From: a virus | Taxonomy: Duplodnaviria; Caudoviricetes | Length of the DNA: 64,000 nucleotides | Virus record (IMG/VR): IMGVR_UViG_3300029913_000001 | Strand: one strand, 5' to 3' | Shown: in pieces, positions 1 to 64,000 of the stretch | Position numbering within the stretch: the stretch's first letter is position 1 | Layout: every line of letters begins with the position of its first letter | Program-made: the position numbers and the translations under genes | The notes under the pieces: generated by a model | The model's input: the letters and a program-made list of their open reading frames with translations, nothing else | Told to the model about the DNA's origin: nothing | The model's database searches: none

Positions 1-26
1 CCATATCTGAGCTCCTCACTGAAATA

Positions 27-55
27 ATTATAGCAAAGTTCGGTACCGAATGCAA
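27..55 (-). promoter_or_regulatory. sigma70-type early promoter (TTGCAT-17-TATAAT, extended TGn) driving a gene whose ATG is at 4..2 and runs off the window
   Basis: -35 at 50-55, -10 at 27-32, 17-nt spacer containing TTCGGTACCGAA palindrome; AGGAG RBS at 12-16; near-identical copies at 27754-27782 and 28208-28236. Confidence 0.85.
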
Positions 56-111
56 GCGAAATCAGCCGAAAATACCAAAAATCTTGTTTTTGAAAACAAA
101 GGACTTATATC

Positions 112-171
112 GCCCCAATATGACCCCACTATAATGATGGTACTCAGCTACTCCTGGGGTCATATTGGGGC
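112..171. repeat. perfect 17-bp inverted repeat with 26-nt loop
   Basis: GCCCCAATATGACCCCA (112-128) / TGGGGTCATATTGGGGC (155-171). Confidence 0.9.
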
Positions 172-281
172 CATACGGCGCCATTTTCGTTAAATCCCCC
201 CTTTAAAATCAACGCTTTACAAAACTTTTTAAGAGGATCGTGCTCGCGTGCTGTATATAGTGCCAATTCTTTTTATTGCTA

Positions 282-419
282 TTAACGAGCGGCAAGTAGG
301 GCTTCGATCAGAAAATGAGCTCTTAACGCATCGAAATCGCTCAATTTGCAGAGCAATGTATCCAATTCCTTGCGGGCATCTTCACTTGAAATTATTCGCC
401 GCTTAACCTTGATCTCCAT
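282..419 (-). CDS. small hypothetical protein (45 aa, MEIKVKRRIISSEDARKEL...)
   Basis: below ORF-track cutoff; strong AGGAGG RBS upstream of ATG. Confidence 0.7.
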   Translation of the reverse strand: MEIKVKRRIISSEDARKELDTLLCKLSDFDALRAHFLIEALLAAR

Positions 420-615
420 GTTTCCTCCTATCGCCACCGTGCATACAGTTCAAATCCTTATTTTTGATTAATAGGCAAAGCATTTTCAGGCGCTTATCTC
501 ATTGTCACAACTAGTGCCTACGACAATCCTAGCGGCATCGCTGTTGGCGGCCGAGTGAATGTTCGATAAGTGGGCGATTTATCGGCAACCGCCTCAACCG
601 CTCTTTGCGCATCGG

Positions 616-831
616 CTAATGAGTTGGCGTATCCAGACTAACGTTTTGCTCGGGCGGCAATGCGGGTTTAACCGTCTGCGCATCTCGTGGATTCTTACCG
701 GGATGCCACGAGCAATCGTTGACCTCGTAATAAGCGCCCAGACCGTGACCGGCTATAACAGCGGCCTTTGCTTGCTCAGTCAGGTCTACATTGGTATGAC
801 AATTCTGCGCCGAGCATACGCTCGTAGCCAA
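616..831 (-). CDS. hypothetical protein
   Basis: ORF track, TTG start, same strand as neighbours. Confidence 0.4.
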   Translation of the reverse strand: MATSVCSAQNCHTNVDLTEQAKAAVIAGHGLGAYYEVNDCSWHPGKNPRDAQTVKPALPPEQNVSLDTPTH

Positions 832-931
832 TACAAACAGAATAATTGATAGATACTTTATTGCTGTGCTCCTTTTGATATTAATAGATACTTCATTGCT
901 GGGCCCGATTTTAGAGCGGCCAAATCTTCCA

Positions 932-1162
932 CTATGTCCAATCCTCTGGTATATCCCTACTCCGAAGTTGCCTCCGGAATTCGACCCAATCTTCGTCTTC
1001 TTCGAACTGGACCGTAATCATCTCAGCCGCTTTGTCTACGGCGGTGTGAACAATAAAAGTTGTCCCAAATAGTTCCCCCCTTCGTTCGAGGAACGACCCG
1101 GCAAACAGGACAATATCCGAAAGTGGGTCATTATTTCTCAAGCTGAATTCGCTTATTAACAT
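932..1162 (-). CDS. hypothetical protein
   Basis: ORF with ATG, acidic C-terminus. Confidence 0.6.
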   Translation of the reverse strand: MLISEFSLRNNDPLSDIVLFAGSFLERRGELFGTTFIVHTAVDKAAEMITVQFEEDEDWVEFRRQLRSRDIPEDWT

Positions 1163-1269
1163 ATTGTCTCCTATTCCGCCTTCACATATCCATTGTCTTC
1201 TGCCCAGCTTTCGAGTACTCGAAAGTCATTGTTTAGCGCATTACTTAAATCAGGTCGCATACTTCCTCT

Positions 1270-1551
1270 TTAAACGTAAACTGCGGATTCAACAGCAACG
1301 AATGATAAAGTCAGTTCTTCCGGGTCTCGGAAAAAATCAGCACGGAACCCACCAGTTGACGCCCATTGGGTCTGGCTGCCGGCAACCTCTGCAAGCAAAC
1401 GTCGGGCAAGCTTCTTAAGGTCTTCGATAGTAGGAGTGGTTTTCCCCGAATCATGGTATGTCCATCCCGTCAAGGCCATATAAATATGCACCTTTTCGAA
1501 ATCGAAAGTGTCGATCACCTGATCGATTGCCTTTTGGTATTTGTCTATCAT
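1270..1551 (-). CDS. hypothetical phage protein (MIDKYQKAIDQVIDTFDFEKVH...)
   Basis: GGAGG RBS before ATG at 1551 (shorter than track ORF). Confidence 0.75.
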   Translation of the reverse strand: MIDKYQKAIDQVIDTFDFEKVHIYMALTGWTYHDSGKTTPTIEDLKKLARRLLAEVAGSQTQWASTGGFRADFFRDPEELTLSFVAVESAVYV

Positions 1552-1627
1552 ACTTCCTCCTTGTGCTTCTAGTGATATTGATATATACTTCACCGCGCTT
1601 CTTTTATCTTACTCAACGAGAAGGGTT

Positions 1628-1859
1628 TCACTCCTCAAATTTCTTAATTAACTCGTTTTGAATATTTTCATATGCCAATTTCCATATATGCCTACTGTAT
1701 TCATTCTTGTATACATATGTGTACTCACTCGGCTATCAAACGTCCGTCATACTTCGATTTATGAGGCGTAATCCATACATAGACACCAAAAACTGTATCT
1801 GTTTGCCATAGTTTCGCATATGGATAAATTGTTTTAACAAGCGTTTTATAATTTATCAT
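1628..1859 (-). pseudogene. frameshifted paralog of the YPxA...WxxAxxxIxxELxxxLxE small-protein family
   Basis: MINYKTLVKTIYPYAK... stops after GRLIAE; +1 frame continues ...IWKLAYENIQNELIKKFEE*; total length 3n+1. Confidence 0.65.
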
Positions 1860-2107
1860 TCTGACAATTTCCAGATTAGTTCTCGTTGAATTTTATCCCA
1901 CGCCAACTTCCATAAATTTGGACGATCCTTTGGTGACATATAATCGTATCTAATAGGCGCTGTTATAAAACGAGATCGATGCCAATCGATTGATAACAAA
2001 GTATCGCACCAACCGTTAGAATAATCCCATGCAGAATAAATCTTGGCATCGGGGTAAACATTTTTCACTAATGTTTCATAATTAATTGAAGAAATTATAT
2101 TTACCAT
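1856..2107 (-). CDS. small early protein, C-terminal ELIWKLSE family
   Basis: similar to 1628-1859 and 29113-29376; start uncertain. Confidence 0.7.
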   Translation of the reverse strand: MVNIISSINYETLVKNVYPDAKIYSAWDYSNGWCDTLLSIDWHRSRFITAPIRYDYMSPKDRPNLWKLAWDKIQRELIWKLSE

Positions 2108-2306
2108 TAGTTTCGATCTCGACCATAGCATTTTGCCAGGCCAGTTTCAGTTTGTGCATATTACGCATCCAGATCATCTTTGCATCCGGATTGGTCGTAT
2201 TTTTTAGAAGGCGTTCGGTTTTTTCAATAGCCTTAGCAATCGAGTCGACATCGATAATTGTGGAAGAGATCTGGGCAACTTGTTGCTTGTGAAGTTTAAT
2301 CATCAT
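2082..2306 (-). CDS. hypothetical protein, probably leaderless
   Basis: ATG 6 nt downstream of a -10 box. Confidence 0.7.
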   Translation of the reverse strand: MMIKLHKQQVAQISSTIIDVDSIAKAIEKTERLLKNTTNPDAKMIWMRNMHKLKLAWQNAMVEIETNGKYNFFN

Positions 2307-2312
2307 ATAATT

Positions 2313-2341
2313 ATAATAGCAAAGAAAAAAGGAATTGTCAA
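2313..2341 (-). promoter_or_regulatory. sigma70-type promoter TTGACA-17-TATTAT
   Basis: consensus -35, 17-nt spacer, extended -10. Confidence 0.8.
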
Positions 2342-2360
2342 CCGACAATTCCCAATAATT

Positions 2361-2801
2361 TTATGTTTTTGAAAAAAATTGCATTCGTCCAATTTTACAA
2401 TAAAAATGATATTTTCGAGATCGAAATCGAAAATTGTTAAAATACAAAATATTTCGTGGCAATCGAATTGGATCCGATCTTTTTAAAATTGTCGCTGCCA
2501 AACTAAAAAATTTTGATTGTGTTTTGAAATTAACCTGATGTTGGGAAAACTTATGAAATCCAAATTGCCAGTGGTTACCAACGTGGTCGTTAACAATTGA
2601 ACACACAGTAGCCTTTGGTAAGGTGTTAAGCCGATTCATAATTACTTCGCCGACAGCGTATTGTCCTAGTAATGGTTCTCCACCGGCTTCTCGAAAAATA
2701 GCATTCGCCAAACAAGTTTGATCACGCGAAGGTGGCTCTGCATATAAAACCGCAGAGACAAATAGAACCCCGCATAGTATGGTAGTTGTTATTTTAGTCA
2801 T
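2361..2801 (-). CDS. SleB-like cell wall hydrolase (Hydrolase_2)
   Basis: signal/TM N-terminus; CLANAIFREAGGEP..GQYAVGEVIMNR..VCSIV..WQF motif. Confidence 0.85.
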   Translation of the reverse strand: MTKITTTILCGVLFVSAVLYAEPPSRDQTCLANAIFREAGGEPLLGQYAVGEVIMNRLNTLPKATVCSIVNDHVGNHWQFGFHKFSQHQVNFKTQSKFFSLAATILKRSDPIRLPRNILYFNNFRFRSRKYHFYCKIGRMQFFSKT

Positions 2802-2907
2802 AGTATATATTTATACCAAAAATAACAACTTATGTCAAGTGATTAATTAGTATCGAAATGCATCCTCTAGCGTAGTGAACTTCCGGGGTATCTTTTTCTT
2901 TCTGGCT

Positions 2908-4908
2908 TTACCCTTTTATTAATCCCCCGCCTAGCGTATTAATTCCTGTGGGCAATGTCGGCAAAATATTTGAATTTGGCATTAATGATGTAGGTATTAA
3001 TCCGGAGGCCGATAGCGTCTGATTATTGACCGCTTCGGTTATCGTCGCGGATAATGCTTGCCCAGAAATCGTTGTTTTATCTATTAAATTTGAAGTCAAC
3101 CCTAAACCGGTAGTCTCGTCAATCCCGGGAATTTGCGAAAGTGCCGATAAACTCGGCAGGGCGGATAGATTAGTTTGTGAAGCAACCGATGCCGCCATAC
3201 TAGATAATTGGGAGGGAAATGCGGTTAACGCCGATGGACTAGGAGTCTGTAAAAATATAGCCGACTGGGAAGGTAAATCAATATTAGTCTTTGTACTCGG
3301 AGCATGAAAGCGCTGTACAACACTCATAATAATTCCGGTTAATCCTGATAATTTAGTAATTGCTGCCAATGAATCTGAGGCGAACCCAGCAATATTTGCC
3401 GGCGTTAACCCAACAGTCGGAGCCAACGCAATACTATTATTATGGGTTTCCGCAATACCATTATACGCCGATAACAACGAAACATTTGCCAATGTTGGGG
3501 CAACATTTTCTAAACTAGCAGATGTACTATTAATTAGAACTACACCATTAGCACAGAGCGAATTAATATCAGAATAACTATTGCCGTTACTCAGATATAC
3601 CGGGGTTGAAATTCCATTCACCAAAGCATTCGCAATATTACCGGTATCAGAACTAATATTGCCGTACTGAGTTGTTCCCATTAATTGTTTAATAACCTGA
3701 ATGGTCGAATATAATGCGTCGTTATAATTAGTCGACCCTAATATATCATCAACTGTTGGATTACCATTCGCACCAGAACCCGGACCCACCGATGCCTTAA
3801 GATTTGAAAAATCAGACACCGATACGGGGGCAGGCATTGCCGAAATATTCGGTGTGCCAATCAATGGAATAATTTTATACATCGTTCGTCCTAAATCACC
3901 AATTGACGCAATATTATTAAGTCCGGTTATATTTACACTTAATGCTTTAAGTAACGCATATGAATCGAGAGGAGTCACACCGATAGAAGTTTCGATAGAA
4001 TTTGTAGCCGCGCTTCCTAAAATTATTGGTAACGATAAACAATCCGTCCACACATTAATTTGCGATCCCGACACTCCGAAAAAAGTTATAACGGCATCTA
4101 GATCGTTTGTATCTACTAACGCTGCGTTTGCCGCAATTCCAACCAATGCATCAAATGGATTTAGGGAAGCTACCTGAAAAGTATCATCCGGTGTTTTTCC
4201 CATCGGAGCATCTAAAATCATAGTAAATAAATCTTTATCAATTATATATGAATTTCCTGTCGATGGATCAACAATAGATTTTCCGAAGAAATTAAGATGT
4301 AAATTACCAATTGTATTATCCCCAGCATTTAATAATTGTAAAAAACAGCCTGCATTACTAAACCCATCGAGCCCATTATATATATCTGACGGTGTCATAA
4401 GAGACCCGCATTGTATAAAGGCTTCCGCTACACCAGATATATTATTACCGGCTATTTCTGAAAACCCACCCGTGACAGATGCATTTGCTCCATTCGGCCA
4501 TTGAGCCGAAGCTGCGCTGTTAATTGTTAATGCTGCCTGAGCCGCATAACTTTGAGCCTGACCTAGCGTTTGTAGGAACACATTGGCCGTAGAACTACCC
4601 GCAAATAAATTTGAAGTACGAGCACTTGTTATACTAATTAGTGGTCCGGTTCCTAGGTTAGAACTAAAATCATTGGGAACTTGCCCAAATAACTGGGGAA
4701 AAGAATTTGATCCAATACTACGCAACGCGATAGTATTGCTGGCAGTAACCCCTACTTCGGCCGCATTGTTATAGATAATATTCCAATTATTAACTGTTTG
4801 AATGGAATTATATGCAGAAAGATTGGCGCTAATATTCGGCGGCGCCAATCCTTCACCTGCTTGTAATCCTGCGGCTGCTATTAATTGCACACCTGATAAT
4901 GAGTTCAT
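2908..4908 (-). CDS. putative virion structural (tail/baseplate) protein
   Basis: 666 aa, S/N/A/G/T-rich, late-promoter-like TAAATA just upstream. Confidence 0.55.
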   Translation of the reverse strand: MNSLSGVQLIAAAGLQAGEGLAPPNISANLSAYNSIQTVNNWNIIYNNAAEVGVTASNTIALRSIGSNSFPQLFGQVPNDFSSNLGTGPLISITSARTSNLFAGSSTANVFLQTLGQAQSYAAQAALTINSAASAQWPNGANASVTGGFSEIAGNNISGVAEAFIQCGSLMTPSDIYNGLDGFSNAGCFLQLLNAGDNTIGNLHLNFFGKSIVDPSTGNSYIIDKDLFTMILDAPMGKTPDDTFQVASLNPFDALVGIAANAALVDTNDLDAVITFFGVSGSQINVWTDCLSLPIILGSAATNSIETSIGVTPLDSYALLKALSVNITGLNNIASIGDLGRTMYKIIPLIGTPNISAMPAPVSVSDFSNLKASVGPGSGANGNPTVDDILGSTNYNDALYSTIQVIKQLMGTTQYGNISSDTGNIANALVNGISTPVYLSNGNSYSDINSLCANGVVLINSTSASLENVAPTLANVSLLSAYNGIAETHNNSIALAPTVGLTPANIAGFASDSLAAITKLSGLTGIIMSVVQRFHAPSTKTNIDLPSQSAIFLQTPSPSALTAFPSQLSSMAASVASQTNLSALPSLSALSQIPGIDETTGLGLTSNLIDKTTISGQALSATITEAVNNQTLSASGLIPTSLMPNSNILPTLPTGINTLGGGLIKG

Positions 4909-4915
4909 ATTGTAT

Positions 4916-5227
4916 TTACCCCATTAAATTTTGCTTACCAGGCAAAACAATATTACTAATAGCACTAAGATAAGCAGTCTTAAGAGCGTCCCTTACATTA
5001 GCCGTGTAGCAAACAATCGCTGACTTCTTAAGAATAATCGGCTTATCTGGATTGGCACCTATTAATGCCAAGCCTAAACTTAGTCTATCATTAACTGGCA
5101 TAATTGACCGTGGATTATCCAAGGAAAAAGTATCGGTGTTCGGTTCCATATAATCTAGGGCAGGAGTAAGGCGTGAAATAATCTCTTCACCGGTTACTAA
5201 CTTAAAACAATAAATTGTATCTTCCAT
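4916..5227 (-). CDS. conserved Sm-like-fold phage protein
   Basis: FKLVTGEEIISR motif. Confidence 0.6.
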   Translation of the reverse strand: MEDTIYCFKLVTGEEIISRLTPALDYMEPNTDTFSLDNPRSIMPVNDRLSLGLALIGANPDKPIILKKSAIVCYTANVRDALKTAYLSAISNIVLPGKQNLMG

Positions 5228-5228
5228 A

Positions 5229-5660
5229 TTATCCCTCTAACTTCTTTAAAATATTTTCTCTTTTAATCATAGTCACTACATTCAAATTTGTCAATGGAAA
5301 ATTATCCAACACAATTGCACCATTTATACCCTGAATTACATCATCGATAATGGCTAAACTAAAATCATGTTTTTTGACGTGTTCTGATAATAGTAATGTA
5401 TAGAATGCGCCTACCACCTGAGAGTTAGCACAAAAAATTGTCTGACTGAATAATTCCCACGGCGTTGGCCAATGGGTAATATCTTGTAATTCAAATTGAA
5501 ACTTTTTGATCTTTGGACTATTGTTCCAATTTTTTTGAACTAACTTTACAGCTTCCTCAAACGAAATGGTATCGATATATTTACGAAAGGCTCTGATACT
5601 TAAAATCCGCGCCTCAGGTTTGCCTAGCCAGGCCACTTTAACTTCTTTATTTTTTTCCAT
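5229..5660 (-). CDS. hypothetical protein
   Basis: ORF; start set at MEKNKEVK after AAGGA RBS. Confidence 0.65.
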   Translation of the reverse strand: MEKNKEVKVAWLGKPEARILSIRAFRKYIDTISFEEAVKLVQKNWNNSPKIKKFQFELQDITHWPTPWELFSQTIFCANSQVVGAFYTLLLSEHVKKHDFSLAIIDDVIQGINGAIVLDNFPLTNLNVVTMIKRENILKKLEG

Positions 5661-5670
5661 ATTTCCTTTT

Positions 5671-6357
5671 TCACCACGGAATATTATAATATTCTGCGAC
5701 TCTAATCCACCACTGGTCGCTATATTTGTCAAAATTTGTTTCATCAACTTCAAATCTTTGAAACTCTAAATCACCAGAACACATTAAAATTATACCACGA
5801 CGTATATTAGTTCCGTATAATTCATTATGAGCCAATGCGTATGCGCATAATTGACATCGATAATCTTCAACCCAGGCTTCCTTCTTCGGCCTGTTGGTTT
5901 GCTTGTAGTCTAAGATGGCTAATTCGCCATCTTTCATTTTTCCGACTAAGTCGGTTGCGCCGGCAAAAAGACCAGGAAAATACAAACTAACTTCCGAACC
6001 CAAAAAAATATCTACATCGGATAATCCTTTTTCTACAATAACTTTTGCCATATGATAGGCTTGAATTGAATAAGGATTGGTTCCGGGTTCACCCATATAA
6101 TCGGTTTGCACATAATTTTCAAGATATTTGTGCATTCTTGTGCCCCTAGAACCCGCGATGGCCGTAATCTCGGCCGGTTTCTCGGCACCTTTATATTTTC
6201 GCCAATTATTTAATGCTTGTATTGACTCTTCAGATTTTGTTGCGGAAAGTATCGTAGTAACTGATGGGAGACGTTCTCCGTTAGGGCAAGAATATAATCT
6301 CTTGCCATTAACAGATTCGCGATGCAATGTTTTATAAGGGAACTTTTCAACAACCAT
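5671..6357 (-). CDS. PD-(D/E)xK exonuclease (phage Cas4/MGME1-like)
   Basis: LPSVTTIL, RGTxMH, SEVSL, AGATDL..ILDYKQ, YxxQLxAY motifs. Confidence 0.85.
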   Translation of the reverse strand: MVVEKFPYKTLHRESVNGKRLYSCPNGERLPSVTTILSATKSEESIQALNNWRKYKGAEKPAEITAIAGSRGTRMHKYLENYVQTDYMGEPGTNPYSIQAYHMAKVIVEKGLSDVDIFLGSEVSLYFPGLFAGATDLVGKMKDGELAILDYKQTNRPKKEAWVEDYRCQLCAYALAHNELYGTNIRRGIILMCSGDLEFQRFEVDETNFDKYSDQWWIRVAEYYNIPW

Positions 6358-6362
6358 AAGTA

Positions 6363-6391
6363 ATTATAGCAGTTCTGTTAGAGATATACAA
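6363..6391 (-). promoter_or_regulatory. sigma70-type promoter TTGTAT-17-TATAAT, leaderless start at 6357
   Basis: -10 at 6363-6368, -35 at 6386-6391. Confidence 0.7.
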
Positions 6392-6392
6392 G

Positions 6393-6875
6393 CTACTTTC
6401 TAGAGGCCGCGCGTTTGGCCATAGATTGAACCAAACCACCGGATGATATACTAACGTCTTCTCGCTCTTGATCTTCATCAGAAGTATCTGCCGATGCACT
6501 TTCTCCCTCGTCCGGGGCCTGAAAATCTTCAGGATTAAATTCTTCCTCGGATTCCTCTGGAACTTCATCTGAAGGTTCATTTTCAAAATCATTTGGAGAA
6601 AATTCATCAGGTACTGCCATCGGAATTTCCTCTTCCCCTAAGGAAAGGGTAACCTGATTCTTATTAATAGATTTAATTTCGTGGGAAATACTAGGGTCCT
6701 TAGTTAACTCGGCCAATTGGGAATACGTAATATGTATTCCCAAAAGATCGATTAATTTCTTGACCGAAATCACCGGCTCTAACCCCTTATCTTCGGCTTT
6801 ATGCTTCAAAAATGACAAGACAGTAATTAGTTTATTCCGTAATAATGGATCAGTTTTAGTTTGCGGCATTGGCAT
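6393..6875 (-). CDS. acidic hypothetical protein
   Basis: 160-aa ORF in late operon, D/E-rich tail. Confidence 0.75.
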   Translation of the reverse strand: MPMPQTKTDPLLRNKLITVLSFLKHKAEDKGLEPVISVKKLIDLLGIHITYSQLAELTKDPSISHEIKSINKNQVTLSLGEEEIPMAVPDEFSPNDFENEPSDEVPEESEEEFNPEDFQAPDEGESASADTSDEDQEREDVSISSGGLVQSMAKRAASRK

Positions 6876-6886
6876 GATTTTTATCC

Positions 6887-8929
6887 TTACTTCTTTTCAA
6901 TCTTTTTTTGATGAATGGCCTTGCTTTTTGCTCCTAGGCAAATTTTGCAATTTTTTGCAAATGTTTTTCCAGGAACAAACGCATGTGGCTTATCCGATGA
7001 TGCGTTCTTGTTCTCCGTTTTAACTGCTTCCGTTGCAAGCTGTCTAATAGCTTCAGCTAATCTACGAGCAGCCTTGGGATTTTTCTTAACATCGGTTTTC
7101 TTTAATGCCTCATTAAGAGCGACAATTTTAGCATCTATTGTTTTCTTTGATTCAATCAACTTTTTAGTTTTAACTTTCATACCAAGACATTCCGCTAATT
7201 CTTTTTCAAGGTTAATAAGACTTTCTGATGCAGGCATACGAGTCTCTCTTCCTAAAGGATTCTTTTTCTTAGTAACCGGGGCATCAAAAGCAGATGAATC
7301 AATATCTTCATCGCCTTCTGCCGGTACTTCCTCAGGTAATGCTAAATCGGTAGCAGCAGTTGGCTCGTCGCCCGATAAAACAAGAGTTGCGTTTTCTAAT
7401 TCAGTCTTCTTTTCCTTAACTGAAGTTAATAAATCATTAATAACTGTATTTGCAGTCGTCTGATACCTATCCGCTTGTTCTGCTCCTAAACTAGTTCGAA
7501 TTGAATCTACTAGGGCAGGTAATTCATCGTTAGACATCTTACCCAATTCAGAAATAGTATCGGCTAATCTATCAACCAAATCTTTTGCCGCTAGTACAGA
7601 TTGCGCAGATTCAATCTCGCCTTCTTTTAATAATTTTCTAGCTCGGGACTTCAGGGCATTTTCTACAATCTTTGTCTTTTTCATATAGATGCTTTCTCCA
7701 ACTTTATTTACCGGCTGATTTTCAGTTCGGCCGCCGTGCAATGCTACTTTGAATAATTCGTTAAAATTATTTGCTGCTTCCGGATTTGATTTAATTGCGG
7801 CATCAATAGCTCGAGCAGCATCTTGCTTTTTAAAGCCTTGATTACACAATGCACTATACACATCCTTTTCTATCTTTGTCGGAACATGTTTAGTGGGAGC
7901 GGGATTACTATTTGCGGCTGGCGCCTTAGCCGGGGGGTTATTTGCCTGCGTGGTTGCTGCCGGAGGCGTGGGGGCCGCGGGTGAAGCTGCGTTCGGAACG
8001 GGAGCGGCTGGTGTTTTCGAGGTAAGATAATCTGTTACTTTTTCAAGTTCGGTTGTTACTGATTTTTTTTCATTGGGAGTTGCTCTAGAAAACGCCGGAT
8101 CCCTTTGCAATAACGTAGTAATATCATTAGGGTTTGGCGCAGTCCGAGTTTTGGCGATTCGAGAAATATAATCTGATAATTTTTGTTTAGCAGCCTGAGA
8201 CAAATTTTTAAAAGAAGGATCCTGTAAAATCTTAGTTGTGTACGAAGAAATTTCAGTAGTTGTCCTCGGCGGTCTAATGGGATTTCCAGCAGCATCAGTG
8301 TTAACAACCTTACCCCAATCTTTATGAATTGTATTGCCCTTCATTCCTTGTACAAATGCTCCTAATGCAGAGCCCGCAGTGTGAGCAATTCTAGAAATAG
8401 CTGGGCTCGCTACCGCGTGTGCTGCAGAAGCGGCCGACTTAACTCTATTTCCTAAAGTTGGTCGTATCGAGCCTGTAGTGGGAGTCTGAGTTTCTACGCC
8501 GGTGGGCTCGGGTTGAGTTTCTGGCGCGGGCTCTTGCTGCGCCGGCGCAGCAGCCACCGGTTGATTTCCTTCAGGCGCAGCCGTAGGAGGTGTTCCTTCT
8601 GGCTCGGCTGAAGTTTCTGCAGGGGATTCCGGCTGAGCCGCTTGCTCATCGGGAATAGCTTGAGTAGCAGGATTAATTGATCGGCGCGCGGCGTACTTCC
8701 CAGGAGATCGCTCAGTTAGCAAATTTTCCAGTGTTAATAATCCCATGTAAGTTTTATCGCGCTCACTTGTATGGAATCTATTACTATTTCTAATAACATC
8801 TAATTTTTGTCGTGTCGTTTCCAAAAGGTGGCTAATCTTATTAGGAGTAAGATTGGATACCGAAATATCGAAATATTCTGTCAACAATGATTCTAAATTA
8901 ACGGGTTTTTGTAATTCATTTAATATCAT
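6887..8929 (-). CDS. putative prohead core/scaffold-type protein with Pro/Ala linkers and an internal RuvA C-terminal-like domain
   Basis: MILNEL tag; coiled-coil C-half; DVYSALCNQGFKKQDAARAI..FNELFKVAL segment. Confidence 0.55.
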   Translation of the reverse strand: MILNELQKPVNLESLLTEYFDISVSNLTPNKISHLLETTRQKLDVIRNSNRFHTSERDKTYMGLLTLENLLTERSPGKYAARRSINPATQAIPDEQAAQPESPAETSAEPEGTPPTAAPEGNQPVAAAPAQQEPAPETQPEPTGVETQTPTTGSIRPTLGNRVKSAASAAHAVASPAISRIAHTAGSALGAFVQGMKGNTIHKDWGKVVNTDAAGNPIRPPRTTTEISSYTTKILQDPSFKNLSQAAKQKLSDYISRIAKTRTAPNPNDITTLLQRDPAFSRATPNEKKSVTTELEKVTDYLTSKTPAAPVPNAASPAAPTPPAATTQANNPPAKAPAANSNPAPTKHVPTKIEKDVYSALCNQGFKKQDAARAIDAAIKSNPEAANNFNELFKVALHGGRTENQPVNKVGESIYMKKTKIVENALKSRARKLLKEGEIESAQSVLAAKDLVDRLADTISELGKMSNDELPALVDSIRTSLGAEQADRYQTTANTVINDLLTSVKEKKTELENATLVLSGDEPTAATDLALPEEVPAEGDEDIDSSAFDAPVTKKKNPLGRETRMPASESLINLEKELAECLGMKVKTKKLIESKKTIDAKIVALNEALKKTDVKKNPKAARRLAEAIRQLATEAVKTENKNASSDKPHAFVPGKTFAKNCKICLGAKSKAIHQKKIEKK

Positions 8930-8936
8930 GATACAC

Positions 8937-9215
8937 CTATTTACCTAAAAACAACGGAATAAGAACTTTTAAGATTAATGCGCCGAGTGTTGCTAATAAC
9001 GAAATAATTATTGCACTTCCCCATCTTATTAACTGAGCATTTCTATTTTCTTCTATGGTGTCAATTCTAGAACTTAACCCCGATATTTGTACAGTTAAAT
9101 CATCTATCCGAGATGTGTGGCTAGTTAATTCTTCATGAATCGAGATTATTCGCATATCGGCTAGCTCGACATGCACTTCAAGGTTTTTCTTCTCTAGTTC
9201 GGTTGTCCCCATCAC
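8937..9215 (-). CDS. coiled-coil plus C-terminal TM protein (holin-like or membrane protein)
   Basis: heptad region then WGSAIIISLLATLGALILKVLIPLFL. Confidence 0.5.
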   Translation of the reverse strand: MMGTTELEKKNLEVHVELADMRIISIHEELTSHTSRIDDLTVQISGLSSRIDTIEENRNAQLIRWGSAIIISLLATLGALILKVLIPLFLGK

Positions 9216-9250
9216 TCACCCCATACCACCAATGCGACGTTCATATATAT

Positions 9251-9664
9251 TTATGGAAAATACAAATTAATGGATAAATTTGTATTGGGTCCGCTAGTTG
9301 AAAAAATAGGAGAAGATATTTTCACCGATTCGTTTAACGACGTTATAATAGGTATATTATTAAAATCTTCAAGTAACAAATGTATGGGTATATAATGCTC
9401 AAATGAAACAAAAAATTTCCATACTGATAATTTTTGATTATTATATGCACTAAATTTATAATCTGAATTTTCTAATAAAATAGGATCGGTAATGTTATTT
9501 GGCTGCGAACGTAGGCCTAATAATTGAACTACTACGTCCCAATTACGTTGTTGATTTCGAAGGAAATCCCATTGTATCTGCGTTAGAGGTGAGCCCTGAG
9601 ATTTAAAATTTCTCGTAATATTTGTTTTAGTTATATCAACCAAGGTATAAATTTCTAATTCCAT
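9251..9664 (-). CDS. conserved hypothetical late protein
   Basis: start MELEIYTLVDIT, 8 nt after ATAAATA motif. Confidence 0.7.
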   Translation of the reverse strand: MELEIYTLVDITKTNITRNFKSQGSPLTQIQWDFLRNQQRNWDVVVQLLGLRSQPNNITDPILLENSDYKFSAYNNQKLSVWKFFVSFEHYIPIHLLLEDFNNIPIITSLNESVKISSPIFSTSGPNTNLSINLYFP

Positions 9665-9706
9665 TATAATGATATTTATTATATCAGAATCAATTATTGC
9701 GGGCAT

Positions 9707-9738
9707 AAAAATTGGGAGCCGTCAGGCTCCCAATTTTT
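9707..9738. terminator. bidirectional intrinsic terminator
   Basis: AAAAATTGGGAGCC-gtca-GGCTCCCAATTTTT. Confidence 0.85.
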
Positions 9739-9753
9739 ATATATTCGGTTAGA

Positions 9754-10155
9754 TTAAAAAGTAAAATATGAAACGGTAGTAGCCGCAAGGTTAACATTTG
9801 AAAACCCGACTGTAGAATTACCAACCACATAGTTTCCTAGTGACTGAATAGCGGTCTGAACAGTTGCGGGAAGAGCTGCATCAACACCAGAAGTTAGCAT
9901 ACGAACACCAACATTACCGTTTGCACCATTTTGACTAACTAATGCAATATTTGCAGTTAGCTGGCCAAGCATTTCGATGGTAGCTACCTGTTCGACTTGC
10001 TGAATAACCGCATCCCATGCACCGGTAGGGCCAGTTGAAGTTAGAATGCCATTACCTGTTGGACCAAAGTTAAACTCTAAACCATCTACTGCCTTACCAA
10101 AAAAACTACCTGCATTGCCGTCAATTGCCGGATTTACCTTATTCCATTGAGCCAT
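9754..10155 (-). CDS. putative virion structural protein (decoration-like)
   Basis: G/N/A/V-rich 133 aa, GGAG RBS, upstream ATAAATA. Confidence 0.55.
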   Translation of the reverse strand: MAQWNKVNPAIDGNAGSFFGKAVDGLEFNFGPTGNGILTSTGPTGAWDAVIQQVEQVATIEMLGQLTANIALVSQNGANGNVGVRMLTSGVDAALPATVQTAIQSLGNYVVGNSTVGFSNVNLAATTVSYFTF

Positions 10156-10266
10156 TATAATTCTCCATTACCACATTAATTTTGAATTTTTCAATTCATT
10201 TGATAGTATTTATACAGATCAATTAAAAACTACTATTTAAGTGATTTTACACCACTTCGGTTTAAT

Positions 10267-10821
10267 CTATTCTTCACGTGTATCCATCAATTTTTGTAGT
10301 AACACTAGAACATCGCATCGATAATTTTGCTTACGTAATTGCTGATATAATCTATCTCCTTTTTGCTTTTTTTCTGACCATGTTAGATATTCGCCGCTAT
10401 CAACAATATCACGCCTCAGGGAAATCAATGTATTATTTTTAATCTTTAAAATACTTTGCAATTTAATAAAAAGTGTGCGTTTCATTGTATTCGGCATAGT
10501 ATCATACTTAAAATTTTTAAGATACCTCTTCAACTCTAATACCGGAATAGAAACATCGCGTTCATCAAGATATTGTTTTGCATTCTTCAACGTTGCAATT
10601 ACATTACATAGATCGGTTCCGGAAAGATAAATTCTATCGAACATTGGATATTTAACCGAATCAAGTGCATAGGCGTCGGTTTCACGAATAAATCTTGTTA
10701 GCCCCAATAAATGCAACGTTAGCAGCATTGTAAAAAATATTTCGGATAATTCAGCAACCGAATAATTTTCCATTGTTTGCTCGTTACGAAATGCTTTAGA
10801 TTCAGAAATAAATTCAAACAT
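10267..10821 (-). CDS. hypothetical virion-associated protein
   Basis: MFEFISES start resembles the tag; coupled to upstream gene. Confidence 0.7.
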   Translation of the reverse strand: MFEFISESKAFRNEQTMENYSVAELSEIFFTMLLTLHLLGLTRFIRETDAYALDSVKYPMFDRIYLSGTDLCNVIATLKNAKQYLDERDVSIPVLELKRYLKNFKYDTMPNTMKRTLFIKLQSILKIKNNTLISLRRDIVDSGEYLTWSEKKQKGDRLYQQLRKQNYRCDVLVLLQKLMDTREE

Positions 10822-11972
10822 TAAAGATGCCTCATAAACGTCGGACGATCAACTAATTTAATCTTACCGTAAGGAGTAGAACTTACAAACCCCTCGTGAC
10901 CGGGAATTCCATTTAATGATGCGGTAATGTTTCCTGGAACCTTATCAAATTCGTGTTTAATAATATTCTTAATCATTACTGTTGCTAGAATTATTTTGCA
11001 AATTGCCAGGTACCCATCTTTATTTTCTAGTAAATATTTTTTAATATTTTCGGCTTTTGTTTTAGATACCTTTCTATCCAAAAAAGATTTAAATTCAAAA
11101 GTAATATTTTTATCTGGCTTTTTTCCTTGACTAGCTAAATTTGCTAAAAACGATTTTAACAAACTGCCTAAATCAGTTATTTTTAAACTACTAAGAAGGG
11201 TCTTATTAAGAAATGCATCAATTACGGTCTGCTTTGAGTTAATAAATTGTAATAAATCCCGGCAGGGTTTTAACGCAGACGGAACAATTTTTTCTCCGAC
11301 CGTAGTTGGGCCAAGTATAACTAGTCCGGGAGAGGGGTTAAGGTGCAATTCTTTTAAGTCTGTTATTGCAATTGGTTCCATTTCTAGAGGGGAATTAAAA
11401 TAACTATGCACCACAATTCCCATCTGAGAATTAGCTATTTTAATTCCCATCTCAGAATTTACAGGCACTGAGTAATTAATTTTATTTGGTTTAAATTTAA
11501 AGGTTCTATTATCATCTTTTCCATACTGTATCGGACGAGTGAACCATAGAACATCAAACTGAATAAACCCCTTAAAGTTAACAGGTAATGCTCGATCCAA
11601 TAAAGGAAATAATCCTGCAAAACTTTTACTAAAAATATCTCTGCCGGGTGAACCGGGAAATCGATCAAACATCATATTATATAAATCTTTTTCGGACATA
11701 GGCAAGCCGCCCATATCATATTTTGCAAATCCTTTTTTATCGGTAAGTGTAAATTTTCCGTGTACTCTTCCTGCAATTCCAGCAGGGGCGCCGTCCCACT
11801 TAATTTGAGATAATTTTGGAGTTGTCGCCGCAGCAAGTAAGGAATTAACAGCGGACTTAGCGCCCAACGAACCATCGCTGCATACTAAATCTTCCGGATG
11901 TTCTATTCTCGATTTCGCTTCGAATAATATTTGCTTCGGCCCATATTGTTTTTGTATCTCTGTTAGTATCAT
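10821..11972 (-). CDS. tagged RNA-ligase-like nucleotidyltransferase (probably DUF6267-type)
   Basis: MILTEI tag; motif I KWDG, motif III-like FDVL, motif IV EGFV, motif V KLVDR. Confidence 0.55.
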   Translation of the reverse strand: MILTEIQKQYGPKQILFEAKSRIEHPEDLVCSDGSLGAKSAVNSLLAAATTPKLSQIKWDGAPAGIAGRVHGKFTLTDKKGFAKYDMGGLPMSEKDLYNMMFDRFPGSPGRDIFSKSFAGLFPLLDRALPVNFKGFIQFDVLWFTRPIQYGKDDNRTFKFKPNKINYSVPVNSEMGIKIANSQMGIVVHSYFNSPLEMEPIAITDLKELHLNPSPGLVILGPTTVGEKIVPSALKPCRDLLQFINSKQTVIDAFLNKTLLSSLKITDLGSLLKSFLANLASQGKKPDKNITFEFKSFLDRKVSKTKAENIKKYLLENKDGYLAICKIILATVMIKNIIKHEFDKVPGNITASLNGIPGHEGFVSSTPYGKIKLVDRPTFMRHL

Positions 11973-12221
11973 TTACTTGCTCTCTTGAATTTTCTTGATT
12001 CCACGACAAAACTTATTAGAATTTCTATGACGAATACTGCTCAATAAATTCTTTTCTAATTCTTCCGAGGTGGCAGCATCATAACATTCGGCAATAGTAT
12101 CTAATAATGCAATTGCGCTAGCGATAATGTGAGATCCGCGAGATTCAATTACAAAAGAATTATCTCGTTCGGAAGATAACTCGATGAGTGACTCAAGAAG
12201 TGATTTGGTTTGACTATGCAT
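11973..12221 (-). CDS. conserved hypothetical late protein
   Basis: TATAAATA 5 nt upstream of ATG. Confidence 0.7.
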   Translation of the reverse strand: MHSQTKSLLESLIELSSERDNSFVIESRGSHIIASAIALLDTIAECYDAATSEELEKNLLSSIRHRNSNKFCRGIKKIQESK

Positions 12222-12245
12222 AATTGTATTTATATTAGCAAATGA

Positions 12246-12275
12246 AAAAGGACAACCAGTACTGGTTGTCCTTTT
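12246..12275. terminator. perfect 30-bp palindromic terminator
   Basis: AAAAGGACAACCAGT|ACTGGTTGTCCTTTT. Confidence 0.85.
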
Positions 12276-12288
12276 GTTGAAATTTAAA

Positions 12289-13143
12289 TTATTTTTCGAA
12301 AAATGTATCGATAACTCCAGATGCTATATTAAGTCTAGGATGATCTTTATGCACAAAAAATCTATCAACCGTTCCTTTAACCAATTCAAACTTATCCGGC
12401 AAAACTGTTCCGTCTCTCAAAAGCATCTTGTAATCTCGGTCAACGAAAAATTTAACAATTTCGTCAACGGTATGACCATACCTCTTAAACTGAGCAGGAA
12501 TCATTTCGGCTTGAACAATTGGCTTCCACTTGGCAATAGTATCTTCCGCACCCTGTAATACATTATACTCGAATCCTTCAACATCCATCTTAATTATATC
12601 AACATCTTGAAAATTATATGAATCTAAAGTTTCGATTGTAATCGTATACTTTTCTGGCTCTACTTTTGGTGCTCGAGAATTAATTCTCGACGGTGTTACA
12701 AAATTATGGCCAGAATTATTCTTTTGCACAACAATTTCTGAAGTCGTATGTGTATTTCCAACACCAACCTGGTATGTATGGATATTAGCGGTGATTGTCA
12801 TATCAGCCCAACTTTCTCCGACTTTATACCAACCCTTTTTAAAATCTGATTGCGGTTGCGCTTTAGCAATATCGATATTTGCCCTAGCAATATCGTACGT
12901 TTGCGGTGTTGGTTCAAAACTATGAACATCCTTGGCCCATGTACCATATTCAATGGTATTAGTTCCGATGTTCATGCCAACATCAATAATAGTTCTTGCG
13001 TCAGGGCAAAAATCACGCAAAAATTTTAAATTTTTACCCTGAAACGGGCCGCCCGCTAATCGCTGCCTAAAAAATGTATCGTTCTGATAGAACCAGAATT
13101 TTCTACCGCATGAATTTGTTATTTGATCAATTAGTTCCTGCAT
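12289..13143 (-). CDS. FkbM-family SAM methyltransferase
   Basis: IIDVGMNIG, VHSFEP, DIIKMDVEGFEYNVLQGA motifs. Confidence 0.9.
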   Translation of the reverse strand: MQELIDQITNSCGRKFWFYQNDTFFRQRLAGGPFQGKNLKFLRDFCPDARTIIDVGMNIGTNTIEYGTWAKDVHSFEPTPQTYDIARANIDIAKAQPQSDFKKGWYKVGESWADMTITANIHTYQVGVGNTHTTSEIVVQKNNSGHNFVTPSRINSRAPKVEPEKYTITIETLDSYNFQDVDIIKMDVEGFEYNVLQGAEDTIAKWKPIVQAEMIPAQFKRYGHTVDEIVKFFVDRDYKMLLRDGTVLPDKFELVKGTVDRFFVHKDHPRLNIASGVIDTFFEK

Positions 13144-13150
13144 TTATCTC

Positions 13151-13555
13151 CTAATGAATTACAATTTGCCTACGATTATCACACCCGGTCCCAAATAAAT
13201 TAACTCCTTTTTGCGAATAAGATCTACAATCGTCTGTGGATTATTTTCAAAATATAGCCACAGATCATCTTCCGTTAAGTCGAGACTTGTGCTTATCGAA
13301 TAAATTTCATAACTACGTTGACCATTAAATCTTGCTCGCAGCTTAAGCATATGAATTATTTCGCTTCGTTCTCGAGTATATTTATCATATACAATTGGAG
13401 GCTCATCCGATGGTAGCCCATCAGAACAGTCTTCCGAAAAAACGAGCAATAAGGAGTTGGGATTCTTCTTCCTTGATAATATTCATATCAATCGGAACAA
13501 TAGCATCGAGCCCCTCTTCGCACCACATTACAACAAATAGATTTTCAGTTTTCAT
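13151..13555 (-). pseudogene. single conserved phage gene split across two track ORFs by two compensating homopolymer indels
   Basis: removing one T (run near 13437-13442) and adding one A (run near 13209-13213) gives one 134-aa ORF MKTENLF...RKKGVNLFG...IVIH*. Confidence 0.55.
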
Positions 13556-13797
13556 AATTTTCTTTCTATATTCAAGAGGTAAGTAATAAGCAGGACAACA
13601 ATCAGTCGACGAGATATTTCGTCTTTCAACAGCCAAAATGCAATAAACAACGATGTGCGTATTCCTAGGAGCAATAATCAAATTTTTATTTGGCCTAGAT
13701 ATTGCACGCAAGTTGAATTCATCGTATCCCAAAGGATCGAAGATAGCCTATCCTCATCCCCTCTTAAATATATCGCGGCAGTAAACTGCCGAGATGT

Positions 13798-14358
13798 CTA
13801 AATGATATTATACTTCGATAATAACGCAGCGGTTTCTACCGAAAGATCGATAGAATTAATAATATTAATCCCGAGAATTTCGTCATTCAATTTCTGCTTT
13901 TCTTTAGTAAAGGTTGCGATATTAGCTTCAAACTCAGCAATCTTACTCTGGGTAAGAACGCCGGTTTGTAGAGTATCCCGATACGCATAATTTACCGAGT
14001 CGGCATTTTTAAGACGGGACAATTTTCCGTCAACCACGGTGGAATCCTCTCTAGCCGAGGATGCTGCGAGCAATCGATACATTAGAATTTTCTTTTCAAG
14101 TGAGACTAATGCAGCTAACTTTCGATTAACACCATACGATGCATTAGCGCTTCCCAATGAGGTTCGAATCTCGTAAAACGCATCGAATAGATCCTCTTTT
14201 AGCTTAATGTTGGCCAGCAACTTATCCGAAGCGGCACGAATTACTTCCCCCGGTGCTTGAAACTCATTAATCGATACAGTCGTTGCGAGCTCGATCGAAT
14301 TAATTTTATCCATAATTACTGCCTGAACTGCTGAAGCCTTACGCAAGGTCAAATTCAT
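13798..14358 (-). CDS. conserved coiled-coil hypothetical protein (MNLTLRKA...)
   Basis: GGAG RBS, own promoter. Confidence 0.8.
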   Translation of the reverse strand: MNLTLRKASAVQAVIMDKINSIELATTVSINEFQAPGEVIRAASDKLLANIKLKEDLFDAFYEIRTSLGSANASYGVNRKLAALVSLEKKILMYRLLAASSAREDSTVVDGKLSRLKNADSVNYAYRDTLQTGVLTQSKIAEFEANIATFTKEKQKLNDEILGINIINSIDLSVETAALLSKYNII

Positions 14359-14383
14359 GTTATTCTCCTAAACTTATGAAATA

Positions 14384-14412
14384 AGTATACATCATGTTAA
14401 TTGATTTGTCAA
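14384..14412 (-). promoter_or_regulatory. sigma70-type promoter TTGACA-17-TATACT
   Basis: near-consensus boxes. Confidence 0.85.
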
Positions 14413-15785
14413 GAATTAGATTTATTAATCTGTGCCATTAATGTTTTAAGCAAATCTTTTTTATCGCCCATCGACGTAACCTGCGGTGTCGATTTTGGCG
14501 CATTCTTTATCTGTGCTAAAATATTGGTTCCAGTCATTGCCGATTCGGATGGCTGCCCACCAGTGGCATCGGTAATTCTGAGTGAATCGACGTTAAAATC
14601 TAAATCAACCTTATTGCCTACACCAGAACTATTTCTAGTTTTAAGCATCTGGAGTTGAATTAATCCTCTTTCTTTCATTATTCTGCTGGTATAGATACCG
14701 AACATGTTATCGCATGAATTTGCTTTGGAAATACCACCGGCAACATTACCAAGATTAAAATCGATCTCGTCAAACGAACTACGATTTAATTGGCTCGCTG
14801 AAGCGATGACTGCTTTTAATTCAATCCCAAAATTACGAAGCCCTTCCGACACAAGTTTGTCCTTAACAAAAAAATCCCCAAGATCAATTTTTGAGTTTGG
14901 ATTAATCAAATCAAGATAATCGACACAAATAAAATCAGGTTTATAATTTTCTTGAATCATTAATTCTTTTACATAAGCCCGAATATCATTTACCGTACTA
15001 CCGGATGGTAAAAATTTAATCTTTAACCTTCCTGATTTTTTACCGGCTATTGCAACTTTTAACTCAACATCATCCAATTTGCGGAAAATTTCCTTACTAC
15101 TAATACCGGTAATCATACTATCAATGCGCATTGCAACTAATTCTTGGCTTAGTTCGAGCGTAATATAAATTCCGTTCATGCCTTTAGATATCCAATTACA
15201 TGCTAGATTTTGAAGCACGACGGATTTTCCACTTCCAGGTCCACCACAAAAAATTTCTAGCTCGCCGCGATTAAATCCACCAAAAATAAAACGATCAATT
15301 TCAGTCCAACCGGTTGACACCTGCCCATTACTGTCTTTCAATTTTAATAGTCTAGCCTTGGGATCCTCAAAATAATTAATGCCCAAATCTCTAGTAAGAC
15401 TAATTTGAACTGCGTCTTTAATTAATTTTTCTACGGATCCAAAATCATCTTTATCTAATAGATCAACTGATTTAACAATAGCTCTAGTTAATTCTGCTTT
15501 TTTTGTAAATTGCTCAAAATCATCTAGTAAAAAATTTTCAGCCGATTCTTGAATATTATCAATCAAGGTCAGATTCGTTCCGGTTTTAACTAATACCTGT
15601 TCAACCGACGGAATAGCCGAATATTTTTGTGTATATTCTTGTATAAAGGTGGCTGCACCTTTAAGAGATCTATCAAAATTTTCAGGGTTAAAAATATTTT
15701 GAGCCCGTGTAAAAAGTTCGCCGCTACTAAGAAAAAAGTCTAAATAATATTTTTGTGTCTCAACATTGGTTTCTTTTACTGCCAT
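14409..15785 (-). CDS. 41: replicative DnaB-like helicase (T4 gp41-like)
   Basis: Walker A GGPGSGKS, YITLEL, CVDYLD, ASQLNR, KTRN motifs. Confidence 0.92.
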   Translation of the reverse strand: MAVKETNVETQKYYLDFFLSSGELFTRAQNIFNPENFDRSLKGAATFIQEYTQKYSAIPSVEQVLVKTGTNLTLIDNIQESAENFLLDDFEQFTKKAELTRAIVKSVDLLDKDDFGSVEKLIKDAVQISLTRDLGINYFEDPKARLLKLKDSNGQVSTGWTEIDRFIFGGFNRGELEIFCGGPGSGKSVVLQNLACNWISKGMNGIYITLELSQELVAMRIDSMITGISSKEIFRKLDDVELKVAIAGKKSGRLKIKFLPSGSTVNDIRAYVKELMIQENYKPDFICVDYLDLINPNSKIDLGDFFVKDKLVSEGLRNFGIELKAVIASASQLNRSSFDEIDFNLGNVAGGISKANSCDNMFGIYTSRIMKERGLIQLQMLKTRNSSGVGNKVDLDFNVDSLRITDATGGQPSESAMTGTNILAQIKNAPKSTPQVTSMGDKKDLLKTLMAQINKSNS

Positions 15786-16780
15786 TCGTTTTTGCCCGCC
15801 CGCAATCGATTCAACATTAATTTCTGAGTTACCTTAATTTTTGTTGGACTGTTAGTTGCATTATTCAAAATATGCTTTATAACAAACAGCCGTCCATATT
15901 TAACATATGCTTTATTAATATCTTTAAAATCCCATTCCGGAAAAGATACAGCCCAATCATTGTCAATTGCGGTTTCAATTAAACTTGTTTTTGTATTTGA
16001 TAATCCCGTGATATCTAAATCAGGAACTACAATAATTCTAGTGTGTAAATCATGAATAAGATTTGTTTGCGCATCATTAATTTCGTTATGCATTACCGCC
16101 AACCCATTAACGCTTAATGCGTCGAATAACCCTTCCGACAAAATTACCCATTCATATTTGGGTTTTACAAAATCTAACCCAAATACAAAATCAGTGGTTT
16201 GTTTCATTATGAAACGTTTTTTATCGGCTGGTATAATGGATCTAGCAGAATATCCAATGATAGTATCTTGCAAAATAAAAGGAAGTATAACTCGATTTCG
16301 ATACCCTACATCATCGGAAACTAAGAACGGGAAATCATCGTACGAAAATCCGCGCGATTCTAAATATTCAATGTGCTTCTTATATGCTGATGGGTTTTCG
16401 TATAATAATGAAGAATTTGGCAAATCAATCGATTTGATTTGCTGTGTTGGTTTAACAACAACTGCATTTGAGCCAACGATCTTAAGATTTGCTAATTTTA
16501 ACTGAGCAATAGTATTTTCATCTACACCGAGCCAAGTTAGAAATTTTTCAAACTTAGGATATAATGATCTGCCCGATTGATAAGAACAAGAATAAGAACA
16601 GTTAAAACAGTGGTAAACTATTGTATCGCCATCTATCTTTAACCCGCCACGACCTCGTTTATCAATGGTCTGGCCACGATGTTCGCAGCAAACAGCATTA
16701 CGGCAACTCCACCCATTCGGACTGGTTTTAACTTTTGCATTATTCCAGTAATTCAACACGGTCTGAGTTATTGCGTTCAT
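15776..16780 (-). CDS. 61: DNA primase (gp61/DnaG-like)
   Basis: N-terminal Zn finger (C..H..D.RGRGG..YHCFNC), TOPRIM EGLFDAL and DLD; adjacent to helicase. Confidence 0.85.
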   Translation of the reverse strand: MNAITQTVLNYWNNAKVKTSPNGWSCRNAVCCEHRGQTIDKRGRGGLKIDGDTIVYHCFNCSYSCSYQSGRSLYPKFEKFLTWLGVDENTIAQLKLANLKIVGSNAVVVKPTQQIKSIDLPNSSLLYENPSAYKKHIEYLESRGFSYDDFPFLVSDDVGYRNRVILPFILQDTIIGYSARSIIPADKKRFIMKQTTDFVFGLDFVKPKYEWVILSEGLFDALSVNGLAVMHNEINDAQTNLIHDLHTRIIVVPDLDITGLSNTKTSLIETAIDNDWAVSFPEWDFKDINKAYVKYGRLFVIKHILNNATNSPTKIKVTQKLMLNRLRAGKNEWQ

Positions 16781-16816
16781 TTAACAATGATAACATAACT
16801 CAGTAACAGAAGTCTA

Positions 16817-17608
16817 TTAAATTCTTATATTACCATTGGTAACAAAAGTTGAAACAATAACGTTACCGTTACCAGTTGGATCCGCGCTATCTAGAAGAAA
16901 TCTAGTCCAGGCAAACGACCCGATAACTGATTGCATCACATAACCAGATGTATTCGAATAATATGTAGCCGAAACATTACCCCAATCTAAATTCGTTGGA
17001 ATTGATGTTAGTGTTCCTTGTGCTACCACATTTCCGGTATAAGCGATCAGATTGCAAGACATTGTAGCAACTGTCGAATTTATAGGTCTAGTCATTAAAT
17101 TAATTTGATTACTAACTACCCCTATGCCCGGGGTATCAAGAAAAGTTAATGGCATTGGATCCTGCATTCCCATCGTGGGCCCTTTCCGGAGAGATGTCTT
17201 TAATCTACTGCCAAAGAAATCATTAATATAAACTGGATAAACATTTCCGGTATTATCTAGAGCAGACAATGCAATCTCATAATCACCTACTTCAAACGGT
17301 GCGAGATCAGAGGAGGTCAACGTTGCTTGAACAACGCCGTTTGCAGTATCTATCGGAGATGCAATAATTGAAACTAATTCATTCTCGGTATTCGGTTCAA
17401 ATAGGCCAAACTGAATTGACACATTCGACACATCGATTTTCTTTTGATCAGAATTTAAACAAGTAATTTTAATAGGATTATTCACGCCCGTATAAATTAC
17501 AATAGGATTCGAATACATAAACACCTCTGAGCACTCTGCAATATTATCGAAACCGACCACCTGAGCTCTTATATGGTTCTTCTCGGGATATACCTTAATC
17601 GTTTGCAT
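16817..17608 (-). CDS. beta-rich structural protein (BppU-like N-domain)
   Basis: beta-sandwich-like composition, late promoter upstream. Confidence 0.5.
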   Translation of the reverse strand: MQTIKVYPEKNHIRAQVVGFDNIAECSEVFMYSNPIVIYTGVNNPIKITCLNSDQKKIDVSNVSIQFGLFEPNTENELVSIIASPIDTANGVVQATLTSSDLAPFEVGDYEIALSALDNTGNVYPVYINDFFGSRLKTSLRKGPTMGMQDPMPLTFLDTPGIGVVSNQINLMTRPINSTVATMSCNLIAYTGNVVAQGTLTSIPTNLDWGNVSATYYSNTSGYVMQSVIGSFAWTRFLLDSADPTGNGNVIVSTFVTNGNIRI

Positions 17609-17690
17609 ATATTATTTATCCAAACAAAATTTTAAATGACAGATATAAATACTTCGGTTACACATTAAATCTTAATTATAACGGAAGATA

Positions 17691-18068
17691 ATGAATCCTA
17701 ATCTATTTGAAACCCTTACCGCAAAATTTCCATTCCTATCGGTTATTTTATATGGGGTAAAGCAAGACGAATTTATCGGTATTGTGCAAAACATCGATAC
17801 ATCTATTACTAGTTTCTATGATGTTAACAAATTAAAAACAGATGACGAAAAACGTTTATTTCTGTTACTCGGAGAGAAATGGTATTTTGAATCTAATCGG
17901 CAACTGCCTATTAATATCTATCTTAAAGATGAATGGCTACCATTTAAAAAAATATTTCGAACTTTTATATCTAAAGAAGTCACCATAATTCATGGGCCAG
18001 TTACGAGTTTATCAAATCTTGCGCAAAAGAAACGGCGACGCAATATAACAGTTATCAAAAAATTATAA
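17691..18068 (+). CDS. conserved hypothetical protein
   Basis: 125-aa ORF preceded by TATAAATA and GGA. Confidence 0.75.
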   Translation: MNPNLFETLTAKFPFLSVILYGVKQDEFIGIVQNIDTSITSFYDVNKLKTDDEKRLFLLLGEKWYFESNRQLPINIYLKDEWLPFKKIFRTFISKEVTIIHGPVTSLSNLAQKKRRRNITVIKKL

Positions 18069-18635
18069 CTCTTGCTCTTCTAATAATCGAATATTTAAAC
18101 CAACGAGTATGGAGTATGCTAGACCGTGACTACGTTTAAACATATATCCATCGGCATCTCTGTCCCATACGGTCTTTTCAACCTCGGACCAAGGTTTACC
18201 TAGCAAATGTTTTTTGCCAGGTCGGATACACGAAAGAAACATCGATAATTTTTCTATAGAATTAATCGGCTCCGGCAATCGTTGAATAATTTCTGCATAA
18301 TTACCGATATGAATAAGTTTAGATACAAAGTTCTTATCCAATAATTTTTCCCAATGAATCGGACGTGCAAGCAATTCATCTAAGTGTTCTGGATTTTTAA
18401 CTAAACTATATAAATGATTATTAAGTATATCTAATTTTACATATCCTAACTCTTCAGCTACCTTATAATTAATACTAGCTGTTCCGGTTATAATATTTTG
18501 TGGAATAATCGTTACATAAATTCCGGAATTGTGTCGCTCGCCGTTCTCTAACGACGCCGGAGTATAATCAATACAAGATAAAATCTTATTTCGATCACCG
18601 AAATCAAGATCGACATCGCTACTAAAATGGGTCAT
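18063..18635 (-). CDS. minimal DNA polymerase III alpha (DnaE)-like catalytic core
   Basis: SDVDLDF (DxD), HNSGIYV, GYVKLDIL (third Asp), IRPGK, FKRSHGLAYS; ATGA-coupled start at 18635. Confidence 0.8.
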   Translation of the reverse strand: MTHFSSDVDLDFGDRNKILSCIDYTPASLENGERHNSGIYVTIIPQNIITGTASINYKVAEELGYVKLDILNNHLYSLVKNPEHLDELLARPIHWEKLLDKNFVSKLIHIGNYAEIIQRLPEPINSIEKLSMFLSCIRPGKKHLLGKPWSEVEKTVWDRDADGYMFKRSHGLAYSILVGLNIRLLEEQEL

Positions 18636-19420
18636 AATCCCGCTTCTGAACATATGGCAGTTATCTGGTTTTTTGAATCTTTTAAATTATTAAATCGAAA
18701 ATTCCATCGTTCAATATTAATAACCGGCCAAATAATCTCTAAATCATTAGAAGTAATTGTAGAAAGCCATCCTTGCCCGCTTTGGCAACAATACACAACC
18801 CACCCACTAACAAGTGCGCGTGATATATCAAATAAAATTCTAGCGCCTCCTGCTAGGCGAAAATAATTTTCGTATGGTTGCTTATTTTCTTCTGCCCACA
18901 CGATCATAGTCTTGATCGACCTATCTAATGCATCCCATTCATCTTCAATGAATACCATATCTTGTAGCCAGCAATTATATATTGCATCTAAATTCCATCG
19001 ATCGATAGATACTTTCGAATCTATAAGCCATTTAAGATACGATGTAGGATTGAAACAATGCACGTCAATAATAAATCTACCCCATCTCATGCAGGCAAGA
19101 TAAAATTCACTATGGCGGAATTCTTCCTCGGTAAAATTGTCATTACCGTGAAAAGAACGGATCGCCATGTAGGCTTGACGACCATATCGACCATGTACAG
19201 TATCTTTTTGATCAAATCGTCTTCGCTGCTCACATAAATGAACAATTAACGTTTTTTCCTGGGAAAAAGATCTTTTGCAAAATTTACAGGTAAATTTTCC
19301 ATCCTGCCCTAGTACAACGGGAGATTTTTTAACTTTTGGGTTAATATATTTAGGCTTACGTATCTTTACCTCAATTTTTTCAGCGTCTCCGGCTGAATTC
19401 CCTGCTCTTCGTCCAGCCAT
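18632..19420 (-). CDS. C2H2-type zinc-finger conserved protein
   Basis: CKFCKRSF..EKTLIVHLC; true start probably near 19370. Confidence 0.7.
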   Translation of the reverse strand: MAGRRAGNSAGDAEKIEVKIRKPKYINPKVKKSPVVLGQDGKFTCKFCKRSFSQEKTLIVHLCEQRRRFDQKDTVHGRYGRQAYMAIRSFHGNDNFTEEEFRHSEFYLACMRWGRFIIDVHCFNPTSYLKWLIDSKVSIDRWNLDAIYNCWLQDMVFIEDEWDALDRSIKTMIVWAEENKQPYENYFRLAGGARILFDISRALVSGWVVYCCQSGQGWLSTITSNDLEIIWPVINIERWNFRFNNLKDSKNQITAICSEAGL

Positions 19421-19857
19421 TTAATAATTTCCTCTTTACTCTTAATCTTAAGAATCAAATCAATATCGCTTGTTTTACTCATTGGTAATAATTCTAGCAA
19501 TAACTTTTTCAATGGATTAATTGAATCCCGCTTGTTTGCGCCAAGCCAATAATGTTTCTGCTTACCCAATCCTGGAGATATCGCGCATAAACTCAACCAA
19601 CCAATTTTCTTATCTTTACTTAAATCCCAAAAATTCTGATTTGAAAATGTGTTCGCCGCCATGACATAATATTTTGATAATTCATCCCCGCCTTGAACTG
19701 ACGCAGCCCAACGTAGCAGAATATACGGTGAAAAGATTTTCTTTTCCTCGTCAGTTAATCGATCATAAAAAGTGTAATCCTTTTTATCTAAAGCCGACAT
19801 TTCGTTCCAAATTGCAAGTGGAGAATTGGAATCTTGTTTGCCTTTTTCTTTTGCCAT
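19366..19857 (-). CDS. 62: clamp-loader small subunit (T4 gp62-like)
   Basis: FSPYILLRWAAS motif, size, replication context. Confidence 0.65.
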   Translation of the reverse strand: MAKEKGKQDSNSPLAIWNEMSALDKKDYTFYDRLTDEEKKIFSPYILLRWAASVQGGDELSKYYVMAANTFSNQNFWDLSKDKKIGWLSLCAISPGLGKQKHYWLGANKRDSINPLKKLLLELLPMSKTSDIDLILKIKSKEEIIKWLDEEQGIQPETLKKLR

Positions 19858-19863
19858 ATACTA

Positions 19864-19902
19864 ATTATAACTAATTCCTTTTTCTACGTCAAGAGATAAA
19901 TA
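19864..19902. promoter_or_regulatory. back-to-back promoters: sigma70-type on minus (TTGACG-17-TATAAT) and late-type ATAAATA on plus
   Basis: -10 at 19864-19869, -35 at 19887-19892; ATAAATA 19896-19902. Confidence 0.75.
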
Positions 19903-19909
19903 TTGTATA

Positions 19910-20527
19910 ATGAAAATTACCGAATTATATCGACCAAAACTCGGAAAAAATTTAGAAGCCCCGGCATTTGATTATTTTAAAAAGAGCCACAAAACATCAG
20001 ACTATGACTATGAGAAGCGACAAGACCTTCAACAAGAGTTGAGAGATAAATTAAAATCCCTCGGGTGGAAACATTTAAATTCCGGAGTCTATAGTTCAGT
20101 GTTTTCAAATCCAACAAAATCTTTTGTACTTAAAATTAATAAGCGCCCAGATCCCGGCTATCAACGATACGTTAATATTGTTAAATCTCATCGAAATAAA
20201 CATTTTCCAATTATAAGCGATATTAAAAAGATGGAAATAGCCGGTAATATCTATTATGTTTATTTAATTGAAAAATTAATATCCATTCCAGCTAAAATGG
20301 CATTTAATTATGAACGCTGGTTCGACTCTATTATAACAAAACCCGGTATTCCATTGGAAAAATTATTTTGGAATAATGTTCCAATTATATTTAAAAAACA
20401 ACCAGGATTATTGAAAGCACTTCAAATAGTAGAACAATCGGCTATCTCGGAAAGCATTGACCTACACAGTAAAAACATGATGAAAAGGGCCGATGGCACT
20501 ATTATTATTACTGATCCATATGTTTAG
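19910..20527 (+). CDS. tagged protein-kinase-like (PKL fold) enzyme
   Basis: MKITEL tag; LNSGVYSSVF, VLK, IEKL, DLHSKNMM, ITDP. Confidence 0.75.
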   Translation: MKITELYRPKLGKNLEAPAFDYFKKSHKTSDYDYEKRQDLQQELRDKLKSLGWKHLNSGVYSSVFSNPTKSFVLKINKRPDPGYQRYVNIVKSHRNKHFPIISDIKKMEIAGNIYYVYLIEKLISIPAKMAFNYERWFDSIITKPGIPLEKLFWNNVPIIFKKQPGLLKALQIVEQSAISESIDLHSKNMMKRADGTIIITDPYV

Positions 20528-21048
20528 ATTGCATTTCCAATATTAATTATTTCTAAAGACTTCGGAATGTCCCGTACTAGATAAATACACGGCGGTCGAT
20601 AACCGCCACACAACGGAATACAGAGTAACTGGCCCGGAACGGTCTTAGGCACAAACCACTTTGTTGTCTGATAAACATCTTCAACATCCACAGACAAATA
20701 ATCCGCAGTAAATGAACTCATTGGATTTAAAGAAAATGCGCTAAATCCCCTGCCACTTATACTGGTAACCGGATTAATTTCTAAATCGCCGTGAGTAGAT
20801 TCCCCAATCAAAATCTGATGATCTGCAGGAACATTAAGAAAATATGTTTCCTTCTTTCGGCCCAACGATAAATCAAAGCGTAATTTAAGAGTTGCCGCAT
20901 AGAATGACTCTAACATAATTAATGGTTGACAATAATAATCCGCTTCTTCTTTCTTAACCGAATTTTGATAAACCCAAAAGTGAATATCAGCTTGCTCTGG
21001 AATAAGATTTAAATCTACAGCAATATTATTTTCGTCTAAAATATACAA
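20524..21048 (-). CDS. conserved hypothetical protein
   Basis: 174-aa ORF, GGAG RBS, TTG start. Confidence 0.75.
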   Translation of the reverse strand: MYILDENNIAVDLNLIPEQADIHFWVYQNSVKKEEADYYCQPLIMLESFYAATLKLRFDLSLGRKKETYFLNVPADHQILIGESTHGDLEINPVTSISGRGFSAFSLNPMSSFTADYLSVDVEDVYQTTKWFVPKTVPGQLLCIPLCGGYRPPCIYLVRDIPKSLEIINIGNAI

Positions 21049-21088
21049 AATTGTTCTCCTGTGTGAACCTGTTATAAATAATTATATC

Positions 21089-21709
21089 ATGCTTATTACT
21101 GAATTCGCGCCAAATAAATTACGCCCCGCTATTGTCGCTCCAACCTACGATTATTTTACTTCGATTCCGCGGTGGAATGATGTAGATTATAATACCAAAA
21201 AAGCGGACGCCAACAAAAAGTTACGAGACTCATTGAAAAGAAATGGCTGGACATATCTCGACGAAGGCTATTATAGTATGGTTTTTGCCAATCCTAAAAA
21301 GTCATTTGTTCTAAAAATTAACAGCAAACCCGATACCGGGTATGAAAGATATGTTTCTGTTATTAAAAAACATAAAAATAAGCATTTTCCAATAATTAGC
21401 GATATGAAAATTGTGAAGATTGACGATCAAAATTATTACATTTATCTCATTGAAAAATTAACTAAACTACCAGCTCTTCAGGCTTTGAGCAATTCAGATT
21501 TTTTCGCTATAATAATACGGCGGGCATATAGCTCATTAGACGTTATATTTAACCACGATATACCTACAATTTTTAAAACCGATCCATCTTTAGTTAGAGC
21601 CCTACGTATTGTAGGTCAGTGTGCAGATGATTGCGGCCTTGATATGCACAGCGGAAATATCATGCAACGAACAAATGGGACTATTGTTATTACCGATCCA
21701 TATTCTTAA
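21089..21709 (+). CDS. tagged protein-kinase-like enzyme, paralog of 19910-20527
   Basis: MLITEF tag; LDEGYYSMVF, VLK, IEKL, DMHSGNIM, ITDP; TATAAATA at 21073-21080. Confidence 0.75.
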   Translation: MLITEFAPNKLRPAIVAPTYDYFTSIPRWNDVDYNTKKADANKKLRDSLKRNGWTYLDEGYYSMVFANPKKSFVLKINSKPDTGYERYVSVIKKHKNKHFPIISDMKIVKIDDQNYYIYLIEKLTKLPALQALSNSDFFAIIIRRAYSSLDVIFNHDIPTIFKTDPSLVRALRIVGQCADDCGLDMHSGNIMQRTNGTIVITDPYS

Positions 21710-21710
21710 A

Positions 21711-23141
21711 TTATTTTTGCCACTCAATCTTCTCAATCTTAAAGGGAAATAACTGTTCCTTATAATATTTTTTCCGAGAGGTAAGGTGATTTTTTGAAAA
21801 TTTGCATGTACTAGTAATATCCCATATCTGCGCAAAATTTTTATCTTTTGCGATACGTATCGCCCGGCCAACGCTCTGAATTGTACGAACGAAACTCTTT
21901 CCCACCTCAATTAAAAATAAATGATTAATTCTAGGAATATCTAGGCCGACCGCAGCAATTCCTGATGTAGCAATAATAACTTTATCATCAGAAGTAGCCA
22001 CTAAATCATATTGCTCTTTACGCAATGTTGAATTTGAAGCACCTGATAAGAAAATTGACCCAGGTATTAATTCTTCTAACAATACTCCTGATTTCTTTCT
22101 ACCAACCAATACAAGAACATTGCCGGTTTTCGCCGCATCTGTAATTAACGTAGAGATGAACTCAATTCTATCCGGATCGGTGACTAGATAAGTTAACTCG
22201 GCAGGATAATCATTAAATGACATTGTATCAATTAATTGTAATATCTTCACATCACATTTGCTGATTAATCCCTTATCCTGTAGTGTGGCGGTAGTTAACC
22301 GATGCAAAACTTCTCCCATTGAAATAGTAAGATTTACTAAATCAAAATCTTCCTTTGGTATAGTTCCTGTAAATGCCCATCGAATTGGAATTTTATTTAA
22401 TACTGTATCGCAAAGTATCGATTTAAGAATATTTCCTTTCAGGCCGTGACATTCATCCACAATTACTGCAACAACGCCTTGTACAAATTTTTCAAATGTA
22501 ATCGGCTCTGGTAATCCAATATCGATCGGAGAATCTTTTAATCTTGACAAACTTTGCCAGGTGCAAATCGTATGAGTCTTAAAAAAATCTTTTCGATCGC
22601 CATAATAAACACCCACGTCCATGCCAAGGTCGATATAATATTTTTCTGTCTGTGTAATCAGATCTTTATTAGGAACAATGACAATACTTCGACCATATTT
22701 TTCAACTTTTTTAGACAAAACCGCCGTCAAAAGACTATTATGATGGATGATTCCTATATGATCCACATAGACATGCGGAGATGGCAAGGTTACGTCATAA
22801 AAATCTTGCTCCGGAACCGACTCAATTTTGTCAATACGTAAAATTCCAGTTCTAGTTCGAATAATATCTCCCGCCACTAATGCGCTCGCATGTATCGGTA
22901 AATAAAATTTATTATACAAAATATGTTTATCTGCACATATTAAGTGCGATTTATCAAACGTTAATTTAACTCCCTCGCTTTGCTTTTTAATAATATATTG
23001 AATTGGAACATATTCATCGGATGGGCTTTTAATTCTGACCGTTAATTCATCCACCGATAACTCTTCATTATAAATTAATGAAGAATTTTTATACGATTGC
23101 ATTGCTGACAATAAGGTGCCAATTTTCATCGACAATTTCAT
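21711..23141 (-). CDS. uvsW: UvsW helicase C-terminal part fused to split-intein C-fragment (135 aa, ends HHN|S)
   Basis: intein FYDVTL..HHN|S; SF2 motifs VIVP, IVDECH, FTGT, ATSGIAAVGLDIP, QSVGRAIR. Confidence 0.9.
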   Translation of the reverse strand: MKLSMKIGTLLSAMQSYKNSSLIYNEELSVDELTVRIKSPSDEYVPIQYIIKKQSEGVKLTFDKSHLICADKHILYNKFYLPIHASALVAGDIIRTRTGILRIDKIESVPEQDFYDVTLPSPHVYVDHIGIIHHNSLLTAVLSKKVEKYGRSIVIVPNKDLITQTEKYYIDLGMDVGVYYGDRKDFFKTHTICTWQSLSRLKDSPIDIGLPEPITFEKFVQGVVAVIVDECHGLKGNILKSILCDTVLNKIPIRWAFTGTIPKEDFDLVNLTISMGEVLHRLTTATLQDKGLISKCDVKILQLIDTMSFNDYPAELTYLVTDPDRIEFISTLITDAAKTGNVLVLVGRKKSGVLLEELIPGSIFLSGASNSTLRKEQYDLVATSDDKVIIATSGIAAVGLDIPRINHLFLIEVGKSFVRTIQSVGRAIRIAKDKNFAQIWDITSTCKFSKNHLTSRKKYYKEQLFPFKIEKIEWQK

Positions 23142-23482
23142 ATAACTCCTGTAATTGTTCTACTGTATAATCTGATCGTGGTCCTTTTGAATGATTTTCT
23201 TTAGCTGAAATTACTCTTAAATTTATATATGACCCTATTATTTCGGGTGGGATCGAAAACATAAATCCGTGATGTCTTGAAAATATATGATCTACATGAT
23301 TATCGTTGTATGATATTTTTAAATTCTCGGGATTCACGGTATCATAAAAATAAGTTAATGATTGTGCGGTAAACCTTACTTCCTAAATAATCTACTAGAT
23401 CCCAGCAATCAATATTATTTCTTCGACAAATATTCAGCCAAATTTTCTCACTATATTTTTTAATTAATTCGCTAATTTCCAT
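23089..23482 (-). pseudogene. decayed HNH-type homing endonuclease between the UvsW halves
   Basis: AGGAG RBS and ATG at 23482, early stops/frameshifts, intact 3' part HVDHIFS..IPPEIIG..NLRVISAKENHSK. Confidence 0.7.
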
Positions 23483-23512
23483 ATCTTCCTGCTCCTGTTG
23501 GTAATAATGCTA

Positions 23513-24058
23513 TTAAGCAGGATTAATAAAATTTAATAAATATTTGCCAAAATCAGAATTTTCATCAATTTCAATATCGAGCAGGGTATCAAAATCTAAA
23601 CATTTCCCGGAACTCGTTGGTAATTGGGAAATTCCTTGTAAATTTTGTAAGAAAATATTAATTGCGGTAGTCTGATGATCTCTTAAAATGACCGTCTCGC
23701 CTGCCATTTGATGCTCTTTCGGCCATACTTGTCCAGCGAAAAAATTATTATCAATAGGATCAAATTGAAAATCACGATTATATGTTCGTTTATCTTCAAT
23801 TTCAACATCATATCCTTTATATATCAGATATTCAAGTTGCTTCGGTAGCAAATTAACAAACGTTTTCCCGCCCATAGTAAAAAAGGCTTGCTTACCATCA
23901 AAGCGTCCCATTCGTACGGCAGGAATCCAACGATTTGCTGGATTAAAAATCTTGCTTTTTTCGTATAAATATTTTCTAATTTCTGGAGGCAATCCAATAA
24001 AGGTGCATTCCACCTCATTATGAATTTGCAAAATGCAATGTTTATTTTCTGCTGTCAT
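23513..24058 (-). CDS. uvsW: UvsW helicase N-terminal part fused to short split-intein N-fragment (29 aa)
   Basis: LRDHQ Q-motif, Walker A PTSSGK|CLDFDT; start MTAENK 7 nt after TATAAT. Confidence 0.88.
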   Translation of the reverse strand: MTAENKHCILQIHNEVECTFIGLPPEIRKYLYEKSKIFNPANRWIPAVRMGRFDGKQAFFTMGGKTFVNLLPKQLEYLIYKGYDVEIEDKRTYNRDFQFDPIDNNFFAGQVWPKEHQMAGETVILRDHQTTAINIFLQNLQGISQLPTSSGKCLDFDTLLDIEIDENSDFGKYLLNFINPA

Positions 24059-24065
24059 GTTATTA

Positions 24066-24094
24066 ATTATAACATTCATGTACTACTATGTCAA
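24066..24094 (-). promoter_or_regulatory. perfect-consensus promoter TTGACA-17-TATAAT
   Basis: -35 24089-24094, -10 24066-24071. Confidence 0.88.
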
Positions 24095-24139
24095 GACGTT
24101 ATACATAGAGGTGGGCGGCTCACAAAATATTAAGAAAGT

Positions 24140-24171
24140 AAAATGCCAGTGATTAACTCACTGGCATTTTT
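24140..24171. terminator. intrinsic terminator
   Basis: AAAATGCCAGTGA-ttaac-TCACTGGCATTTT. Confidence 0.85.
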
Positions 24172-24173
24172 AA

Positions 24174-24965
24174 TTAGAATAAAATTAAAGAAGTACCGCA
24201 TTCGGAACAAAATTTATTTGTTGCTCTATTTAATTTACCGCAAGTAATACAAGTAGGTTTAACATCAACGGTAATAGGGTTAACAACTTCTTGATTTGAA
24301 ATTTTTCCAACTAATTGAAAAACAAATACGACCGATTCCTGTTCCGTTTCGAACCAAGCACCTTCAACAAATTTCTGATCGCTCTTACTACCGGGCACGG
24401 TTATTCCTTGTGCAGTAATAGTGCTAGCCGAAGATGAAAAATTTTGTGTGGAAAGAGTGGTAGATTGCTCATCCGCACATTTTGCATAAACATAATCCGC
24501 TTGGGGAATTACTGACCGGCACATTGTATATCTACCCCAATGTGGATAGTTAGGATAATCTGTATTTTTAGTGGACCAAATATCTGAGTTCCACTGCGGA
24601 ATTGGCTTAATTTTTTCTGTCCAAAATTCAATTCGAATCAGGCCATCAGAAGCACCGATACCTCGATTTTTCTCGATAGTCTCTGTTCTTTCAATAAATT
24701 TAAATTTATTGCCAGCATCGAAATTTCGATTTCGAATAGTTCGTTCAAAATCTAATTCAGAATTTGGTTGAAGGATTAATTTTTCCCCACCGGTAGCTGA
24801 TTCACCATCGATTGTTACTTCAACAAGTGCTCGCACAGATTTCAAGTTCTTAAGCAAAATTGTATATTCTGCTCCGAACGGGAGAGCTACGGTTGAATTG
24901 TTTTCTCTTAGAATTTTTCCATGAACTTTAATTGCAGATACAAATTGATTACTATAAGACATCAT
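24174..24965 (-). CDS. conserved hypothetical protein with C-terminal zinc ribbon
   Basis: LPFGAEYTILLKN, FKFIERT; CITCG..FCSECG. Confidence 0.8.
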   Translation of the reverse strand: MMSYSNQFVSAIKVHGKILRENNSTVALPFGAEYTILLKNLKSVRALVEVTIDGESATGGEKLILQPNSELDFERTIRNRNFDAGNKFKFIERTETIEKNRGIGASDGLIRIEFWTEKIKPIPQWNSDIWSTKNTDYPNYPHWGRYTMCRSVIPQADYVYAKCADEQSTTLSTQNFSSSASTITAQGITVPGSKSDQKFVEGAWFETEQESVVFVFQLVGKISNQEVVNPITVDVKPTCITCGKLNRATNKFCSECGTSLILF

Positions 24966-25049
24966 ACCGCTCCTTTAGCATTCCGAATAAAATGCTTATA
25001 CAAACTTTAATTCGATTTTTATTTTGACACACTCTATTTAGCTTTTAGT

Positions 25050-25337
25050 TTACTCCGACAGTCTAAAAATTAAAACGTCATTATTTAAAATATCAATATC
25101 AGTTGAAATTTTCCGATAATTAATATTCCGATCTTTTTTGCTCATATTGCAGCATGTTCGAAAAAACTTATCGGCACTTTTTTTGTGTGTCATAAATCTT
25201 TCAAAAAGAATATGCTTCCTCCACAGAGAAATTTTCACGCCGGTTTCCCAATAATAGGTGGGGCAAATTAGCCGAATGCTTTTTTCTAGGTCATTAACTT
25301 TACTACGCAATTCCTGGAGGTGTTCTTTTTTTACCAT
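25050..25337 (-). CDS. small early protein, C-terminal VLIFRLSE
   Basis: ORF; shared tail motif. Confidence 0.7.
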   Translation of the reverse strand: MVKKEHLQELRSKVNDLEKSIRLICPTYYWETGVKISLWRKHILFERFMTHKKSADKFFRTCCNMSKKDRNINYRKISTDIDILNNDVLIFRLSE

Positions 25338-25558
25338 TGCATCCTTTCAATTAATATTTTGCTATACAGGTCGGCAATAATTGAATTAATATATTCGATA
25401 TCGTATGGGCTGATAAGATTGAACAATCTGCATTTCGAAATTACGCATGTAATTTTATATAAATCGGTATTAATAAATAGCACGCCATCCGCAATTTCGA
25501 GTAAATTATGTAAGATTGCCGGCCAGTCTGATAAGTTGGTAATTGTATAATTTGTCAT
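25331..25558 (-). CDS. small early protein
   Basis: ORF overlapping neighbours, tail ILIERMQW. Confidence 0.6.
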   Translation of the reverse strand: MTNYTITNLSDWPAILHNLLEIADGVLFINTDLYKITCVISKCRLFNLISPYDIEYINSIIADLYSKILIERMQW

Positions 25559-25635
25559 GTTGATAATTTTGCAACGAGAAATTCAGAAAGTTCGATAATC
25601 ATAACTTCCTTTGCAATTCGAATAAGTAGCAGCAT
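25555..25635 (-). CDS. 26-aa peptide MLLLIRIAKEVMIIELSEFLVAKLST
   Basis: AAGGA RBS, ATGA overlap with next gene, shared KLSx tail. Confidence 0.45.
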   Translation of the reverse strand: MLLLIRIAKEVMIIELSEFLVAKLST

Positions 25636-25645
25636 CGCTATATCC

Positions 25646-26503
25646 TTATTCTGTAAATCCGGCAATAGTCTTCAGCCGAATTCGATCGCCCAATGAACGA
25701 TTATCGAATTGCTTTACAGAAGTACGAGGGGGTGAGCCAAACATTCCATTGTCAACGCAAATACAATCACCGATGTTATCCTTCAACGCTTGCACGGCTT
25801 CTTCCTTGGTCCATAAATACAAATCGTTAACCGGATTTCTTACTTCTCGTGCCAGCCCCAATGAATTAAGGAAGGAGGCATGTTCTTCATCATTCTTCCA
25901 ATCAATATTTTCACCATGCCGATACTTCCAGACATTTCCGCGCCGAACAAGAGTTAGTTGCAATTCTTCTGCATGATTAATTCCCGAAGTCCAACTATTT
26001 GGCTCGTTTGTGAGACTATACGTAGGCATGGGTGTTACCCCGTCTGCGCAAAATTGACCGATATAATCGTAATGAACCTGGGCAATAATAGCTTCATTGT
26101 TGGGATAGTCAACTGATGCAATAATATCCGGGGAAGTTACAAAATCTCCCTCAATGAAAGCGGTCATGGGAAGATCGCTTAATCGCTTCTTAACATATTG
26201 CAGCCGACCTTTAGTATCACGCATGGATTTGTCGCGACGTTTGGCTTCGGCGGCATCGAGCATTTCAGCTCTTCCGGTATATTCGCAAATTTCCTCACAA
26301 TTTTTTCGAAAATATGCCCACGATGTATTTTCATACATTCCAGGCTCAACGCCATAAAAGTTTGCCCAGCCGTAAGCAATTTCAGAAAATCTGAGAAATG
26401 TAGCGATGGTGCCATCAGGATAGGGATTATATCCCCATTCACGATTTTCCTGCGGCACGTTAAGAACAACCATATCTCCGACTTGTAAAATTTCGCCTAG
26501 CAT
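25646..26503 (-). CDS. hypothetical protein
   Basis: 285-aa ORF. Confidence 0.8.
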   Translation of the reverse strand: MLGEILQVGDMVVLNVPQENREWGYNPYPDGTIATFLRFSEIAYGWANFYGVEPGMYENTSWAYFRKNCEEICEYTGRAEMLDAAEAKRRDKSMRDTKGRLQYVKKRLSDLPMTAFIEGDFVTSPDIIASVDYPNNEAIIAQVHYDYIGQFCADGVTPMPTYSLTNEPNSWTSGINHAEELQLTLVRRGNVWKYRHGENIDWKNDEEHASFLNSLGLAREVRNPVNDLYLWTKEEAVQALKDNIGDCICVDNGMFGSPPRTSVKQFDNRSLGDRIRLKTIAGFTE

Positions 26504-26775
26504 TCTATTTCCTTTTCAATTCGAATATGTAAAATATTAGCGTCCGATACATCGGTATGCACTATCGCATATAACCCGCAATGAGAAAAAACTCGTACAA
26601 ATCCAAACAACGCTTTTCTTTTAGATATCCGCTTCCAGTATCGTTCTTGAAAAACAAAACCATTAGCAACCCAGTCTACGTGACCGCCCATTAGCTCGCA
26701 AGCTAGTCGATTAACCTCATCTGGTTCACTCCTACAGGTATCGACAATAATTCTCTTAATTTCGTTCGAAGTCAT
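26497..26775 (-). CDS. hypothetical protein
   Basis: TAATG-coupled start MTSNE. Confidence 0.65.
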   Translation of the reverse strand: MTSNEIKRIIVDTCRSEPDEVNRLACELMGGHVDWVANGFVFQERYWKRISKRKALFGFVRVFSHCGLYAIVHTDVSDANILHIRIEKEIEC

Positions 26776-27041
26776 TACTTCATCCCCATTGCTAGAAAAA
26801 CTTTGAGAGAACGACGATATGCCTTTTCGTATTTCGCCTGCCAAATCGATTTATCCCAATGATACACTTCTCCTGAATAAAGGTGGTCAAAAATGTTAGC
26901 AACAAACGCCGCATATTCGGTTGCCGCCTTTTTTGCGGATACGTATGGGCCAATCGTACACAAATGCCCCGGTTCGTTAGTTCGATAATGATAAGATCGC
27001 AAAGCAAATCTTACAGAAAGTGCAGAATGCATTTTTGCCAT
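26775..27041 (-). CDS. hypothetical protein
   Basis: TAATG-coupled on both sides. Confidence 0.65.
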   Translation of the reverse strand: MAKMHSALSVRFALRSYHYRTNEPGHLCTIGPYVSAKKAATEYAAFVANIFDHLYSGEVYHWDKSIWQAKYEKAYRRSLKVFLAMGMK

Positions 27042-27454
27042 TACTTCACCAGTCCATTCCGAACCTGTTCAGCGGTGAACTTAAAACGGCGGCCAGTAGA
27101 ACTAACGGCACTAACAGGATACTTACGCCGAGAAGATTTCAATCCAGCAATAGTAAACATCTTGCCCAGCGACATAAACGTCTTTCCCAACCCATCCTTT
27201 GGCAAGTTGAACATATATGCGAGCGACTGATATTCACGCGCTTCCGGTGAATCTACAACCGAGGAGGACCCGGCAGTTACGATAGTAGCAATCGATTTCG
27301 GATGAACGATCAACTTTGCAAAACGTGCTTCGGTTAACGTGAACCGACAATTGCCCAACGAAATATTAACCCCGTGCTTTGCGGCAACAGCAACAAGGGC
27401 AGCATCAATATCACGCCGAAGAGTTTGCACATCGTACCTTGAAAAAGAGTTCAT
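27041..27454 (-). CDS. conserved early phage protein
   Basis: start MNSFSRY; GKTF..FTIAGL..RRKYPV motif. Confidence 0.75.
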   Translation of the reverse strand: MNSFSRYDVQTLRRDIDAALVAVAAKHGVNISLGNCRFTLTEARFAKLIVHPKSIATIVTAGSSSVVDSPEAREYQSLAYMFNLPKDGLGKTFMSLGKMFTIAGLKSSRRKYPVSAVSSTGRRFKFTAEQVRNGLVK

Positions 27455-27511
27455 TTTGAAACCTTTCTGCTGCTTCTGCAGCAATTACCGTGTTACCCAA
27501 TCAACATAATC

Positions 27512-27540
27512 AGTATAGCAAACTACCGATTAAATGTCAA
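27512..27540 (-). promoter_or_regulatory. sigma70-type promoter TTGACA-17-TATACT
   Basis: near-consensus, extended -10. Confidence 0.85.
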
Positions 27541-27731
27541 GCTCGATCAGTGCAATATGACCAGGATTTTCGATTTGTTGAATATCTTGCTCGGCCAATT
27601 CTCATTTCGTGCTCTAATCTCAACATTGCAAGTTCGGAGCCAAAAGCATACACCACGCCCCCGATAATATTGACTTCGATCGGCTCTTTTGCAAGTGGTT
27701 CCCAGGAGTCTTTTACTTTGGCAAGCGTCAT
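27537..27731 (-). CDS. small early protein (MTLAKVKDSW...)
   Basis: GGAG RBS and promoter copy upstream. Confidence 0.75.
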   Translation of the reverse strand: MTLAKVKDSWEPLAKEPIEVNIIGGVVYAFGSELAMLRLEHEMRIGRARYSTNRKSWSYCTDRA

Positions 27732-27753
27732 ATCTGATCTCCTCACTGAAATA

Positions 27754-27782
27754 ATTATAGCAAATACCGGTACCGAATGCAA
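27754..27782 (-). promoter_or_regulatory. repeated early promoter copy TTGCAT-17-TATAAT
   Basis: near-identical to 27-55. Confidence 0.85.
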
Positions 27783-27791
27783 CCGAAAAGT

Positions 27792-27989
27792 TTACCAGGC
27801 CATATACGCCCTGGCTTCTTCATCAGTAATAATCATATCGCAATCCACATCCATATATGCGTGGTTTCCTGTTCTGGGCTGGTACATATATTGCAATCGT
27901 TTTCCAGAGCGTGAAATGAATGGGGTTTCGGTACCACCGCAAGCAGGATACCAATTGCCTTGTTCCGGAGACTTCATATCAATGACCAT
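27792..27989 (-). CDS. small early protein (..WYPACGGTETPF..), leaderless
   Basis: ATG 6 nt after TATACT. Confidence 0.7.
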   Translation of the reverse strand: MVIDMKSPEQGNWYPACGGTETPFISRSGKRLQYMYQPRTGNHAYMDVDCDMIITDEEARAYMAW

Positions 27990-27995
27990 ATAAAA

Positions 27996-28024
27996 AGTAT
28001 AGCGCACTTCGATACCGTTTGCAA
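27996..28024 (-). promoter_or_regulatory. promoter TTGCAA-17-TATACT with upstream CCTTTGTTTTCAA box
   Basis: box at 28050-28062. Confidence 0.7.
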
Positions 28025-28207
28025 CCGTTATTTTTCGGATTGCAGGTTGTTGAAAACAAAGGCCCGATTTCACGAATATGGCGCCGTATGGCCCTTTAAG
28101 GGGTCTGGGCATGGCTAGGTACTGCTAAAATAGCAGGGGCGCATTAGGGCGATTTAAGTCCTTTGTTTTCAAGGGCAAGATTTTTTGGTATTTTTCTTTG
28201 TTTTCGG

Positions 28208-28236
28208 TTGCATTTGGTACCGGTATTTGCTATAAT
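28208..28236 (+). promoter_or_regulatory. repeated early promoter copy TTGCAT-17-TATAAT
   Basis: shares ~190 bp of upstream architecture with 1-190 (inverted). Confidence 0.85.
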
Positions 28237-28264
28237 TATTTCAGTGAGAGGAAAGAAGGCGTAT

Positions 28265-28645
28265 ATGAGCAATTCGAGAATTGACCCAATGAGTCGTGAA
28301 ATTTTAACAAATCCCAATTTTGATTTTTCCCAGGTTACCTGGGAAAATATTGTTGAGATGACCTCTTTCTGGCGGTGCCGATTTGCGAAACCCTCTCGTG
28401 CTTGCAGAGCCTGGGTAGTTATGATACGGTCGAAATGTCCAACCTTATATAATCGGCTCGGTGGCGCCTTGCTAGACGGCATCACTATTCAACAACGAGA
28501 AGATTACAATAAATATTTTTCTCATCTATGGAGAAAGAAATTCTACTCAACGCATAGCAAGGACCAAGTACCCGTTCTCGAAGATTTCGATGAAGTCGAA
28601 GCCGAAAAGCAATATGGAATTTGGATAATTCAGGAGGTTAACTAA
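28265..28645 (+). CDS. hypothetical early protein
   Basis: start MSNSRID after promoter; track ORF start is too far upstream. Confidence 0.7.
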   Translation: MSNSRIDPMSREILTNPNFDFSQVTWENIVEMTSFWRCRFAKPSRACRAWVVMIRSKCPTLYNRLGGALLDGITIQQREDYNKYFSHLWRKKFYSTHSKDQVPVLEDFDEVEAEKQYGIWIIQEVN

Positions 28646-28837
28646 ATGAATAATGGAAAATGCGGCTATGTATGTTTTTATGGAAGCAAGCGAATTGAAA
28701 TCTATGCCAATTCAACGTACGAAGCGCAAAAACTTGCCGCCGAGCAATTGAAAGTAAAGCCCAAGTTCGCTTATAAGATCAGCGTTAATCTTTGCGAACG
28801 GGCCGATGGCAGTGAAGTAATTCATACCACTAGTTAA
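28646..28837 (+). CDS. small conserved phage protein
   Basis: GGAGG RBS; YVCFYG..IEIYA..YEAQ motif. Confidence 0.75.
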   Translation: MNNGKCGYVCFYGSKRIEIYANSTYEAQKLAAEQLKVKPKFAYKISVNLCERADGSEVIHTTS

Positions 28838-28850
28838 GAAAGGAATAGAA

Positions 28851-29123
28851 ATGCCTGACGATTTTCTCAATGGAATGAAAAATTTTGTTAACGGCTGGTG
28901 TGAGCGTGAAGCTCGAATTCGGCGTGCTAATGAAGGTCGGCGGCGATGTGTACATGAAATTGGCTGGATGCAGAATAAAATTTCTGAACTAGAAAAGAAA
29001 CTCGTTAATCGACCTTCAACTATCAAAGAAATTAATAATTTAAAACATCAGATTCGAGAGCATGAGGTTAAACTCGCTTTCGATCCCTATCTCAACCCCG
29101 ACTGGAAATGCGATGAAAATTAG
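28851..29123 (+). CDS. hypothetical protein
   Basis: AGGA RBS. Confidence 0.65.
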   Translation: MPDDFLNGMKNFVNGWCEREARIRRANEGRRRCVHEIGWMQNKISELEKKLVNRPSTIKEINNLKHQIREHEVKLAFDPYLNPDWKCDEN

Positions 29124-29376
29124 TGACGTACGGAAAATTTATCCAGATGCGATTGCCGTTCACTATTCTTTTTGGCGAAATAGTAATTTTGCAATTTGTG
29201 CCGGCATTCCAAATTTCGAAAAATATCTTCGTGACGTATTTATATTTTCCTCTCGAGACTATAGTGTATATAAAGGCATGCTTCGATTATCTGAATGGTC
29301 TGAGAACGCCGATAGCGCATGGCAGTCTGCATTCGAACGAATTGACCGAGAATTAATTAATAGGTTATCGGAATGA
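29113..29376 (+). CDS. small early protein, YPDA...ELINRLSE family
   Basis: paralog of 1856-2107. Confidence 0.75.
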   Translation: MKISDVRKIYPDAIAVHYSFWRNSNFAICAGIPNFEKYLRDVFIFSSRDYSVYKGMLRLSEWSENADSAWQSAFERIDRELINRLSE

Positions 29377-29690
29377 TAGAACGCTCTTCATCCGAAAAAG
29401 TAAACGCCGACTTCTGGAATGTCAGCAACCAAGAAGAGTATCTGAAAATACGAGGCTATCTTTTAGAGAAAAGTTTTCTAATTTACTCATTAGACAATGC
29501 GGATCCGAGATTTAAACTCTTTAGAAATAAATTTAACCGGCTCGACAATATGTTTGATTGCGGTATTTTCTTCACCAATAGAACAAAATTTAATACAAAT
29601 CGAACCTTCTCAAAAAAAGAACTCGACAAAGCAAATCGTATTTTACAATCAATTCGAGATCTTTTATTAATCATACGTATAGAACAATAA
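29373..29690 (+). CDS. small early protein, tail LLLIIRIEQ
   Basis: ATGA-coupled. Confidence 0.7.
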   Translation: MIERSSSEKVNADFWNVSNQEEYLKIRGYLLEKSFLIYSLDNADPRFKLFRNKFNRLDNMFDCGIFFTNRTKFNTNRTFSKKELDKANRILQSIRDLLLIIRIEQ

Positions 29691-29905
29691 TGCGCATTGA
29701 AAATAAAAAAGAATACTATGATAAAATCCGGCCATATTTATTCGGTCTCTATACCTGCGATAGTGTCGCCTCCTTAGATCTCGGACGGCTATGCGATTTT
29801 ATTCAATTTATCGATTATAATGTTGATAATAATCAAATGAAAAAAGCAAATAGCAGGCTACAAGAAATGTTAAATTTTCTTTTAATTATCAAATTATCGA
29901 GGTAA
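29690..29905 (+). CDS. small early protein, tail FLLIIKLSR
   Basis: TAATG-coupled; similar to previous ORF. Confidence 0.7.
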   Translation: MRIENKKEYYDKIRPYLFGLYTCDSVASLDLGRLCDFIQFIDYNVDNNQMKKANSRLQEMLNFLLIIKLSR

Positions 29906-29907
29906 TA

Positions 29908-30123
29908 ATGAAAAAACGTGAAATAAAATTCCTTGCTTGCGAAAAATTATTAGGTAAAATGGATCGAATCTTAGAAAATATTATTGTTGATTCAGCTAGA
30001 AATCATCCTAGAGCAGTCTATTTAAATACCCGAGCACTTCATCGTTATGCTACGGAATTACAGCAGAGGTTTCCAAATGCTACCCGACTCGACCTTGAAT
30101 TAATTAATAAACTTTCGAGCTAA
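29908..30123 (+). CDS. small early protein, tail ELINKLSS
   Basis: GAGG RBS. Confidence 0.7.
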   Translation: MKKREIKFLACEKLLGKMDRILENIIVDSARNHPRAVYLNTRALHRYATELQQRFPNATRLDLELINKLSS

Positions 30124-30185
30124 AATATGCAACTAAAAAATTACAAGAAATGTTAAACCTGTTATTAATACTTAAATTAGAACGA

Positions 30186-30215
30186 GAAAAAGCCACTCCT
30201 AGGAGTGGCTTTTTC
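30186..30215. terminator. perfect 30-bp palindromic bidirectional terminator
   Basis: GAAAAAGCCACTCCT|AGGAGTGGCTTTTTC between convergent operons. Confidence 0.9.
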
Positions 30216-30229
30216 GTATGTTTATAATT

Positions 30230-30433
30230 TTAATCCACACGCCGATAAACTCCGGCGGCAATTACTAACTCCTCCGGTACAAGCATTTCTTTAACTGGAA
30301 CACCATTGGCATACCCCGTAAACCGTCCCAATGATTCTAAACCAACTATATTCTGCGTACCAACTCCGCCCAGATAAATTCCTGTAATCCGAAAGGAATT
30401 ATGACTAACAATTACAATATCACCCACTTTCAT
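30230..30433 (-). CDS. small SH3-like hypothetical protein
   Basis: MKVGDIV start. Confidence 0.65.
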   Translation of the reverse strand: MKVGDIVIVSHNSFRITGIYLGGVGTQNIVGLESLGRFTGYANGVPVKEMLVPEELVIAAGVYRRVD

Positions 30434-30447
30434 CTAATGCTCTTTTT

Positions 30448-30906
30448 TCATTCATTAATTGAAATATCTTCTAATCCAGCCGCACGAAGTTTTGCAATCG
30501 CACTTAAAGAATAACTCTTAGATTCAAGCCCTTTCATGATAGAAAGATACTTATTTCGAATTAGAGCAACTTCATTAATAGCTTCCTCAAAATCACAAAC
30601 CTCTTTTTCGCCTTCTGCATAGCGTTCTGCATCTCGAGAGGTTAACGCTTTATTATAGGTTTCGAGATATTTTTTAAAATTAGTTTGCTTGATTTGTTTT
30701 AGTTGAATATTAAGATAGACCAATATAGCTTCGATTTCTTGTAATTGAGTGAACCGCCACTCGGTTACTCCAGGCAATGCGGCCAAATTTTTTTCCACAT
30801 TGCCTTTTAATTGAACCTCAACTCGAGCTTCGGATAATTCTTTATTGTAGTAATCCATCATTGCATCTAAAAAACTTAGGTCTTTAGATATTTTTTGAAA
30901 CCACAT
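30448..30906 (-). CDS. uvsY: recombination mediator UvsY-like
   Basis: helical 152 aa, LTSRDAERYAEGE motif, downstream of RecA. Confidence 0.8.
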   Translation of the reverse strand: MWFQKISKDLSFLDAMMDYYNKELSEARVEVQLKGNVEKNLAALPGVTEWRFTQLQEIEAILVYLNIQLKQIKQTNFKKYLETYNKALTSRDAERYAEGEKEVCDFEEAINEVALIRNKYLSIMKGLESKSYSLSAIAKLRAAGLEDISINE

Positions 30907-30908
30907 TA

Positions 30909-31151
30909 CTATTCCTCATCTTCCGAAGGATCCCAATAGGCATCATCCGCATCTTCCTCTTCTGCAACAATCTGATAGGCTTCATTCAAATCAGAATCTA
31001 AATCGGCTACGGCTCGTAATTCATCCTTATCCAAAATAGAATTAAGATAGCTAACTAATTGTTCTGCGGCCGAGGTATGATCGCGGCGCGGAATATATTC
31101 TACTAACAACTGCCAACATTCAGAAATTAATTCAGGCGTTTCTTTCGTCAT
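30909..31151 (-). CDS. acidic hypothetical protein
   Basis: ORF in operon. Confidence 0.7.
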   Translation of the reverse strand: MTKETPELISECWQLLVEYIPRRDHTSAAEQLVSYLNSILDKDELRAVADLDSDLNEAYQIVAEEEDADDAYWDPSEDEE

Positions 31152-31163
31152 AATGATCCTTTA

Positions 31164-31556
31164 TTATCTGCTAGTTACATTATAGGCAGTACTCTTATCA
31201 TGCAAATCTGCTGCCCAATTATTCATTTGCATGATAGTAGTCCCTTCATCCATAACGTTAATAATTTGATTATCCTTAAGGGCCGTTAAATCGGGTGAAT
31301 TTGCAGTTAATCTTTCGACAACTCCATGCTCTTCCATTGCCGCAACAGCAAGCGCGGCAATTTTTCTCAAATCAGGTAATGCACTATAATCACCATTAGT
31401 TGTACTGACTAATTCCATAGCATGTTTTATATAATGATCTAGGTAAACCAAATATTCTGTTACGCTATGATTATGCGCTGGGCGTGGCCATCTAATGTCC
31501 TGGTAGTCACGCTCAGTAGAAATTATGTTAAATACTTCTTGTCGTATATTAGTCAA
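31164..31556 (-). CDS. MazG-like all-alpha NTP pyrophosphatase-fold protein
   Basis: ERDYQ..W, EYLVYL, LRKIAALAVAAME. Confidence 0.5.
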   Translation of the reverse strand: MTNIRQEVFNIISTERDYQDIRWPRPAHNHSVTEYLVYLDHYIKHAMELVSTTNGDYSALPDLRKIAALAVAAMEEHGVVERLTANSPDLTALKDNQIINVMDEGTTIMQMNNWAADLHDKSTAYNVTSR

Positions 31557-33687
31557 TAAGTTCTCCTTTCTGTTTTTCTTTAGATGTCCACAGCCAGCTA
31601 TCTTGCCCGCAATCCCAAATTCTATCTAGATTAAGTATATTTTTTGTTATTTGAGATTCGGTATAAATCGACCAGTCTTCGTTTAGAGGATTTAATTTTG
31701 GATCTGCACTTAATTTAAGCAGCTTCTTTTTAGTGAATTTACTACGATGCCATCTGGTTAAATAATCTGTATACCAATAGATAGGTTTACCATTAGATAT
31801 CTTATTAAAACCCAATTTCGCATATACTTTACCGGTGAACCAGCGTCTGTCACAATAACTTATAATCGACTTTGGCTGTAACTCAGAGAGCATAAATTTC
31901 CATAATTTTTCAACTCCGCCAATAATAATTGTATCATTCTTAAATACCAATCTCAATAATTCCCATTCAGAAGTTTTATTGTATCGTGGTCTGCCAAAAG
32001 TCATGGCGGCAACAATTTCATTATTATATTTCATCACGAATGCGCTATTTCCACTAACCCACCCCTGGAGATGATTATTATCAAGGAACTCCTTTAAATC
32101 AATGTTATCAATTTTTTCAATACTGCATTTTCTTGCATAAATTCTGGTCCCATAACCCAATGAATTTTTAATAATCGATTTGCAAATGTCCGGTTTTTTG
32201 CACCATTCATCTTCGAAAATTGAAAGCAGTTGAATATTCTGTTCGGCACATTTCTTGAATTTATCGTAATGGTATGAGTGTGATTTATTGCCGGCATATT
32301 CACTATGCCAATAATTCCCGTTAAATTCAATTGCAAAATTTTTCGAAGGAATTAAAATATCTATTTCTTTCGGAGCGCATATTGTCCGATCGTGCATCTT
32401 AATTTCTGCTTCAATAAATGTAGAAAGCCAATTATTAATTTCGTGCTCATAGCAACTTGATTTCGAAGAAATATAATTTAAACCGTATTTATTGTGTGTT
32501 ACATATATAGTTGTTTCGGATACTCCCAATTTATTAATAATTTCTGGAAGACTATAAATTTTGAATAAATCCGAGAATTTTTCTTTATCATTTAAAATTT
32601 CTAAGGCATACGCAGAGTAATGTTTTTGCAGTGCAAAAGGAACACCATATTTTCGAAGCATCGTATCTTTCATCTTTTGCCGAACAGTAGCAGAAGACGC
32701 GGGCGATATTCCCCCATATTTTTCTACATTGGTTGCGTGAATTCGATTTTGAATTTCTATCGATAATAAAGGATTATCCACGCCATATTTTTCGAGATTT
32801 GTTTTCTTACTTTTATCTCGAAATTCTTTTACTTGGCCAACATTTTCAACACCGTATTTTTTAATATTAGTTTCTTTTGTTTTATTTTTTATTTCTTCCG
32901 ATTGAGCTGCATATTCTTCGCCGTATTTTTCGAAATTTGTTTCTTTAATTTTTTCTTTTATTTCCGTTGATTTAAACGGGTTATCCACGCCATATCTTTC
33001 TATATTTGTTTTCTTAATTTTATTAAGTATTTGTGGTGATTGTGTAGGATATTCTACTCCAAAACGAAATAAATTAGTATCACAAATTTTTTTCTTAATT
33101 TCCGGCCGTTGTGTAGGAAATTCAAACCCAAATTTTTCAAGATTTGACTGGCGAACCATATTCCGGTATTCTTCATTCTGCATCGGATGCTCGACGCCGA
33201 ATCTTTCTAAATTGGTTTCTTTAATTTTATCTTTAATGGCCGAGGCTTGCGTGATAAATTCAACGCCATATTTTTCGAGATTTGTTTCTTTAATTTTTTC
33301 TTTTATTTCCGCTGATTTAAACGGATTATCCACTCCGTATCTTTGAATAGTAGTTCGGCGCCTCTTCTCGGTTGTGCTAGATAGTTTGCTAGGATGTGCA
33401 ACTCCATATTTTTTCAAGTTAGTTTCTGTTTTACTTGCCTGAGCGGCTCTACAGCCCTTATCACAAAAGAATATATGATTCCACCCAGAAATATAACGAT
33501 GCTTACCGGAGCCGCAAGGGCAAAGAATTTGTTCTTTAGTAATTGCAGTATAAATTTTTTCTTTATTTGTTATAGCATTTTCATCACAATTAAGCAACAC
33601 CCATTCCCATGCAGCTACATTTTTAGAAATCAATGCAACCGCATGGTTAGCATGTTGTTTAATTGTTTGTATTATCCACGATTTCAT
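31549..33687 (-). mobile_element. free-standing homing-endonuclease-like gene with tandem KxKETNLEKYGV repeats and PD-(D/E)xK/Vsr-like domain
   Basis: about a dozen ~23-aa repeats; EIDILIP..AIEFNGNYWHS; overlaps recA 3' end. Confidence 0.8.
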
Positions 33688-34738
33688 TATCTTCGGTTCC
33701 CTCTAATAATAGGTTAGTAGTACGATCAGAATCGAATTCTTTCATAATGAGATCCAAAATACCATCCGAGTTAGTTAGATATTCCTTACGCCAATGCTTA
33801 TGTTCAATGCCAGATAAATCGGCATACACATATCTATTTCCTTCCTTAGCAATCAACTTTTGCTTTTCAAATAAATCAAACAATCCCGAATAGGGATCTA
33901 TTCCAGTTGTCCAAGGGATTACCACTTCTACGGCTTCGAACGGCTTATTATAACGAGTTTTCAAAATTTTACATTTTGATCGAATACCCAATACGTCGGA
34001 CCCTTTTACACCGTCTTCATTTTCTTTTAATTTAAGAGGATTCATTGAAACAACAATACTTGCGGCGAAAAGGGGGCCGCTTCCGCCGGAAATAATATCG
34101 TCTGTATATTTATCTTGCGAAGAATAAGTATGATTGGTTGCTATCATGCCAATTTCTAAATCCCCGAACATGTTAACACAATTAATAATAAGTGCCTTTA
34201 ACTGTTTTGCCTTAATACCCATATCGCCTTTTAACTCGCCAGCGGCAAACTGGTCAATCATTGTAGGTGTTAAAAGCATACCAAGACTGTCGATAACGAA
34301 CAATACTTTTGGACGATCCTCAATTGGAATATCCCGATATTGCTGAACAAAATCATTAATCATTTTGGCAACATCATTAATCATTGCCATGTTAAGTTTT
34401 AATAGTTTCTCGTCACTGGTATCTACACCAATAGCTTGTAGCCACGCCTCATCGAGCGCATTTTCCGAATCTACTAAAATTACATAAATTCCTTGGGCCT
34501 GCGCATTTTTAATGATACTTCCGGATGCTACTAAAGATTTTCCCGCACCCGGTGAACCAGCCAAAATAGAAACCTTACCTAAAGGTACCCCGGCAGTAAA
34601 ACTTCCGGAAATTAAATAATTAAGACAATAGTTACCGGTTGAAATCCAAGTTTTTGGATCGCGAAATCCTACAGACATTCCAGGAATTGATTTAGTGATT
34701 CCACGTCTAAATTTTGCTACATCGAAAGGCTTACCCAT
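33659..34738 (-). CDS. uvsX: RecA/UvsX recombinase
   Basis: GSPGAGKS Walker A, VDSENALD, VIDSLG, ATNHTY, SGG. Confidence 0.93.
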   Translation of the reverse strand: MGKPFDVAKFRRGITKSIPGMSVGFRDPKTWISTGNYCLNYLISGSFTAGVPLGKVSILAGSPGAGKSLVASGSIIKNAQAQGIYVILVDSENALDEAWLQAIGVDTSDEKLLKLNMAMINDVAKMINDFVQQYRDIPIEDRPKVLFVIDSLGMLLTPTMIDQFAAGELKGDMGIKAKQLKALIINCVNMFGDLEIGMIATNHTYSSQDKYTDDIISGGSGPLFAASIVVSMNPLKLKENEDGVKGSDVLGIRSKCKILKTRYNKPFEAVEVVIPWTTGIDPYSGLFDLFEKQKLIAKEGNRYVYADLSGIEHKHWRKEYLTNSDGILDLIMKEFDSDRTTNLLLEGTEDNEIVDNTNN

Positions 34739-34816
34739 AAGTAATACTCCTTTTATTTTAAATTGTTAATGGGGATGAGGCCAAGTATTAAACTGGCCTC
34801 ATGTTAGAAAGGATTA

Positions 34817-35800
34817 TTACTTTGCCTGGCCGCGAGCCTTAATCTTTGCTAAAATATCTTCAGCAGATGGACGATTGCTAGCCGGAGCAGGAACCGTTTT
34901 AACCGGTGAAGAACTTGTCGCTTCTTCGTGTGTTACTTCTGAAACCTTGGCAGCAGGAAGCTGCTCGGTAAGAGAAGTAGATACGGTTGACTCGTCGCCC
35001 TTATCAAACTTCATGCCTGATGGACGATAAAACTTACCCCAACGTTCAGGATCATATTCTTCTCCATCAACTGATGCTTCGAACATCTCAACAATAACCT
35101 TAAGGTCAATGTCGGTGGGCTTCTTGCCAAGTAACTCAGACAAGTTACTCAACTTATATTGCTCAATTGCATCTAATTCAGTCTGTGTAAGTGCAGATTC
35201 ACGTCGTGCATAAGAACTTGTACCATAATCTGCATATTGGCTCTTTTGCGTCTTAGCGATACGGAAATCAGTTCCCTTTTCATAATCACTGGGAATATTT
35301 TCCATATCGACATCCCTAAGGCCAGCCTTTACTAAATTGATAAGTTGCTTGTTAAGTGAAAACTTACGGATTGGATTCTCCGGAGCCTTATCATCTGGAA
35401 CGGCATTCTCTCGAACAAATCCCTGCATAAGATAAGATGGCTTCTTCCAATACTTATTGGCTGTTTCCTTCATGCTAGGATCCTTATACCATGCTCGAAC
35501 TTGGGCTAGTATAGGGCAGCCTTGCGGATATTCGGACTTCGGGAACATTTCAACGCAAGGTACACTTACTGTAACTGGCTTTGAATCTCCACCTTTAATA
35601 CCCAAAAATGGGAGCTTAATCTGAAGTTTTTCTACCCAAAAGAAGGGATTAGTGGTATCACCATCAGGAAGAAATCGTACGGTTGAGGTGCTATCAGGTT
35701 TTCCATTCCAAAACGGAAAAAATGCATTATCACTTGTAAATGTTTTGGTTTTTTCAGCGGCTGCTAGACGAGCCCTGATTTCAGCGAGTGCGTTACCCAT
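34817..35800 (-). CDS. 32: single-stranded DNA-binding protein (T4 gp32-like)
   Basis: VRFLPD, CPIL, KYWKK, YADY..S; acidic/flexible tail. Confidence 0.88.
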   Translation of the reverse strand: MGNALAEIRARLAAAEKTKTFTSDNAFFPFWNGKPDSTSTVRFLPDGDTTNPFFWVEKLQIKLPFLGIKGGDSKPVTVSVPCVEMFPKSEYPQGCPILAQVRAWYKDPSMKETANKYWKKPSYLMQGFVRENAVPDDKAPENPIRKFSLNKQLINLVKAGLRDVDMENIPSDYEKGTDFRIAKTQKSQYADYGTSSYARRESALTQTELDAIEQYKLSNLSELLGKKPTDIDLKVIVEMFEASVDGEEYDPERWGKFYRPSGMKFDKGDESTVSTSLTEQLPAAKVSEVTHEEATSSSPVKTVPAPASNRPSAEDILAKIKARGQAK

Positions 35801-35862
35801 GTTAGTTCTCCTTGTATTCCATGTTTAATATTACAGTTCCATGTTTAATAGTACAGTTACCA
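35797..35862 (-). repeat. 20-bp tandem repeats in the gp32 leader
   Basis: CCATGTTTAATATTACAGTT (35819-35838) and CCATGTTTAATAGTACAGTT (35839-35858); AACATGG also spans the real start. Confidence 0.8.
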
Positions 35863-35879
35863 TTTGTGTTACTCTTTAT

Positions 35880-35908
35880 ATGATACACAACTATTTATCA
35901 TAAAGCAA
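35880..35908 (-). promoter_or_regulatory. sigma70-type promoter TTGCTT-17-TATCAT with a nested late-type ATAAATA
   Basis: upstream of gp32. Confidence 0.65.
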
Positions 35909-35917
35909 GAAAAATCT

Positions 35918-36136
35918 TCAATTATTATTTTTATTATTAATAACATCTTGTATCAGAGCATCTATATGATTCATTGCTTTTTCTTTATTAGGATATGAGG
36001 CATGCCGCATATAATGATCTAAATAGTTTATTTTCTTCTGGAGTGAGGCTCTATTTTTTACGACCTCGGTTATCATTTGTTGTAATCGAGGCCGCATTGT
36101 TTTCCAATATTGTTGAACATCGTCAGCGAGTTCCAT
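35918..36136 (-). CDS. hypothetical protein
   Basis: start MELADD overlapping upstream stop. Confidence 0.5.
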   Translation of the reverse strand: MELADDVQQYWKTMRPRLQQMITEVVKNRASLQKKINYLDHYMRHASYPNKEKAMNHIDALIQDVINNKNNN

Positions 36137-37544
36137 GTGCCGAGCCCGAAAGTCGTACGATATCTCGCATTTCACTTTCAACTAAATTTTCATCATCTAA
36201 TTCTTCTGATTTTGATAACAATGAAAAAGGACTCGCTTCACCATTAGTTGTCTTTAATTTATCTAATTCTTTTTTACTGTGAAATTCCTTAACTCTTTTT
36301 AAATCCGGCGTGGTAAACGGACTAGCACAGCCAGCCGCGGCTGGCTCATCTGCTTCTGTTAAGGTCATTGCTTTTAAAATCTCTTTTTTCTTTTCATGCA
36401 CTAAATTTGAAGTGGCACGGCCAGTTCGCAGTCGCTGCAACTCTGTATATAACTTTGGCTGTTTTACCTGAATAATCGCCTGCTCTAAGTTAGGGAAAAT
36501 TTTATTTGATTCGGCCCATTTAATCAATTTACTATGAAAAGGAACAGATTCCGCGATCTGTTTATTATTTGCCCATTGCTCAAACTCGCCTTCTTCCGGG
36601 AGTTTAGATTTATTATGATAAGCTCTCATAACATACGGCAGCGCAGATTTATTTTTGTCGTCTAACTCTTCACCAAAAAAATCTGTATCAGTATCATCGT
36701 CAAAATCTACAGATGCAGACTCGAGTTCTGGTGTAATCTTTGTATATCCACCTTGCGAGCTAAGTCTGCCCAACTGATGCTTAATTTCTGTGCATCGTTC
36801 TTTTGCAGAATTAAGAGCATTAATTGCTTCCGGCGTGTCAATTCTTGAACTCATATGTCGTACAAAAGAAGCTAATGCGGCCATTTCCGCTACCATATGA
36901 CAAATATTGGATCCAATCGTATCATACGGTGTGCCACCATTAAAAATATGCCGAGCCATTGCTCTTGCAGCCATTAAGCTCTTAAAAGGTAGCAAAAATT
37001 TTTCACCGGCTGCACTCGAAAGATAAATTTTCTGGATTTTACGTGAACGACTATTCTTAACCTTTGGATCAACTCTATCGGTATGCTTAATAATAATCTG
37101 CATATTTTCTAATGGTTGTTTGCTAGTTCTAACCGTGCCATCGATTGGTCCAAATGTGCTCTCAAACATTGGCGCTATATCTCTTCGAGTAATAGTTGAC
37201 TTATTAATATTTCTAACATCAAATCCTAGCATGTGCATTTTTGCAAATAATCGAATCTCACCAAGAAATTTCATCCATTCCTTCTGGGTTTCTGATTCAA
37301 CATTTGCAAGTTCGTCGCCAAAATAAATTTTGATAGAATTAGCACTATCTTGATCTTCTAAGAGCGAAATTACCACACATCCAACATCCTCTCCGTGCTT
37401 ATCTACATAATCAAAGGTAAAACACATCATCTTTGATGGATCTAAAGTAGATACACCATTCTCATCTACACTTTCTCCTAGCTCAAATCGCGACTTTAAA
37501 AAGTCATACAAATTGGTTGATACATTATCTATAACTTTTGGCAT
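36123..37544 (-). CDS. conserved head-associated hypothetical protein
   Basis: 473 aa, late promoter, several [ILV]xE[SA] sites in C-half. Confidence 0.75.
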   Translation of the reverse strand: MPKVIDNVSTNLYDFLKSRFELGESVDENGVSTLDPSKMMCFTFDYVDKHGEDVGCVVISLLEDQDSANSIKIYFGDELANVESETQKEWMKFLGEIRLFAKMHMLGFDVRNINKSTITRRDIAPMFESTFGPIDGTVRTSKQPLENMQIIIKHTDRVDPKVKNSRSRKIQKIYLSSAAGEKFLLPFKSLMAARAMARHIFNGGTPYDTIGSNICHMVAEMAALASFVRHMSSRIDTPEAINALNSAKERCTEIKHQLGRLSSQGGYTKITPELESASVDFDDDTDTDFFGEELDDKNKSALPYVMRAYHNKSKLPEEGEFEQWANNKQIAESVPFHSKLIKWAESNKIFPNLEQAIIQVKQPKLYTELQRLRTGRATSNLVHEKKKEILKAMTLTEADEPAAAGCASPFTTPDLKRVKEFHSKKELDKLKTTNGEASPFSLLSKSEELDDENLVESEMRDIVRLSGSAHGTR

Positions 37545-37576
37545 GGTAACCCTCTGTTATATTTATACGAAAACTA

Positions 37577-39253
37577 TTAATATAGATCAACAAAAAATGG
37601 TAGAGGCATTTCAATCTCTCTAAGATCATCATCCAATCCAGGAATATAATTTTTTATAGAATCTAACATACGAACAATAGTCAACATTGCGGTAACTAAA
37701 TCATCTGTTTCGCCTATTTTTGCCTCATATGAATTACCCATACTAATAAATGTTTTTAGTTCTGAAAGCAATTTTTTACTTTTTACCGTTAATTTATCTG
37801 ATTCGATTAGTTGTTTTAATTTTGAGCAAGCTGTTCTTTTACTTGAGCCGGTTGTACAGAATCCTTTCCTAAATTTTGCTGCTTGCCCCAATTTCATTGG
37901 CTCGGATAAAAATATGCCTGGAATATTTTCCTCTCCAATATCACGGATAGTCACTAATGTCGCTTCACCCACAGAATTATTTTCAACAGAATAAAATACA
38001 TTATTAATTCCAGCTATCTCGGTGAGATAGGTTGTAATTTCTGTCAAAATTTTTACTTGGCCTTCAATGGGAGTTTTATTATGACACCATTCTCCGCATT
38101 GTATCTTTGAAATTGCATCTAATATTTGAATAGCCGCCGGATCTCCTCCAGTGCCAAAACTCGGATCCAATGCAACAAGATATGTTCTATTTTTTTCTGG
38201 AGTCGTATACCATCTAATTTGCCCCATATGTTCGATTGGATCTACACCAGTCAATTCACTTAATTTAATTGGTGAAACTAGTGTTTCTTCATAGGTAACG
38301 AAGCGGCACAGAATTTCGCGTTCAAATCGTTCATTGCCGATTTTCTCTCGCCACATTGCTGCCCAGGCATCATCCCTCTCAGGATGCTCATACCAATATG
38401 CCCTGAATGCTTTGAATCCATTTATTCCTACTCCATTAGGTAAAGTATTACCCAATTCATCTTCAGTTTTATTTGCCGCATTCCATGTTTCCGCAAATAA
38501 ATCATCAGAGTTATTCGGTGTTGAAGTAATAATAGCCTTACCACCAGTAGCCGCTAAGGTAAGACTGCAAGATGTCCACATTTCTCTAGCAACTTGCTGT
38601 CTTTTAACAAACGCGAGCTCATCAAGGTATAAGATGTTTATGCTCATACCTCGACCAGTTGTTTCAGTTGTTGTTTGTGAAGCAATTTTTGAGCCATTAT
38701 CAAATACAATACTCTGCTTATTATATTCCGTTATTCCGGCACGTATAAAATCGGGCATATTTTCATATCCAAATTTTATACGTGACATAATTTCTGAAGC
38801 GCCGGTAAATTTATGGGCTGCAATAAGAATTGTCTGGTCACTTATAAACATTGCGCACCACAATAAATATCCAGCAGCAGTGACTGTATTATGACTAAGA
38901 ATATCGTTGGAATAAAATCTATGATTTTGACTATCCACAGTAATATCAAACATATTTTCGGATTCATTGCATGAAAATATGTTTTTAGTTTTTTGCAGGC
39001 CAAATTTTGTTTGAATTAATTGATTATTTTGTATATCTTTTAAAAATATTTCATTCATATTTTCATCGAAAACAATATGTGTATCGGCAGCATCCAATGC
39101 GGTATTTTCTAATTCAAGATGCCATTTTTCATAAGGAACAGTTTTATTAATAACAGATATAGGTTCCCACCCGGAATCCGTTTCAATCTCCCATTCATCG
39201 GATTCGATGGTATCAACGAATTTTCGTTCTATTTGTTCAGAAAAGTTAGACAT
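37577..39253 (-). CDS. terL: terminase large subunit C-part fused to split-intein C-fragment (122 aa, ends SHN|T)
   Basis: MFDITV..FYSNDILSHN|T; GRGMSINILYLDELAF, ITSTPN, ALDPSFG, DDLVTA. Confidence 0.93.
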   Translation of the reverse strand: MSNFSEQIERKFVDTIESDEWEIETDSGWEPISVINKTVPYEKWHLELENTALDAADTHIVFDENMNEIFLKDIQNNQLIQTKFGLQKTKNIFSCNESENMFDITVDSQNHRFYSNDILSHNTVTAAGYLLWCAMFISDQTILIAAHKFTGASEIMSRIKFGYENMPDFIRAGITEYNKQSIVFDNGSKIASQTTTETTGRGMSINILYLDELAFVKRQQVAREMWTSCSLTLAATGGKAIITSTPNNSDDLFAETWNAANKTEDELGNTLPNGVGINGFKAFRAYWYEHPERDDAWAAMWREKIGNERFEREILCRFVTYEETLVSPIKLSELTGVDPIEHMGQIRWYTTPEKNRTYLVALDPSFGTGGDPAAIQILDAISKIQCGEWCHNKTPIEGQVKILTEITTYLTEIAGINNVFYSVENNSVGEATLVTIRDIGEENIPGIFLSEPMKLGQAAKFRKGFCTTGSSKRTACSKLKQLIESDKLTVKSKKLLSELKTFISMGNSYEAKIGETDDLVTAMLTIVRMLDSIKNYIPGLDDDLREIEMPLPFFVDLY

Positions 39254-39609
39254 TGTCGAAGCACCATATCTTTATTAGTTTTAAAATCATGTTCGGCTAC
39301 ATGTAACACTTCAAATCCCATATCGTTAATTGCTCTATCCCGAGCTAATTCTCTAATAACACTTGTTTTTGCATCAGAATGCCAATAAGAATCATCATAT
39401 TCTATTTTTCTAGAAAAATATTGGTCATCATTATACGCCTTACTACAAGATATATTACAAAATCGTTTAATAATCCTACCTTCAATTTCTTTATTACAAT
39501 ATTCGCAATTCTTTTTATATTTTCTTTGTGAGTGTTCTTTCCCCAGGCTGTCTATACTCACTGATATCTGGTAAGTCTGTTCCGGCCCGCTTTGCAAATT
39601 CATATTCAT
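39229..39609 (-). mobile_element. short Vsr/DUF559-like endonuclease ORF between the TerL halves (possibly degenerate)
   Basis: GGAG RBS; CEYC..FCNISC Zn finger; IEYDDSYWHS..RD..GFEVLHV; stop overlaps IntC start. Confidence 0.7.
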
Positions 39610-39937
39610 AAAATACTCCTATAGGAATAATATATACTTCTTTCTTTTTATTCCTTATAGTTACATTTATGCTAGCCGTCAAACATTTGCCTGATTGCCG
39701 AGGAAGTAACGAAATCGACCACCTGTTATTGTGGTATACATCAATTAACTTGTCTTGATAAGAATATGGTTTATATTTAATTTTTCCTTTGCACTGAACA
39801 TAAAAATAATTAGACAAAAAATAATGTGGGCCCGTTACAGGATCTGCGCATTTTGCAAATTCTTGCAGTTGCTCGGGAGTATAAGACATTTTTTGATGAG
39901 GTTTTTTAATTACAGCGGATTCCAAATAACTACTCAT
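39515..39937 (-). CDS. terL: terminase large subunit N-part fused to short split-intein N-fragment (56 aa)
   Basis: PYSYQ, Walker A PRQSGK|CLTAS. Confidence 0.9.
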   Translation of the reverse strand: MSSYLESAVIKKPHQKMSYTPEQLQEFAKCADPVTGPHYFLSNYFYVQCKGKIKYKPYSYQDKLIDVYHNNRWSISLLPRQSGKCLTASINVTIRNKKKEVYIIPIGVFYEYEFAKRAGTDLPDISEYRQPGERTLTKKI

Positions 39938-41073
39938 TTTATACCTGCTATTACTTTAGCTTCTTCGCATGGATTATCTATATGGGCAATAATACTAGGG
40001 CTGGCCGTCACAGCAGCTATTTGTACTTCTTTCGACGGATGGTTAATATAACGAATTACGTCTGGATGGGTTTCTACTGCCATTAATTTTACCTTTTCCG
40101 AGGCTACACCTTGTTGAAGCAGTTGTAAAATAATTTCAGGCTGTCGGCTAACCGCGATTAACTGTAATTTTTCCGACGGGTTTTTAATCATCATAATTGT
40201 AAACGCATCGTATTTAATAGCGAATTCTTTTATTTCTTCTGAAGGATTTTCCATATATCTTAAAACATAGGGATTTAAACGCAGTGCAATAAATTTCATT
40301 TCATCTGTCGGATTATTATAAAATCTATATGCGGCCGGATATGTTTTAATTGCCAACTTTATCATTAAATCGGACGGATTTTTAACGTGCTCTATATAAT
40401 CTCCGTGAGTCGTTAATCGAGTTAATATAATCGCATCTACTGGCATTAACTTTTTAAATACTTCTAAAAATAGTGAACTATCGGCATATATCGCAATATA
40501 TGTTCCTCGAATATAAACCTCGTTGCCATTAAGAAGTGCGCGTTCTAGTTCAGAGCTATTTTTAAAATCATATGTTTCTACAAAGGCATAGGCATTAAGA
40601 GTTTGTAAATCGGTTGCAAATCTAGAATTCGAGTAATCATATAGACCTAAATCCGACGTAAGATCTTGCGCGATCGGAGTCCACGTATATTTAAACCCGT
40701 CTAATGGAAAGATTACATATTTACGTCCATAAGAGTTAGCTCTATCTTCTGCCGAGGTGACAAATAAACTATTTCCTCGTCGTGCCAAAAATCCCGCGGC
40801 TTTTAACTTTTTATCGAGGGCGTGATGTATTGCTGGGAAGGTATCTTTTGGCATTCTATCCATGCGTGGCTTGCCAATAAAAATTTCTTTATTAACATCA
40901 TCACGTAGACCTTGACCGCGATATAAAATTCGATGGGTGTCGTTATACATTGATAAAATAATTTTACATTTACGTTGAATAAACTCAGCGATTTCCGTGG
41001 CTCTATTTTTATCTACGTAGGTCGTTTGGCCAGATATTATTCGCCCGGGTTTAAAAATTTCATTAATTAGCAC
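39934..41073 (-). CDS. tagged ART-like protein with ~7 helical NPSE repeats
   Basis: MLINEI tag; YRG, NSLFVT, YG..YVIFP, EVYIRG; DUF4116-like repeats. Confidence 0.6.
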   Translation of the reverse strand: MLINEIFKPGRIISGQTTYVDKNRATEIAEFIQRKCKIILSMYNDTHRILYRGQGLRDDVNKEIFIGKPRMDRMPKDTFPAIHHALDKKLKAAGFLARRGNSLFVTSAEDRANSYGRKYVIFPLDGFKYTWTPIAQDLTSDLGLYDYSNSRFATDLQTLNAYAFVETYDFKNSSELERALLNGNEVYIRGTYIAIYADSSLFLEVFKKLMPVDAIILTRLTTHGDYIEHVKNPSDLMIKLAIKTYPAAYRFYNNPTDEMKFIALRLNPYVLRYMENPSEEIKEFAIKYDAFTIMMIKNPSEKLQLIAVSRQPEIILQLLQQGVASEKVKLMAVETHPDVIRYINHPSKEVQIAAVTASPSIIAHIDNPCEEAKVIAGIK

Positions 41074-42436
41074 GATACTTCACCCCGTTCGCTTGCGCTA
41101 TTTTAATTGCGGCAGCGCAAGCATGAGGAATATCATACACCACAAATGGAGCAGCAGTAACCGCGGCAATTTGAATTTCCTCTGAAGGATTTTGTATATA
41201 CATAATCGCACTTGGATTTTGAGTAACCGCGGCTAATTGAACTTCAGGTGACGCCTGGTTTTTAAAAAAACGTAAAACTAACCCCTCACGGGATACAGCC
41301 GCCATTTGCATTTCTTTTGTCGGAAATTTAATAAATTCAATAACATCGGGAGTACTTTTTATCGCTATTGATATAAGTTTGTCACTCACAGATACTTGCT
41401 GTAATAAATTACAGAGAACCCATGGATCTTTGGCATTTTGCAAAGCAATTTTTTTTAATTTTTCACTAGGATTTTTAATTGAATTTATTAAACGAGGCTC
41501 ATGAGATACCGCAATTTCTTTAACCTTTTCACTAGGATTTTTCAGATATCTGAATAACCATGCATTGTGTCTAGCTATAAAAAGTTGCATTTCTTCATCT
41601 TGATCCGTAACAAATTCAATTGCAGCAGGTTTATGTTTTAAGGCATATAGAATTAGTTTTCTAGAGGGATTTTTAACATATTTTAATGCTACTCCCGACG
41701 ACGCGCAGGCGGTCAAAATCATTTTTTCCGTTGGATTTATAATATATTTTAAAAAATTCCCAGTTGCACGTAATACGGAAAGTATAATTTTTTCAGCCGT
41801 GGCATCACCAAATAATTCATACATAATAATAGGAAAAGATAATTCGTCTGCCCGTATAGCGATATATGCTCCATGAATGCAAACTTCACTACTCGATCGC
41901 AAGGCATTGTATATACCTACATTATTTTTAAATTTATATTTGTCAACGAACTCTTTTGCCGTTAGATTATGTAAATCTTCCTGAAAAGAATTACTATCCT
42001 CATAGTAATTTGATAAAGAATACTCGGCTGTTAAATCATTGGCTGCCGGAGTCCACATATACGAAAACCCATCAATAGGAAAAATAACAAATCGATCTCC
42101 ATAATGTGCAATATCCATACCCGAAGCAGTTACAAAAATACTATTTTTTCGGAGAGCCGTAAATCCCATCTTAGATAGTTTATCATCAATTAATTTCTGA
42201 TTACGCCGGTCGGTATCTCTAGGGCGTCGATCGTTAAACGGTTTTCCTATAAAAATATTTGACCCATTTTCATAGGTACCTCGATAAAAAATTCGATTTG
42301 TTTTACGATAGTCCTCTAGAATTTTTTTGCACCTACGTTTAATAAACGCAATTGCATCATTAAGCTGCTCCGGAGTCAATAATAATTTACCTCCGGGCTT
42401 TATTTCTCCATACTTAATAATTTCATTTATGTGCAT
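41063..42436 (-). CDS. tagged ART-like protein with ~10 helical NPSE repeats
   Basis: MHINEI tag; YRG, NSIFVT, YG..FVIFP, EVCIHG. Confidence 0.6.
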   Translation of the reverse strand: MHINEIIKYGEIKPGGKLLLTPEQLNDAIAFIKRRCKKILEDYRKTNRIFYRGTYENGSNIFIGKPFNDRRPRDTDRRNQKLIDDKLSKMGFTALRKNSIFVTASGMDIAHYGDRFVIFPIDGFSYMWTPAANDLTAEYSLSNYYEDSNSFQEDLHNLTAKEFVDKYKFKNNVGIYNALRSSSEVCIHGAYIAIRADELSFPIIMYELFGDATAEKIILSVLRATGNFLKYIINPTEKMILTACASSGVALKYVKNPSRKLILYALKHKPAAIEFVTDQDEEMQLFIARHNAWLFRYLKNPSEKVKEIAVSHEPRLINSIKNPSEKLKKIALQNAKDPWVLCNLLQQVSVSDKLISIAIKSTPDVIEFIKFPTKEMQMAAVSREGLVLRFFKNQASPEVQLAAVTQNPSAIMYIQNPSEEIQIAAVTAAPFVVYDIPHACAAAIKIAQANGVKYRAN

Positions 42437-42524
42437 TATGAATTCTTCCCTGAGTTATAGTTATGATATTTTCCTGGTATTGCTATAGTTCCAATTAACT
42501 CTGTAAATTCTTCGCAATAATACA

Positions 42525-42902
42525 TTATTTTGGATGCGCACCAGAATTATGATTGTTAGGGGAGTGTTTATGAATTTCAGGAGTCTCTGCGCTATTTCTA
42601 TTTCCCAATTTTTTACCTGGATGCCCGCATAAGGCCGACGCTTTATCAATCATATCTTGTTCTTGTTGGGTATAAGCTGCACTAAAGGCTTGATCTTCAT
42701 ATGGACCATAAGGAGCAATTTTTGGCTCATCAGGATAACTTGCAGCCATTATCATAGATCTCATGTGAAAATATTGGTCCCCGTTTGGGTACCAAGTAGG
42801 ATTCGGTATCGCCGCCGATTGCTCAGGATGAATAGAACCGTGTGCTGTTTCGGCAAGCATCCCTAATCTTCTAGCACGTATTGGACTAATAGATCTTTCC
42901 AT
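42525..42902 (-). CDS. conserved head-module hypothetical protein
   Basis: TAATG-coupled. Confidence 0.7.
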   Translation of the reverse strand: MERSISPIRARRLGMLAETAHGSIHPEQSAAIPNPTWYPNGDQYFHMRSMIMAASYPDEPKIAPYGPYEDQAFSAAYTQQEQDMIDKASALCGHPGKKLGNRNSAETPEIHKHSPNNHNSGAHPK

Positions 42903-43189
42903 TATACATTACCAATTAGATTTTCTAATCCTCGAGTCGGAACTATTTCATAATTTTTATCTTTTAAAAATTGCTGAATAAGCTGGGTAAAATCATCTTC
43001 TTCATTAGCCTCTTCTAAATAGTCTGCTAACTGCCCAACAGGATCGTCGTCAGTAGCCGCAGGCTGGCTAAAATCAAATTGATGATCTTGCGCTGCAGGT
43101 TCAGTTGACGGCTCTACATCATTTTCGGCTTCCATTATTAGATCAGAATATGATCTAAGTAACTCAACACTATTTTTAACATTAGTCAT
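42902..43189 (-). CDS. acidic hypothetical protein
   Basis: GGAG RBS before MTNVKN. Confidence 0.7.
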   Translation of the reverse strand: MTNVKNSVELLRSYSDLIMEAENDVEPSTEPAAQDHQFDFSQPAATDDDPVGQLADYLEEANEEDDFTQLIQQFLKDKNYEIVPTRGLENLIGNV

Positions 43190-46097
43190 AATATTCATCT
43201 CCCCACTTACCGGTTCCCTCACCAAAACATTCTGAACATGTTAGCCCTGCAACTTTACCTGTTCCGCTGCATCTAGAGCAAGCATTAAATTTCTTTTTTG
43301 CTGGCACATCAAGTAAATCATCCAAATCCTCATGCGATAATTCTGTTGAATCTACCTCGGGAAATGTATCTAATGAATCCATTGGATTACCTTTTTGAAA
43401 GGTTAAAGTTTGTAATAATGCTGTCCTGCCGGTACCTTCTTTTGAAAAGCCAAACTCATCATTTATTGCCCAATCAAACTTGCCATCTTTTGATACCGTG
43501 ATAAAATCACCATCACCACGAGTAAAAACATGAGAAGAATGATTACCGGATTCTTCCTCTTCCGGACTATGCGTATATCCAAAATTAGCTAACTTACTTT
43601 CTAAATGTTTAAAATTTAATTGATTGGCCGTATATTTTGCATCATTTTCCGTTAATGATTCGCTAGGTACAGAATCAGCAAGTTTATTTTTAACTCGCTC
43701 TATTTCGGCTTTAATGGCATGCCTATTAGGAGCTTTTGCTGATACCGCCATATTATATCTTTTTTTCAATGCCGATAATTTTTCCCTAAGAGTTTGCTCT
43801 TCGTTTTCATTAATAACCGTTTCATTTACTCCTCGACGTTTTAATTCTTGTCGAATTGCTTTCTGCTGAAGTCCTGCAGGAGAATGCTTTGCAGTAGTAT
43901 CTGGGTTTGCTAGCATCTTCTTTAATTCTGGGATTGTCATTTTTCTAACTCTAGATATAACGGATTTTGGTGTTGCATCCAATTCAGGATCCCATCCAGC
44001 AAGACCACGTTTAATTTCCTTGCCCAAGCCCTCATCCAGAGTTTTAAATTTACCTGCTAAATTTTCAGCAATTGCATTAACCTTTGCGTTCTCATGCAAC
44101 GGTTTATCAATTTTATTAACCGCAACCTTCAATGGGTTATCACCAATACGATTTGGGAACATATCGTGCGACTGGCTCAATCCCTGAGTATCATCACACA
44201 CCGCCCTCCAATGAGCAATTTGCTCATTTGGTTCATTCGCCCATGCTTTCGGCGCACCATTAAGCCCGGTTGATTTTCTAGAGGGCGTTAATGATTCATC
44301 AACCTTTTTATCGTTTGCTGTCTTGCAATTATCACACATCATTTTACCATCCTTCATTCTCCATCGAGCGGTTTTTTTGCAATCTGCTGCGCTGCACCTA
44401 ACCCCGGGATGTTTAATTCTTTTTGGCTCCGCTGATTCATCAAGATAGGAATAAGAATCACCTTGATCAATTTTGCCACTTTTTAATTGAGCTCTAATTT
44501 GAGCTTCGGGAGTTTCCCCACCATGATTGTATTTAAACCCACAAGATCCGCATTTATAACTCCACTTTCCGGAAGCAATATAATCATCTTGGGATAATGG
44601 GTTACCGCAAAAATCACATTCGTGTCCCCGTGCATGAAATTCATTTAACTTCGATTCATTAAGATTTGGTACAACCTTAACATCCACAACTTCATTCTTT
44701 CCCTTAATAGCCGTGGCCTTAGTTACAGCAGATTCACGATCATCAAACTTAAACGCCTTCTCTTTTGAAGTAACCCATTTAGTAGGAGTTAAACTTAGAT
44801 AAGTTACAGGAGAAGTTTTAGTCTTACGAGCCTGAATTGAGTAACTCTTTGCTTCATCTAACGTATGTTTTTTATCATAACATTTACTACATAATCCATT
44901 ATATCTATCATTATGAATTACTTTGCCGCAATTTTGACAAACATCTTCGAAATCTTCATTGCTATCAAATTTTGATTCACTCATATTCATTTCAGTATCT
45001 GGTTCCATCAAAATTTCTTTTGGCTCTGCTTGAGAAATAGGAGCAGAAGAATTTAACCCAGATAATTCAATAATTCTAGCTAACTCTTCGGCTTTATCAT
45101 TATCGGCTGTTATGGTAATAGACTTTCTACTGGTCTTGCTATCATAACTTGTGGTAATATTAACGCTAGATTCTTCCGGTTCACAATATTGGCATTCATC
45201 TAGAGGATCTCGATCACCATATATATCATGATAGCAGACATCACAAAGTAATCCTTCGTCACATTCATGATTAGCTACTCGTTTGAAACAACCCTCGCAA
45301 TAATCATCCGCACCTTCTTCAAATTCGTCGTCTTCCCGATAGGCTTCTTTAATCTTTTTCATTTTTTTATCTGTAATATATCCTTGCCCATTACATTCTG
45401 GACAATTCATTTCACCGGTTCCCTTGCATTCTGAACACTTATCGTTTCCGGCATGGCCATTACATACCTGGCAAGGAATTACACCATCAGCCGTACAATT
45501 ATTGCAAACGGATTCGGTTACTTTTTTCTTTCGAGAAATACTTTCTGATACAAAGGGCTTAAGAGCTGAATTACAATTACGACACTCAGTTTTACTCGAG
45601 TCGAATACTTCACCACAATTAGGACAATATTGCGCTTCGTCGTTTGACTCAGGCATACGAGCGGCATTTTCATCATCCTGCTGTGCTGCCCGGGTGTCAA
45701 TATCCTCCTCTGATTCGTAATTGTCATTAAATGTAACTTCGTCTTCAAAATCATAAGAATTATCTGCGGCCATCGGCTGAGCAGCTTCGACTTCGTCATC
45801 GCTAAGATAAGTTCGAAGTAATTCCTCCCTGGTAGAATGCGTCAGATTTCTCCAGGAATCGCCATATTCATCATATAAACGATCACTTACCGCCTCCCTC
45901 GCACCTTCTCCATCAATTCCACGAACCGACATTAAATCGGGAGCAATTCCAGACCATACATCAAAAATACGATCACCCCAATTAGATGGGGTAAAATTTC
46001 CGGCTTCCTTAACTACAGAAGTGGGCGGCGTTGCACTCATAGTATTTGACTGTAATGAATTAAAAGTAGCTAATATACGACTGAAGTCGAAATTCAT
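43182..46097 (-). CDS. 971-aa modular head-associated protein with ~8 Cys4 zinc-ribbon modules
   Basis: multiple CxxC pairs incl. DnaJ-type CxxCxGxG; many [VILM]xE[SAN] sites. Confidence 0.75.
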   Translation of the reverse strand: MNFDFSRILATFNSLQSNTMSATPPTSVVKEAGNFTPSNWGDRIFDVWSGIAPDLMSVRGIDGEGAREAVSDRLYDEYGDSWRNLTHSTREELLRTYLSDDEVEAAQPMAADNSYDFEDEVTFNDNYESEEDIDTRAAQQDDENAARMPESNDEAQYCPNCGEVFDSSKTECRNCNSALKPFVSESISRKKKVTESVCNNCTADGVIPCQVCNGHAGNDKCSECKGTGEMNCPECNGQGYITDKKMKKIKEAYREDDEFEEGADDYCEGCFKRVANHECDEGLLCDVCYHDIYGDRDPLDECQYCEPEESSVNITTSYDSKTSRKSITITADNDKAEELARIIELSGLNSSAPISQAEPKEILMEPDTEMNMSESKFDSNEDFEDVCQNCGKVIHNDRYNGLCSKCYDKKHTLDEAKSYSIQARKTKTSPVTYLSLTPTKWVTSKEKAFKFDDRESAVTKATAIKGKNEVVDVKVVPNLNESKLNEFHARGHECDFCGNPLSQDDYIASGKWSYKCGSCGFKYNHGGETPEAQIRAQLKSGKIDQGDSYSYLDESAEPKRIKHPGVRCSAADCKKTARWRMKDGKMMCDNCKTANDKKVDESLTPSRKSTGLNGAPKAWANEPNEQIAHWRAVCDDTQGLSQSHDMFPNRIGDNPLKVAVNKIDKPLHENAKVNAIAENLAGKFKTLDEGLGKEIKRGLAGWDPELDATPKSVISRVRKMTIPELKKMLANPDTTAKHSPAGLQQKAIRQELKRRGVNETVINENEEQTLREKLSALKKRYNMAVSAKAPNRHAIKAEIERVKNKLADSVPSESLTENDAKYTANQLNFKHLESKLANFGYTHSPEEEESGNHSSHVFTRGDGDFITVSKDGKFDWAINDEFGFSKEGTGRTALLQTLTFQKGNPMDSLDTFPEVDSTELSHEDLDDLLDVPAKKKFNACSRCSGTGKVAGLTCSECFGEGTGKWGDEYYD

Positions 46098-46106
46098 GAT
46101 TACTCC

Positions 46107-46718
46107 CTATCGAGCAAAGCTCGTAACTTTAGGTAATTTATTTTTTGAGCTACCCATTGCAGATTTCTCACCTATCTTAAATTCAGGATCATTCAATGTC
46201 TTGCCTTTTTCTTTTCGTAATTCTTTTGGTATAATTTGATCTGTGCTTCCAGCGGCATTCTTAACCAATCTAGAATTATATTCGTCCCCGTAATTAGCAT
46301 CGGCAATTACTTTATTATCTTGTTTTGGATAATCTTGATCCAATAATGCCTTATCGCTCGTATTAGCGGCAATTTCGAAATCTTCTTTATCCACACTAGC
46401 TTCGTGGTCGGAAGTCACAACCGAAACTGTTTCTAATTCGAGGCCAATGTTAGCGATTGTATGCCGAATAAATTCTGCCGGAGCAGGATAAGCAACCGAA
46501 ACATTAAAAATATAAGTTTCCGGATTACTAATGCCTGGAAAATCTTTATCAACCCGCTTAATGGGTTGGCTACGAACGGCCGTAATATCAACTAATTCAT
46601 ACCTAGAAAGAGCCCGCTCGATTTTAGTTAATATATCGTCCGTTGGTTTAAACAAGAGCTTCACGGTATATTCGTAATTTCTAACACTTTCAAAAAGATA
46701 TTCGCTAAATTTTTTCAT
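46107..46718 (-). CDS. conserved head-associated protein with T4-CTS-like start
   Basis: MKKFSEYLFES. Confidence 0.75.
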   Translation of the reverse strand: MKKFSEYLFESVRNYEYTVKLLFKPTDDILTKIERALSRYELVDITAVRSQPIKRVDKDFPGISNPETYIFNVSVAYPAPAEFIRHTIANIGLELETVSVVTSDHEASVDKEDFEIAANTSDKALLDQDYPKQDNKVIADANYGDEYNSRLVKNAAGSTDQIIPKELRKEKGKTLNDPEFKIGEKSAMGSSKNKLPKVTSFAR

Positions 46719-46733
46719 TATAAACCTCTATAT

Positions 46734-47222
46734 CTATTTATCAGGTTCTATTGGTTTCTTCAACAATTGAGCCAACAACTCATTACGGGTGAACGTAGTA
46801 GAATTGCCGTCTATGGGCTCTTCTGCTGATTTTGTTTTCCCATCAGCAACTTGCTTCTTAATCTGAAGAGCAATCATATCCAATTTTTTCTTAATTTTAT
46901 TCGTACGAGCCGTAACGGCATGGCCTAACATATTTGCGGCAGCCCCCGCTATTTCTCCGGCAAATCGTTGTTCTATGTTCATCGAAAGATCCATTAAGTC
47001 TTTATGTGCTGTAATTGCATAATTAGCTAATTCATCAAGCTCTAAATCGGTCGCATCTAATCCACATACCTGAGGCAATGCAGCTTCAATTTTATCTAAT
47101 TCCTTATATCGATCTAATGTCGCTGGTTGAACAACTTCAATCGCCATTTCTTTTACGGTATCATCGGCTAAACTCATAGGAGCAAGATTGAATTCTTCTT
47201 CTAGATTTGTATTAATTTTCAT
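46734..47222 (-). CDS. possible terminase small subunit
   Basis: helical, C-terminal TRNELLAQL; position in packaging/neck module. Confidence 0.4.
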   Translation of the reverse strand: MKINTNLEEEFNLAPMSLADDTVKEMAIEVVQPATLDRYKELDKIEAALPQVCGLDATDLELDELANYAITAHKDLMDLSMNIEQRFAGEIAGAAANMLGHAVTARTNKIKKKLDMIALQIKKQVADGKTKSAEEPIDGNSTTFTRNELLAQLLKKPIEPDK

Positions 47223-48656
47223 TTAGATTATTAAACTCCAATTAGCGGCAGTATAAGGACCGTCAACCGCTTGAATCCATGTGTTTCCGTTCCATTGGTA
47301 CTGAACCCCATTACCGATATCCTCCACAAATTGAATATTACCAACATTATTATTTGCTGAAAATGTTGTTATCCATGCATTACTATTGCTATTATATGTG
47401 ATAATATCGTTAATGTTAGCTGATGCCGTACCTACATATAAGGGCCATTCTGATATCAGATCAATATCTGTTTCAGTTTCTAAATCTGAACCAGATTCTA
47501 TTATCAAATTAACATTTGCATAATTATCATATGGAAATTGACTTCCGATATTTCCCGTTAATAAATAACTCTGGCCAGATGTTGGAAACGGTAATCCAAA
47601 GCCAGGCGCGACTTCCATCGGATTTACAATGCCTGTTATCGGTGGGATTGTATTAATGGGTAAAGAAGTTTCATCAATATTATATAACATATTAGTTGAA
47701 TCCGAAGGATCAATAGTAATAGTTCCGATAACTTCATTTGCATTATCAGCATAACTAAGAGATATCTGTGAAACTCCTGGTCGTAAATTTCCATAACTAG
47801 ATAAAATAGCGCCCCAATCTTGAGGTTGACCATATACGCCCACAATATTAGGCGACGTTAATCCTTGTTTCAGTATTTTAATTATACCATTTTGCACAAA
47901 AATTCCATAGTTATTAAATGTTACTACTGATCGCGTGCCGAACATTAAATCATTGCAATCTGATAATTCAATAATATCTGTTATTACTTTAAAAATAACA
48001 TTCATCTTACTAACACTAGCTGATAATGTCATCCAAATTGGAGATTCAAACTGTAGCGTCGTTATGTCATAGGTAGTATCGGTTCCTTGACCAACCGGTA
48101 TTGTTCTACTAGACCAGATAGTATCTGTTAATTCAAGATAACTTAAACTGTCCCATGCCAAAAAATTATCGCTTTTCTGAATTTCCATCGCAGGATTAAA
48201 CAGCGGCAAAATTTGTTCAAGAATTTGCATTTTTTGCTGCGTGTTACTAGTGACAATATCTAACCGCATTTCCATTTTATATGGCGCGGGCATAGGTCGT
48301 TTAATAGTATATGCATTTCCTTGTAGAGGTAAAAACGTATTTGATATAGGATCATACTGCCGCGTTCTTAAATTTTTTGAATCAACATACGTTGGATCCT
48401 GCGATCTACTTCTATCATATTTTAAATTATTAATATAGATGCTCATCATCGGAATAGTCGGCATCATATTTTCTGAGTTTAGTCGTTGAATTGTAGCAGC
48501 TTGCATTGACCCGTCACCCCAAATAATAGGTACGGTCATATACAATTGATTTCCCGATGCATCGACATTATATTGAACTTGCAATCCCGAGAAAACTCGA
48601 ATCACCTGCAATATCCAATTTCTTAACTGCGCCGAATAATGAAAATTCTCTGGCAT
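47223..48656 (-). CDS. 15: tail terminator/sheath stabilizer (T4 gp15-like) with C-terminal extension
   Basis: FHY..QLR..I..F, VPIIWGD, P.PY, QILEQILPLFNP. Confidence 0.8.
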   Translation of the reverse strand: MPENFHYSAQLRNWILQVIRVFSGLQVQYNVDASGNQLYMTVPIIWGDGSMQAATIQRLNSENMMPTIPMMSIYINNLKYDRSRSQDPTYVDSKNLRTRQYDPISNTFLPLQGNAYTIKRPMPAPYKMEMRLDIVTSNTQQKMQILEQILPLFNPAMEIQKSDNFLAWDSLSYLELTDTIWSSRTIPVGQGTDTTYDITTLQFESPIWMTLSASVSKMNVIFKVITDIIELSDCNDLMFGTRSVVTFNNYGIFVQNGIIKILKQGLTSPNIVGVYGQPQDWGAILSSYGNLRPGVSQISLSYADNANEVIGTITIDPSDSTNMLYNIDETSLPINTIPPITGIVNPMEVAPGFGLPFPTSGQSYLLTGNIGSQFPYDNYANVNLIIESGSDLETETDIDLISEWPLYVGTASANINDIITYNSNSNAWITTFSANNNVGNIQFVEDIGNGVQYQWNGNTWIQAVDGPYTAANWSLII

Positions 48657-49090
48657 TATTTTTTACCTGGATTCTTAAAGAGTTCTAATTCCGTTAAAAT
48701 TCGAAACGAGCATCCATTTTTAGCGGCATATGCTAATGCCGCATTCCATTTTGCATGATTCTTTAAAATCTGAGCCTGATTAATTTTGCTCTTTGTCTTT
48801 ACTTGCCCTGTTTGATTAGTAGGCTTAATTTCGATAATTTCAGCATGTTTAACACCGTCTGCGTCAAGATAGATAATGAAAAAATCAGGAAAGTATCGTT
48901 TATTTTTTCCTGTTAATGGGTCTCTATATCCGATAGCTATCGATTCGCTTGCCCACTGAAGGATACTCGGATGGTTATCGAGAAATAGCATAAACGTAGA
49001 CTCCCACGACGATCGGTATGTTGGAATTCGTTGGCCGATATATTTCTCTTTATTCTTTACCTGATATAAACCTTTTGCCCATTTTCCCAT
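48656..49090 (-). CDS. 4: head completion nuclease (T4 gp4-like, TnsA fold)
   Basis: KNKEKYIG, YRSSWE, WASE, YFPDF, IEIKP. Confidence 0.9.
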   Translation of the reverse strand: MGKWAKGLYQVKNKEKYIGQRIPTYRSSWESTFMLFLDNHPSILQWASESIAIGYRDPLTGKNKRYFPDFFIIYLDADGVKHAEIIEIKPTNQTGQVKTKSKINQAQILKNHAKWNAALAYAAKNGCSFRILTELELFKNPGKK

Positions 49091-49392
49091 TATGCTGCGA
49101 TCTCCCTTGCAATAAAAACAGGTGTTCCTTGATTTGATGCAACACCTATCAACGCATTCCGTGTTCTAACTGAATTTAATTGTGCAGCTAACATTATCGG
49201 GGAAATAGTTCCACTCTTAATTTGCTGAATTAGGGCCGCAGGAGTTATGCTCATGTTTTGGGCTATCAAAACATACATTTGAACTAATTCTGAGACTACC
49301 ACCGCATTCGAGCTCTGGCTTTCAGCATAGGCCTGAACATAGTCGAAGTTATTACGTTCAATATAGGAATTTTTTGTTTTAATAATAGCCAT
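49090..49392 (-). CDS. hypothetical structural protein
   Basis: TAATG-coupled. Confidence 0.7.
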   Translation of the reverse strand: MAIIKTKNSYIERNNFDYVQAYAESQSSNAVVVSELVQMYVLIAQNMSITPAALIQQIKSGTISPIMLAAQLNSVRTRNALIGVASNQGTPVFIAREIAA

Positions 49393-50135
49393 TAATATTC
49401 CTCCTCAACAAAATAGGCGGGCCCAGAAAACCATAGTTCATGAGAATCAGTGAGTGTAGGCAAAACTGATAATTTATAAAGCCCGAAAAAATTTTTCCCT
49501 GGATTTAGCGCGTGACTAAGCGCTTGGGAAAAAGATGTAAATTTGCTTAACGTTTCAAAACTTATTGAAAAATTGTCGCATATGTGCTCTACAAAATCTT
49601 CTGATTTTAATAGTACATGCCAATTCTTATTTAAAGCGTCAATAATCTTTGAGACTGTTTGTATATTGTCTATGGGTATCATATCACAATAAGACGCGAA
49701 CGATTTAAAGTAGTACGAAAAACTGCCAAGGTTTAAATTTTCAAATGCATTCCAAAAATCAGAAGTGGGGCAGACTCCCACTAGTGGGTTATTTAAAGGG
49801 TATACTTGATAAACAGTCCCATAACACGATGCGTCATCTAAATCAGATGTGCAAATAAAACTTTTTGATCTTTTAGGATATCGATTCCATTCAGGTAAAA
49901 AATTATCTATAATTAATGTATAATAATTTTCAGTATTTGCCGATACACGTTCTATAGTTCTGCTGTCTCCATATATCAGTTTATTGACATGTACGGTATT
50001 TATTCCTCGATAAATGTTTATAGGAGATGAAACCGCAATTGGACATTTTTCCGATAGAAAATTATATATATCGGATGCCTCGATATTAATTAATGTTGCT
50101 TGAGGACTATTTTCTTGTATTTCAAAGATTCTCAT
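49392..50135 (-). CDS. tagged ART-like protein (subfamily 2)
   Basis: MRIFEI tag; YRG, RSKSFICT, YG..YQVYP, HELWFSG. Confidence 0.55.
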   Translation of the reverse strand: MRIFEIQENSPQATLINIEASDIYNFLSEKCPIAVSSPINIYRGINTVHVNKLIYGDSRTIERVSANTENYYTLIIDNFLPEWNRYPKRSKSFICTSDLDDASCYGTVYQVYPLNNPLVGVCPTSDFWNAFENLNLGSFSYYFKSFASYCDMIPIDNIQTVSKIIDALNKNWHVLLKSEDFVEHICDNFSISFETLSKFTSFSQALSHALNPGKNFFGLYKLSVLPTLTDSHELWFSGPAYFVEEEY

Positions 50136-51289
50136 TATACGCCAACCGATAATGGTGGATTACCACTTGTTCCAAATCCCTTAGCCGCTGTCGGTACTCC
50201 AATAATTGAACTTCCGGATGCGACTTCGACTGCCGAATTCAATAAATTAACACCGCCACTAGCTTCTGCCATAACTGTTGCAACCGAAGTTATTCCGCCT
50301 TTATTACTACCTACAGTAGAAGCTAATCCGATAGCACCCTCGGTTGTATTAATAATAGATGAAATTGCTGATCCTATACCAGGCTGTCCTAGCGGGCTTT
50401 TAGTATTATCGAATAATGTTGCAGTAACCGAATCCCAGCTTGCAACTTCATCGTTATTTAGATGCCCAGAATTATACAATACAGTTTCATATTCTATTGA
50501 CATTTTATTTGTCATGTATTCAGACGTGCCAAAATCTAAGGTATCATGCTCAAAACTGGTAATAACAGGATTTACAAGTACAAACTCATTATATTCAGGC
50601 CCAATGGTTTTATTAACCGATCTATTAAATTGATAAATTCTAATACTTTCAAAAAATGAATTTGTTCTGTTAAAACTAGATCCTGGGGCGGCTTGTAATT
50701 GGACTCCGGTAGACGTTGTTTTAGAAGTATCTAATCCAAAACTGCCAAATGTCGGGCTATAAACTGAACTAATATTTCCGGTTGATTGATCCCATTGAGA
50801 TGGTATATTCATTCCTTGTGTTTGGGAAGAACTCCAATTAACATAATTGGGGTCGGCATTCATATATTGATAATATGCATAAAGAAAATGATCGATTACA
50901 TTGATAGTATCGTCCCACATTGTAATTGATATTGGCTCATAATTTGTCTTAACTGTATTTAAAGACCATCTATTATATTGATTATTTTTCTTAACCTCAA
51001 ATTTAATATTTGGTAATGAAACTGTTCTCGCTAGCACACCTAACACCGGAAGGTTTGCTGATTTCCAATTAATTCTATCGCTGGAGGTAGCGGATGATAA
51101 ACTTTGATTTACTTGCGTTACAACCGCAGGATTCAGTTGAAAATAAATATGAAACCAATTTTTGGATTTAGGCAATAAGCTACTATTATTTGGTCCAAAA
51201 ATTTTAGCCGCGTGTCGATAATCACGCAAATTAATATCTGGTTGCGATGCATATTGCAAGGTTGAAAGGACAGATTGAAGAGTTCCCAT
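50135..51289 (-). CDS. tail-tube-like baseplate/tube initiator protein
   Basis: LPNIKFE..NQYNR, YEPISIT.WDD, FEHDTLD; follows tube gene. Confidence 0.7.
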   Translation of the reverse strand: MGTLQSVLSTLQYASQPDINLRDYRHAAKIFGPNNSSLLPKSKNWFHIYFQLNPAVVTQVNQSLSSATSSDRINWKSANLPVLGVLARTVSLPNIKFEVKKNNQYNRWSLNTVKTNYEPISITMWDDTINVIDHFLYAYYQYMNADPNYVNWSSSQTQGMNIPSQWDQSTGNISSVYSPTFGSFGLDTSKTTSTGVQLQAAPGSSFNRTNSFFESIRIYQFNRSVNKTIGPEYNEFVLVNPVITSFEHDTLDFGTSEYMTNKMSIEYETVLYNSGHLNNDEVASWDSVTATLFDNTKSPLGQPGIGSAISSIINTTEGAIGLASTVGSNKGGITSVATVMAEASGGVNLLNSAVEVASGSSIIGVPTAAKGFGTSGNPPLSVGV

Positions 51290-51318
51290 GTAAGTATTTA
51301 TGCGATAGCAGACAAAGA

Positions 51319-51345
51319 GAATGGGCTGAAAAATTCAGCCCATTC
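51319..51345 (-). terminator. intrinsic terminator after tail tube
   Basis: GAATGGGCTGAA-aaa-TTCAGCCCATTC. Confidence 0.8.
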
Positions 51346-51359
51346 AAACAAAATATAAT

Positions 51360-51971
51360 TTAAATTGCGATTGTGCCTAATGTCCGACTGATTGCACTAC
51401 CGATACCGAGGGGAGATTGTAGCGCGTTATCGAATCTAACTGTCATTTTAATAGTCAATGGGTCAGATTTCGAATAATCATTGTCGCCGTAATCTACATT
51501 TGTTAGCCAGCATCCAACTAGATCATATGTTTCGAGAATTACTGGCTCGTTAGTACCATTTCCGCCATCCAATACTTCATATAACATTTCGAACTTATAA
51601 TCAGTGGCAGATGAAGCGGAACTCTGATTCTGGAAATCAAATTGCTTCTGAATTTGCTGCCCAACCAATGCCGATACTTCACCTAGCATATCATCACGCA
51701 GCGTAATATCTGTGGGATCCCAAGCCGGCTTGCCAGCGTAATGAACTTTACTACCATAGATATCTATTGTTTGTTCATCAAATTTCAATGAAGGGCGTTT
51801 TACATTCATTACCTGTTTTGTTAATTCGGTTGTCTGATTTGCAACGCCGAAGCCGATAAATAATGCCCGAAAACGATATGATAATTTAGGCATTAGCAGG
51901 CCTTGGCCCGATGCCGGAATTCCGATATCAGATAGTGGAACTGTAAAATTTAGAAGGCTCGCGGTTCCCAT
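51360..51971 (-). CDS. 19: tail tube protein (gp19-like)
   Basis: PKLSYRFR, KRPSL, AGKP.W, LRDD, GCWL..VDYG. Confidence 0.88.
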   Translation of the reverse strand: MGTASLLNFTVPLSDIGIPASGQGLLMPKLSYRFRALFIGFGVANQTTELTKQVMNVKRPSLKFDEQTIDIYGSKVHYAGKPAWDPTDITLRDDMLGEVSALVGQQIQKQFDFQNQSSASSATDYKFEMLYEVLDGGNGTNEPVILETYDLVGCWLTNVDYGDNDYSKSDPLTIKMTVRFDNALQSPLGIGSAISRTLGTIAI

Positions 51972-52081
51972 AATTTTAATCTCCTATTACATAAATCTGT
52001 TACTTGTATTTATACAAGATTCAATTTTTTCTAAAACACAGTTCCAAAAGCAAAAATAAATAGTGACAATAGGAGAATTTA

Positions 52082-52606
52082 ATGACAGAACTCTGTAAAA
52101 TTGCAATAAAATATGGATGTGATAAAGAACCATCAAATTATCATCACTACACTCCCTTCTATTACGAGTTATTCAAAAACAAACCAGTTAAAAAATTACT
52201 CGAAATAGGAATTTTTCGAGGATCAAGCCTTAGAATGTGGAGAGATTTTTTTCCCGAAGCTGAAATTTTTGGTCTGGATATTAATACTTCATGTCTAATA
52301 TCTGAAGACAGAATTCATTCTTATTACTGCGATGCCGGAAATGAAGATTCATTAAATGCTATCTCCACCAAATTAGAGGGAAATTTCGATATTATTATCG
52401 ACGACGGATCACATTTTATTGAGCATCAAATTTTAGCCGCAAATACTATGCCAAAATATCTAGCAGCAAGTGGAATTTTTATTATTGAGGATGTATTACA
52501 TATAAAAGAGGTATCGGCCAGTATTATTTTACCGCACGAAATTAAAACATTTGGGCCGCATCCGCCAGACGATAATTTAATTATCATCGATAATAAAACG
52601 GACTGA
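52082..52606 (+). CDS. class I SAM-dependent methyltransferase
   Basis: LLEIGIFRGSS, GLDI, FDIIIDDGSH, IIED. Confidence 0.85.
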   Translation: MTELCKIAIKYGCDKEPSNYHHYTPFYYELFKNKPVKKLLEIGIFRGSSLRMWRDFFPEAEIFGLDINTSCLISEDRIHSYYCDAGNEDSLNAISTKLEGNFDIIIDDGSHFIEHQILAANTMPKYLAASGIFIIEDVLHIKEVSASIILPHEIKTFGPHPPDDNLIIIDNKTD

Positions 52607-52647
52607 AATTATATAATTTCAATCCGTTTTATTATTCTTTTAACTAA

Positions 52648-55600
52648 TTAATATTGAATTGCTCCGCCGCCCAAATCTGTGCCAGCAGCAGAAACTGTTA
52701 CAGGAATATAAATAAATTCGGCTACGGTGATCGGTGCAATTGCAACCGCCGCCCAAAGTTGATTATTCTCTATAGCTGACTGAGTATTGATATCTGTAGA
52801 AACATCCACCGCCCAATCAGAAATTGCTCTCTGAGATTGTAATGACTTTAATAACTTTCCGATATCGAAACCAAAATTATGGCGTGTTATTGAATCATTT
52901 TGCTCAAAAGTAAATGAATTAGCAAGACTATTCAACATATTTCTCAAATAGATTACTAATCGAGCAACATTGATTCTATTTAATGCTGTTGGCTCACCGT
53001 TAATTAGTGCTGCTCGTGTTTTCTGTCCATAAAGTTCTAGGCCAGTTCCAGGAACATTACTAATTGGATTTACACTAGCTGGGTATAGAATGTCACGCAA
53101 ATTCTGCGCTACGGAATTAACTACAAAATTACCGGTTTGCCCATCTACATATCCAATAGAAGTTGCATTAGTCACTAATCCTCGTTGCGGGCCTGCTGGA
53201 GCAAACCAGGGATATGATTTGGCATCGGATTGAATAATTGTTGGCACCGCCATGAAACTAGCAGGAACAACAATTTTATTTCCACTAAGATCAGTCGTTA
53301 ATCCTGATGGATAATATGTTGCTGCGTAATCATAGAATGTAACTAATCCGTCTACTCCATCCGCAGGAGCAGCATTAAGATTATTGGCCCAAGTGTTAAT
53401 AGCATTTGCATTCGCGGCTAGTGTCATTGGGCTATCAGCCACAATAAATGCCGTTTCTCCCCTATTAATATTCAGCGTAACTAATGTTGAAAGTAATTCT
53501 GGATACCCGGGACAAGATATTAATCCAAAATTATAAAGTTCCTCTAATATCTGATCACTATTCTCAATGGCGGCAACCAATGTTTGTACAACTACATTTC
53601 TCTGAGCCGCGCTTCCTAGATATGCCACACCACTTTCATTATTACCGCTAGCAGTTACCCATGCGGCAGTTTCTGAAGCATTAATCAAATGATTAGTTGT
53701 AAATTGTTTAACATTCATACCGCTTCGTCGTGTATTAAACAATAAGGTTCCACGCGGATACAATGCATAACTAGGTGCATCTGAATCTAAATAATTGCTA
53801 GTTAACAATGTACTAATCGGTGTAAACGTGCTCGTTGCTGGATCGACATTACCGGTTGTTGCCCAACGGGCATCCGCAAAAACAACGCCGTTGCTGCTTG
53901 TATGATCGACGTTATTAATTTTAATCCATGCGCCACTTTGATATCTGTTAATATTCGGAAGATTAGTTATATCGGAAGTGTTAATCCAGATATCACCATT
54001 AACTACAACATTACCGGTAGACTGATACACCGGAACAGTTGCACTTACAATAGGACCGCTAGGATCTGTTAACGTTAAATTATATCCTCGTGCTTCTAGA
54101 TTAGCGGTTACATTTCTATATCCTAGCCATGCTGTACCAGTATTAATCATGATATCGGCAACCGTAGGGTCGTCATAAAACCATAATGTACCATTGGCAG
54201 GATCTGACGTTGGCGCTGTTAAACTTTCAACATAGGAAGGAGTTACCCAATTACTTACCGTTGCGAAAGTAACACCGGTTGTTAGAAGACCAACCTGCTC
54301 TAATGGTGTATTTGCTCCGTCATATAAGCAAAAAGAACCACCGTTCGTATTCTGAATTTCAATAGTATTGAAATGAGTAAAGCCAGCCGAAATCCCGGTT
54401 AAACCGGCTGCGTTAACTGCATTAATTAACGCATTTGCTGTCGATCCGGCAAATGAAATTACTACATTACCTGTGTATTGATTACTTCCTGGAACCGTTG
54501 TGTTAATGGTAAAGGTAAACGGTGCTGATCCAGTTAGATTAACATTTGAATTTGTACCAGACAGCGTGGTTGCGCCTGCCTGGCGTTCTAGCAAGGTAGT
54601 AGTAAATGCTAGTGTTCCAGCATTTGCAGCAAATGTACCCGCTGGAATATTAATACCGCCACCGATAGGATCTAAGATATAATTAAGAATTGCATCGGAT
54701 GATCCAATTGTAACAACCTGCGGTGTCCAAGAATTGCTAGCAGAATTATACACCTGAACGGAGATATTTGCACCGCTTTCTGGTATAGAAGTATTATACC
54801 ATACACTTCCGGTTGGTTCTGGGGTTGCATCTGTTGCATTCCATTTCGGCACATTTGTGTATGGACTAACCTGATATGCAGCCGCATAAATGTTTGCACT
54901 AGCAATTCCGAGTTGTAACCCAACATTACCCGATAATGATAATACACTATTAGGGGCAGCGCTGGTAACAGACAGTGCTAGGCGGTTTCCAATAGAAAAA
55001 GCATTCACGCCTGGTACATTGGCCGCTGTAATTTCAGAAATTGTAGTTATAAGATTTGCGCCAGATAATACAACGTTAGTTCCGTTTAAATCTAGTACAC
55101 CAGAAATATTTGACGGATTTACAACGGCGCCAATGACTGCCGGAGTAACGGCTTGCCATGAAGCTGTTCCTACTTCGACCCAATTTCCTAAATAATCCTG
55201 CTTCCAAACTGGGTTGCTGGTGTTAGTCAAAACTACAGAATAATCCCCCGGTTTTCCAATCGTATTAACGGGTACACTGGTATTTGCATCGGAAGTTTGT
55301 GAGGGATCGGTAACAATCCAAAGTTTTCCCTGTCCAGATGTATTTGTTGTAGATATTGCTGCAAAACTCTGACTTGCCGCATTATATTCTAAAATACCCC
55401 ATTTTGTGCCTGCGGCATTAAGCCAAATTGTTCCGTTGGCTGGAGTGCCGACCGGAGGTGCTAACGTACCAGTTAATGCATTTAAATCTACAGGAGCACG
55501 TAAAATATAGGCGGCATCGGAAACACCAAGAGCAGAATAAGCGGCCATTAAGCCATACTCATTTTGTTCTGATGCATTTACCGGGGTCCCTTGTACATTT

Positions 55601-55830
55601 TGAAAAATAGGAGCGCCAAAGTCATTAATTAATGATCGTTGGCTCGTTTCAAGAGTAAGAAGACCGGCAGTGTTAGCCGTTGTATAAGGTGCAGTAACTC
55701 CACTAGGATTTGTTTTATTCTGCGCTGTTGCAACTACAAAAAGAGGAGCGGTGCCAGCCGGAGCACTTAGATACTGGCTCTCATCTATTACGGTGACCTG
55801 CGCACCTGGGCTTTGAAGAGTTGAACTCAT
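52648..55830 (-). CDS. 18: tail sheath protein (gp18-like)
   Basis: start MSSTLQSPGAQVTVIDES; CPGYPE, AFIVAD, WFAPAG.RG, NPI, LNRINVARL. Confidence 0.93.
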   Translation of the reverse strand: MSSTLQSPGAQVTVIDESQYLSAPAGTAPLFVVATAQNKTNPSGVTAPYTTANTAGLLTLETSQRSLINDFGAPIFQNVQGTPVNASEQNEYGLMAAYSALGVSDAAYILRAPVDLNALTGTLAPPVGTPANGTIWLNAAGTKWGILEYNAASQSFAAISTTNTSGQGKLWIVTDPSQTSDANTSVPVNTIGKPGDYSVVLTNTSNPVWKQDYLGNWVEVGTASWQAVTPAVIGAVVNPSNISGVLDLNGTNVVLSGANLITTISEITAANVPGVNAFSIGNRLALSVTSAAPNSVLSLSGNVGLQLGIASANIYAAAYQVSPYTNVPKWNATDATPEPTGSVWYNTSIPESGANISVQVYNSASNSWTPQVVTIGSSDAILNYILDPIGGGINIPAGTFAANAGTLAFTTTLLERQAGATTLSGTNSNVNLTGSAPFTFTINTTVPGSNQYTGNVVISFAGSTANALINAVNAAGLTGISAGFTHFNTIEIQNTNGGSFCLYDGANTPLEQVGLLTTGVTFATVSNWVTPSYVESLTAPTSDPANGTLWFYDDPTVADIMINTGTAWLGYRNVTANLEARGYNLTLTDPSGPIVSATVPVYQSTGNVVVNGDIWINTSDITNLPNINRYQSGAWIKINNVDHTSSNGVVFADARWATTGNVDPATSTFTPISTLLTSNYLDSDAPSYALYPRGTLLFNTRRSGMNVKQFTTNHLINASETAAWVTASGNNESGVAYLGSAAQRNVVVQTLVAAIENSDQILEELYNFGLISCPGYPELLSTLVTLNINRGETAFIVADSPMTLAANANAINTWANNLNAAPADGVDGLVTFYDYAATYYPSGLTTDLSGNKIVVPASFMAVPTIIQSDAKSYPWFAPAGPQRGLVTNATSIGYVDGQTGNFVVNSVAQNLRDILYPASVNPISNVPGTGLELYGQKTRAALINGEPTALNRINVARLVIYLRNMLNSLANSFTFEQNDSITRHNFGFDIGKLLKSLQSQRAISDWAVDVSTDINTQSAIENNQLWAAVAIAPITVAEFIYIPVTVSAAGTDLGGGAIQY

Positions 55831-55902
55831 TTGATTTTCCCTCACTTGTAAATCTAATAAACTTATATTGGTATTTAGCAACCTGACCTCAAAATAGCCG
55901 TT

Positions 55903-56541
55903 TTAGACGTCTCTAATAATTTCGCCGATTCGTTCTTTCAAATAAGGTAAATCGAAATTATTGTCGATTACATAGTCAACCTTTGTATTAATCCAACCCC
56001 ATTCAGAAATATGAACACCCGGATAGTCAATGCTCATACGATTATCTGTTGCAATATTTTCTCCCGACTTAATTACGGCTACCGCCGTATCGTGCCATTC
56101 GGGTAATGGTCCGCGATCAACTCTACACAAGGTAGCATTTACGTTAGTTAATACCTTAAGTTCATTTATAAATCGGCAATCACTAATAACAAAATCTAAT
56201 TTTGAATCAACTAATTTTCTTTCTAACGAGGCAACCCATATATCTTGATGAAACATATTTCTATTAACATCGGTTCCCCAATTTTGTAATACCCATCGAG
56301 GAGTTAATTCAGGAATACCAAGGCGATTGGACCACCAATCATCTATTTGCTCCCGCCAAACACGACTCGCTTTTGTTTTTCCATCTAACATTTTTAACGG
56401 CCAGCCAAAAATAATAGACACGGCTTCTTTTAATGAATCTGCAAATGCAACCTGATGGAATCCATAATCGTTTACTAAAATATTACTTACTGTGTCTTTA
56501 CCTGATCCAATTAAACCAAGTAAGCCAATAATTCTACCCAT
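55903..56541 (-). CDS. deoxynucleoside monophosphate kinase (T4 gp1-like)
   Basis: GLIGSGKDT, FADSLK, TPRWVLQNWGT, ISDCRF, HISE. Confidence 0.9.
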   Translation of the reverse strand: MGRIIGLLGLIGSGKDTVSNILVNDYGFHQVAFADSLKEAVSIIFGWPLKMLDGKTKASRVWREQIDDWWSNRLGIPELTPRWVLQNWGTDVNRNMFHQDIWVASLERKLVDSKLDFVISDCRFINELKVLTNVNATLCRVDRGPLPEWHDTAVAVIKSGENIATDNRMSIDYPGVHISEWGWINTKVDYVIDNNFDLPYLKERIGEIIRDV

Positions 56542-56553
56542 AATACGATCCTT

Positions 56554-56835
56554 TTATGCGTTTGCTAACTTATCTATATAATCTAATAATGCCAGAATAA
56601 CATCTGGCGACGCGGCGGTAATAAAATTAAGATTATTCTTGCCATTCCAATCTGGTTCAAGTCGGCCTAATAAGTTAAGGCCATGAAAGCCAATTTCACA
56701 TCCCAAATTATGGTCTGCATATTGGCCTCTTCCAGCATACAATGTAGGCGGATCATCCTCCCAAGTCCAGGTTCCGCCCGTTGCTAATTTTGATTTTTCT
56801 CTTAAGTCGGTTAGTAATTCAGTTGTAATTTCCAT
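56554..56835 (-). CDS. Ead/Ea22-like hypothetical protein, leaderless
   Basis: AT.G.W..FITAASPDVILALLD; TTGTAT-17-TATAAT at 56842-56870. Confidence 0.65.
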   Translation of the reverse strand: MEITTELLTDLREKSKLATGGTWTWEDDPPTLYAGRGQYADHNLGCEIGFHGLNLLGRLEPDWNGKNNLNFITAASPDVILALLDYIDKLANA

Positions 56836-56873
56836 ATTAATATTATATAACATGTAAAGTAAAAATACAAGTC

Positions 56874-57653
56874 TTATTGTATCAGCAGACCCAATGGTTG
56901 CTCACCAAAATGATACAGTGTTATCTGTTCCATTAACTTATCGATCATAGCTTGCCCTTCAGTCTTTAATTCTGCGCCGTTAAGACTCGTACCACCGGAA
57001 GGCCCAGGAATTTGGGAAAACTTTGCTCTTGCTTCGCCTAATGTTATTTTAGCAACAGCTAGAACATACTCCTTAATAAAAGTTAAAGTTCTAGGATCAC
57101 TTAATAACTGAACTTCGGGTTTATAATTATAAATTTGAAGAAGCAAACTTTCACCCGTTCCCCTAGGTTGGCGAACTAATGTAAGTTTTTTAGTCATTGA
57201 ATTGTAATTAAAATCAATTTCTCCGCCAAACTGTCTTGATACCATCGCTTGATAATCAGTGAATAATTCGAAAGATAATAGTCCACCAGCGGAATCTAAA
57301 GTGTTAAGTAGATATGTGTTCAGCCATCCGCCATAAAAGGGATCAAATTGAGACCCGGCATTACCTAAATCGCCAATTGACCGTCTCCAAATCTTAACAA
57401 CAAATTGAACCTCATCCGGTAGTGTATAAACCTGAACATTTGTTTGGGTTGTCAAGAATGCGTATGATTCTTCTACTGCGGCGGAACTACGTGTTTGAAA
57501 AACTTCAATTGCTCGAGTTAATGCATTCTGTAAATGCTCGGCATCTAATTCAACTTCGATCATGCCCTCACCTAATCGTTGAGTTACATAATCAAAGACT
57601 CGCTGTCGAAGTTTCGCTAGTGAAACTGAATTTTCATCATTTTTATTTTCCAT
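56874..57653 (-). CDS. 13: neck protein (T4 gp13-like)
   Basis: LG...IEVEL, Y.LP, WIKEY-like FIKEY, GEAR.KF, G..LNG. Confidence 0.88.
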   Translation of the reverse strand: MENKNDENSVSLAKLRQRVFDYVTQRLGEGMIEVELDAEHLQNALTRAIEVFQTRSSAAVEESYAFLTTQTNVQVYTLPDEVQFVVKIWRRSIGDLGNAGSQFDPFYGGWLNTYLLNTLDSAGGLLSFELFTDYQAMVSRQFGGEIDFNYNSMTKKLTLVRQPRGTGESLLLQIYNYKPEVQLLSDPRTLTFIKEYVLAVAKITLGEARAKFSQIPGPSGGTSLNGAELKTEGQAMIDKLMEQITLYHFGEQPLGLLIQ

Positions 57654-57658
57654 AATAA

Positions 57659-58273
57659 TTACTCCAAGCCCAAGGCAGTTAATATATCTTTTATACTATG
57701 ACCATGATGATTATAATCGAGCGCAACATAAGATCCGGAAATTAATATTTCACACCCCATTCTTATGGCATCCGCTAATCCGACACTATTTTTATATTTG
57801 TACTGTTCGGCAAAATTAAAAATTGGCTTGTTAATGTCAAACAACGAAACCTCATTGAATAAATCACGAACTTTCGGAGACCATGTATACGAAAACCCAT
57901 TAACAGGAAAAATTACAAAAGTATCACCATAGTTTTCTGCTGCAAAGAGATTACCCGTGCAAAAAATACTATTTGACCTCAACGCCTTAAATCCAGACGC
58001 CGCGAGGCTGCTATCCACTATTTTTTGAACCTCCATCGAAGTATCCATTGGCTTTCGATCGTCTCGGCTTTTACCCAATAAAATATATGATTTAGCGTCT
58101 CTTATGCCGCGAAATAGAAAGTCGCCATTTTTGCAATCGTTGTTATAAACTTTAATTATATCTGAACAATGCGTCTGCATAAAAGAAACTAATGCTTTCG
58201 CTCGAGTCGAAAGCATCCATTGTTCTTCGCCGTGTTTTAATTTTGTATGATCTAATACTTCAGATAAGCGCAT
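57659..58273 (-). CDS. tagged ART-like protein (subfamily 1, no repeats)
   Basis: start MRLSEV 5 nt after ATAAATA; FRG, RSNSIFCT, YG..FVIFP, EILISG. Confidence 0.58.
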   Translation of the reverse strand: MRLSEVLDHTKLKHGEEQWMLSTRAKALVSFMQTHCSDIIKVYNNDCKNGDFLFRGIRDAKSYILLGKSRDDRKPMDTSMEVQKIVDSSLAASGFKALRSNSIFCTGNLFAAENYGDTFVIFPVNGFSYTWSPKVRDLFNEVSLFDINKPIFNFAEQYKYKNSVGLADAIRMGCEILISGSYVALDYNHHGHSIKDILTALGLE

Positions 58274-58317
58274 GTTTGTATTTATGTGTACATATAAATA
58301 TAAGAGAGGATTTAATA

Positions 58318-59457
58318 ATGCCAAGAATTTCTTTATGGTCTAACGAAAAATACGGTCAAGACGCCATGTGGTTTGATAAGCATATATATGAGCAATTCAC
58401 GATGGGCGGGGTGGACTTATATGTCCATAAATATCTCGGCGCAGAAAATCCAAATACCACAAACGACGCTACCCAACCAAATTATCCAAATTTGTCGGCG
58501 CAGAATATACAAGATATTCTCTTACTTGAAAATAGGGATCGAAAATATTCGCAGGATATATATCGAGTTAGAGGTTACTATTCTCCGGCAGATTTGGATC
58601 TTGATCTAAGTCAATGGGGATTGATGATCTCGAGCGGAACATTATTCATAACCGTACACCTTAATAGTATGGTAGATACTATTGGTAGGAAACTAATGTC
58701 AGGGGATGTTCTAGAATTACCGAACTTGAAAGAATTTTATAGTTTGGACGAAACTGTGCCCGTTGCCCTAAAAAGATTTTATGTAATTCAGGAGGGAACT
58801 AGACCGGCAAATGGTTTTTCCCCCACCTGGTGGAATCACATTTGGCGATTGAAATGCACGCCAATGACAGATGCGCAAGAATATGCAGATATTTTGAATC
58901 AAGTCGTCGTTGGTGTTAATGGAAATCCGGTGTTAATAAATGGCAACACTACTACCTACGGAAATATCACAAGCTCGATTGGTCAATATCAGAGTATAGA
59001 TTCCGCAATTATTGAACAGGCCGAATATGAAGTACCGGAATCCGGCTATAATACAGATCCATTATGGGCTCCACTATTTGTTGGTGGGAAGCCTAAGAAT
59101 GGACCATTGCCGGCAAATGCTAGTCCTCAGCAAAAATTCAGTGGATATCTTGTGGGCAACGGGGAAGCTATTGACGGGTATTCAGTGACAACAGCTACCG
59201 AATTTCCAAATAATCCAATTATTGGACAATATATTTTAAGACAAGATTACTTTCCAGCAAGGCTTTATAGATGGTCTGGTATAAAATGGAAATATGTAAA
59301 TTCCAAAGTCAGAACCCCACTAACACCAGGAAAAGGTCAAACGCAGAGAGACCAATTCATTAACAATTCAAATACTATTGTTAATAGCTCCAATATTTCT
59401 ATGCCAGTATTACAAGATTTATCGACCCTGCTCCGACCAGATAAAGGTGGTAATTAA
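58318..59457 (+). CDS. 14: neck/head-closure protein (T4 gp14-like)
   Basis: start MPRISLW; LENRDRKY, GDVLELP, HIWR.KC. Confidence 0.75.
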   Translation: MPRISLWSNEKYGQDAMWFDKHIYEQFTMGGVDLYVHKYLGAENPNTTNDATQPNYPNLSAQNIQDILLLENRDRKYSQDIYRVRGYYSPADLDLDLSQWGLMISSGTLFITVHLNSMVDTIGRKLMSGDVLELPNLKEFYSLDETVPVALKRFYVIQEGTRPANGFSPTWWNHIWRLKCTPMTDAQEYADILNQVVVGVNGNPVLINGNTTTYGNITSSIGQYQSIDSAIIEQAEYEVPESGYNTDPLWAPLFVGGKPKNGPLPANASPQQKFSGYLVGNGEAIDGYSVTTATEFPNNPIIGQYILRQDYFPARLYRWSGIKWKYVNSKVRTPLTPGKGQTQRDQFINNSNTIVNSSNISMPVLQDLSTLLRPDKGGN

Positions 59458-60221
59458 TGAAATCTGCAGAATTTTTAATTGAGTTTAACGGAACGAAAAA
59501 AATAGCAAACACTAATAATCTACTCAAAATACTCGAGAATGATTGTTCAGAAGCGTTATCGGCGAGTAAACACGGAAACAAAATTTTTAAAGGCTTACGC
59601 AATTTAAATGGAAATTTTTTTCTAGCGGATCCGACTAAAAAAATAAGACATAGCCGTAATACTAATAACTATTATACTTTATTACTGGATAATTTGCCGA
59701 GTTGGGCAAATTATCCAAAAAGAAGTAATAGTTTAATTTGTACGAATTCTAAGTGGAAAGCAGATTTATACGGAGCAGGTTATGCGGTTATACCGGTTAA
59801 TGGTACCGAAATTGCCGTGTGCCCGGCTGATGATATATGGTTTAGTTTTAAAGCGAATAATATATATAGTTTAGGAAGTTTTAATAAACTATTTAATAAT
59901 CACCAAATATCGGAAAAAAATTACGTTGATTTTCTAAAATCTTGTTTGCGTGAAAAAAATTATTTATTAAGAGATTTTAATAGTTTTAATTTTCGCGAAC
60001 TCGCAATAGCCTTTAAAGATGCACAATCAATAAGTGACTTTGAAAATATTTTTAATAAAATATTTGACCCGACCACCAACGGATTTAAAAAATATAACCT
60101 CTCAAACATGAATATTGGCGATGAAAGTCGAGAAATTTGGACTTCAGGTAAATCGTATTTAATTAATACAGAGTCAATGTTCTATAAAACTAATCTAGAG
60201 ACCTATAATGGAGATTACTAA
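59457..60221 (+). CDS. tagged ART-like protein (subfamily 2)
   Basis: MKSAEFLIE; FKG, RSNSLICT, YG..YAVIP, REIWTSG. Confidence 0.52.
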   Translation: MKSAEFLIEFNGTKKIANTNNLLKILENDCSEALSASKHGNKIFKGLRNLNGNFFLADPTKKIRHSRNTNNYYTLLLDNLPSWANYPKRSNSLICTNSKWKADLYGAGYAVIPVNGTEIAVCPADDIWFSFKANNIYSLGSFNKLFNNHQISEKNYVDFLKSCLREKNYLLRDFNSFNFRELAIAFKDAQSISDFENIFNKIFDPTTNGFKKYNLSNMNIGDESREIWTSGKSYLINTESMFYKTNLETYNGDY

Positions 60222-60296
60222 ATTAACTAAATTAATAAAATTGGGAACAAAATATGTTGTCTATTTGTCAAAGTTTACGATTACGTTAGGTGTATT

Positions 60297-60713
60297 ATGA
60301 TTATTGGGGCTGGCGCACTGGTTTATGCTAAAGAAACACATCGAGCTCTTTTTTTACTTCGTAATAATACGAAAACAAGAGGAACCTGGGGAATACCGGG
60401 CGGAAAAATAGTTGAATCGGAATCTATTATTACAGGATTACATAGAGAATTATTCGAAGAATTAGGAGTTAATTTATCCTTTACTAAATATTATCCATTG
60501 GACGTATACACTTCGCCTGACGATAAATTTAAGTATTATTCTTTTTTGCTGCAAATAGAAAATGAATTCTTACCAATTCTTAACAATGAACATAGCGGAT
60601 ATTGCTGGACTAAACTAGATAAATTTCCAAAACCCTTACATCCCGGTCTTTTTTCAACCTTAAATATTTCTGTTATTCAAGAGAAAATTAAAATCATAGA
60701 AGAAACGCTATGA
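60297..60713 (+). CDS. Nudix hydrolase
   Basis: complete Nudix box G-KIVES-E-SIITGLH-RELFEELG. Confidence 0.92.
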   Translation: MIIGAGALVYAKETHRALFLLRNNTKTRGTWGIPGGKIVESESIITGLHRELFEELGVNLSFTKYYPLDVYTSPDDKFKYYSFLLQIENEFLPILNNEHSGYCWTKLDKFPKPLHPGLFSTLNISVIQEKIKIIEETL

Positions 60714-61112
60714 TTTTTTTCCTAAATATGATTTCAATATACCAGTAATTTTTGCCGGTGAATATACAACACATATCATTAAAATTGAAAAATAACACAG
60801 AGACATAATATTTGGTGGTATATTTTTAGTAACAACTATTAGATACACCAAAATAGCTAATGATGTCCAAATAATAGATAACGTGCCTAATCTCGCAGTA
60901 CTGCCTGAGCCATTCTCGGCGGATAATACCGACCGCATAAAGGGCTTATCCCAATTTGACATATTAGGATTATAAGTTTCCGCTCCGGTATCATCTTCTT
61001 CGGATAGTTCAACATTCTGCACATTTTGAACATTCTGTACATTTTGCGCATTTTGCACATTTAAAGTTGATGACGTTGCTATCGCTTGCTCAGGTAATAT
61101 CATATCTTTCAC
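60708..61112 (-). CDS. two-TM membrane protein with NVQ repeats
   Basis: two hydrophobic segments; GTG start. Confidence 0.65.
   Translation of the reverse strand: MKDMILPEQAIATSSTLNVQNAQNVQNVQNVQNVELSEEDDTGAETYNPNMSNWDKPFMRSVLSAENGSGSTARLGTLSIIWTSLAILVYLIVVTKNIPPNIMSLCYFSILMICVVYSPAKITGILKSYLGKKS
61012..61062. repeat. 9-bp tandem repeat (~5.5 copies) encoding (N-V/A-Q)n
   Basis: ACATT[CT]TG[CAT] units. Confidence 0.8.
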
Positions 61113-61123
61113 CCCAATAATAT

Positions 61124-61204
61124 TTATGCGATTATTATGATATTACCGAAGTCATTAATTAATCGCTGCTCGTTATATTCCAATAATAATTCAATTATTT
61201 TCAT
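61124..61204 (-). pseudogene. 26-codon truncated duplicate of the 63459 gene start
   Basis: MKIIELLLEYNEQRLINDFGN then IIIIA*. Confidence 0.75.
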
Positions 61205-61217
61205 ATTAGTATTTATA
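61141..61217 (-). repeat. left arm of 77-bp inverted repeat (partner 63446-63522)
   Basis: 76/77 identity, single synonymous mismatch. Confidence 0.92.
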
Positions 61218-61228
61218 TAAATAGCTAT

Positions 61229-61657
61229 ATGAAAATAGCCGAGATAAGTAGAACTTCGAACAATGTTATAGAACGAGAAATGATTGGCTCACAATTAAGA
61301 GATATATTAATGTCCGATCAATCATTGGCAAAAGAAATTAAATATTTGCCTATATCTCGGTTACGCGACGAAATTCATTTAACGTTATGGGCTGATAAAA
61401 AATTAATTGGCGATCTAGAATTGCAGCAAAATCCATATAAAGAGAATCAACTATGGTTAATGCACGTCGCGGTTAGACAGGGCTACGAAGGTAAGGGCTA
61501 TGCAAAAAAATTAATTATTTGGGCAGTTAATAAAGCGCAAAAGAATAACAAAGAATTAAAATTATCCTCGTATAGTGAAGACGGACGAAATAAATTAGTT
61601 CCGTTGATTAATCGATTGTCAAACAATAATAAAACAATTATTCCCGCAACGGAGTAG
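61229..61657 (+). CDS. tagged GNAT acetyltransferase
   Basis: MKIAEI tag; LMHVAV..YEGKGYAKKLI motif A; TATAAATA 61216-61223. Confidence 0.8.
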   Translation: MKIAEISRTSNNVIEREMIGSQLRDILMSDQSLAKEIKYLPISRLRDEIHLTLWADKKLIGDLELQQNPYKENQLWLMHVAVRQGYEGKGYAKKLIIWAVNKAQKNNKELKLSSYSEDGRNKLVPLINRLSNNNKTIIPATE

Positions 61658-61665
61658 GAGAATAT

Positions 61666-62403
61666 ATGCTAAACCGAAAATTAGGCCGTAAGGCAATTAT
61701 CAAAGACTCACGCACTCTTCGCCTCGCAAATTACCTAGTGGAAGCATTACCCCCACCACCTGTTAGTTGCGATTGGACAAACGGCGTAACAGAATGGGGA
61801 ATGATGGCCAACGATCGATTAGGTTGTTGTACAATTGCCGCTTGTGGGCACGGATTGCAAACATGGTCTGCTAATGCCGCAACTGAAATAACGGTAACGG
61901 ATGATGATGTGTTATCATATTATGAACAGTGGGATGGATATAATCCGCAAGATCCTTCATCTGATAATGGTGGTATTGAAATTAATGTACTTACTAACTG
62001 GCGAAATTCTGGGTTTGCTAATCATAAATTGATTGGTTTTATGTCAGCCAATGTTAAGAATCAGACCGAAATTAAGACCGCTATTTCTATGTTTGGTGGA
62101 GTTTATATTGGCGTAAGTTTACCTATGTCTGCTCAGTCTCAAATGGTATGGGATATTAGCACGGGTGACGCTGCTATTCCTGGAAGTTGGGGCGGCCATG
62201 CTGTTTTTGCAGTAGCGTATGATGATAAGACAGTAACTTGCATTACCTGGGGAATGCTGAAAAAAATGACCTGGGCGTTTTGGAATACCTATTGCGATGA
62301 GGCATATGCATTATTAGGCCAAGATTGGTTTAATACAACCGGAGTTGCACCCAGTGGGCTAAAATCTGATCAATTGCTTGCTGATTTAGCTCTAATAAGA
62401 TAA
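61666..62403 (+). CDS. papain-like (C1-type) cysteine peptidase
   Basis: DW..WGMMAND.LGCCT (Cys), GGHAV..V.YD (His), ITWG. Confidence 0.7.
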   Translation: MLNRKLGRKAIIKDSRTLRLANYLVEALPPPPVSCDWTNGVTEWGMMANDRLGCCTIAACGHGLQTWSANAATEITVTDDDVLSYYEQWDGYNPQDPSSDNGGIEINVLTNWRNSGFANHKLIGFMSANVKNQTEIKTAISMFGGVYIGVSLPMSAQSQMVWDISTGDAAIPGSWGGHAVFAVAYDDKTVTCITWGMLKKMTWAFWNTYCDEAYALLGQDWFNTTGVAPSGLKSDQLLADLALIR

Positions 62404-62491
62404 ACGGATAAATAAGTATGCTTATTAGTTAATAAGTTTATGAAGTAAATAATCTTCGTAGGTGAGTAAAACTCACGCAGGTAGAAATATC

Positions 62492-63367
62492 ATGGGCAGA
62501 CCAATCAAACGTCAAGAATTTTTAGGAACTCAAGGTGGAGTAAATGTTACCCATCAAATTCAAAGTCTTACCTGGGGTGCCGCTGATTCAGCCGCTGTTC
62601 CCGGGTATTTAGCAAAACAGAATAGCCCAAGTAGGTTTGTTGCGCATACTAATAACGGAAGAAGTTTAACAACGCTTAGTAATGGTGCGCCAACCAGCGC
62701 CGGTTTTTCGGCAGTTAAGGTATTTCCTGTTGGCTCAGATCCAATTATTTACGCATCTGCCACCGCTAATCTTAAAGTGGTTTCCGCTTCTATAGTTTCG
62801 GGTGGTAATTTATATTCTGTCGGTAATGTTTTGACTCTTTCAGGCGGAGTTTTTGGTAACGCGGCTACCATTACGGTTAATAGTGTTTTTGCAAATAATG
62901 CCGTTAATGCGTTTACACTTAATGCTGTTGCAAATGAAGGGTATAAAGCACTACCAGCCAATATTGCGGCAGTCGCAACAACAACTGCCGGAAACGGAGC
63001 GGGCGCAATTTTTAATGTTAATTTTGGTCTTGAGTCGGTTGCTGTTGTATCAGGCGGTAGTAACTATACTTCGGCTAACATTACATTCCCGCAGGCGACA
63101 ACCGCGCCCGTTACCACTAACTCAGTTATTGGTGGAGTTTTGCAGAACAACGTAGCCGTAACATCGGCAGGCGTAATTAATATTGGAAATCCAACGGTAG
63201 TTGTTGAAGGAACCTCGGGCAATGTCGAATATGTTAAGCAAATTCGCTCTGCTGAAAAACTTTTAACATTCAGCGGTAACGAATATTTTTGGCTTCCAAA
63301 AGGTGTTCAACCACCCGCTAATTGGGCAAATCTTTCGGTTAAATTTGCATACTTAGATACCCTGTAA
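62492..63367 (+). CDS. putative virion structural protein (beta-rich)
   Basis: MGRPIK start; G/N/V/T/A-rich GGxxY repeats. Confidence 0.65.
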   Translation: MGRPIKRQEFLGTQGGVNVTHQIQSLTWGAADSAAVPGYLAKQNSPSRFVAHTNNGRSLTTLSNGAPTSAGFSAVKVFPVGSDPIIYASATANLKVVSASIVSGGNLYSVGNVLTLSGGVFGNAATITVNSVFANNAVNAFTLNAVANEGYKALPANIAAVATTTAGNGAGAIFNVNFGLESVAVVSGGSNYTSANITFPQATTAPVTTNSVIGGVLQNNVAVTSAGVINIGNPTVVVEGTSGNVEYVKQIRSAEKLLTFSGNEYFWLPKGVQPPANWANLSVKFAYLDTL

Positions 63368-63401
63368 GAATTGGTATTTTAAATAATAATCGTCTAAAGC
63401 A

Positions 63402-63432
63402 TTTTCGAGTGGTATTTAATACCACTCGAAAA
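63402..63432. terminator. palindromic terminator
   Basis: TTTTCGAGTGGTATT-t-AATACCACTCGAAAA. Confidence 0.85.
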
Positions 63433-63445
63433 TCTATTTATATAT

Positions 63446-63522
63446 TATAAATACTAATATGAAAATAATTGAATTATTACTGGAATATAACGAGCAGCGA
63501 TTAATTAATGACTTCGGTAATA
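63446..63522 (+). repeat. right arm of 77-bp inverted repeat (late promoter plus first 21 codons)
   Basis: TATAAATACTAATATGAAAATAATTGAA...TTCGGTAATA. Confidence 0.92.
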
Positions 63523-64000
63523 AATTAATTACTCGAATTAAGTCAGATGCCTCCGCGCCAAAAACATCGGATATTAAAATAGCGATTGATAATATTGCAA
63601 ATTTAGATCCCACAGGAAATAAAGAACTCACCTTTTGGTTAGTTCTTAATTACGCAAATGGCCGAATAAGTAGATATGAAGATATTGCGAGCAGAGCCAT
63701 TCCGGCTTTAATAAAATTTAAAGCATTACTTAAAAAGCCAAATCTAGAACCAAAATTAACTATTCGAGACATAAATCAGATTAAAGGCCTAACTGGGATC
63801 AAATCAACTACCCCTGAAGTCCCTGATTCTCTAGGGCTAGAAGATATTATTGACCAATACCAAGAAAAAGATGTTACTTCTACTAGCGAATTATCATCAA
63901 GTGAAGAACAAAATTTTTATAAAACCGGACAAGCCAAATTAATTTATAATGATGCTCAGGTAAAAGTTGTTGTACCAAAGACGAAAGCGGCGAGTTGTTT
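63459..64000 (+). CDS. tagged hypothetical virion protein, truncated by window end
   Basis: open frame MKIIELLLEYNEQ...KVVVPKTKAASC; TATAAATA 5 nt upstream. Confidence 0.85.
   Translation, partial: MKIIELLLEYNEQRLINDFGNKLITRIKSDASAPKTSDIKIAIDNIANLDPTGNKELTFWLVLNYANGRISRYEDIASRAIPALIKFKALLKKPNLEPKLTIRDINQIKGLTGIKSTTPEVPDSLGLEDIIDQYQEKDVTSTSELSSSEEQNFYKTGQAKLIYNDAQVKVVVPKTKAASC

What the first reader, a model, noticed from the sequence alone, without database searches (positions are those of the whole stretch)
61124..63522. 77-bp inverted duplication of late promoter plus capsid tag: a cargo-recruiting cassette caught mid-copy?
Seen: 61141-61217 (minus) matches 63446-63522 (plus) at 76/77 nt, covering TATAAATA, the leaderless ATG and 21 codons (MKIIELLLEYNEQRLINDFGN). 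Similarity extends inward over an opposite-facing TAAATAG motif with a 5-nt indel. The left copy now gives a 26-aa stub, and its overlapping reverse promoter drives the tagged GNAT. The arms bracket about 2.2 kb (GNAT, cysteine peptidase, structural gene). Inference: scar of an inversion/insertion showing how promoter-tag units spread and convert new genes into packaged cargo; the segment may also invert by RecA.
Basis: partly seen in the sequence, partly recalled or inferred. Interest (0 to 1): 0.7.

Follow-up and report, generated by a model that had tools for sequence, protein, structure and literature searches.

The report
Inversion scar with duplicated late promoter
A giant T4-like phage from peat has flipped a 2.2-kb block of three genes, and in doing so left a second, inverted 77-base copy of a neighbouring gene's promoter and first 21 codons; it is a real rearrangement scar of a known kind, not a device for tagging new cargo proteins.

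Summary
Window 61141-61217 (minus) and 63446-63522 (plus) match at 76/77 nt, or 84 nt at 95% when extended. This is the only such pair in the 80-kb contig (E 3e-37). Six independent peat assemblies carry it unchanged, so it is not a chimera.

The 21 "tag" codons are the native N-terminus of a large DUF4116-repeat family, conserved in most of the 120 homologues whose N-termini I read (633 found). The right copy is therefore the original and the left copy a 26-codon stub.

Two verified related phage lineages, and one more judged by gene lengths only, have the order GNAT-peptidase-291aa-terminator-promoter-membrane gene, all co-oriented. In the window the GNAT-peptidase-291aa-terminator block is inverted relative to the membrane gene. 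Each repeat copy keeps one native flank.

I read this as a derived inversion with duplication of one breakpoint. This pattern is known from Drosophila inversions; I ran no literature search for phage cases. The stub is out of frame with the membrane gene. That gene keeps its own ribosome-binding site, start codon and a relic promoter box (CATAAATA).

The "cargo-recruiting cassette caught mid-copy" reading is not supported. The "inversion scar" reading is supported. Ongoing flipping could not be tested because no raw reads were available. Interest is modest.

The parts
60708..61103 (-). 131-aa membrane-protein gene (memb131). It has its own Shine-Dalgarno (GGGGTGA, 61117-61111 region) and ATG at 61103. 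In relatives it lies directly downstream of the 291-aa gene's terminator.
   Evidence: ORF. Homologues at 63% (L017) and 50% (L019) over the full length. No Pfam or PHROG family.
61121..61128 (-). Relic of memb131's own late-promoter box, CATAAATA, 17 nt before the ATG. The relatives have TATAAATA at 17-18 nt. The stub's stop codon TAA (61126-61124) lies inside it.
   Evidence: Read. Window minus strand GCATAAATATTATTGGGGTGAAAGATATG against L017 GTATAAATATTATGTGGAGAAAAATTATG.
61124..61204 (-). 26-codon stub ORF: 21 codons copied from the DUF4116-family gene plus IIIIA and a stop. It is out of frame with memb131.
61134..61217 (-). Left (derived) arm of the inverted duplication: leftward TATAAATA (61217-61210), spacer, ATG 61204, 21 codons. 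The outer edge of certain homology is at 61141.
61210..61223 (.). Palindromic back-to-back late promoters TATTTATATAAATA. The leftward box serves the stub, the rightward box (61216-61223) serves the GNAT. There are 24 nt between the two start codons, and both genes are leaderless.
   Evidence: The same architecture (TATTTATAAATA, 22 nt) lies between d127 and AdoMetDC in L017.
61229..61657 (+). GNAT acetyltransferase, first gene of the inverted block.
   Evidence: PF00583 E 2e-7. 67% identical to the L017 GNAT.
61666..62403 (+). 245-aa papain-like cysteine peptidase fold (phrog_19005).
   Evidence: Model and Foldseek hits to cathepsins L/K and xylellain. Invariant C55/H178.
62492..63367 (+). 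291-aa protein (possible start GTG at 62462). Only weak head-decoration and baseplate PHROG hits. Last gene of the inverted block.
   Evidence: 66-69% identical to homologues in L017 and L019.
63401..63433 (+). 15-bp-stem hairpin terminator with T-rich tail CTATTTATAT. In relatives the equivalent hairpin sits between the 291-aa gene and memb131's promoter.
63435..63442 (-). Orphan leftward TATAAATA box facing the terminator. No gene follows it.
   Evidence: minus-strand hit at 63442. Sequence.
63446..63529 (+). Right (original) arm: late promoter TATAAATA, CTAAT, ATG 63459 and the first 21-23 codons of the DUF4116-repeat gene.
63459..64000 (+). DUF4116-repeat family gene. It runs off the window and is 328 to more than 435 aa in different assemblies. 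Its N-terminus is conserved across the family. The homologue in phage PA5oct is annotated as a virion protein by mass spectrometry.

Best explanation
The two arms mark a derived 2.2-kb inversion in this lineage of an uncultured Rak2/PA5oct-like, T4-related giant phage.

The inferred ancestral order, in window orientation, was: NUDIX -> | <- memb131 <- own late promoter <- terminator <- 291aa <- peptidase <- GNAT <- [back-to-back late promoters] -> DUF4116-family gene -> 2H-phosphoesterase.

One breakpoint fell between the terminator and memb131's promoter. The other was staggered across the bidirectional promoter and codon 21-23 of the DUF4116-family gene. That roughly 77-90-nt piece therefore ended up on both sides of the flipped block, in opposite orientation. 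This is a breakpoint duplication, as in the staggered-break or sister-copy model of Ranz et al. 2007.

Shown:
- the repeat itself;
- its presence in six assemblies;
- the inverted order relative to two relative lineages;
- one native flank on each copy (left copy joined to the GNAT, right copy joined to the rest of the DUF4116 gene) and one novel junction on each copy;
- the relic memb131 promoter box.

Inferred:
- Inversion and duplication were a single event.
- Today the left arm fires leftward as a consensus T4-type late promoter. It would give a leaderless mRNA that encodes the 26-aa stub and then memb131 from its own ribosome-binding site.
- This new promoter replaces or reinforces the old box, whose first T is now C.
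- Because every gene keeps a promoter, the rearrangement was expression-neutral enough to persist.
For: The repeat is real and unique and is identical in L001-L005, with the left arm also in L023.

The 21 codons are the conserved native N-terminus in most of the 120 homologues whose N-termini I read (633 found), so the right copy is the source.

Syntenic relatives: the L017/L018/L020/L024-26 lineage, seen in at least five samples, has d127 <- P|P -> AdoMetDC-GNAT-DUF3326-peptidase-293aa-hairpin-TATAAATA-memb131 -> | <- NUDIX-p254-struct379. The L019/L027 lineage has 294aa-hairpin-TATAAATA-memb -> | <- NUDIX. A fourth lineage shows 293(+), 127(+), 135(-) by gene lengths only.

memb131's box-to-ATG spacing of 17 nt is conserved between the window and L017.

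ATAAATA-N5-ATG occurs 6 times in the window against 0.88 expected, and none of 100 shuffles reached 6.

T4-type core genes lie around the locus: gp13, gp15, sheath and a T4-type terminase.

Inverted duplications at inversion breakpoints, including duplication at only one breakpoint and copies as short as 46 bp, are documented in PMC1885836.
Against: The three lineages are about equidistant and mosaic, so polarity rests on the internal scars (stub, orphan box, relic box) rather than on a rooted tree.

No relative has the DUF4116-family gene at this locus. In L012 it sits after gp15. The immediate pre-inversion state is therefore reconstructed, not observed.

The 5-nt indel between the boxes, and the variant strain L021/L022 that diverges right after TATA at 63449, leave the inner edge of the duplicated unit uncertain.

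Promoter activity of either arm is not shown. The RNA contigs are unstranded and do not cover the arms. In variant L021 the leftward box reads GCTAAATA, which argues against strong selection on the left promoter.
Confidence: 0.7

Rival explanations
1. Two steps and still active. A 77-nt fragment of the DUF4116 gene's promoter and 5' end was first inserted, inverted, upstream of memb131. Homologous recombination between the two copies (phage UvsX-type or host RecA) then flipped the block, and it keeps flipping, so both orientations coexist.
For: Exact stretches of 34 and 42 nt in inverted orientation. T4-type recombination needs less than 50 bp of homology, as stated in PMC2839356. Both orientations would leave every gene with a promoter, because the promoters lie inside the arms. 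DUF4116 paralogue 5' ends appear to recombine in a relative.
Against: Consensus assemblies from five samples span both arms (L001-L005, three of them k141 contigs), all in one orientation and with the same arm-specific C/T difference. It needs an extra, unexplained insertion step. No joints were seen, but Logan k=31 contigs cannot see orientation, so this is not a real test.
Confidence: 0.2
2. The left arm is what remains of a second, leftward-pointing DUF4116-family paralogue that was almost wholly deleted. It is not a by-product of the inversion.
For: Relatives carry two paralogues of this family per genome (L012 at 10001 and 19260). Deletions between or within them seem to occur.
Against: Paralogues in the relative are only about 83-89% identical at DNA level, whereas the arms are 76/77 and homology stops abruptly at codon 21-23. 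This reading does not explain why the block between the arms is inverted relative to two other lineages, or why each arm has exactly one native flank.
Confidence: 0.07
3. One reading: a portable promoter-plus-capsid-tag cassette caught while being copied onto a new gene, to convert that gene into packaged cargo.
For: Many late genes here start M-[KR]-h-x-E-h-h like the T4 capsid-targeting leader. The PA5oct homologue of the right-hand gene is annotated as a virion protein by mass spectrometry. A 22-nt promoter-plus-start patch is shared between the GNAT and the DUF4116 gene at 86% (family D6).
Against: The stub ends in a stop after 26 codons and is out of frame with memb131 (101 nt between starts). 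memb131 keeps its own ribosome-binding site, start and relic promoter, and is a two-helix membrane protein with untagged homologues. The 21 codons are the native N-terminus of one family, not a module found on unrelated proteins. There is no third copy in the 80 kb.
Confidence: 0.04
4. An assembly or amplification chimera.
For: The locus lies about 1.1 kb from a contig end, and assemblies break in the nearby DUF4116 repeats.
Against: Six assemblies from different samples and two pipelines (JGI; ENA k141) carry it with identical junctions. The arms differ by one base, and Logan contigs from other runs break exactly where a true repeat predicts.
Confidence: 0.01

Closest known systems
Inversions flanked by inverted duplications of breakpoint sequence (staggered-break or sister-chromatid model; Ranz et al. 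2007, PLoS Biol 5:e152, PMC1885836)
   Same: A segment is inverted relative to the outgroup order. A short, ancestrally single-copy, non-repetitive sequence (here part of a gene and its promoter) is present at both ends in inverted orientation. Only one of the two breakpoints is duplicated, which that paper also reports. One copy is a decaying, non-functional gene fragment.
   Different: This is a phage genome of a few hundred kb, not a eukaryotic chromosome. The duplicate is only 77-90 nt and includes an entire minimal promoter, so it may have been co-opted at once. In a T4-like phage the molecular route is more likely recombination-dependent replication or illegitimate exchange between genome copies than end joining. 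This last point is an inference.
PeSL mobile regulatory cassettes of T4-type phages (Arbiol et al. 2010, PMC2839356; Comeau et al. 2014, PMC4122927)
   Same: Conserved promoter-containing patches at the starts of accessory genes act as recombination sites that shuffle gene cassettes while preserving their expression. A strain variant here differs by an insertion or replacement exactly at the promoter box.
   Different: PeSLs are early promoters plus stem-loops, occur in many direct copies per genome, and give deletions, insertions and mini-circles. Here there are a late promoter plus coding leader, two copies only, inverted, and the outcome is an inversion.
[quoted passage not shown] 1994)
   Same: A short N-terminal leader of similar character (the M-K-x-x-E-h-h...h-x-E pattern is recalled from my own knowledge of T4 MKTYQEFIAE). 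It sits on late-expressed accessory proteins. A homologue of the right-hand gene is annotated as found in PA5oct virions.
   Different: Cleavage and targeting are untested here. The duplicated leader is not attached to any cargo in its new position.
Site-specific invertible segments of phages (Mu Gin/G, P1 Cin/C)
   Same: A segment of a few kb is bracketed by short inverted repeats in a myovirus genome.
   Different: No invertase gene lies within about 5 kb. No alternative coding ends are switched. The promoters lie inside the repeats, so orientation would not change expression. The repeat is a gene fragment, not a recombinase site.

Membership tests
Inversion with breakpoint inverted duplication (Ranz et al. 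2007 type) | The segment between the repeats is inverted relative to the order in related genomes | tested here: met
   L017-type and L019-type relatives have 291aa-terminator-promoter-memb131 co-oriented. In the window the block is flipped.
Inversion with breakpoint inverted duplication (Ranz et al. 2007 type) | The repeats are inverted copies of non-repetitive, gene-derived sequence located at the two breakpoints | tested here: met
   The arms lie at 61134-61217 and 63446-63529 and are the 5' end of the DUF4116-family gene. There are only two copies in 80 kb.
Inversion with breakpoint inverted duplication (Ranz et al. 2007 type) | Each copy keeps one ancestral flank and has one novel junction | tested here: met
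   The left arm is contiguous with the GNAT promoter and gene, as is the P|P in L017. The right arm is contiguous with the rest of the DUF4116 gene. The novel junctions are stub/relic memb131 box and terminator/right arm.
Inversion with breakpoint inverted duplication (Ranz et al. 2007 type) | Duplication and inversion arose in one event | not testable with these tools
   No intermediate genomes were found. A two-step route gives the same end state.
PeSL-type mobile regulatory cassette | Composite early promoter plus stem-loop motif of about 100 bp present in many copies in hyperplastic regions | tested here: not met
   Here it is a late-type TATAAATA with a coding leader, present in two copies only.
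PeSL-type mobile regulatory cassette | Recombination at the motif inserts or deletes flanked ORFs between close strains | tested here: inconclusive
   Variant contigs L021/L022 diverge after TATA of the right-arm box into other sequence, but the full variant structure could not be recovered.
T4-type capsid-targeting leader cassette | The same leader is fused in frame to unrelated cargo proteins | tested here: not met
   The copied leader ends in a stop after 26 codons and is out of frame with memb131. The leader is family-specific.
T4-type capsid-targeting leader cassette | The leader-bearing protein is found in virions and the leader is removed by the prohead protease | tested here: inconclusive
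   The PA5oct homologue EST35_0205 is annotated 'structural protein, ESI-MS/MS'. Cleavage after LLE (residues 7-9) is only a motif reading.
Site-specific invertible segment (Gin/Cin type) | An adjacent invertase gene, and alternative gene ends switched by orientation | tested here: not met
   No recombinase domain was found in the ORFs from 57.6 kb to the 277-aa gene downstream. Expression logic is orientation-independent.

The most novel reading that the evidence does not exclude
Late-promoter-plus-leader starts (TATAAATA-N5-ATGAAAAT..., 20-80 nt) may be the late-gene counterpart of PeSL cassettes. They would be recombinogenic patches that drive insertion, deletion and inversion of cargo genes in giant T4-like phages. 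On this reading the 77-nt arms here are still active, so the 2.2-kb block flips at low frequency within the population.
Probability: 0.15. Interest if true: 0.55.

Novelty: new member of a known kind. Interest (0 to 1): 0.33.

Why it matters
This is a cleanly resolved rearrangement in the accessory (cargo) region of an uncultured giant phage. The ancestral order, both novel junctions, the duplicated piece and a decaying older promoter can all be read. It shows that in these genomes a complete promoter is so small (8 nt plus 5 nt before a leaderless ATG) that a breakpoint duplication of under 100 nt carries a working transcription unit with it. That makes inversions cheap. It also corrects an attractive but unsupported reading, namely tag transfer to new cargo. 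It does not reveal a new system or answer a standing question.

Tried and rejected
Megablast of 58000-64000 against cultured phages found nothing.

A degenerate DNA pattern for the first 13 leader codons found nothing in IMG/VR. Own-genome records may be hidden there, so this says little.

The peptidase homologues L007-L011 share no neighbouring genes with the window, so they were useless for synteny.

Read laying had only Logan contigs to work with. It found no joints. However, k=31 contigs cannot distinguish orientation, because the exact arm pieces (34 and 42 nt) exceed k. This is no evidence for or against flipping.

RNA-library contigs (X15) cover parts of memb131, the peptidase and the 291-aa gene but not the arms. 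They are unstranded and may include DNA, so they are not used as evidence of transcription.

A PDB sequence search gave only a spurious RACK1 hit for the peptidase and nothing for the 291-aa protein.

The 30-nt variant-specific sequence after 63449 was not found in IMG/VR, in the contig or in other loci, so the variant's structure stays unresolved.

The contig of the fourth lineage (P0130) could not be fetched as DNA.

A look-up of the arm among earlier scan findings gave nothing.

I considered and rejected a site-specific invertase switch, a long-range RNA structure between the arms, and an assembly chimera.
Full report
THE OBSERVATION

The inverted repeat is real. The repeat finder reports arms 61134-61217 and 63446-63529 (84 nt, 95% complementary, 2228 nt apart). 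blastn-short gives the 77-nt core at 76/77 with E 3.3e-37, and finds no further copy in the 80,396-bp contig that holds the window.

Each arm carries TATAAATA, a 5-nt spacer, ATG and 21 codons, MKIIELLLEYNEQRLINDFGN. The only difference is a synonymous Leu8 change.

The left copy reads on for five more codons to a stop, giving the 26-aa ORF 61204-61124. The right copy heads a long gene that runs off the window.

Five independent assemblies from different samples and two pipelines (L001-L005) contain both arms, with the same junctions and the same arm-specific base. A sixth (L023) contains the left arm. An assembly chimera is excluded.

THE GENOME

The neighbours are T4-type structural genes: gp13, the gp15 tail-sheath stabiliser, the sheath and a T4-type terminase. 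The nearest cultured relatives of a virion protein next to the locus are giant myoviruses: PA5oct, Atu_ph07, SCTP-2 and Rak2-like phages. Earlier notes of this scan call it a T4-related jumbo phage from peat, and the sequencing runs that hold it are peat metagenomes.

ATAAATA-N5-ATG occurs six times in the window against 0.88 expected, and none of 100 shuffles reached six. This fits T4-type late promoters placed so that transcription starts at the A of the ATG. The position of the T4 late box at -13 to -6 is from my own knowledge.

WHICH COPY IS THE ORIGINAL

A protein search with the full right-hand gene (328 aa in L001) found 633 homologues. Most of the 120 N-termini I read have the form M-[KR]-x-x-E-L-L-x-E-Y-N-E-x-R-L-[IL]-N-D-F-G-x-K-L. 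The 21 codons are therefore the native N-terminus of this DUF4116-repeat family. They are not a free tag, and the right copy is the source.

The PA5oct homologue (EST35_0205, 32% identity over residues 1-236) is annotated "structural protein, ESI-MS/MS" and starts MKLFEVF. The idea that the right-hand gene encodes a virion protein with a T4-like leader is thus reasonable, but it is not tested here.

THE KEY RESULT: SYNTENY

A related phage was recovered from at least five samples (L017, L018, L020, L024-L026; 52-80% protein identity to the window's genes). Its order is:

d127 <- [TATTTATAAATA] -> AdoMetDC - GNAT - DUF3326 - peptidase - 293aa - hairpin - TATAAATA - SD - memb131 -> | <- NUDIX - p254 - struct379

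A second lineage (L019/L027) has 294aa - hairpin - TATAAATA - SD - memb -> | <- NUDIX. A fourth lineage, known only from gene calls, shows 293(+), 127(+), 135(-).

In the window the order is:

NUDIX -> | <- memb131, then the left arm, then GNAT -> peptidase -> 291aa -> hairpin, then the right arm -> DUF4116 gene -> d127

The block between the arms is therefore inverted relative to memb131, and flipping it restores the relatives' order.

BREAKPOINTS AND SCARS

On the minus strand, just past the stub, the window reads GCATAAATATTATTGGGGTGAAAGATATG. L017 reads GTATAAATATTATGTGGAGAAAAATTATG. memb131's own late-promoter box is thus still in place, 17 nt before the ATG as in L017. Its first T is now C, and the stub's stop codon lies inside it.

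The terminator that precedes this box in the relatives now sits at 63401-63433, abutting the right arm.

The left arm is contiguous with the GNAT promoter in a palindromic back-to-back arrangement, TATTTATATAAATA, with 24 nt between the two start codons. This mirrors the 22-nt bidirectional promoter of L017.

The right arm is contiguous with the rest of its gene. It is preceded by an orphan leftward box that faces the terminator.

Each arm therefore has one native flank and one novel junction. This is the signature of an inversion in which one breakpoint was duplicated. Ranz et al. 2007 describe it for Drosophila, including duplication at only one breakpoint and duplicates as short as 46 bp.

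The three lineages are roughly equidistant and mosaic, so polarity rests on these scars rather than on a tree.

WHAT THE LEFT COPY DOES NOW (INFERENCE)

It places a consensus late promoter 101 nt upstream of memb131's ATG. The leaderless transcript would encode the 26-aa stub and then memb131 from its own Shine-Dalgarno.

The stub and memb131 are out of frame. memb131 aligns over its whole length with the relatives' proteins. No tag has been transferred.

The old box may be decaying because the new promoter relieves it, but CATAAATA may still work.

One divergent contig (L021) has GCTAAATA in place of the leftward box. This cautions against assuming selection on the left promoter.

Many late genes here and in relatives start M-[KR]-h-x-E-h-h: GNAT, AdoMetDC, d127, p254. 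The GNAT and DUF4116 starts share 22 nt at 86%.

Such patches could favour exchanges at gene starts, somewhat like the PeSL cassettes of T4-type phages. Three observations point that way:
- The freshwater variant contigs L021/L022 diverge from the window immediately after TATA of the right-arm box, into an 18-codon ORF and a new ATAAATA-N5-ATG gene.
- L023 has lost 14 nt, including the GNAT start, between two AAATAG repeats.
- In the relative, contigs exist with and without a 9.25-kb stretch lying between two direct DUF4116 paralogues. This may be an assembly path rather than a real genome.

These are hints, not proof.

ONGOING FLIPPING

This could not be tested. Only Logan contigs were available, and k=31 contigs are blind to orientation because the exact arm pieces are 34 and 42 nt. 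All longer consensus assemblies show one orientation.

No invertase gene is nearby. Since the promoters lie inside the arms, orientation would not change expression, so a regulatory switch is unlikely.

THE GENES IN THE BLOCK

The GNAT is confirmed by Pfam. The 245-aa protein gives a moderate model (pLDDT 68) that matches papain-family peptidases at TM about 0.5, with invariant Cys55 and His178. The 291-aa protein remains unassigned.

VERDICT

The inversion-scar reading is supported. The cargo-recruiting reading is not supported. This is a new example of a known kind of rearrangement, of modest interest.

Noticed in passing
window 61204-61231; L017 703-730: Minimal bidirectional late promoters. 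Two overlapping TATAAATA boxes form a palindrome (TATTTATATAAATA, or TATTTATAAATA in L017), with 5-nt spacers to leaderless start codons on both strands. Only 22-24 nt separate the two genes.
   Followed up: partly
L021 2233-2332 and L022 2165-2264 (equivalent to window 63449 onward): Freshwater variant contigs, about 2% divergent, share the terminator and CTATTTATATATTATA but then continue into an 18-codon ORF and GATAAATA-AAAAT-ATG (MQKTLKLN...) instead of the right arm. In the same run another contig brings 255 nt of unknown sequence up to 63445. The L021 head has TATTTAGCATAAATA instead of the palindromic promoter.
   Followed up: partly
L023 1060-1075 (equivalent to window 61225-61238): One peat assembly has a 14-nt deletion (CTATATGAAAATAG) between two AAATAG repeats. 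It removes the GNAT start codon, so the gene is called from Met17 (125 aa).
   Followed up: partly
L012 10001-11143 and 19260-20235; L017 19463-20438: The relative carries two direct DUF4116-family paralogues 9.25 kb apart (83-89% DNA identity), flanking genes that include the terminase. The second is split into 184-aa and 155-aa frames. L017-type contigs join the 5' part of the first to the second and lack the 9.25 kb. This is either a real deletion variant or an assembly path through the repeat.
   Followed up: partly
window 63459-64000 and L001-L006: The DUF4116 repeat number varies between assemblies (328 aa complete in L001; 365 to more than 435 aa, open-ended, elsewhere; 416 aa for P0001). 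Many contigs, including the 80-kb one, end inside the NPSEAIQLVAVKQDG repeats.
   Followed up: no
In the window's lineage it starts with GTG behind a GAGG Shine-Dalgarno, as if the DUF4116 gene had been inserted between promoter and gene.
   Followed up: no
L001 13846-14676: A DUF7487 / homing-endonuclease-like gene lies about 2 kb right of the right arm, and its homologue is next to d127 in L020/L025. It is a possible source of double-strand breaks near the rearranged region.
   Followed up: no
window 60950-61080 (-): The N-terminal third of the membrane protein is a low-complexity NVQ repeat (NVQNAQNVQNVQNVQNV) that differs strongly between lineages. The two-helix C-terminal part is conserved.
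   Followed up: no
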